Below are positions 1 to 64,000 of a DNA stretch of 64,000 nt, piece after piece (positions within the stretch are counted from its first letter, which is position 1; each line of letters opens with the position of its first letter). The position numbers were made by a program, and so were the translations under genes. Source of the stretch: Marsupella aquatica (taxonomy: Eukaryota; Plantae; Marchantiophyta); NCBI GenBank assembly GCA_973895155.1, contig OZ316893.1, positions 4,074,490 through 4,138,489 of the forward strand, written 5' to 3'. The notes under the pieces were generated by a model that saw only the letters and a program-made list of their open reading frames with translations, was not told the DNA's origin and made no database searches.

Positions 1-1369
1 AAGATAAAAGAAAAACCCGGATGGACTGAGACGTTGTCCCTACCCATCCCCATGGACTGCATAAAGCAATAGTCACATTTACACCCTAAAGAAAAATGAA
101 CCCATCACTGATCGCAGTTGATGATTATGACTACCTTGGAAAGAAAGTAGTAAAGATTTCATGGTGGATCATCATAGTCAAGTTACCAAAGAAACCAGAT
201 TGATAATGTAATTGAAACCTACTGTAATCCATAAGGGATAGTTTACAATGCTTCCTAGACAAAGTGGAGCTTCTCAGATATACTGTAGTTATTTGAACTC
301 ATTCACTACAAGGACTATTATATCTTATTTTATTTTATTTATTAAAAGTGATGATTAATTTAACCAATTCATGAAACAAAAGCTATTCTACGATATTGAA
401 ATAATTAAATGGAAACGTAAATGGAGAAAATAAAATATTTTTAATGGTAAAAAGATACACAATAGATTTGATTGGAAGGTATAATATTCTGGTTTTAAAA
501 AAGTACGTTAACTTGAGTGTACCTTCATAATTTTTGGTTCCATTCTAAGAGATTCTCTATTCGAGTGACACCCACAAGGATCGGAAATCTTTTAAGCAAA
601 GGAGACATAAGCTACAGTAGATGGATTGATTGGATTTGAGATGTATGCTTGAGGAGGTAAAAGCAATCCTTCTCATGTGAATGGAAGAGAACTCCCTTAC
701 AAATATCTAGATAAGAAAATAAGGTAAGTTATCTCACAATCAAAAAGTGGATACAAGAACTAACACACCTAATAAAAAAATAAGGAATTAAAGAAATTAA
801 TGGGGTTGGAATAAATTGAAGAATTAAAAATATCACAAAAGCATACACATTGCCTAGTAAGAACAGATGCACATGAAGGTATTAGGTATATAACAAACAA
901 TTCCAATAAGACAAAATAGCAAGAAGGGGTCCCCACCATGTGGCAGAGTGAAAAGAATCTTTGATTACCCAGTTTTCCATCTAGTCACAGATCCCCATCT
1001 AGTCACAGATCCCATTAGCTAGAATCTCACACTTATTTTAGTCCAGGAAAATTAGATAAGACATATTTTAAGTATTTTCACACAAGGTGACATCCCCAAG
1101 GAAAGGAAACGGAGAAGCCTTCAAAGTTTACCGGAATGGGTCCTGACGACAAGTTGGAATCTGACATCCGGAACACATAACAGAAATTAATCAAGAGACG
1201 ACCATCCTGCTACAGTAGCGAACGAACAACAACAGTACCCATTTGACGGAGGATGCTCATTGCTCCATTGCTGTACCGTAACACTACGGTAGTCTGCACG
1301 AGATTTTCGAAACTGACAGCTAGCCTTCGTCACGGGTGCGAGTGAGCCAATCTCGACGGCGGTGCGACC

Positions 1370-1405
1370 TTTCCTTTCCTTTCCTTTCCTTTCCTTTCCT
1401 TTCCT
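1370..1405. repeat. (TTCCT)n pentanucleotide microsatellite
   Basis: Run of tttcc units visible directly; it explains the low-complexity ORFs at 1320-1571. Confidence 0.9.
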
Positions 1406-2349
1406 CGTCTAGACCAATCGACTGCGACTCCCGTTTCTCGAGGGAGGAAATGAAAGCTGCACCCCAAAATGAGAATCCCCTCTCATCGGACATCACAAGA
1501 TCACATCGTCGTTCCAGTTCATCGACGGAGATGACGGCGTACTGAACCCTTTCGACTAGATACGAGAACATCTTTCTCGATGTTCGGCTACTTTTTTGAT
1601 AGAGGGCACTTTTCTGGACAGTCTAGAACATTCGAGCATTCTGAGAACGATATGGAACTGGGGTATGGTGAGGACGATCAGGTTCGCTCGGAAATAAATT
1701 TAGAAAAATCCAGTGATTGTTTGTGAAATTGGAGAAGCATGGACGGACTTGAAGGTTGTCTCCCATATCCCCATGTACTATGACACATAAACTAAGCATT
1801 TTACACCTAATGATGAAAAAATTTAGAAAATGCCCGTGACCAAAGGGGTTTGGTCACAAAAGCTGAACTACTCTTTATAATTTGTGACCGATTAGTTATT
1901 GTCACCAATACACATGAATGTTTCATTAGTATAGTGATCACTCTCGCAAGGGGGAGGTCTCAGGTTCAAAACTCGGGTCCTGAAATGCTTTGACCCGAAT
2001 TTGACTTGCAATAGTCCAAAAACATGACAAGTTGGGGTTGCATTTAAATTTGAGAAAATTTAATAAATACAAGGAAATGATAATTCATTATAATATGATA
2101 CCTCAAAATAATATAAGTTTGAAATAGAATTCATACATGTAATTTTTATTTGATAAGAGAAAAAAATGTATCAAAACCTAAATGTATCTAAAAGACTAAC
2201 CTAAATTAACCCTAAATCATCCACCACCTAATCTGAAATAAATAATAAAGAATTTAATCTTTTTCTCCTCTCATCGTCAACCTTTCGTTGATGTATATAC
2301 AAACAAGCATCTAAAGGATGAACACGCTCGTAGGCAAAATATTTCTCAA

Positions 2350-4208
2350 GCAACAAGCATTGTATGCATTAAGAACACTCCATCGATGACAACACAAAGC
2401 CAAAGTATATCTCCAACAAAAAAGAGTTGCATCCAAATGTACTAGATTAAGTGACTATAGGCTGGTATGTAGCAAATGACTAGGTCATTGCTACCACCGG
2501 CTACAGCAAACTCGCACTAGTCCAAGAGAATACGATAGAAAACTATCTATGAACGACCCTAATGATCGAGCGCGTCCCTCCATTACCACCTAGGCAAATG
2601 GTAGGTTGCAAGCAACGCCTATGGTGCCGCTTGCCCCAGCAAATGCCTATGAGATCATTTTGGCAAAAAAAAGGCAAAAGAATAAGCAATGAGAGGAGAA
2701 GAGAAGAGAATGAGGAGAATGAACTGAGAGACTCTCCCTTTTATGCTAATCATATCTAAGTTCCTAATTAATGTCACACCTAACTTCATTAGCTACTAAT
2801 TAATATCATAGCTAACCTAATTAAAAGCACACCCACCCATTCTTCTAGAATTACTCAAATAAAAATGTATATCTATGTTGAAAAATGAGTGAGAAGTCTA
2901 CAAAAGGAATAAAAGCACATTTTTTTGTTTTGATGTTGACCCCCCTCTTGCAAGAAAAGGAAAGATTTATAAAACCTGAAATCTCTCCATTCTATGTCGT
3001 TTTTGTTCCTCCCCTTAAAAGACCCTTAAACCATCCATTGCTCCCCACTTCTAAGATAGAATATAGGGGTTAGCTAGTTCGATACACTCAACTAGTGTCT
3101 GCCTCCTCTAGCAAGAAAAAATATAAACAAAGACCATTTTGAAAATCTCTCCCTTAAATACCCTTAAACCTCTCAACAATTAAAGAAAAAATTCTTTAAA
3201 CCCTTTTTATTTCTCCCCTTAAAGTAATCCTCCATCGGGGCCAAAAAATAAAAATGTCTCTTTTTGTCTTTTTGATTTCCCCCTTCTTTAAAATACCCTT
3301 GATTCTCTATCTGTTTTAATTCTCAAAGAAAATATGATAATGAGATCAGCCATGGGGCATGCTCCTTACTCATGGTTTTTTCTAAACAAAAAAGAAACCC
3401 CTTTAAAAATCTTTTCGAGGTGACCAATTTCACCCAAAAACAAAAAGGAAGCCCCTTTAAGAGTTGTACCTTTTCAAGGTGACTTTGGTCCCAAAATTAA
3501 GAACGAAAGGCAAGATCGAGGCTAATCAATGCGATTAGCCTTTATTAACCCCGTACGTGACTGCCCGCTGCCCAGTATTCCTAACGTTAATATACAGTTA
3601 AATACCAAGAGCGAATCGACGTGGGCACAAACTGCCCCAAGGCTAGTTGGTAGAGGAGCTCCTTTGGGATGCAGCAGGTCCCAGGTTCGAATCTGGTCAA
3701 TGACAATAGTGGCTTTTGTCATTCACCCCACCCAAAAGTGGGGATCATTCACACGCTAGTCACACTTAGAAAAAGTGTGACTCCAAAAAACAGTCGGGCA
3801 GCTAGCAGGGCAGCGGGCGGCTAAAATGGTACAGGAGGCTCATTATGAGCCTCGATCTTGCCTTTCGTGCTGAATGTCCCAAAGGGAGATATATAAAAGC
3901 ATTAAGAAATTCTAATAACTAAAAGACAAAGACATTAAATGGTGAGAGAATCAAGTACACACTTACATTGAGAGGGGAGCATTTAATGTACTTTCATTTG
4001 TGTGTAATACAATATACAATATACACCCAATACCCCATGGTTGAGTACTGTATACAAACCAAAGAGTGTTAGTGTGAGTGAAAATAATGTGACCAAAGTA
4101 TATTTTTGTGCCTCTATATGTATGAGGAGAAATTTGTATGCAGAGAAAATTGTATGCGGAGAAAATACTTTGTAGACATTTTTTGCCCCCCATCACATAA
4201 CTGAACTG
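2350..4208. mobile_element. Copy 1 of a ~1.5-kb diverged direct repeat (transposon-derived unit), interrupted by a 380-bp TIR element
   Basis: Colinear similarity with 4882-6397, e.g. 'gtagcaaatgactaggtcat..gaaactatctatgaacgaccctaatgatcgagcgcg', 'tttgaaaatctctcccttaaatacccttaaacctctc' and 'gagaatcaagtacacacttacattgag'. Both copies end in cccatcaca-x-ctgaact. Confidence 0.8.
3496..3875. mobile_element. Non-autonomous TIR element (MITE) with 8-bp TSD, hAT-like
   Basis: Perfect 21-bp inverted repeat acgaaaggcaagatcgaggct (3503-3523) / agcctcgatcttgcctttcgt (3848-3868), with imperfect extension to the ends. Flanked by gtcccaaa at 3488-3495 and 3876-3883. Absent from the second copy of the host repeat. 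Confidence 0.85.
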
Positions 4209-4881
4209 AAAGTTCAGCCAACAAGCTACCCGACCATTATCAAAAGCGTACAATGCTTTGACATGTCTACAATAAGCACATTTCTTTGTAGGAGGGGCTT
4301 TTTCTCCCTCTTCTTCTTCTTCTCCAATCACTTCTCTTGCACTTGGAGAGCAATGGTCACGTGCAATATGTGGAGAGTCCGTTTCATGGGGCATGTGAAC
4401 GTGCCTTACATTGCCATGTTTAACACTCTCATCTCTTGCCCTAACTCCTTCTTGCCCAAAATTGTTTACAATTTCAATATCATCAAATTCCAATCGGAGT
4501 CGTACATCTTCAACTTGCACCGACACACTTGGTGGCCGTCTTCGTTCTGCTCTTGCATGCCCCACTCTATCCAAAACTGGTGAGAGATTTATCATGACCA
4601 CCAAACAATGATCAATTCTTACATCTTGTACTACAATGTCCTCTCGGATAGGGACAATTGGTATTCTCCGTCGTTTGGAATATTCATTTTTCATGCGTCC
4701 CGGGCTTGCTGCTTCAACACAAACATAGCATGAATCCCTTGGGAATTGGAACTCATCCCTTGGTTTCTCATGTTTCCCTATGTTTGCACCACAAGAGACT
4801 GTTATTTGTCCATCCCTTACAATCACTACAAACATTTTGTGTACTCTCATCACCATCACAAAAATGGGCAGGTGTTCGGTT

Positions 4882-6397
4882 CAACAAGCATTGTATGCAT
4901 CGAAAACACTCCATCAGTAGCACTCCATAATATATCTCCAAAAAAATAGTCGCATCCAAATGTAGTAAATTAAGCCACTTTAGGCGGATTTGTAGCAAAT
5001 GACTAGGTCATCGCTACCACTGGCTAAAGGAAACTCGCACTAGTCCAAAAGAATACAATAGAAACTATCTATGAACGACCCTAATGATCGAGCGCGCCCC
5101 TCCACGACCACCTAAGCAAATGGTAGGTTGCAAGCAATGCCTATGGCCAAGCTATGGCGCTGCTTGCCCTAGCAAATGCCTATGAGGCCGCTTTGGCCAA
5201 AAAAAGGCAAAAGAATAAGCAAGGAGAAGAGAGAGGGGAGAAGAGAAGAGAAGAGAAGTGGAGAGGAGAGAATGAGAAAAATGAGGGAGGACTCTCCCTT
5301 TTATGCTAATCTTGCCTTGGGTTCCTCATTAATGTCATACCTAACCTAATACTCTAATTAGTATCACATCTAATCCACTTAAAAGTACACTCAACCAATT
5401 TTTTTATAATTACTCAAACCAAAATGTAGAAATTCAGAAAATGAACAAAAGAATATCTATATTATTTGATTTTAATTTTATCTTTCTACTTTGTTAAAAA
5501 TTGCCCTCAACTAGTGTTCACCCCCTCTTACAAGAAAAAAATACAAGTTCAACCAACAAACAAAGACCAGTTTGAAAATCTCTCCCTTAAATACCCTTAA
5601 ACCTCTCTACAATTAAAGAAAAAAATTCTTAAAACCCTTTTATCCCTCCCCTTAAAGTAACCCTCCATCCGCCAAAGAAAGAAAATGTCTCTTTTTGTCT
5701 TTTTTATTTTCCCCTTCTTTCAAATACCCTTGATCCTCTATCACTTTTCACTCTCAAATAAAATAAAATAATGATAACCACCATGGGGCATGCTCCTCAC
5801 CCATTGTTTCTTCGAAACAAAAAGGAAGCCCCTTTAAAAATCATCTTCAAGGTGACCAAATTCACCCAAAATAATATATATATATATATATGTTTCTTCT
5901 AAACAAAAAGGAAACACTTTTAAGAGTCGTACCTTTTCAAGGGGACCAATTACACCCAAAGGAAAATAAATATGATTCATTTCATTCAAAATGAAACATA
6001 TAAAATCACTAAGAAAATAAAACAAGTAAAAAATAAAGACATTAAATGGAACTAATGGTAAGAGAATCAAGTACACACTTACATTGAGGTGGGAGCATTC
6101 AATGTACTTTTATTTGTGTTGAATATAATATACTCTGTGTACTCCAATTTGTCTTGATCTTGAATACTCCATACAAACTAAAGAGTGTTAGAATGAGTAT
6201 AACTCCAATTTGTCTTGATCTTGAATACTCCATACAAACTAAAGAGTGTTAGAATGAGTATCTTGTGACTAAAATATATTTGTGTGTCTCTATACGTATG
6301 TGGAGAAAGTATATGTGGAGAAAACTTATGTAGAGAAAACTTATGCGCGGACAAAAAGTTGGGAGCCATTTTGGGCTCCCATCACAAAGCTGAACTT
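4882..6397. mobile_element. Copy 2 of the ~1.5-kb diverged direct repeat
   Basis: See copy 1. Also contains an internal ~61-bp tandem duplication at ~6141-6261. Confidence 0.8.
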
Positions 6398-9300
6398 TGT
6401 GATGGAACCCAAATCAATATTGTAATTAATTGTTTATCTACATTTCAAGTATATTAGGAGACTCCCTATACTTGAAAGTGAACTGAAAATATGTATTGAA
6501 TGAAACAAAAATTTATATCTAGCATTGTATTTGAAATTGTTGAGACCTTTGTGACGGCAAAGTACAGGAAGTGTTTATTGTAACAAGAGCAACATTCTTT
6601 GAAAAATATCATTTCTTGGAGCTTTGCAGTGGGAAATTTAATTGAAGCCCTCTTTGTGAAAGAGCAACGCTCTCTGAAAAATAAGATTCTCAACAATACC
6701 TCTTAGATTAAAATCTGAGATAGCTTTGTTGCAGAAAGATAAGTCAAACCTCTCCTTAACACAAGAGAGATACTCTATGGAAAATACAATTTCATCTCAA
6801 GAGCAATGCTCTATGAAAATCAAGATTTGCACCCAGTTTTCCTAATAGAAATTGTTATATTGGTTCACGGGGATTGTGTTGCTTTTTTCTCCCTTTTGTG
6901 GAATTTTTGTGATCTATTATAAACATAAAAATATTCTTGAGGGAAAAATTGAATTCATTTTGCTTTTGCTCATTGAACAAACTACTTGAGGCGCTAGAGT
7001 AAATCGTGAAGAGCTTAGTCTATATAATTTTATTACCATGAACGCCAGATAAAGTATACAAATACCTAAACACACCTTACATATTTTATGGTTTTTTATT
7101 AACTAAATAAAAATGGTTAAAGCTACCAGCTTGAGGGAAAAGGATATTAAGAGAATACAACTATTTTTGCAATCAATGCTGATTAGGTTAGTACATGGTA
7201 TAGTTGGACAAAAATGTACAGAGGTGGTGCTTTGACAAGGTACTTTTGGAGAGGTGAACAAAAATGATGATCTGACATGGTATTTTTGGAGACAAGTGTA
7301 ACGAATAGTATCCAAGCATATATATATATATATATATATGTTTGAGTCAAGTACATCCAAGTTTAATTGTCCATGGGGGTTTCATAGACAACTATGAGTC
7401 CATCCTGACTTTAAATTCAAAATTGGAACTTTTGTAATATTCTAGAGATATCAGTTTATACATTGTTCTCGAAATAGAATTGAATGTAGAAAAATTATTT
7501 ATGGCATTACACGTGAGTGGTCTTCGGTTTTGCCTAAAGTGAAGGTGTAAGTCCTAATTCTCTCCACACTGTACACTGGGTGAGATTGGAAATGAAACTT
7601 GTTTTTGCTGCTGGCAAGGTCACCAAGCCACTGCACCTTTAGTTTTGAAAGTACACATCATAGTGCTAAGGACAAATGCGCCAAACTGGGAGAGGAGTTG
7701 GAAAGGGACTCAACAAGAGTGGACCACTGTCAGGCTACGGTAGTGCTGGATTAAGCTTCTAGCTCGACTAAAGGCCACAGTAAGCTCAGTATGCTATGGG
7801 AGTATCGGACGGTCAGATTTTGGGCATTCTCAGGAGAATGTACGATTAGTCACCTATGGGACCAGAAAGTGTTTTATAAATAGTCACTACTATTAGCCCC
7901 TCGACTTTACGGAAACTACAACTGTGCTATAATTTGAAAAGAAAAAATATTAGCTTTTTCACTAAGGTACTCCTGACAGCAGTTGACACCTGCAATCATT
8001 GTGTTGAGAGTTTTGACTCCTCACTCCTCAGAACTCTTGGCCTTTCTTTGCCCGGGCTTCTGGGAGGGATAAGCCTACGTCGGAATCCCGACCACCTCTG
8101 TCGTTTAGGAGCCCCAAACACGGCAAACCGGCGGGATTGCGACTTGGAGCAGTCGCGGTGTCGGGTGACTCGGGTCGTGTCGGGTCGAGCGCGGTTGGGT
8201 TGGCCGTTGGCGAAAGGGGCGGGTGGATCGACTTTTCATAATCCGTGTAATTAATAACTCCCTCGGAATCCTCCGAACGTTATCCGTCTGCAGAATCCGT
8301 TCTCGGCTGATAGCTTTATTACTTTCACTGTGTGCGTCGGGGTCAACTGACCCCCGAACGTTACGCCGTGAATCACGGGAGTCGGCAACTTTGCTTGGGA
8401 GGAGTACTCTGTGATGACTCAGCGGTTCCTTATCGTGAATCGGCAAGAACGGATGGGGTCATGAGGTCATGGCATGAGGCTACCGCCAATCCATGCGGCC
8501 ATGTATCATCGCATCAATGGCTTACACTGTCAGTCCCGTGGCACGTTGTGTTGACACAGCACGGTTGTACATGACGCTCTGGTCCCTGGTCTGGCCCCCG
8601 GGGCGTGTGGGCCTGCCCGTGTAGACAGCAGCGTACCGTGTCACGTCTTTTGGGACCGCTGTACCTCAAACACGACGCGGTGACGCACAACATTATCTTG
8701 GGGGACCAGGTACTCAAGAGGCTCGTTTAGGTACTGTACCGTAGAGTCGGGTGGGGGCTTGGGCGTGGGTGATACCATTTGGGAGTAAGGGTTGTATAAT
8801 TGGGGGTTCAAGACTGCAAGTGTTGGGAAGATAAAAACTCTCTAATAAAAACAATGTAGTTCCCAGGAGTTTTTCTTTTTTTCTTTATGTTCCATGGTGT
8901 CACACCATTCTAGATGTTGTTATAGTATATAGTGCTAGTTGAGTATATACATTTTATATATGTGCTATTGGAGCCGATAAGGTTCCATTAAGTTTGTGTG
9001 AGAAGGTAGTTCTCTTTTGTGATACATTGAATCTTTCAATGTTGAACCTTGGAAAGGGGAGCTTGTGTGATGGCTATGGTGATTGAGAGCTCTCTCTATG
9101 TAGCGTACGTGGATTCCTTGAGTGCAAGGTGCATTGGCTCGACATATGTGTGTGATCGGTTCGGACGGGATTGAATGCCTATTGTTGGCATCGATCGGTG
9201 TTCGGATTCTATTGAGATTATTGTGGGTTTTGGACATGTGTGGACATGAGTTCCACTTGTATTCCATTCTCTTGTGTTTGTGATGCTGCATTGTGGATAT

Positions 9301-10299
9301 GTTTGGATGTGTGTGACAAGCGATGTATATTGTGTAGCGATGTGTATGCGCACAACAATGGAGACAAACATTTACATAACCTCAGCCCATTCCTCAGCCC
9401 CACATATTTCCAGCAATTTCAGCTCACTATAGAATCAGAGAAGGTGGGACAAGTTTATTTTAGAAAGTTCCTGAGCCCCACAATTTTCCATGAGATGCCT
9501 TCTCACTCACAGAATCCAAGAAAGTGGGATTAGATAGCTTTAGAAAATCCTGTCCCAATTAGACTCGTGTTTTCCCAACCTTGTGAGTTAGATCTATTTT
9601 CCCTACTTTGGGGGATTTGAAGAAAAGAGGTGTGATGGGCCCCAATTTGCTTTTCAATGGGACTCATGGTCATGCAAGCTACTTTATTTGGGGAGCAGAT
9701 GGATTGCTATTAGCATTTGGAAAGAACTGAATAAGAATTTGGGCCCAAGGTTGCGTGACCTTTACTATCTTTCGCTCATATTGGGGTGTCAGTACCATGG
9801 AGAAAAGAGGACTTTTTTTCCTAGTGACTATACTTTCTCATATGAGCAAACCCCGTATTTTCATTCAGGACCTGTGCTTTGACAGTTAGGAGCTTTGACT
9901 CTTACGATACAACTCAAATTATCACTTGAGACAATCAGACTTTGAATTTAAGCCAATAATGTTTTCCCTTTATTCTAGACATTCTCACCTTCACCTTTTT
10001 CCTCCTCCCTCTAGAAATTTTGTGGCGGGCTTCATGTTCCAGTTGGAACCCGGGTTCCAGGAATGGGTTCAGTTGTCTCCTTACATATATCTGTGGCGAA
10101 ATTCGTATTTGCTCAGAGCTTACAAATCCCACACTGGTAAGGAATGTGCTAACCCCCGTTTCAACTGGGAGTCAGGGCCTGGTCAACTATTGTTCCTCGC
10201 GTTCAGTGCTTGACAGTAAGTACCTGACCTTTTACAGGTTCTACAGTGAGAATCTGGAAAAGGTTGCAGAACCAGAAGCACCAAACTGACCCGATAGTA

Positions 10300-10392
10300 A
10301 AAATCTTCCGTTGAAGCAGGATGACAAACACTTCTTGTCAGACAATGAAAATCTTCCGTTGCAGCAGGATGACACACACTTCTCGTCACTGA
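10300..10392. repeat. ~48-bp tandem duplication
   Basis: aaaatcttccgttg(a/c)agcaggatgaca(a/c)acacttct(t/c)gtca occurs twice. Confidence 0.85.
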
Positions 10393-12729
10393 TTCTCGCC
10401 AATGCAGTAGTCTCCTCGATAACGGCAGCAGGTATGTAGATGCAAGATTCAGTTCTTTTCTGGAATCTCTTCTTCCGTAGCTAGTCATATATATAGTAGT
10501 TCGAGTGTATAGACTGGGCGATCGAGGGACATGAGAAACTCTGTGAATGATGGCTTTAAGCTCCTGCAGAGGCCTTGGGTCGAAGATTCCAACTCGATTC
10601 AATTTAGGCCGGATTTCAAAAACAATACAGTCTGGTGTAGAAATTGTTTAAATCAATGTTTGAAAACAGTCACTCACACAGAGTGCAGAAATTGATCAAA
10701 TCTGTTGATAGCAAATCCAACGACCCGTCATGGAGAAAAACTTATCTGATTTATACAGAGATGGCACAACCCCTAAACTTACAACAACAGCCATACTAAG
10801 GAAAGAATGACATCGAAGTTCATGAGGTTTCGTAGCTAGGGATCATATCGGAGGTACCATGAGTGGCGTGGAAGCTGTTGTCGAGGCAAGATCGTTGACG
10901 AAACCATGGAAAAGTAAACATGCGTTGTCAACAAACGAGGCAGGCAAGCGAGAACGGATTGAATTCAAAGAAGTAGTCGGGGCACGACAAGAAAGACAAG
11001 ACCTGAGAAAAGTTTATTGGGGGCTAGAAGAAAAAGTTTCAGGTACACCTCGATTCTTTAGAGCAATCGAAAAAGAATTACAGACATAGGAGCATGCGAT
11101 GAGGAGCGCCGAGTTTTGCTATTTGCAGATCAGAGAAAGGCATGCTTCACTGCCAATGGAAGATGGTCGACACAACCTAAATTGACAAAGACACAATTTT
11201 CTGCCCTGAATCGACCAAGTGCTCTGAATTAAATTGAACTCAAAAAACAAATCGTTTGCGCGACTAATTATGAATTGCGAAAATGGCTAGTCTTGAATGC
11301 TACTGAGGAGAAGATCCAAGGACCATTCAACTTCTTGCCTTGAAAAATCATTTTGAATTCCATCCAAAAGACAGCAACCATTCAACTTGTAAAATATCGT
11401 GTACAGTTAAACTGACTGACGCACAAGTTCAAGATAGGAGAACTTCAGTGTAGTTCATTCCAAAATTTCGATCCAGATTGGGGATAGTGGATTATGCAGT
11501 TGTCAGTGTTTTGGCACGTCTCGAGGACTTCCGGACATCTCTTAATTAATGAGGTCCTGTGAAGCCAGACCTGATGGGCACTTTGTTTGACTACAGGAGG
11601 ATCCTGAATTTTGAAAACATAGTGCCCAACGGGAAATTTGAGCTGCTTTCCACAGGCAAATAATCTCAGAGCGGTTGACCCAACATTCTTTGATAGTCCT
11701 TTCTTAGCACTACAGTGGAAGCATTACTTGACACTAACTCCAATGAACAAATCGACTGCTCGTGCTCTCCACTGGGCAAATCGCAACACTGCGCGGCATA
11801 CGAAATATGAAACAATCATGAAAGATTACGGCAATATAGAAAACTGACAGGACAAATGAATACTCGTAAGGACAATGGATACGACTCTGAAGGCATAACT
11901 ACCCAAAATAGGAGACATCGTTCTGGATTCACATTCCCGGGCCTCGGCACTTGCAATACAATATTATTTTGACGCACGACTTAGATTTGGTTCCGGGTGA
12001 CCAAATCAATAAAAACTGTCAGAAATTTCTAAACCACCACATGCACGTCAACGAGCACCAGGTGACCATGGACAAGAGAGAACTTCATTGAAAGCAACGA
12101 AGTACTGCCAACGAAATGGGTTTGTGGTCGTAATCAATGATTTGTTCAAGCATGAGTATCAAATCGGCGGAAGATACGGTTACAGAATGCACGCCCCAAT
12201 TTCTCCTCGGCGCATGCAATACTTGGATCGATGGCCGAACGAAGTTTTTTCGGTTCCATTCGAGATAGGAAAAACCAAAAGGGCCATGAACAATTTATCT
12301 TGAGTTAATTAAGGATAATAAGGCACGGGGGGAATGTCGTCCAAAATCTTAATGATTCGATGCCTTCGCAATCAACCAACGTGACCATGAGCAAGGACGA
12401 AGAAACGAAGTGCAGTTGGGTTTTTTCGAGGCAAGGAAACGAGTTGAAGTGCACTTGTCTTTCGTCCTTGGTTCAAAGCAATTTGGTTATATAATCCGTG
12501 TGAACAAAGGGGACAACTTTTAAACGTGCGGAATGGAGATTAAGTAAGGCTCATTCACCGATGCTTGTGAATTCAAATTACTAGAGTGAGGCAAACACTG
12601 TAGACCAATCGAGCTTCCTCAAACACACATTTCCTCTAAAAGCGGAGCAATTGCAAGGAAAGGGTCCCCATACGCCAGTCACAGCGAATAGCACTGCAGC
12701 GGCCGCTATCCGACTATATTGACAAAGCA

Positions 12730-12790
12730 AACTACTGTAGCTAGTCAAGTGAACTACAGTAACTAGTCAAGTGAACTACAGTAGCTAGTC
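12730..12790. repeat. 22-bp tandem repeat (~2.7 copies)
   Basis: aactac(t/a)gta(g/a)ctagtcaagtg units. Confidence 0.8.
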
Positions 12791-13962
12791 TAAAGAAAGC
12801 CGACTTGGAGTAACTATACATGTGCATAAAGCGCCTGCAGTGTGGCGTGACCAAGTCATCTCCCTGAATCAAACATGCGATAAACATCTACCGCCCACAA
12901 CGCAATCATGGTTGGGTACATTGCCCCAGCTCCAAACGTCGCTTGTTTGGTACTCTCCTGCGACCTACGAACCAATCCAAATCGCTTTCTCAGTGGCCTG
13001 AGTATATAGATGAAGAGCAAATGTCTAAAAGCAGAGCAAATGGAAGGAGACAGACACGAGTAATTAAAGACTTAGTAATTGATCTTCTTTTGTGCGCATT
13101 GATAGCATGAAAGTCACTCTTGCAGTTATGAAGTCAATGCCTTCGGAGCCGGATTTGAGAATGACAATCTTCAGAATTCGTAATCCTGAAGCAGTGCTTC
13201 ACAGCACTGAAATCAGAAATTATTTCTGCTGGGAAATAATTGAAGCACTGAAATGCTGGGAAATTGACATCACAGCACTCCATCGCAGCTAATTGTTAAA
13301 CCCTGTCCGTTTAACTTTCATTGAAGTGCAACAGATGCTGGAGGATCTGTTTCAATTGAATTGGCTGGACTAAAAATGCCAAGAAAGATTAGATATCCTT
13401 TCCCAGCCAATTCATATGAAGATCTTGAATGAATTGGGACGTTGAAGAGAAGTAGGGAAAGCTCCGATGCGCCTTTGTTCTCCATATCGTCAATCTTTTA
13501 GCCACCATACTCAATACGAGTAGTCCAACAATCTGGTCTAAAGCTGCCAGTCCCAATACACAAATCAAACGTTCAGCTGGCCAAACCTTGTACATCTTTT
13601 CTACAAGATCGTCGAGAGTGGACCAGGCTAAGATTCCATTCTCATTCCAAGCAACCAAGATGACATTAACAGTGACTCCATAAATCCAATGTTTAATCCC
13701 AATTTCGTAGAGCTTTTGTGGAAGATCGTTGAGTGTGGACCAGGCGAAAGTTCTTGTTCTCCTGCCGAGACAGCAAGAACCTTTACCATTGACTCACCAC
13801 TTCACCTCTCGTTAAATACTCACTTGGCTGAAGAAAGAACTTAGTTGAAATTTATCTATTGGACCACAACCACCTGTGACCGATAAAGGAGGCCAAACAC
13901 TAGTCCTATCACTACAACCTTGAAAAGGCCAACCACGTACTAGCCAAACGACACTACAACCT

Positions 13963-14004
13963 GTCAAGTCAAGTCAAGTCAAGCCAAGCCAAGTCAAGTC
14001 AAGT
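13963..14004. repeat. (TCAAG/CCAAG)n microsatellite
   Basis: Direct reading. Confidence 0.85.
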
Positions 14005-14932
14005 CGTCACCCGAACTGCTCCGGTTGTAGTATCACTCTCACTCTCCTGTTACTCACCTCAATCTGCCTCACTCAGGGTAATTCAATTCACACAGGCAAG
14101 AATGCCAAGGCGAGGATGGTGGTGATGGTGGCTGGAAAGGAACAATGAAGCAGTGTGAGCTGTCAAGTTTGCATGCTGAGATTAAAAACATCACAACCTA
14201 TTCAAGAAACCTGATGTTTCTTAATTGATTTTGGTGTTGGTTATCGTCTGCCCAGTTGCTGCTATAGCTGGTCCCAGCTGATGAGATGAACCCTTTAATG
14301 AATAAAGTTGGAGAAATTTCCAATTCCCTCTCGCTCTTCACTCAGCTCGAGGTCTTGGCATTGCAGTCGAACCGTATGTCTACTATGTCACTAATTCCGA
14401 ATCAATTCTTCGTCTTTCCTTTTCCTGAGCTCGGCTTAATTATTCTTTGAGAAAACGAGGTTGTTATGCTACTGTAGTTTAATTTAGACAGCATCCTGAC
14501 CAAAAAAGGTGGTCTAGGCTGGGCATTTGCTAACTATGCCTACTACTCACTTTCAATTATGCCTCTAGGGTCATGGTCTGAAGATTTCACTCAACACATT
14601 AGGCCCAAGGAATAACTTTCAATTGCAACTACTAGCCCTGACTACTCTTCTTTGAACGTGAATAGCGGGGAGTACAATAAAAATGTCACCAAAATATATT
14701 CCTTATTCACATTCTTTGAAGGTTAATGAAATAATAAAGGAGGCCCTTTCCCCTTTTTTCCTTCTCTTCATTGGGTTCCTTTCCCTTTGGGATCATGTCT
14801 CCTGGTTCGGCATTTTTTGCCTTTGGGCACCATGATAAATGATAAAAAAAAACATCATAAATGTCATCATTTTAAAAATTTAAGGTCATAAGGACTTGTT
14901 TGTGGCTTTACTCTAACATGCCCTATTTTATG

Positions 14933-15480
14933 CGTAATTCCTGTTAGGAAGAAAGGTTACCTGTGTGTAACCTTTTCTACTAGGTGCCACCATTTCCATA
15001 AAATCTTGCCCGGTAATCTTGCCCGGCAAGTATGACGTATGATAATGACTGTTTGGGTTAGGGTTGTAGTCTGAAACCTGTTGCCACAATGCTAAAAAAA
15101 ACTTCCTGGTTGTCACTAGTCACCAGTCAACATTTTCTCACTTTCTAGTCACAAGGTTGAGCTACAGACAAATAACCCCAAACCAAACCCTTGTAATTCT
15201 TGTCAGGAAGAAAGGTTACTGGTGTGTAACCTTTTATACTAGGTGCCACCATTTCCATAACCTTGTGCCCAGAAAATCTTGCCCGGTAATTTTTTTTCTA
15301 GGCAAGTATTACATATGATAATGACTATTTGAGCTGGGGTTACTAACTGAAACTTGTTCCCACAAAGCTGAAAAAAACTTCCCAATTGGGTCGGTCATTA
15401 TTTCCTATTTCCTCACTTTCTGGGGTTTTATCTGAAACCTCTTCCCACAAAGCCCAGAAAAACTTCTTGGCTGGTCCATG
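14933..15480. repeat. Diverged ~260-bp tandem duplication (plus partial third unit) upstream of CSN7
   Basis: 'aggaagaaaggttac..gtgtgtaacctttt.tactaggtgccaccatttccataa' at ~14946 and ~15205. The 'ctgaaac.t.tt.ccacaa.gc..aaaaaacttc' segment occurs three times. Confidence 0.8.
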
Positions 15481-16209
15481 AGCATTTACTCACTTTCTGG
15501 TCAATTCCTCAGTTTCGTCACGAGGTTACAGACTATCAACCCCACACCAAACCCTCATTACCCTAAAGTTGAAGACTGACTCGTGTAAGGTGAAAACAAG
15601 GGACCCACCATTTAAGCGACCGATCATTCTGTGTTTGTATGTGATCTGTCGCCCGGAAGGTCGCGGGTTCAAAAACTTGGACAATCTTACAAGCCTCGCC
15701 TCGCGCGCTGAGAGAGAGAGAGAGAGATTTGTTCTCCTCCACTCCACTGCTCTCGAGACGAGACGAGGGGGAGCGAAGAAACGAAAGAAGAAACACAGAG
15801 CGTCGTGTTGCATAGCTTACTCTCTTTCAGTTCGTTCATTACCTCCGTGCCGCAACAACAGTGAGCCAAGCAAGCCCCGGAGCGACGAACAACCTACGCA
15901 CCCGCACCCGATCGGCATCGGCGAAAGAGAAGTTGGACCACCGTCTGTCGACCAGCTCGAAAACGGAGATCGAAAGGCGGACGAGAAAGTCCCGATTCGT
16001 TTCGCAGGAGGGTCGGAGGGTTTTGGTTCCTGACTGATTGATTGAACACGGTCGTCGGGACACACAGAGACACACACATACTCTACACGGGCAACGGATC
16101 GATCAATTGAGCACAATCAACACGCACAGCTCTGTGTTGTATTGTCCCTCCAACATATTGTGTTTCGGAAAGCAAAAGAAAAGGGTCTTTGTCTTGGAGG
16201 GCCGGAGTG

Positions 16210-19200
16210 ATGGAGGTCGAGATGCGGCAGGCCGAGCTGGTCGAGCAATTCGTGGTCCTGGGGAAGACTGCGAGGGGGAGAGCAGCAGCGGAACTCGTAA
16301 CGCACGCTACTTCGCATCCCAACCTATATGCATTCTCGGAGCTTTTGGCTCTGCCGCATATTCTTGAGGTGAGTACAATAGACTGGTACTTCCGGATTTT
16401 TTCTTTGGATTTATCCTCTCGTGTCTCATTCCAGGCGACTACTGGGACAAGAGCCCTACCCTTGACATCGAACGAGGGAGGAAACGAACGTATTACATAG
16501 CACTTAATCCAGAAACGCTAGCGGATGAACTCCAATTAGCCTTCTTACTCGCTACCCTAATTACTTTCCTAGTGGCAACTGCGAATCATGAATAAGGGAG
16601 TTTTAATTGTCAATTTGGAGTAATGGCAACCTCACATGTAGTGCAGTGTGCATTTAAGTCTTTTCACCCGCTACCCTAATTCCTTACTAAGTAGCAGTCA
16701 GCAACCGTGAATAAAAGAATTTTTGTGGAAACTTTATAGAAACAGCGCAGTATGGTTGAATGTAGCTAGGAGACTTTCTCGCGTATAACTCCCCAGGGTC
16801 TCGTTTGAAGCCCTACTATCGGTTTGATAAACTGGACAATGGCACCTTCAGAAAACCTTGCTGGATTTTCCGCACAAACCGTGCACAATTGTCGCGAATT
16901 CCGCAGGGGGAAACAAAAATCATCTAAAGCGTTTTAGGTCACCCTTTCTTTAGATTGTCTTCTCTATACCTGTAATGGATCTACTCTCAGTAAGACATCA
17001 ATCAGCATTCTTTGTTTCCTGTCGTTCTTTCGTGCAGCTGCAAGGAACAGAGCATTCAAGCTCCCTCGATCTACTACGTCTTTTTGCCCATGGTACTTGG
17101 GCCGATTATAAAAGTAATCCTCTTATCCCGGTTCTACCTGTTGCTCTTGTGTGTAAACGTTCACAATAAATTTTATTCTCTCATGCAGTGCATCATGTTC
17201 CAGGTGAGGCCGTTGGACGTTAAAATAATTAAACTCAATTTGGTATTCCTCTGTAATGTAAAAGAGATTTGGGTAAGGTAATGAAGCTGGATTTATCTCT
17301 TACTAGATGTTTAGAATTTTAGGTCCCAGCGTATAGTGCTGCTAGCAGAAAATACATACTGTCTTTTAGTCCAGCAGGTAATCAGATTTTACTTTTTCGG
17401 TTTCGCAGATAACAGTCGGCAGCTTCCTCCCTTACATCCGGAGCAGCAACTGAAACTAAAGCAACTAACTGTTATGACGCTAGCTGAAAAATCAAAGGTA
17501 TCCTGCGCACATCTTATCACCGGTCAGGCATGTTTGGCTATAGTATCGCTGACAGTTTAGGGATTTGAGATGTAGCTGTGCCTAGCCAAACTTCTCACAT
17601 GAGTCTTACTGCCGTCTGAGATATGTTTGGAACCGACATGCTTGCATGTGTTTGTTGTAAAGTCTCACTACTTGTGAATGGCCTGGTTTTTCCCCTCGAT
17701 CTCTTTTCATTATCAACGTTTGCAGTCGCTATCAAAACTCATTTGAATCTTTTCATTAATGTGATTTGGGCGGGAACTCTATACTCTGACTCATTATGTC
17801 TTTTGATGTAGTGACGCATGGCAGCTCTGGCAACTGAAAAACAGGAAGAAAAGTTGTTGCTAAGCATTAAATGTATGTAGCAAACCCTAATACTTGCCGT
17901 TTTTCTGATGAAGGTACTACCTTACGATTTGTTGATGCAACAATTGGATGTGTCCAATGTTCGGGAGCTGGAAGATCTCTTGATCAATGACTGTATGTAT
18001 GTGGTAAGTCAATGTGCTGCTTACAGTTGAACGGCCAACTCTCTCTTTCATAGCCCCTTTGTATATTTGAAACCGAAACAAGCAACACGTGGAAAGGAAG
18101 TCTAACATCTCCTTTCTGATTTTAAATTGTATATGATTTTGGTAGAATGTTATTTTACTAGCCATGTTTCTGAAGCCACGAAGAATTTGCTGTTGTGTTC
18201 CCAGTTCCCTTATTAATGCTTGTGGTGCCCCTGTTTTTTTATTTAGAGGTTCTTCGCAATTAGTGTCTTCCTGAATTCTTCTCGTCTCGTGCACAGGGTA
18301 TTGTGAGGGGTAAATTGGATCAGCGGCAGCGCTGCTTTGAGGTAATGACGTTCAACAGAGCTTCCTGCAGATCCATGCTTTCACTTCGTGTTTATGGGTT
18401 TGTTAAGCACTCACATAAAAGTCACATCCGGTTATACGGCGAGTCAAGAGAAGCGAAATGAGAATTATCTTTGACATGCGCTCGTAAACATGTGTTGGCA
18501 CTTCAGGTTCAATTTGCTGCTGGGAGAGACTTGAGACCAGGACAGCTGGACACAATGATACAGACCCTTGCTACTTGGTATGTATTAGCCATTGCCTGTA
18601 ATACGGATTGTCTTCATTTCGTGAACTCTACCCTTTTTGAGTCTAGGGTTTTTGTTTCGACTCCTGAACAGGGCCTTGCTAGTGTTCTGTTTCCTGACGC
18701 TTTAGAGAGGGAAGCCCATTTTCAGACAGCTTGCACTTTTGCATTTTTTGTTTTGAAATGGTGTCACCGGCAAGGGTTGTAGGGAGGACCAAGTGCTACA
18801 CTTGCTGAACTAGTTGTCTAGATCTGGTGGGCACGACGTAATTGGCCAAGCTTCATCAGCGGTTACCTCTCTACGATCTATTGAGCGTGTTTCTGATGTA
18901 TGCTGTTTACAGGCTGGGTAACACTGACAACCTTTTGCTGGCCATTCAAGACAAGATCAAATGGGCAGACAGCATGAGTGATTTAGATCGAAAGCACAAG
19001 AAGGAAGTAGAAGACAGGGCAGAGGAGCTAAGAAAGTCAATCAAGGTAAGTGACGTTATCCTTGTTGCTAATTTTTGCATCTGCATGCATTTTACTCACA
19101 TCCTTCGGTGTCGCAAAGGGAATGAAGTTCTCGGAATCAATTTCGGTTCTAGCTGGAGTTTCCTGATTTGTTGGCTTATTTTTGCACTAGGAATACAATA

Positions 19201-20354
19201 AAACTGAGTGCTTGCCTGTGGGAATCATATAATCAACATCTCATTCGTAGGCGATTTTGCACGTTTTGGGGAGCGTTGAAACCCGATTCTTTTCCGTCAT
19301 TCAGATGTCTAGCGCAAATGAGAATCTTATCTTGGAGGCAGTGAGGGTTTGAGTTTGGACCTGTGGATTACTTAGATGTTGAGTTTCGTTAGGTTGTTTC
19401 TGGGTGGAATTCTTGTTCTAGACTTCGAACCTGTTGATAGCCTGATGTTTATAGCACTTAATAATGCAATGGAGACGAAAGTTGTTCGATATGTGTTTCT
19501 CACTTGTTGGCAGAAGCCTTTGTACACCAACCTGTAAGCAGGCCGAAATGGATTTACGAGGACAACAAGATGTGGGGTATACTACTGAAAGTGGGGCTTT
19601 GGTTATGGATTATGTTGAGGAGGACCGGTCCCGCCCTAAGAGGTGAGCATTGTCCCTATCCCTCCCAGACCACAGGCTCTTCAAGAAGTAGTAAGTGAAT
19701 GCATGAATGGATGAGTCGGAGACCTATGTTCAACTTTCACAGCCTTCAATAAACTTTTGGTGTTCAAGTCGGTATTTGTCTCGATCTAACGAAGTTCTAG
19801 CAAGAATTGATGGAATCTCCCAAACTCTACACATCTCACTGATGACTGGCTCATTTATAAAAGTACGAACTTCTTTTATTGTGGTGTTAAATACAGTTGC
19901 TATCCTTGCCCTTGTGATGAAGCCTTCAGTCTCTCTGCAAGTAAGCCTGAATTATATTATGTCATATGGTCCTATCTAAGATGGTACCAACGTCTCTGGC
20001 CTTCCCAAATTTAGAACTTGCACTAATTCCAAAGAAGAAAGCTATATCTTCAAACCACTTGTGCTATGTAGCTCTTTCCTGGTCAAAAGTCCTGACTGAA
20101 AAAACTGCCGTCTCTACCCTGCTGTGCCGGTGAAGGAAGCTTCCCATGCATGAGAAAAGGTATGTCCATCTTTCTCAGAGAGGGCTTACCTTTGCAAATT
20201 TCCGTGCTGATCCTTCATTCAACGAATCTTATCCCTGATATTGGTGCCAAGAATGGTGTGATCAGTGCTCGTACATGATACAAGGGTCAACCTGTGAGTT
20301 CTGTTTGTGGATAGAGACTAATGTCGGATTATGTGTGTATGCAGAAGGCGGTAG
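16210..20354 (+). CDS. CSN7: COP9 signalosome complex subunit 7 (PCI domain), 9 coding exons: ~16210-16368, 17038-17113, 17409-17497, 17914-18003, 18297-18341, 18508-18578, 18913-19045, ~19542-19642, 20345-20354
   Basis: Spliced translation MEVEMRQAELVEQFVVL..ATSHPNLYAFSELL..LDLLRLFAHGTWADYK..QLKLKQLTVMTLAE..VLPYDLLMQQLDVSNVRELEDLLINDCMYVGIVRGKLDQRQRCFEVQFAAGRDLRPGQL..IQDKIKWADSMS..MDYVEEDRSRPKRRR* matches the known plant CSN7/FUS5 pattern. GT-AG junctions are present. Confidence 0.95.
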
Positions 20355-21072
20355 GAACACATAGTAGCACCTGGTTGTCAATGTAGCACAATCACGAACC
20401 CATTTTTTGGAGGTCTAGATTTGTCTTCTTTCTCCCACAGAGCTAACCGATTCTTTGATGGTTGGATTGACCCCCTCAACGCTTGCGCTTGCAGCATCAC
20501 ATAGGAGTTGCTAGAAGGTAGAGAACACAATTTGGTAAAATAGCTCCTCTTGATAGTTTCAAAGATTAGGAAATTCGACGAAGTCTATTTGTAGAGGCTT
20601 GTTTCATCTATATGCTGTGAGAACTGGAGGGTCAGCTATGACAATATTTCATGGCTGCTTCGCCATCAAACTGAGTTGCGACCACATGATTTCTGGTCTC
20701 TGTGAGCTCTGTCTAGGTCAGTGGCTAAATTCAAAGCCCACCATAATTTTTGAGAAAGTGCGGTCTTGTACATCGAAGTAAAACAGCGAAGTTCGTTTGC
20801 AGCCCTAGAACGTGTGTTCTTTTTAATAATTTATGATTGGACTTATCCGGAATGTTTAACATGCTTAACTATTTGTGCACGTAGTTTATTGAAATGTCAA
20901 CGAGCAATTGCGAAGGTCAATTGTAAAAAGTTTTCCCTTTTCGAAGTTGGAGTAGCCCTTTCATTACTGTCTCTAAATCTGAAGTTGACATCGCTAGTTC
21001 ATTCCATAACCTGAAGGTCAGATTAGAAACCTTGGGGTGGGTCCGAAAACCTTGCAGTCGGGAAGTTCATCC

Positions 21073-21189
21073 GAGGGTCCCTTATTGCCTCTTATATTAC
21101 TATATTTCTTTTTGTACCATGAGGACAACTGAGGGTCCTTTATTGCCTCTTATATTACTATATTTCTTTTTGTACCATGAGGACAACTG
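21073..21189. repeat. ~58-bp near-perfect tandem duplication
   Basis: gagggtcc(c/t)ttattgcctcttatattactatatttctttttgtaccatgaggacaact x2. Confidence 0.9.
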
Positions 21190-22536
21190 CACAGGTGCCT
21201 AGACGATTGTGGTGTTTGTAGCCAGAAGACAACTTGTACCTACTCCATGTGCACACCAGAGGAACCTCCAGGACTACCAATCTCTTAGGGCCAGGTTCCA
21301 TGGGCCAGGGGCAGGGAGTACCATCACTCCCTCTAACAGCCCCTGGAGCCAATGAGAATGCCCTGTATTGTTCCTATACAAGGGCAAGGGGTACCCCTGA
21401 AGTGTGACTACAGTGTTTGTACACTCCTCAATCCCTGGAAAAGCTGCAATCTTATTAGCTTAAAAATTCTGACAGTATCCGTACTCCTTACTCTCAGCCC
21501 CATGGAACCTAGCCTTTAGTAGTTGTTTCAGACATTGAATTAACTCTCAACGTAACCTAGGGTTAGTGCTTACCTTACTGACGGGCATAGTTTCCGGTAG
21601 GTACCCCTCCATTCCCATAATCTTCCCTGTAGACACTCAGGACTCCCCTCCAGACATGAATAACCCCCCATGCAGAAAGGCATAATGTGTCACTAGAAGT
21701 GGCTTATTCCTCACCGTCTGAGAATATTTTCATTGTTACAATGAGCTATAGGTGACATCAGATGACAGCAGTCATATCAGACTACACATGGCAGCAATTT
21801 CAGCAGATTCAAGTGAAGCGATGCAACCATGTATAGATGCCAGACTGCAACAACCGACTCCACACAAATTGATTTACGCAAAAGCTTTTGTCTGAGGAAA
21901 ATCCATTGTCACTTTATTCATTGAATCATCAAACAATGATCCTTGTTCACGGGATCAACTTGCTTAAGATTTACATCAAAAAACTAGAGTCACATGATAA
22001 ACAAGATCTGTTCTGATCTAAATGTAATTCCTAATCTACACACCTGCTATGAACATTCTCTGTGCTTCTAACTCTATGATCAACAGCTTCTAGCATTCTC
22101 CTTGCTGTCATCATCATTGTTCTTGTCGCCACAAATGATGTTAATCGTACAATGTTGGAACTGCTTACCACTCATGTTACTTCCTCCGGAAATTGAGAGC
22201 TACTTGTTCCTCTAAAATCCTTTGCTGTAGTAGGATTCTGTGCCAAGTACACCTCAAAATTGATGTCATCAGTCTCCTTATGCTACTTGGAGACTTCTTC
22301 AGTGTGCTCCTTATGTCACTGCACTACCTTTGCAGTTGGCACATACTCCTGGGCCTTCTTCAAAGTATCGAAACATTCCTCGTTGTGACAAAAGCTCACA
22401 AAAAATCAACACAAATGTGACCAAAAAAATATTGAAGCCTCTACCTGCATCGTGCTGGTGTTGCTTGTCGGTTTTGAACTTCCAATGATGTCCTTGCAAA
22501 TGACAGGAGACAACGTGGTTCCACTCAAATGTTGCA

Positions 22537-25500
22537 CTAAGGGATAACCATTGGCCCAATCAGTGGATTCAATGTTTTTGAGTAGCCAATCACCTCATCT
22601 TCCACAAATCGCTTAGATACCTCTGTAAGCGCAGTCTCGTAATTCAAACCAGGTCTTGAAGAAACAAGAGTCGTTGCTTCCATTTTCAAGAGTTTGGTTC
22701 GGTCGTGCCTTTGATAGCCATCAACAATATGATGACCTGATATCATCATACCCACATCGTCAAGTACGCCCCAAGAAGCCATCCGCGTAATAAAAGTAGC
22801 TCGCCCACTCTTGTTGATGAACAGGTCTGTCAACAGGCCAACAAGCTGCAGCATGGTTCTTTAGCCACTTAGCGCTCGGTTTCGAGCCACCTTGTGCTTT
22901 CTATTATACCATGCAATGCTGGTCAGGATAGTAATTGGACCTAGAAACAAATATGGCTTAGTTTCAGCCACATCCTCCACTAGCAGGCGTCACAAGTATT
23001 GCTTGACGCACAAGACAATATCTGGCTCAAGCAAGTGGTACAAATTTTGAAATTGCTCCTCATTGTAATGACTTAGTGTATAATTGTTTGTTTTCAATTC
23101 TCGCTCTTCAAACCTGAACAGATGCCACAAAAACAGCAAAGCTGAGAAGCGCCTCCATCAATGTTCACTTGAATGAATTGACAAATGAGTAAAAATGAAT
23201 CACAAAGTTTTGCTTAGCACACAAAAGCCATTACAAATCAAGAAACAACATCAGCTCAAGAATCAAAAGAAAGCAACACAGTTACCTCACGTACTCCTAT
23301 CACAATCTGTTCACCTCAATTCTCAAATCCTTTCGTTGCAAATCACAGTTCGCCACCACCTCTTATTCCAAGATGACAAAGACAATAAAGTGCGAGTTGT
23401 TTCTGGCAGCCATATGGACTGGTAATTTGATGGTCGATGTCAGCCAACACAGTGTTTCTATATCCTCTATAATCATCTGAACCTGCCACCAAAGAACTAG
23501 GAAACAATAGGAGGAGCCAGGAATTGGGAGTGTCGTGGTCAACAGGTGAAGGAGTAAGATCAGCAATTGGTGCCATTTGGCTGACGTTGATTCGCACATT
23601 GTGCTGGACCGATTAGATACACAGCTCAAAATTTGGGTTGCGGTCCATGGCATCATGCCCGCGAGGGTCAGGCTTCTTGTGTTCTGTCGTCACGGAGATG
23701 CTTGTTGTGTGAAGAGAAAGTACCTTCCAAATATGAACAGGTCGGAGTAAATGAGTGCTTGACTCACATCGATAGATCGCAAAGTTGCCGAAGTCGACTA
23801 TTTTGTCATTAGCTTTAAGTCCATCCGTATCAGGATTTTGACTCGACCGCACCAGAGATTGTCGTGCTACAAAATTATGAAGGAATGCCACGATTCTTTC
23901 TTGTTGTGCTAAGAGTTTCCTTCTCAAATCAAGCAATGAACATTAAAAGTCAAAAGAATGTGGAGTCTTTTTTTGGAGGAGCTGCAAGGAGCTGAAAAAT
24001 GGTCTGGCGGAGCTGAACTCATCGAACTGTGAGCCCTTCAGTCTTGGTCTGGGAGTGGTGCGGGATGGATGCGGCAGAGTTATCGACCTGCCTGATCTTA
24101 TGATGATTACAAATTGCTGAACTGTTTACTCCTGATCAAAGGAGTGTGATTACTGCGATCCAAAGTGATTTCTCGTCGTTTTTAGCTTTAGGTTTGACAC
24201 ACGGGAGATCTCTTTTAGGGTTGATTACACACGAGAGCGGCTGTGGGCGTGTGCTGGATGCACGCACTTGAGGTAGGATGCAGATGATGATTAGGTAAAG
24301 ACAAGCGGATTTACGAGTCACTCAAAGTAACTTGGATTAGGGGGTATAATCTTGATTACACATCGTGGTGTAATCTTTGCGAAGGTAACAGATCGATCTC
24401 TCTCATCGGAATGGTGGATAGATAGCGAGGACCTATTCTTCAAAGGGAAGATATGGGTGAGCACTTACGGTTTTGCTCTGTGTTTTCAATTAGCTTTATA
24501 CTTAATTCTTGAGAGATTAGTGCAAAAGATTGCTGTAAAATCGAATTAGGAGGAAGCAGTGGGGGCAACGTAACTTGGAGAGCTGGCCCTAAGCAGTACA
24601 GTATGTCGCGTAATCGACATTGGACTGGACCTGAGGGCAGGGGCAGGGGCCCTGCTTCTAATCGATATGGAGCTGAGAGGCATGATGAAGAAGGGGGCGA
24701 TAAGCATTGGTCTCACTCGAGTGGCCGTCCGGAGGAGATTGCTTTGACACGAAGTAGCTACTCTGATGCGCTTGCGGGTGAACCTCTGTCGAGGAAGGTA
24801 GTACCTAGTCAGGATGTTCGAGCTGCATCTGGCACTTGACCTACTACTAGTGAGAATACTGGGCAAGCGGCCCCTGGTGACACTATACAGAGTTGGTATG
24901 GACTTTTTAAAAAAATTTAAAAAAACATTTATAAAAAAAAGTCAAAAGAATGTTGTAGATAGAATTCTTGCTTGCTTTCATTTTTTATTCCCGCCATCCC
25001 GTGCAAACTTCCTTATTGCTTCCCTTAGAACCAATCAAGTTTTGGTGAAGGTTGGATGCGAATTGATGTTGATTTGTCTCAACCAAACCTTCTGTGATAC
25101 CATTCAGAGCTCGAATAACACTGGCATGCCGAATGATTGGATTTAGGCCATTCATCATGTTCATGAGAGTGGAGTTGGGATATGGTGATCCATCGACCTT
25201 TATCGCCCTTGAAAATAAGTGGCTAAAGAGTTCATCGAGCTTAACTAAGGGCAGGTCCCCTATAAGAACTGACATATCTCAATGCATGGCCGATCGGAGC
25301 TGATCAGCTTGCCTCATTGCCCAACGATCTTTGTGTTCAGAAGGCTGTTTCTCTTTTCCACGACTAGCCTCCACCAATACAGGATCAACAACATCTCTTA
25401 GTGCTGGAATACTGACGACTGTGGCAGTTGATCCCTCACCATGTGCAACTATGCCATTTCTTTCCTGTGAAGTACCTGCATTCTGAAGAGTGGGAATGGC

Positions 25501-25734
25501 AACAATACATCCATCAAATTGAGGTAAATCAGCAAGGAAATCATGAATTGTCTCAAGCTCGCTTGGAAGCTCAAGAAGGCACATCTCCAAGTCATCCAAA
25601 TCTTGGGAATCTGCTTCATCATCTTTGGTCTTTGCAATGTCATCTTCGATCTTGGCAGCCATAACCCTCTGGACAGATTTTGATATGACTTGAAATGACT
25701 GAGATGGATAAGTGAAACTCTCCAAGACCTTCAT
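22537..25734 (-). pseudogene. Crypton/DUF3504-like tyrosine recombinase (DNA transposon gene), spliced and degenerate; exons ~25734-24955, 23482-23286, 23113-22537
   Basis: Minus-strand motifs occur in the expected order: KDRWAMRQ; LDELFSHLFSRAIKVDGSPYPNSTL; KQARILST; SPYGCQKQLALYCLCHLGIRGGGEL; EYVR|FEERELKTN across a GT-AG intron (23285-23114); CVKQYL*R..YLFLGP..WYNRKHKVARN; LVGL..INKSGRATFITRM..GV..MMISGH....GYQR. Several stops and frameshifts are present. Confidence 0.8.
23962..24936 (+). mobile_element. ~1-kb A-tailed insertion (non-LTR retroposon-like) with ~17-bp TSD, inside the recombinase gene
   Basis: aaaagtcaaaagaatgt occurs at 23945-23961 and 24937-24953, and the 3' end is A-rich (aaaaaatttaaaaaaacatttataaaa). 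Confidence 0.65.
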
Positions 25735-26544
25735 GAAGTGTTCAATAATGCATCCACACCAATCGTCTTTTGCAAATGTCTTATACGAAGGACTACAGAC
25801 TCAATGCAACATACAAACCTGAAAATGCTTGAACTAGTGAATGGACCCAATTCAGCAGGCTACATCGCGCAGCAAAGAGAGGGAATTCAAATTCTGTGCA
25901 CGACAGCACTTCTCTATGATCTCCCATGTTGATTTCAAATCTTGCCCTGCCAACGCCTCAGCCTTGACGATCATAGTCTCACCTCAAAAAATGAACCAAC
26001 TATGCTCATCCCATCACAAAGCTATACACTCTTTTCAAACGTCTTTTCCTTGCTTGGACGTCATTGGTTGGACTGTTTGTAGCCGGTAAGATAATCACTG
26101 ACCCTAGATTACGTACGGATAACGATCTAACGGTTGTTACTAGCGTTCAATCGGCCATCCCCTATTCCTCCCCAAACTCTCCCGGCTGCGTCGATCGAGT
26201 CAAGGTCGGAACTTGGTCGAGCAGGTTACATGCCAATAACCTCCCTATAGATCGGTATTATCTTATACATTGCACAGGGAGAATATGATCTTTCATGGGA
26301 TAGACTACAAGCAATTACATTCATCATCAACTTGAGTGTGATTCATTTTCAACACCCTCCCTTGAGCCCTAGATTCATCATCAATTTGATCAATTTGAGT
26401 GTGGTTCATTTCAACACTGTCCCGTGAGCCACACTTGCTACAAGGGAGACTTCTGATTTTTGGATTTGATAGCATGTTGGAATTGTCAAGGGAAATTTTT
26501 GATCTTTGGCTCTGATAGCATGTTGGAACTGTAAACAGGATGGA

Positions 26545-45526: not shown

Positions 45527-46594
45527 ATGGTGAGCTGCAAGACTGCTCGATCTGTTGAAGACTCGCATCACTTTGGCCTGAACATACTTCGGCTCTCTTC
45601 GTCTTCCACAGTCTCATGGACTTACACACTCACACTTACCTCTCTCAGTAAAGTCACTGTGATGTGGTTTCAACTCAAGCTGGAGGACAGCTGTGAATTG
45701 GGGTCGTCAATATCCTACGGTCCAACTGCTTAGACTATGCAAAGATCCAGGAAAAGTTACATGAAAAGGATGTGTTGCCGAATGACACGACTTGACCAAT
45801 TTTGATTTTGCACTGGTAGTTAGTTTCAGACCACTTCCACGGTACCCTCTCTCTCGACATGGCAAAGAGGGCTCCAGATATGTAATAACAGGGGTTATAG
45901 ACAGGACCACGTCCAAGCAACAGAAACTAGACATCAGGAAGCAAAGGGAATGGGCTGTCTGAAAGTAAAGTTTTAGTCTCTTGAAAATGGACAAGCTCCA
46001 CAACGGTTCCATCCAATTATGGTTCTTCCCCGTGATGGCTTCTCATAATCACGGAAGTGTAAATGCAAAAAATCCAGAACAATTTCACAAGGATAAGAAT
46101 ACAAACGAATACCAACTAGTGTGACAAATTTGAAGACATGCTGCTAAATAGTTCCTTAACCGGGTCAATCTATTCATACAAAATATTCCAAAGTATAATC
46201 ATCCACCTTTAACACCGTGAGATCCACACTTGCAGGCTCCCTAGTGGTAGATGCAAACTTCTGTACAAAATCCACTGACCTTAAAGACCTATCAAGGAAC
46301 TTTAAACTGAAACTTAGTACTAGTCCAAGAGCTCGCTGAGTTCTGGTTAGGAAAATGGTCAGTGACAATTGCTCTATGTTCTATACAAAGGTGCCTTTCT
46401 GTTGGTGAACATAACGTGCCTTCATAACAGTTTTAACAGATCAGTGGCTATTCCCACTCCAGACCTACACGTAAAGAATTCCTGATAGTTGCCACATCAT
46501 CGCCCCCTGGTCTGGTTTATAAAAACAGAAGCACCACTGAAGTCCTAGAGTCCTACACTAAAAAATTAAATATCTAAGTGCCTCTGTTCGACAC

Positions 46595-49500
46595 TCAACC
46601 TGTCCCTCCGCTCCTACAGCTCCTCCTCCTCTTGGCTGAAATTTCTCTCCTTGCTTGGTCAATGAGTTTTCGACTCAGACTAACTTTACGCTTCGTGACG
46701 GGCTTGGTGGTTTTTCTCTTCTTCAACGAAGAGAATTCATTTTTGTCGGACTTCTCCGACCTCATACCAAGATCTCGAGAGGCGTTGACGCGAGCATTGG
46801 CACTCTTTCTTGATTGATTTACCTGTGATAACTCTAACGATGACCATGAATCCTGTTCATCAACGACAGAAGCACCACCATGACTGGATGCAGTGTCCTG
46901 CATGTCTTCTTCTATACTGACGGTAGCAACTCTGCCAGAGAAGCTCGAACCTGGTGTACCACCCACCGAGATTGTGTCCATGGAAGACGCTTCTGTCCCA
47001 ATCAGAAATTCATGTTCATGTGACATGATGGCAGTCATCTTGGCGGCTTTCTCCGTGAGCCTGTCCTGCAATGCGCTGGATTTGGTATCCAGTGAGCAGA
47101 TGCCCTTGCAAGCAGAACTGGCGAGGGAGACATTTCCATTCAAAAGTTTTTCCTGGTTACAAGAGACAGGACATTCTCCCGACTTAGACAATTTTCTTTT
47201 TGCTTGTAGTGGATCCTGCGCTACATTAAACTTATTTCTTGGTGATCGAATATCCTTGGTGACTGCTTCCTCATAGGCTGCTTCTACTGTGAGGTCCCTC
47301 TTCGCTAGAACTGACTTCTGACCCGTTGGACAACTATCATTCACGAGTGCATCCTTGAATTCCTTTGCTGATGGATCATCCTTTAAGCAAGTGTTCTTAG
47401 CCTCCAAACAAAGAGTGTCTGTGAATGCTTCTTCATACGCATTCAATACTTTCAAATCTTTCAAGACTTTCAAATCCAAACCTTCCTTACAGGCCTCACC
47501 ATCACTCAAATCTTCCTCTGGTATCTTAACTTCCCCATTCATTGGGTTTGAGGCAAATTTGGAACTGAATACCTCTACTCGTCGTTCCCCATTTTTCTTC
47601 TCATCTTTGGACCGTTGCCCTGAGATATGATCCGCACTACTTTCCTTGCCATCACTCAAACACGGAAGGGTGATCTGCTCTCTTGGGTCCGGATCCAGCA
47701 CATGCTCAACTACAACGTCACCTGGGCGAGATACGAAGATAGAATCCACGGCCACTTGGTTCTCCTGAAATTTCATTTGCTTCTTCCTAGATTTTGGCTG
47801 CGCCGTCGTAAGATCATGTTCTTGAGTATTGCCACCTGCTTCTTCAACTTCTACATCAGCCGTCCTCTTCTGTGGTTTCTTGCGATCTTGATTCTGTAGA
47901 CTCCGCTTCCATTTGTACTCGTGTCTAACTTCAGGGTCAGATACTCTTCTGATATGCTCCAGCTTTCGTCTCTTGGCCTCATCAGAATGCCCATTTGAAA
48001 CCTGATTTCCCTGGGTCACGTTGACCTTGTCTGGTAGTCTTATCACTGATCTTTTCTGCTTGACCCCTAGCCTTTTCTCACCATGTATCTGCTTCGCGGC
48101 AAGTGATGTTCTCTGCTCGATTCCAAGTGAGGTCCCCTTCTCTGGCTGGTTTTCTGTTACCAGACTTGCTTTAGTAACCCACTTTCTGTTCTCCTCTTCA
48201 AGTACTTTTGCTGGCGGCATAGTTTCCTGCTTCGCCTCTCCCTTCTTTCCATCTTCTGGTCTTACTTCTGACGGGCAGACGTCGTGTGGTCTTTCTTCAT
48301 TAACTTCTCGGCCCGTCTCATCCACCGATGAGTTTTGCAATGTATGCTCCAGCTTCTCATATCCTGGGTCTTGACGAGGATGGATGATTTTGATGACAAA
48401 TGGTCTTTTCCTTTGCATTGCCGCCTCCTCTTGACACTCAACCTTTCTGGGCCTTCCCCTTTTCTGTGGGACCTTTGGATCTATTTAGAAGAAAATATAA
48501 AGTGTAACGCTGTCAGATGATTTCCGAGTTGTACACGAAGGAAACCTGGCCTATAGTCAGTAGCAACAAATTCGTGACGCGAACATCAAATATCACCATG
48601 TTGAAGGCGTGGAATAAATGCAGACCGACCTTTCTTTATAGCTGCAACTTCGGCAGCTCTCTGATTGTAAAAGGAAGGACGGTTGAGCTCGATCACCCTT
48701 TGCCTCTTATCCTTCCCGAATTCCTTGCCTGATAAAAAATCATTCCAACAGTTGGAGGTTGAGAGCTCTTGGCTGGAAGTAACCACATTTCGACTAAGGA
48801 AAGTGCCACAAAGTGGCCTGTACTATAGCATCGACGCACTCTTGGTTTCGATTACACTTCAAATAAGGAACCCATAAGTCGACTGCCAATTAGTCCGACT
48901 AAGGCTGAAATTGTGACATTTGTGCGAAGAAATAGGTTTCGAAGGCAATGTGCTTCACCTTGGTTAAGAGGCGCAACCACGGTACACTCCTTTCTGATAG
49001 GGGGACTAGTATCTCCTCTCACCAATTTCGGTCTCCCCCTCTTCTGTGGAACCTGATCTGTGTATGAGTAAAGCACAAATGACGTATGTCAGTTCTCACA
49101 AAAGCACCTGAATTTCTGGATGAAAGGCAACCGAGCAGTTCGAAGCAGCAAATTAAGTCCAAAGCAATTCCGGATGACCATTTGTGTTATCTGACCTGCT
49201 GGTCCCTAAAGATGTTTAAAGATGTTTCGGGAATGATCTATGTGATGTTTCGAGTATATCGAGAAAAGGCTGACCCTGGTTTGGTGAAGCAAATCCTGCA
49301 ACTTCGTTGCTATTAAGCAACCAGACAATTCTCGCACACGGTATTTTTCCGATCTCCTGTGTCAATAAATATGATTAGATAGTGCCAGGAGTTTAGAGAT
49401 ATGAATGCTGTAATCCACATTCTGCAATCCTTCACATGTAAATCCAGACTTATATGTTATTCTCGGTCAAGTAGAGATTCTGACCTTGGACGGTGGAGCC

Positions 49501-51430
49501 GTCCACTGTGCCCCAATCGACCACTTCAAGGATGGCCTCAAATCCCGAGAGTTTGCAAGGTATACTCCGCCCTCTCCTCCCGGCGGTGCTGGACATACTA
49601 GCTACATCCAGACAACCTCACATTCTGTGATGGAGCATCTATGACTGCAGGGCTAATTATCTCCCACCAGCAACGTATCAGTCAAAATACAGAGTATTCA
49701 AACAGACAAGTTGTCTCTAAACAGGTGGAAGAGGGTTTAACTAATATGAACTGAACAGCAATAAAAATGATACCTTCAACCGAACGTGGGGAGTGACACA
49801 CTGTCCAAGGGCCTACAGATTGCTAACTAAGATCCACATCTTTGTTCAAGTTCACGGATGCAGGCTGGAGTACCTGAAACCTGCCATCGCCAACAACGCT
49901 AATTACTTTAGCGGCCCACCAACAATGGTGGTACCACCAGTCAACCAGATCCCCGACTTCCCACTCATCCCTGTAGACGACACACATCTTCGTGTGCACG
50001 CTGTTGTTGAAATTGGATTCCTTCACTGAGGGAGGTGGCAATGGCCGTACCATAAGAACCCGCTCATCACTTGCTGGGTCCCTTTCAAAGACTCGTATCT
50101 CCTCCTCACCTACATCAAGTTCAATGAATTCACTCTCCGAGTCCAAACTTGCATACTAAAAATTGCTGGAACAACGCACGAGTTGATCAGTGTGCAAACA
50201 TTGTACGGGATAACTCGAGTTGTGGATTCTACTCGTAGCTAATGCTAAGAGAAGTGAAAGCTTCTAGTCAGGGCAAACGACTGCTCGTACTGTGTGACGA
50301 CTCAGTAAGACATAGCAAATTTGACATTCGCGTGCTAGTCTCTGGTAGTTGACTTAAGCAATGATGACCACAGCATTGAAACATTCCCATATCTCATATA
50401 GGGCGTGCTAATAAGTCAGGAGGGGCAAAATGGACTATTTCTACAGAACTTCCAAACAATATTCCATAAATCATGCGATCTAACGACTACGGACAGGTCA
50501 CGTACTTTCATCAGTGTAGTCTTTGTACACCATCGTTGACATAATGTTGCCTTTCCGGTCCAAACGAATTTTCTTTATCTGTTGATAAAATCAAGGGAAG
50601 GGAAGTGAGAAAAAGCTGGACAATCGAAACTCCTCCATCTCAATTCCAGGTGGATCAAACATTATCTATGTCGAACATGACGAAGAACCCATTTTGTGCT
50701 GTGACTCAGAACCCAAATTTTCACTTCAAATTCAATGTCTGAAAGTTCTTGGATCAATTTCAGGAGTCGCGACAACAAGTCCTCTATACAGTAATCCAAA
50801 ACGCCATCTCAAACGTAAGATAGAACAGCACAGACGGGAAGGACCCTACCCTGGGCTGCTATAGGATTCGCCTAAGCAACAATGCTTACATTTTAAAGGC
50901 AAAAATTAGTACATGAGCAACATTTCTATATCGTACATGGGCATATTAGGGAGGGAGCAGGGACTTGCAGTGGGTTGATCAACGGGAAGCCCAAGCCCAG
51001 TACATATAGCAATGAATTGAACCCTTGAATGCTCCCTGATGAGGAAATAAATTATCTTGGTGATTAAATTAGTAACAAGAAGAACTGAAGACGAATAGTA
51101 ATGAGGGACCGACAGTGACGCCCGCAAACCAGCCACCCACTCTCAAGACAGGGAGGAAGGAAAATAAAGTGTAGAGGTGCGCTCATTAACGGACTGCAGT
51201 AATAAATTGAGGCCAATCTTGAGTTGTAAAGTATAACTCAAGAATACAGTGATAGCCTGAGAGCATTTATGTATATATGAATCTACCTGTACACGGAACC
51301 AAGCGCCTCTGTACCCGCTTTCAAAAGACTTCATTTCGACCTCATCGCCGACTCGGAACGGAAATTTCGAAACCAGGTCTGGCAACAAGGGGTTGCTGCC
51401 TTCTCTCGATTTGAGCTTTTTTGGCGGCAT
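46595..51430 (-). CDS. Agenet/Tudor-domain protein with AT-hook motifs and a long disordered C-terminus; exons approx. 51430-51287, 50579-50507, 50156-49874, 49547-49486, 49055-48959, 48793-48630, 48481-46595
   Basis: FPFRVGDEVEMKSFESGYRGAWFR and LMVRPLPPP..WEVGDLVDWWYHHCWWAAKVISV are plant Agenet repeats. QKRGRPKL and QKRGRPRK are AT-hooks. A 607-aa terminal ORF is K/R-rich at its end. Confidence 0.85.
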
Positions 51431-54400
51431 CTGAGAGGCTCGTTAAAATGTGCGCTGGATCAGCATAGCACAGGATAGCTCCTCGACTCTGTCAGATGAA
51501 ATGAGATGACCAGACGTACGTCACAAGTTATCGCATGAAAGTTCGCATTGCATCACCAGTGTCTAAATGCAGTAATGACGATTAAGCATGAAACGGTATC
51601 ACCGTATGATCAGTTCATTGTCCCTTCTAGTACTGGATGAGCGGGGTTGCGAAATTCGAACAACTGAAACGTCCAAAGAACGCGCCAAGAACAACAGAAA
51701 GCATGACTGTCTTTGCCAATTGTGTTCAACTCTACCTTTCTTACTGCGGTGGTCAGCCATGAAAAAAGGATCAAGTCCCAAAGGAGGCACAAATGATGAT
51801 GACAATGCAAACTGAAAGTAATTTCAAACCAGATCCTCCCCCCGAGGGAAAACGAAGGGAAGGGAGAGGGCTCTCAGAAGGCGGGCAAATGTGCTTGCCC
51901 AAATACATTCAACGATCCAAATGGTAGTGTTGAAGAACACAATTATCAGTAATGCACACTACAGGAAGCCTCAAATCAGAGAGCTTTATGGTGGTTGCTT
52001 GATTGTTGTGCCTGCTGATCGAACAAGGAGACACAACTGTAAAATAAGGCACGAGAAACCGTACCGGTCACAATGTCTCTCGCTCTCTCCCTCTCTCTCG
52101 CTGTCTCTCTCTCTCTCTCTCTGGCACTCCGGCAGCAAATGAGGTCAAATCAAAAGACCTCAACAGGCTGAACAAGGAGCACCGTAACCCACCGATAACG
52201 ACCACGGCGCACGCCCCGAAACGCAATCAGTCTACGATTCTGCCACAGAGCCCTCGGCAGAATTGGCCTTCAACGATATCAACAACCACCCACTCAACCT
52301 CGCCCCCTTCGACAGCACCAGCAGCACCCGACGGAACAATCAATCAATCACACGCCACCGAGGACCTCAACGGCATGGGACCGGTCAATTTCCGCCTCGC
52401 CTCGCCCCTCCCCGCCTCACCTGGCGGCCTAGGCGAAAACGACGACGACGTTGCACAGAATTGTCCGAGGTAGCAGTACAACAGCGAACATACTACAACC
52501 CCACCCCTCCGCAAGCACTACCACTGAAATCATTAAAACTACAATAATCTCCGCAAAGAAACCCGAAGCCTCGACGAACAAGCATTCCGCCTCGGCCCTC
52601 TCTCGCTCGATTCCTCCTCCTACTCCTCCTCCTCCACCGCGCTTCCTCTTCCCTTCCACCACGTCCCGCGTCCTCCTCTTCTTCTTCTTCTTGGTCCCTC
52701 GTGTCCTCGACAAACTCTCTCCTCACCACCTCTCTCGCCTCACTCTACCATACTCAGTCTTGCAAACCATCATCATTCCCGACTAACAAAGGACTCTCAC
52801 TCTCTCTTTCTCTGCGTCTCTCTTCTTGCTTCGTTCGACGTTCCTCCCCTGCGTCCCCCCTTCCCTGGACTGGACGACGGGACCGGGGCTCGCTCGGGGG
52901 CTCCGGTAAGCGCGAGCGTAAAGAATGTAGGGGCCCGATATTGGGTCGGGACTTGGGACTTTGGGAGGGATGGGATTGGCGGGGGAAAACTTGCCACAGC
53001 CTACGACCTACGTCATCGCCTTCTATCATTCTCCCCCCGCAATCTACTGTAAGACTGTGATCATGTGTACAGTACCCGCAACTCCCACGGCTCCGTGCAA
53101 ATCCAGTGTTCTTCGTTCCAGTCAGTCTCCCAGAGTCCCAGTAGTGCTTCATCGATCAATGTCGGGTGTTCGGGACCGGTGATTGATTCGCCCCATGAAG
53201 TATCTCGTTGCTTGTTCGTTCAACCCGACATTTTTTTAAAACCTCGCTGAACCCGGTATTCAACGAGAGTTGGACGACCCTGACTGTATGAACCCATGGT
53301 GGTGACTCGGGTGGTTCGTTGATGGACAGGATTCACGGTCCTTGTTAGAATACAGGGCTGTGACAGGTAAACCTGTCAAGGAAGGGTGTCATGTGTATGG
53401 CGAAGCGATGGGAGGATTGTCCAAAACAGGAAAGCATTCATGGTCATGGCTAGAGCATTTGCATAGGTTTCTTGTCTGGGGCTGGTGTATGTCGTTTTTG
53501 GGAGCTGTGTTTGAGGCTGCGATCAATCTATCCAGGAATTACATGAAATTTGATGTCACCAAGGGTATCCCAAGGCAGAGGCAAGGGCCGTCAAAGTCCA
53601 TGCCATGCCAAATGCAATTTGTGGAGTGTGGCCTGTGGCCATTAGTTTTGCCATGGCTCGGGCTGGAACTCTTGCATGGGCTTTAATATGGTACAGATAT
53701 AGCTCCAAATCAAAGCATTAATTGGGTTGTCTAGCTGAGAAGGAACCTGTATGGAATCGGCTGATTATACGATTCCATACACGTTACAAAGCACCGGTGG
53801 GATGCTCTGCTCTTAGTACTCGTCCCAGGTACCCCAATCATGAAGGAGTTGATGGCCCCCAAGAGGATTTGCCCAAAACCATTTAAATTATGTCACCCCA
53901 AAATTTGAGCCCAACCGAGTGTACAACTTACTTACAACATTGCCCATGGTAAGAAATGTCACAAATTTAGCTATACAATTGCGCTCCTCTAGTCATAAGC
54001 CTCTAGACTGGGACTCACGGGACTAAAGTGAAATTGAGAGTGTCAGTGGGAAATGGAGAATTGTGACATGGTAAGTAGGTGAAAGTGGCACAAATTTAGT
54101 CACGTTGGTTTAAGTTTGAAGAAGAGCACTCAGACTTGTATCTCAAATAATTGGAATCTGTAGCGAGAATTAATTCATGGGACATTTCAAGGGAAATTGA
54201 TTCATGGGGCAGTTTATTAATTAGGTCTACTAACTCAAATATCTCCAAAATTAGTTCATCGGGCCGTTTGCTATTACTGGACAAGTTAGATAGGCCAAGT
54301 ACCAATTTGTAAAATCGGACAAAAACTCAAGTCACGTCACCCCAAACACCCCCCGCCCCCTCAAATATCAGCGTTCGATAATTCAAATCAACGGTGCATG

Positions 54401-55139
54401 TGTTGTACTTATTTTAAGCTCGTGTCATTTTCTCCTGGGACAATCTAAGTCGACAAGGCACTTTTCATCCTTAGCTGTGTGCTTTCTAGTCCCTAAACTT
54501 AAATAACACTTTCTTGAAAGGTTTTGCGCTGGGCGCCCAATTACCGAGAAGGAATTTGGGAAAAATGAATTTCAAATTTTCAAGTCAATCTAGAGGTCGG
54601 GGACTCCCAATTTTCAGTTTTACTTCTGTACTTGCAAGGATGTTGACGAGGGTACTTAATATAAAATTTAAAAAGTATTATCACAGCACACTCTGAGGAA
54701 TCGACGGCAGAACTCTTTCACATCACAATGATGCATGAATGACCAAAAGCATATATGAGTTTATTTGAGCTACCAAACTAAACATTTAACATTATAAATC
54801 AGGGGAACTTCATTGGTTGAGACCATCCTTGACCCTGATGTCTCATCATCTCCTTGCCTTGCTGAGGTTCCTAGTTTGTTGGTAGTTTCACCCTGAAGCC
54901 CAAGTGCTCCCCTTCTTGAGAAGTTTTTGGTGTGTCTCCCAAAGCGCTTCCTTTCCTGAGAAGTTTTTGGTGTGTCTTCCTTCATCAAATCTGCATTTCA
55001 ACAGGCGGTATCTCTATGTCAAGATTTTAGCATCTATGGATAATTGTTTTTGACCTGATGAGTCAACATCCCGGCTTTTTTATTTGGTTAAAGTTTGTGA
55101 TCATGTTTTACAGGAGCATATTTCTATGATGGTCACTTG

Positions 55140-55250
55140 GCTTATGGGGGGCATGTCAGTCTAGCCATGGCCAAGAAGACAGGGGATGTTAGACCCCTAA
55201 CTATTGGGGAGAAAAAGTATTGTTTGTTAGCCAAAGCATTTGCGTCACAC
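55140..55250 (+). mobile_element. Non-LTR retrotransposon RT fragment (early-branching CRE/NeSL-like motif)
   Basis: Translates as LAMAKKTGDVRPLTIGEKKYCLLAKAF, resembling the K..G.VRPI.(V/I)GE...RL..K RT motif. Confidence 0.5.
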
Positions 55251-55699
55251 TTCTGACTCTGCAACTAGATTAAATGGATATTATCACAATATTCCTCTAT
55301 GCTGGGGGTCTCACTATATGGAGACCTCCCCATCACCTGCGACATTTTTAGGTTTCAGACCCCCTAAAATGTAAGATTTTTTTCTATTTTTTAACCCCTA
55401 TAAAGTTAGAATATTCCAAAATTTTGATTAAAAAGATCCTAATGTTCTTATAAATCTCAAAATTTGGATTTAAATGACCCTATTGTTCTTCTAAACAAAT
55501 TCTTTAAGTCTTCCCTCCAAACCAATAAAACAACCCTATACTTAGTCGCATGTGATGTGCCATTTTTGTGAAAGTGAAACCTCCGAGCCTCTATGGCACC
55601 TTGAAAAAGTTGATCTTCATAAGACATATGCTTATTGAAGAAATGACAAGATGATTGAGTTTACAAGTTGCTAAGATCCTTGTACAAGTTTAAATAATT

Positions 55700-56540
55700 A
55701 CTGAGACACTTGAACAATGGTTCGATGATTAGATTTGTTCACAAGGCTTTCAGAGGAGAAATGTTTGATCCTTGTGTGTATCTAAAAATGGCAAAGAATG
55801 TTGTCTTTAGGTTAAATATTGGTCTTTAACTTTATGTGGATGATAGGCCAAGGATAGATCTCAGATTGTTTAATTAGCTCAAGACACGAAAGAGTGCAGA
55901 GTTTAAGATGAAAAAAACTTAGAGCCAACAAAGAAGATATTGGATATATATGAAAATCACTAGGGACTTGGAGGCTAGTAAGCTATGGTTGATGCAAGGC
56001 AATTGCAATCATATGCGAGGAAGGTTATTGTGAAATTCAACATGGGAGATAGCAAACTAGTAAGTACCTGTTTGGCTTCACATGCACTTCAAGCTATCAA
56101 TCATCATCTCTTGTCATATACAAATGTGACAGTAAAGAGGCTAATATCAAAGGTTCCTTATGATAAGGCAATATTAATGGGGAGTCTTATAATTATATGT
56201 GATGACTTGCACTAGACCTAATTTCCATGGTCATGGGCAAGGTGAGTAGGTACATATCCAATCCAAATAAGGTATATTGAAAGCACTTGGTGGTGGGTGC
56301 ATAAGTTAAAGTTTACTTTGTAGAAATGTATAGCTCAATCTACTACAGAAGCCAAGTGTGTTGTAGGAACGGAAGTTGCAAATGCAACAATTTAGTTGCA
56401 TATACTTATCACTAAGATGAGATTGTTATTCAATATGAAATCTCATTTGTGATACTCAGAGTGCGCTCCACCTTGCTATAAACCAGGTGATGGATAATAA
56501 AGTGAAGCACATTAATGTCAAATACTATTATATAAGACAT
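55700..56540 (+). mobile_element. Degenerate Ty1/copia RT-RNaseH remnant
   Basis: Fragments FDPCVYLK, LYVDD (~55831), KILD..I.RD, KVPY..A.GSL, VSRYISNP, AQSTTEAK and CDTQSALHLAINQV..KVKHINVKY occur in copia order, with frameshifts. Confidence 0.85.
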
Positions 56541-57853
56541 TGGAATGGCCCTGATGGTAGCAATTTCCACTTTTTCTCCAAGATGCGATTGGGGCCATCC
56601 CTTGGGGAGATAGTGTTGCAGTTCACTATACAAAACCTTGGGGCCAATTTCTTTGTATAAGGTTAAGGATCCTATATGGAGTGGAAAGGGGCCCAATGGG
56701 GGGGGGGGGGGGCAATTTGTGCTTATTTGAAGCTCATTTTGTTCCAGATGTCAGACCACTTTGTAGGAGGTGTCTTCTCCTGGCCCTTGGTCCATTCTTA
56801 TTAATGAGTCATTTACATTCAAAGTGGACCCACAAGTCCATCACATCTTCTCTTGTCAGAGTTAGCTAGAAAGACTCTTGCCAATTCTGAGGGATATTCA
56901 CTCATACATTCAGGTGGAATGGTCCCCAATCTCTTTCTACTCTAACACCACTTGCTGCACTAAGCTTTACAAGCCCTTGTAGGCCCTAAAGGATAAATTC
57001 CACAAATGCTTGTAGCCCTGGTACACTATCTTTAGTGTGTGAAATAGTCACATATTTTGCTTTAGTGAAAAAAGCTCACAAGTGCCCCCAAAGTCTCATA
57101 AAGCCACCCATAGGCAACAGCATACTGCCAAAACGTAGCTTTATATTCCCAACTTACACCCCCAACTTCCCATCACTTTCCTAGGCTCTCCCAAAGTCAT
57201 GGTCTAGAGGTTTCATTCTAGACTGGGACCCTATAAGTAGCTTAATAAGTGGGCCCTAAGAAAGCAACTTTATATGGTGATTCTATAAGATACATTTACT
57301 AGACTAGTTCTCGTTAATATTAACAAGCTTGAATGCCCATTCTTAAGAATATTAATAGAGATGATGTCTAAAAATATAACAAATGATCACCACTTTGACC
57401 TACAATACATCTTATCTCCCTCCACATACATTGGTGGGGCCTTGGCCCTAGGGTCAGTGTCTAGAGGTTTCACTCTAGAAAGTTTCAATCGAGAAACCTA
57501 CAGTAGATCTTTTTATTCCTTGACTATAAACTGTATATAGAGATTAGAAAAAACTTGCAAAAATAAAATAATATATTATTATTTCCCTTTCATCTTACTA
57601 TGCCCCATCATGTTTTCTGTATGCACTTTTAACTATCCCCACTTTTAACTATTCTCGTAGGTCACCGTCTGGACGCTTCACTCCAAACGAGATCTCTTAA
57701 GAATAGGTTTTGATAGCCCTTTATTGATAAGGTAGATATGCTACATTCGAATCAATGTGAAAAGACTCACTCTCCCCAATCCTTGTTTTACTCCTCACCC
57801 GAAACTTACTTGTCGAGATGCCCTGCTTCACTCTAGAGTGTAGTCTATACACG

Positions 57854-57887
57854 ACTAGACTAGACTAGACTAGACTAGACAGTAGAC
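57854..57887. repeat. (CTAGA)n microsatellite
   Basis: Direct reading. Confidence 0.85.
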
Positions 57888-60800
57888 GCGGAAGAGTTGT
57901 TTTCAATCGCGATTCGATAATTAGAAGAGGCGGGTCCGTCTATCGGTATGTCGTGCGGTATATACTTCCTTGATCAGTCGGGTCCCCATTCTTCTTGTCT
58001 GCTATACTGAACTCGACGCGCCTTGAAGCCTCAATGCCTTTGCCCGTAAACATTCTTTCAATTGAGTCGTTGTTTCAGAATCTACCGAGTTTCAATTCGG
58101 GTTGACGTGTTAGTGAACTTCTGTGCGCATCTCCATTCTCCACAGATCATACATTCACTCAGTTCAGATGACAGTACTTTTCGATCAAACTGCACTGCTA
58201 CCGTGTTCTGAGGCCGGGCTGTCGTTCCGGAATCTCAATCATTGAAACCTGCAACCTCCTTTTTTTCTGGAGTGTAAGTGAGTGTTCCATTGTAAAGCTA
58301 CTCAAGTGTGAGAAACTGTTTTCACCAAAATTCTCCGGTCAGAATCACAGTTGTGCACCGGATGGGGGCTGGTCAAACGAGCAACCACGCGAAGTGCCTG
58401 GCCAGAATGATGTTCTTCCCTCGTTACGAACCAGCACAGACCGACATGATCCCCTTCAACCTTTAAGTATACATAGGATTCCACTTACGACAGCTCAGCT
58501 TTTGCTCCCTAGAGTTTCTCTCGTCTGGCGGTTCGAGACCCGAATTAAGATTGACCTCATCCCCGACCTCAACGTTAGAAAACTCTTCTCATAGACACAG
58601 TCCTGTTTGATCAGGAAGTAACCAGTAGGACAAACATGAGTGACCCTCGATAAATTTTCCCTCAGTATAGTGTACTGGAGTACTTGTCAGGAATTCCAAA
58701 GTACAGTCGAGACGTCCGACCATCGCGAGCTGTGGCAATCATTATCGAGTCTTCATTCTCAATCTGAATCTTCGAGTCTTCCAGAGATATACTTGATGGA
58801 CTTCCAAAAGGGACTTGGATCGAAAAATCTTGACGAATCCCCCCTTCCCCCGTTGATGCCCTCCAAAAAGAAAGTACTGTATTCGCTTGCCAAGGTACTC
58901 ATTGGCAGTTGGCACTATGTGTTACTTGCATCTCCGTACAATGATTTTGCACGAACTACTGGAATGGAGTTATCATTCGATCTGGTTACTCACTAAACTA
59001 TGTTCAGCTATGTGAGTTAAATCTACGTCAAGTTAATGCTCCTTCACTTTCACGAGGCACAAGTTAATGCTCCTCCACTTTCACGAGGCGCCGCACACTG
59101 CCCGTCCCAGTCCCCGATGGTACTGCCCGTTGCGGCCCAAGTATTTAACTCAGGATCAAAAAAGTCCCCTAGGATACTTTTGTTGTGCAACACATACCAA
59201 TACAATGGACTGCAATAAATGAACTGCAATAGTAGACTTCTATATAATTTCTTTTGTTCTAAAGAGACCAAAACAAAATACAATGTATTGTGTACAGATT
59301 TGTATTCAGGCCAGATCATGATGGCAAGAGATGAGAAGACCACTTAATGCTTTGTCTTTTGTGTTAGTTCATTCTTTGTTTTTATTCACTTTGTTTATTT
59401 TAAGCAAAGTATATTTAATACTTGCTCTCTTAAGTTCAGCCTAATGTGACCAAACCCCCTTTGGTCACGGGCCTGGTTTGATCTGGTTTCCAGGGAGGGC
59501 ATCAACATTGAAATAGGATTACAGTTTATCTACATATATATTGAGGAGGACGAGGGAGGAGAGGGCTATGGGAGTGAGGGCCACTTTACAAGAAGGGCGC
59601 GGCAATGTGAGTGCTTTCTACCAGGGCTGTAACAGAGCCCAGCTTTTAGTGTACGGTGAGACTCTAGACTAATCCAACATAGGAATTGTAGGAGAAAGTT
59701 GTCTGCCCATTTTCGCACCTCCGGAGGTTCGACAGTCTAGCGCCTGGATGTGAATCCCGAGCTGGCTGGCCCAAGCTGATCCATACCAGAATGCAGGTGC
59801 AGTCGTCCCCGAACTTGCCGCACCAGTCTTCTAGAGCAAGGAGGCTAAAACAATAGTTGTGAATGATTTGAACTTGAAAGTGTGGTCGTTCTCGCAGCTC
59901 AATTTGTTACGCTAGACTTCTAAAGCAAGGAGTGCCTGGGCAGGTTAAAACTGGGCAGGTTAAAATAACGGTTGCGATTGATTTGATCTTGAAAAACGAG
60001 GATTAAATTGTCGCGCTCTTCTTGTAAAGTGGCCCAGAGATACTCCGCTCGCAAGGAGAGCTAGCCCTAAGCAGAACCGGGAAGGCGCCCAGCCAAGAAG
60101 AAGCTCTTTAGTTCTGGTGGGCCCCCTAGAAAATGGCTGCCGCGGCATAATGGATGGAGATGCCAAGTCTGTTCCAGGACTTCCTCACGTGGAATTTATA
60201 TCTTTTCCGACAAGATCTAATGGCCACTGTGGGCCGAGGCTCCGAGCACGAACGTGGGACATTCTGGCGCTGGCAAATTTTTGCTCTAGTGATAAATGAG
60301 GATGGACAGCAAATTCCTGAGGGAAACTCGGTAGATGCAGAAGCTCGGAGGAGGAATGGATTTTGTACAACAGATGGAATGAATTTGAAGAGCTCTCTGC
60401 GAGTTGAGCCGCCAACAAGGGCAGAAAGGCATCAATATTTTATTCGTTTCTTCTTGGAGACGATGTCAGACAGGCCACTGTCCGCACAATTTGTTTGTTC
60501 CAGATTTTCAGTACACTAGAGTAGATCCTGGACTGGATGACTGGATCAGTATCCAGGAATGAACGTAACGTCACGTCACGTCACGGCAGCGCAGCGCACA
60601 CGGTTGGATCATCATGGGCATTTTATTCGGCAAGGCTTAATTCGCTTCCCTTCACATTGCTGTCTCAGAGCAGAAGGCCCGGGATGAATTCCACCAGTCC
60701 GGGCCACGCATAGTAATCCTACAGGTAGATGCGGGATACACTACGTCGTTGAGCCACCCCGGGGGAATCGATGTCCTTATTTATTAGCTTCCTTCACACA

Positions 60801-62017
60801 TGAATTTGATTGCCCTTCTTGCACTCAGGTTTGTCCACCCGGATCGGCCGAAGATCCATCCATAGGCAGCGGCACGCATGTTGTGTCTACTCCGTGTCTT
60901 TCTGGCGAATAAATTGTCTCTACTTTTCTCGGAAACGTGAGTACTGGACATTACGGTATACAACTTCAAAGCGCTATGACAAACGAGATTCAGGATTTGC
61001 TGTTTGACTGTGGATTTACATTCTCGCTTATATCAATCAGCTGGAGCAATTTATGAGTAGCATATTGTGACAGTTTGTGGATCATGGAACTGGTTCGGGT
61101 GAGGTTGCACAACCTAAGTATCGATGTGTCCGCTTGCGCATTGCTGAGTCCGATTTGAGAGGAACATGCATAATTATTATGATGAATTTGACGTTCAGTC
61201 TGTGTCGAGCTACGTTGAAAGAGTCTCATGATAGGAGTTCAGGTTTTAAAATTGTTTTTCAGCTTAGTTCAATGAACTGGAGCAACTTATTAGTAGATTG
61301 TTGCGACAGTTTGTGGCCATTTGCTACACTTGCAAATGAGACCAAATGGACTTGGAATACAATCAGTTGTCGAATTTCAGTCACTGACAATAATGTTTTA
61401 ATTTGTTGTTTTCCTGTTGTTTCCGATTGCGCTGGTGTCAGAATTTTCAAGTTATTGAATTTGGTGTCTGGCGGGAATCCTGGTAATCTGCAGTCAGACG
61501 AAGGAATCGGGAGACTTATTTCTTGCCAGATAATTCAAGCCCGTCTGTACTTTCTCCTTACATTTGCAGTTTGCAATTTATAGCGCAGGGAGACGGAAAC
61601 AAGCTGTAGAATTTCTTTTTAAGCATATTTGTGTAATGAAGAATGATGCTAGTCTTGGATAGAAAGAACGGGTCGTGGGGAATCTAAGTACCCGGGAGAG
61701 GCAAGAAAAGCCAAAGAAATCATGCCCGTGATTACAGGAACGCCCAAGCACCAAACTAATCTACACAGCACCTAACATCGTCTACCTAACAAGCAGCACA
61801 GGTCACCACCTAACAAGGAGGAAGGCAGCAATGTCAACAAGATGACTCGCGAATGATGCTGCTGGGAGATTGCTGATGGAATACCGTCTCGGCGCAGATG
61901 GAAGCAATGCAAGAGGCGGAGGGCTTGATGAGAAGCACTGTTCAAAGAGGAGGAAAAACGAGGGTTATAAGGGATTCCCTTAAATCCAATTGAGGAATTG
62001 AGGCTTGCATAACATCG

Positions 62018-63698
62018 ATGGCTGTGCCTGTAAGGCGTGAGTTGCATCCCGCTGAGTCGGCCGGTGTCGGAGCACTCTCAGGTATCATAGAGGTTCTGCT
62101 TCAGCAACCTTCTGTTTCTATCAAGAACTCCATACAGGTAAGTAGTTTATTGCCTCCAACTCTGTCAGTAGCTACTATGGCTGTTCAGACGCTCGACCCA
62201 ATTCCCGATTCAGGGACTTGTTCGTATCGACCTTATGGACACACTACTGTTTTAAAGTATTCAGTTATGTTGTCTCGATGCCTCGACGAGTGAGGTCGGG
62301 GACAGGTTATCATAGACCATTTCAAACTTGTCTAAGAGAGTTCTTCACTCAGAATTCTCATTCACTAGAAGTTTGCATAATAAGTTTGAGATTCTCTAGT
62401 GATATGATTGACCCAGTCCAAGAATTTGTGACTCTTGTTATTCTGCGAAGAACTTAGTCAATTGTGAAACTGCGAGTCTTAGCAAGACATCTACGTTCAA
62501 CCGCATGGTCTGAACTCCATCGAAATTAATCTACGACAGGGTTCAGATATGAAATTATATCTTTTATTCGGAGTCATTGTGAGGCGTGCAATTTAAACAT
62601 GAAAGAGCACCACCTGCTATAAATTGAAATCCAGAATATCCTACAGAGACTTGGTAAGTTTATTGTTGATGTAAACACTCAAAATCAACACAAGCGTACG
62701 CCAAGAACCGGTATAAGCTATGGGAAGTGGCCAATTTTTCATAGAGAACTATCATCACGCCAAGCAATATTAAACACCTGATAGCATAAGCTATTGTTCT
62801 TGAAATCAGAGGGTCGACTGGAGCCCTTCCAGACAAATTTGCAGCACTCCGATTCAGAATTGAGTAATCTTTTGACGCTGGACACGGACTTAAGATATTA
62901 TTTCCGCGACTACGGTCATCTCTTGAAGTGGATTGGTGATTTTCGAGTCTCTTACAATACTTAAAAAGCCTGTATTTGGTTACTGTTGGCTAACTTGCAA
63001 TTGAATTGAGCTACTGTTTTTCTTTCAGGATAAAAAGCCAATCACCTTCGATCCTAGAGTTTTGTATAGAGGGGTCGGGATCAATGCCACCAGTATAGCG
63101 CCGATCATTGCCATTCAATTTGGGTTCAGCAGTTTTTTGCAAAGGAGCTTGACAAGTAAGGCAGCATGCACTTCAGTTTTGCAATCCCACCTTTGAAATG
63201 AATTAATGCACATTGAGCAGTTTTCTGCAACGGAGCTTGGCAAGTAGGCAGGCCTTCACGTTAGTTGCAATCCCAGTTCAGAATGAAGTAATGCACACAC
63301 AGAGAACTGTCTCGTAGCTGCTCTGAAGTTTCCAAATATGCACTGCAGGATTCTAGACAATCGTTTATTTTCTCATTTTTAAATTCAGATGGAAAGTCAC
63401 TGAGGCCAAACCTTTATTTCAAAAGCGAGATGCCAGGGATTCTCGGCTGTGTGGGTGCTCGTCCACATACGGGTCCATGTTGTAGATAGAAGAAATGAGT
63501 TTTGGGGCTTAACTTTCAGATAATCCGACTGCGCTTCAGACGGGAGCCATGGCTGGAGCAGCGGGGATGGTTTCAGCCTTGTGCTCTGGCCCTGCTGAGC
63601 TTCTCATGATTCAGCAACAAAGATCGGGACTGAGTTTTGTTAGGCAAGCGCATGCTGTGGCTAGTAAGCACGGTTGGCTTTCAATCTTCAGGGGATTG
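62018..63698 (+). CDS. Mitochondrial carrier family (SLC25) protein, 5' part; exons 62018-62137, 63030-~63155, ~63520-63698, continuing beyond the window
   Basis: GALSGIIEVLLQQPSVSIKNSIQ | DKKPITFDPRVLYRGVGINATSIAPIIAIQFG | AGAAGMVSALCSGPAELLMIQQQ...HGWLSIFRGL show carrier repeats with YRG/FRG motifs and GT-AG junctions. Confidence 0.85.
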
Positions 63699-64000
63699 GT
63701 ACGGAACTCCGTCTGCCCATTAGATTCTTAAGCAGACTGAAGGCCTGAATTTTGTCGTCTTAACAAGCAACTTGAGTTTATCGTTTTGTTGTATTGAAAA
63801 TTGCTTATCTCTGTCTGCCCAATAGATTCTTAGATAGAATGAAATCCTGCATTTTGAAGCAACTTGAATTCTTCGTTTTGTTGTGTTGAAAATTTCTTAT
63901 CATGGATAAGTTGCAGCTGAATAGAGATGATCTCGTCTCATACTAGACGCTTTAGACAGATGTCTAGATTGACGCTAAATTTGTATCTTTAGGGCACTTT

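Follow-up and report, generated by a model that had tools for sequence, protein, structure and literature searches.

What kind of gene lies behind four short minus-strand open reading frames (ORFs) in a liverwort genome, and what left it there? The ORFs (25279–25734, 24985–25275, 23343–23597 and 22537–22854) are in a stretch of Marsupella aquatica DNA of 64,000 nucleotides, the whole of which we call the window, and are present where an initial annotation had placed them and read them as one spliced protein of a decayed Crypton-like transposon. We find that they belong to a real but dead tyrosine-recombinase gene with two introns, and we consider it probable (roughly 0.85) that this gene is the dead remnant of a Crypton-like DNA transposon belonging to seedless land plants.

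A two-intron recombinase gene in the window

A search with exon 3 of the window gene picked out one protein among 479 candidates, P0001 of Calypogeia fissa (711 aa, 57% identical). Comparison of P0001 with the window by tblastn reveals five blocks from 25644 to 22092, and the window translation, with X at its breaks, aligns with P0001 at 51% identity over 484 columns (E 3e-167). The gene is organized as follows:

24972–25734, minus strand: exon 1, acidic N-terminal region and core-binding domain, matching P0001 residues 116–339 by tblastn; putative start ATG at 25734; lesions are a stop at 25281–25279, a frameshift near 25080 and two further stops
23483–24971, minus strand: intron 1, 1489 bp long (497 bp minus the nested insertion), in phase 0, with a GC donor and an AG acceptor
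23945–24952, plus strand: nested insertion of 992 bp in intron 1, with an A-rich 3′ tail and 16-bp direct repeats at 24952–24937 and 23960–23945
23286–23482, minus strand: exon 2, with the first catalytic Arg (GIRGG, 23361–23363), frameshifts near 23454 and 23345, and two stops
23114–23285, minus strand: intron 2, GT–AG, phase 2, 172 bp, at a position common across the plant family
22092–23113, minus strand: exon 3, with the catalytic Lys, N-K-S-G-R, the His and the nucleophile position; 57% identity to P0001, profile E 2e-42; frame break near 22538; C-terminal motif at 22193–22092
22705–22707, minus strand: catalytic tyrosine position, CAC (His) in the window copy

Homology of the window pieces lies far beyond chance, as a family profile built from 107 homologues with the window left out scores them at E 2e-42, 2e-28, 4e-11 and 3e-9 (2e-28 and 3e-9 falling in exon 1) and finds no match in the whole 64 kb besides these recombinase pieces. 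Parts of the initial gene structure hold: ORFs 1 and 2 share a frame with one stop between them (TGA at 25281–25279), and the 172-bp GT–AG intron at 23285–23114 is our intron 2. Other parts required revision. The ORFs do not simply join into one protein, since three frameshifts (near 25080, 23454 and 23345) and seven in-frame stops interrupt the window copy; approximately the first 45 codons of ORF 3, previously taken as protein, are intron; the supposed protein motif 'K.ARILS' is read-through of the intron 1 donor; and the gene does not end at 22537, as homology to P0001 continues to about 22092.

Joining across 24971–23483 brings back collinearity with P0001, and the K|V break point of intron 1 is also seen in 7 of the 13 relatives shown, whose gene calls were intron-blind. 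On these two grounds intron 1 replaces another candidate, in which the 1.5-kb gap between ORFs 2 and 3 was an insertion missing from other copies. Four public runs contain the stretch. We aligned contigs from runs X1, X2 and X4 at 80% likeness, and in three of three runs contigs skip the nested insertion and join 23940 to 24955; the inserted 992 bp are likely a non-LTR retroposon copy. Intron 1 also holds, at 23942–23483 on the minus strand, a frame that shares its phase with part of exon 2, spans ~158 codons, contains a single stop and recurs in at least one other copy; it has no Pfam match. For intron 2, 12 of 190 proteins scored start at query 394–401 and 12 end at 397–402. The recombinase gene therefore carries two introns, both at positions common to relatives; introns within the recombinase gene are known for fungal Cryptons.

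Homologues and predicted fold

Searching with P0001 returned 561 proteins at E ≤0.001 (the best 150 of 561 listed). The Pfam DUF3504 and Phage_integrase profiles, to which the initial annotation had looked for confirmation, match none of five window pieces, and the Calypogeia homologue P0001 likewise matches neither. Among the plant-type proteins scanned, only P0066 and the Riccia protein P0082 pass the DUF3504 (PF12012) cut-off, with P0006 (E 4e-5) and P0022 scoring under it. The best solved relative of the family profile is QRICH1 (DUF3504; E 2e-18), followed by integrases and XerA. A ParE_like match on an antisense ORF (E 0.002, below cut-off) was taken as chance.

A structure model of P0001 built on 107 homologues has pLDDT mostly above 90 over approximately residues 220–570, and matches Cre (Foldseek E 8e-7; VIA Z 18.2, rmsd 3.5, 293 aligned) better than topoisomerase IB (Z 13.2); a single-sequence fold of P0001 (pLDDT 33) was discarded. 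The model predicts that P0001, a homologue of the window gene, has a tyrosine-recombinase core-binding and catalytic fold.

Catalytic residues and decay of the window copy

We next compared the active site of the window gene with those of its relatives. The catalytic Arg of GIRG (23361–23363), the Lys of ELKTN (23092–23094), the N-K-S-G-R motif (Lys 22810–22812, Arg 22801–22803) and the His of SGH (22732–22734) are all present as first read. For the tyrosine, the TAT codon of 'GY' exists at 22714–22716 and is not the nucleophile, which sits three codons on at 22705–22707. In the alignment, Tyr occupies the 'GY' column in none of the 22 canonical DUF3504-type rows and in 26 of the 47 rows of plant type, and the column three residues past it (GH+9) holds Tyr in 22/22 canonical and 40/50 plant-type rows and aligns with the XerA tyrosine. 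The window copy has His at this nucleophile position and is therefore predicted to be inactive. The other letter at 22707, which restores TAC (Tyr), accounts for 116/130, 180/210 and 152/213 of summed contig depth in runs X1, X2 and X4, a measure that is no copy number. Other copies also read TGG (Trp) at the first stop (25281–25279) and have two extra bases at 23343, with the frame kept at 23343 and 22538. We conclude that the window copy is a fossil with no likely function.

The residue at the HxxR His position sets the plant family apart. N-K-S-G-R aligns with the H-x-L-R of XerA-type enzymes in the profile, and of 65 plant-type rows 44 carry Lys in this His column, 8 carry Arg (Lys/Arg 52/65) and none carries His, compared with His in 18/22 canonical rows. 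Plant-type rows accordingly do not have the R-H-R-Y tetrad of Cryptons, the His being replaced. Full R-K-K/R-R-H-Y sets occur in P0001, P0006, P0009, P0017 and P0188, with P0001 itself carrying Arg at the HxxR His position, not Lys. According to the available text of PMC2747268, type IB topoisomerases pair Lys at this position with His at the one that follows. Because type IB topoisomerases carry Lys there, the Lys-for-His change need not abolish catalysis, and by this analogy the plant-type site may be compatible with it.

Copies, extent and surroundings of the element

Contigs less than 90% alike to the stretch make up 21/56, 56/137 and 53/145 of those aligned in three of three runs, and these other copies, over 10% divergent, have non-coding flanks in common. 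The same organism carries several diverged copies, and the family is dispersed and multicopy. Homologues lie on six contigs of differing size in Calypogeia and on five in Adiantum capillus-veneris. Common to the diverged copies is the following span:

21590–26100, minus strand: approximate span common to diverged copies (diverged contigs run from ~21588 to 26100)

In X1, summed depth returns to flank level at 19500–20967 and 26840–27573, past two other repeats. The exact element ends were not found, as other repeats hide both, nor were a target site or an empty-site allele. A Crypton would have no terminal inverted repeats, and terminal direct repeats of 4–6 bp or none; repeats at the rough bounds here are 6–8 bp matches, with none above 8 bp in a comparison run with no control. 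As the initial annotation had stated, no reverse transcriptase (RT) or RNase H adjoins the gene: Pfam finds neither among 100 ORFs (≥50 aa) in 19300–30500, a stop-free ORF scan that a decayed RT could escape, and tblastn with the RT of P0081 gives no match. P0081 is a fern gene model joining a recombinase to Pfam RVT_1, the one RT fusion in 56 proteins scanned. The recombinase-only result holds for the window locus.

Several further features surround the span. A high-copy small element at 26300–26690 (minus strand) resembles a TRIM: its LTR-like units are repeated, it has a purine tract and a primer-binding-like TGCTATCAGAGCC, and it includes a tRNA-like stretch at 26551–26607 (Rfam tRNA 25.7 bits, cut-off 29). 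Two MITE-like sequences lie at 21284–21519 (high-copy, 21-bp inverted ends) and 30077–30291 (very high-copy, 30-bp inverted ends, many unrelated flanks). An array of diverged ~128-bp units occupies 27200–28950, with another repeat breaking in at ~27940–28320, and a duplicated block of ~2.1–2.5 kb, 82–94% alike, occupies 2400–6260. The flanking host genes are CSN7 at 16100–19300 (plus strand) and, at 30300–37900, exons encoding kinase and ANTH domains, all of them on the minus strand; with the P0001 homologue, these neighbours mark the host as a land plant.

Distribution and phylogeny

Thirty proteins were looked up, and those with names come from Calypogeia, Riccia, Marchantia, Ceratodon, Selaginella, Diphasiastrum and two Adiantum species, placing relatives of the window gene in liverworts, a moss, lycophytes and ferns. 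Seed plants and algae are absent from the named proteins of these 30, a small sample picked by score. A scan of metagenome loci returned no plant locus; five loci from 58 pattern matches have short integrase-like ORFs with S-H-S-G-R and 52–59% GC and are likely bacterial, and two of these five form the outgroup of our tree.

In a tree of 61 rows, the 37 plant-type rows make up one side of a branch with 98/99 support, a value that is not independent because the groups were set from an earlier tree, and the window sequence groups with P0001 (98/94). The tree leaves out A1 rows with fewer than 130 of 201 positions and another 12 identical, near-identical, long-branch or ragged rows, including P0041 and P0111. 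The latter is a long-branch relative that reads T-N-T-S-G-R, with Thr at the His position. The 22 canonical rows were recognized by DUF3504 scores alone and are mostly unnamed, such that the plant-type rows adjoin unnamed DUF3504 proteins in a tree without named Crypton, DIRS or Glomhopper references; the nearest non-plant-type neighbours in the search are DUF3504 proteins with N-H-S-x-R.

Probable host capture in relatives

Proteins fusing an N-terminal head to the recombinase domain are found in Selaginella (two genes), in Diphasiastrum and among Logan proteins (P0062, P0069, P0077, P0090/P0173). The recombinase domain of these fusions is without the first Arg and without the HxxR region, and four fusion pairs compared are 42–48% identical over 594–736 columns. 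The fusion head matches PDB 8p26 (E 4e-13), which we take to be Arabidopsis PAXX. The preprint 10.1101/2023.05.26.542399 describes a crystal structure of full-length AtPAXX whose size matches, with no code stated in the text available. Judged from sequence, the conserved lycophyte gene that joins a PAXX-like head to a dead recombinase is likely domesticated. Marchantia Mp5g04240 (P0028), labelled 'DUF3504 domain-containing' in UniRef, is degenerate and 95% identical to its M. paleacea counterpart P0180, a pattern that makes a second domestication likely.

Origin of the window gene

Together, the copies, the profile, the RT scan and the tree support the interpretation first proposed, that of a decayed, intron-bearing, recombinase-only, multicopy land-plant Crypton-like element with Lys in place of the HxxR His. 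We weighed three other origins against it. One is that the window holds a decayed member of a domesticated host gene family, the plant equivalent of ZMYM/QRICH1, whose copies arose by gene duplication. Ordinary introns and the existence of degenerate conserved relatives (Marchantia P0028/P0180 at 95%, lycophyte fusions at 42–48% across genera) speak for this origin, but the closest relatives of the window gene retain the catalytic set and branch apart from the degenerate genes, and copies in the same organism are more than 10% different yet have common non-coding flanks, making it improbable. Still less probable is an integrase left from a larger cargo-carrying or virus-like element, either Starship-like or an endogenous DNA virus: such elements too use tyrosine recombinases in the literature available to us and the ends at the window locus were not found, whereas the flanks are host genes (CSN7, protein kinase, ANTH) and short repeats, other repeats take over from the shared sequence within ~1 kb of the gene on either side, and the best profile match is QRICH1/DUF3504. 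Least probable of all is the recombinase of a DIRS/Ngaro-type retrotransposon that lost gag and RT at the window locus, since, although DIRS-like elements have tyrosine recombinases and gave a domain to streptophyte genomes (PMC3537659, in its available part) and P0081 has RVT_1 behind its recombinase, two family-wide intron positions would be hard to retain through an RNA step, RT is absent from the 100 flanking ORFs and by tblastn, the span common to copies has no room for one, RT fusion is limited to 1 of 56 proteins, and the plant family matches DUF3504, a match that DIRS/Ngaro recombinases are reported not to give in the accessible text of Kojima and Jurka (PMC3212892).

We therefore return to a Crypton-like transposon as the source of the window gene. 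An intact element would be ~3.5–4 kb (the span minus the nested insertion) and would code for one enzyme, which would bind the element ends and nick DNA through a 3′-phosphotyrosine link at an R-K-K-R-H-Y site resembling the one in type IB topoisomerases. The element would be excised as a circle and recombined into a short matching target, moving without reverse transcription and without terminal inverted repeats. In the window copy, loss of the tyrosine would then have followed, along with stops, frameshifts and an insertion resembling a retroposon in intron 1. The Crypton model in PMC3212892 involves a circular intermediate and terminal repeats that are short or missing, and an active CryptonF in Chlamydomonas is reported to excise cleanly and recombine at target sites (PMC9977147); the available part of a 2026 review describes the Crypton mechanism as without experimental demonstration (PMC13565253). 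The element would resemble CryptonA in its working but lacks the tetrad His. Formal CryptonA membership is not established, because the ends were not found, the tetrad His is replaced and the tree is without Repbase references.

A broader reading is tentative, with the odds somewhat against it: an ancient Crypton lineage of seedless land plants that may still be mobile in some liverworts or ferns, has a topoisomerase-IB-type site, and was captured by hosts at least twice, once behind a PAXX end-joining head in lycophytes as an undescribed DNA-binding repair factor. In the literature searched, as far as its text was available, Cryptons are described from fungi, oomycetes, diatoms, animals and a green alga, and no land-plant Crypton was found (PMC11630846, PMC10288648 and PMC3537659 included; Repbase, Dfam, subscription journals and preprint supplements lay outside its scope). 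A Crypton-like branch of liverworts, mosses, lycophytes and ferns is thus apparently undescribed, and the plant family may already be in repeat libraries. Such a diverse bryophyte-to-fern branch would give land plants a further class of DNA transposon, one that mostly escapes Pfam. A fixed Lys for His would allow a recombinase with a pentad of the topoisomerase type to be put to the test, P0188 being an intact example, and ZMYM/QRICH1 domestication would have plant parallels in the lycophyte PAXX fusion and in the Marchantia gene.

Comparison with known systems

Animal CryptonA elements are among the closest known systems, with the recombinase as the sole recognizable domain, a QRICH1-type core-binding domain and DUF3504 catalytic domain, and a record of domestication (PMC3212892). 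The plant family differs from CryptonA in its land-plant hosts, in Lys/Arg for the tetrad His (52/65, versus His in 18/22 canonical rows), in its separate 98/99 branch and in scoring mostly under the Pfam DUF3504 cut-off. Glomhopper, a CryptonA subfamily of Glomeromycota reported in 2026 (PMC13465315), shares DUF3504, mostly truncated or intron-bearing copies and ends that are not identifiable; the available text reports that Glomhopper, unlike the plant family, retains the catalytic His, and names no plant host, so that the two are set apart by description only. CryptonF-1_cRei of Chlamydomonas is likewise a green-lineage Crypton, the one seen moving and a model for mechanism in the available account (PMC9977147), but is algal and a CryptonF, again a distinction by description only. 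The CryptonF group carries GCR1_C according to the accessible text of PMC3212892, and 56 plant-family homologues scanned have no GCR1_C match.

The catalytic fold is shared with type IB topoisomerases and Cre, and R-K-K-R-H-Y is the type IB topoisomerase set (PMC2747268, available text). In contrast to type IB topoisomerases, the predicted fold is nearer to Cre (Z 18.2 versus 13.2) and the gene, besides having decayed, is present in multiple copies. Finally, QRICH1/ZMYM and ALOG domains are precedents for host capture of recombinase parts in the available portions of PMC3212892 and PMC3537659, from which the plant captures, a lycophyte PAXX-like fusion and a Marchantia gene, would be separate.
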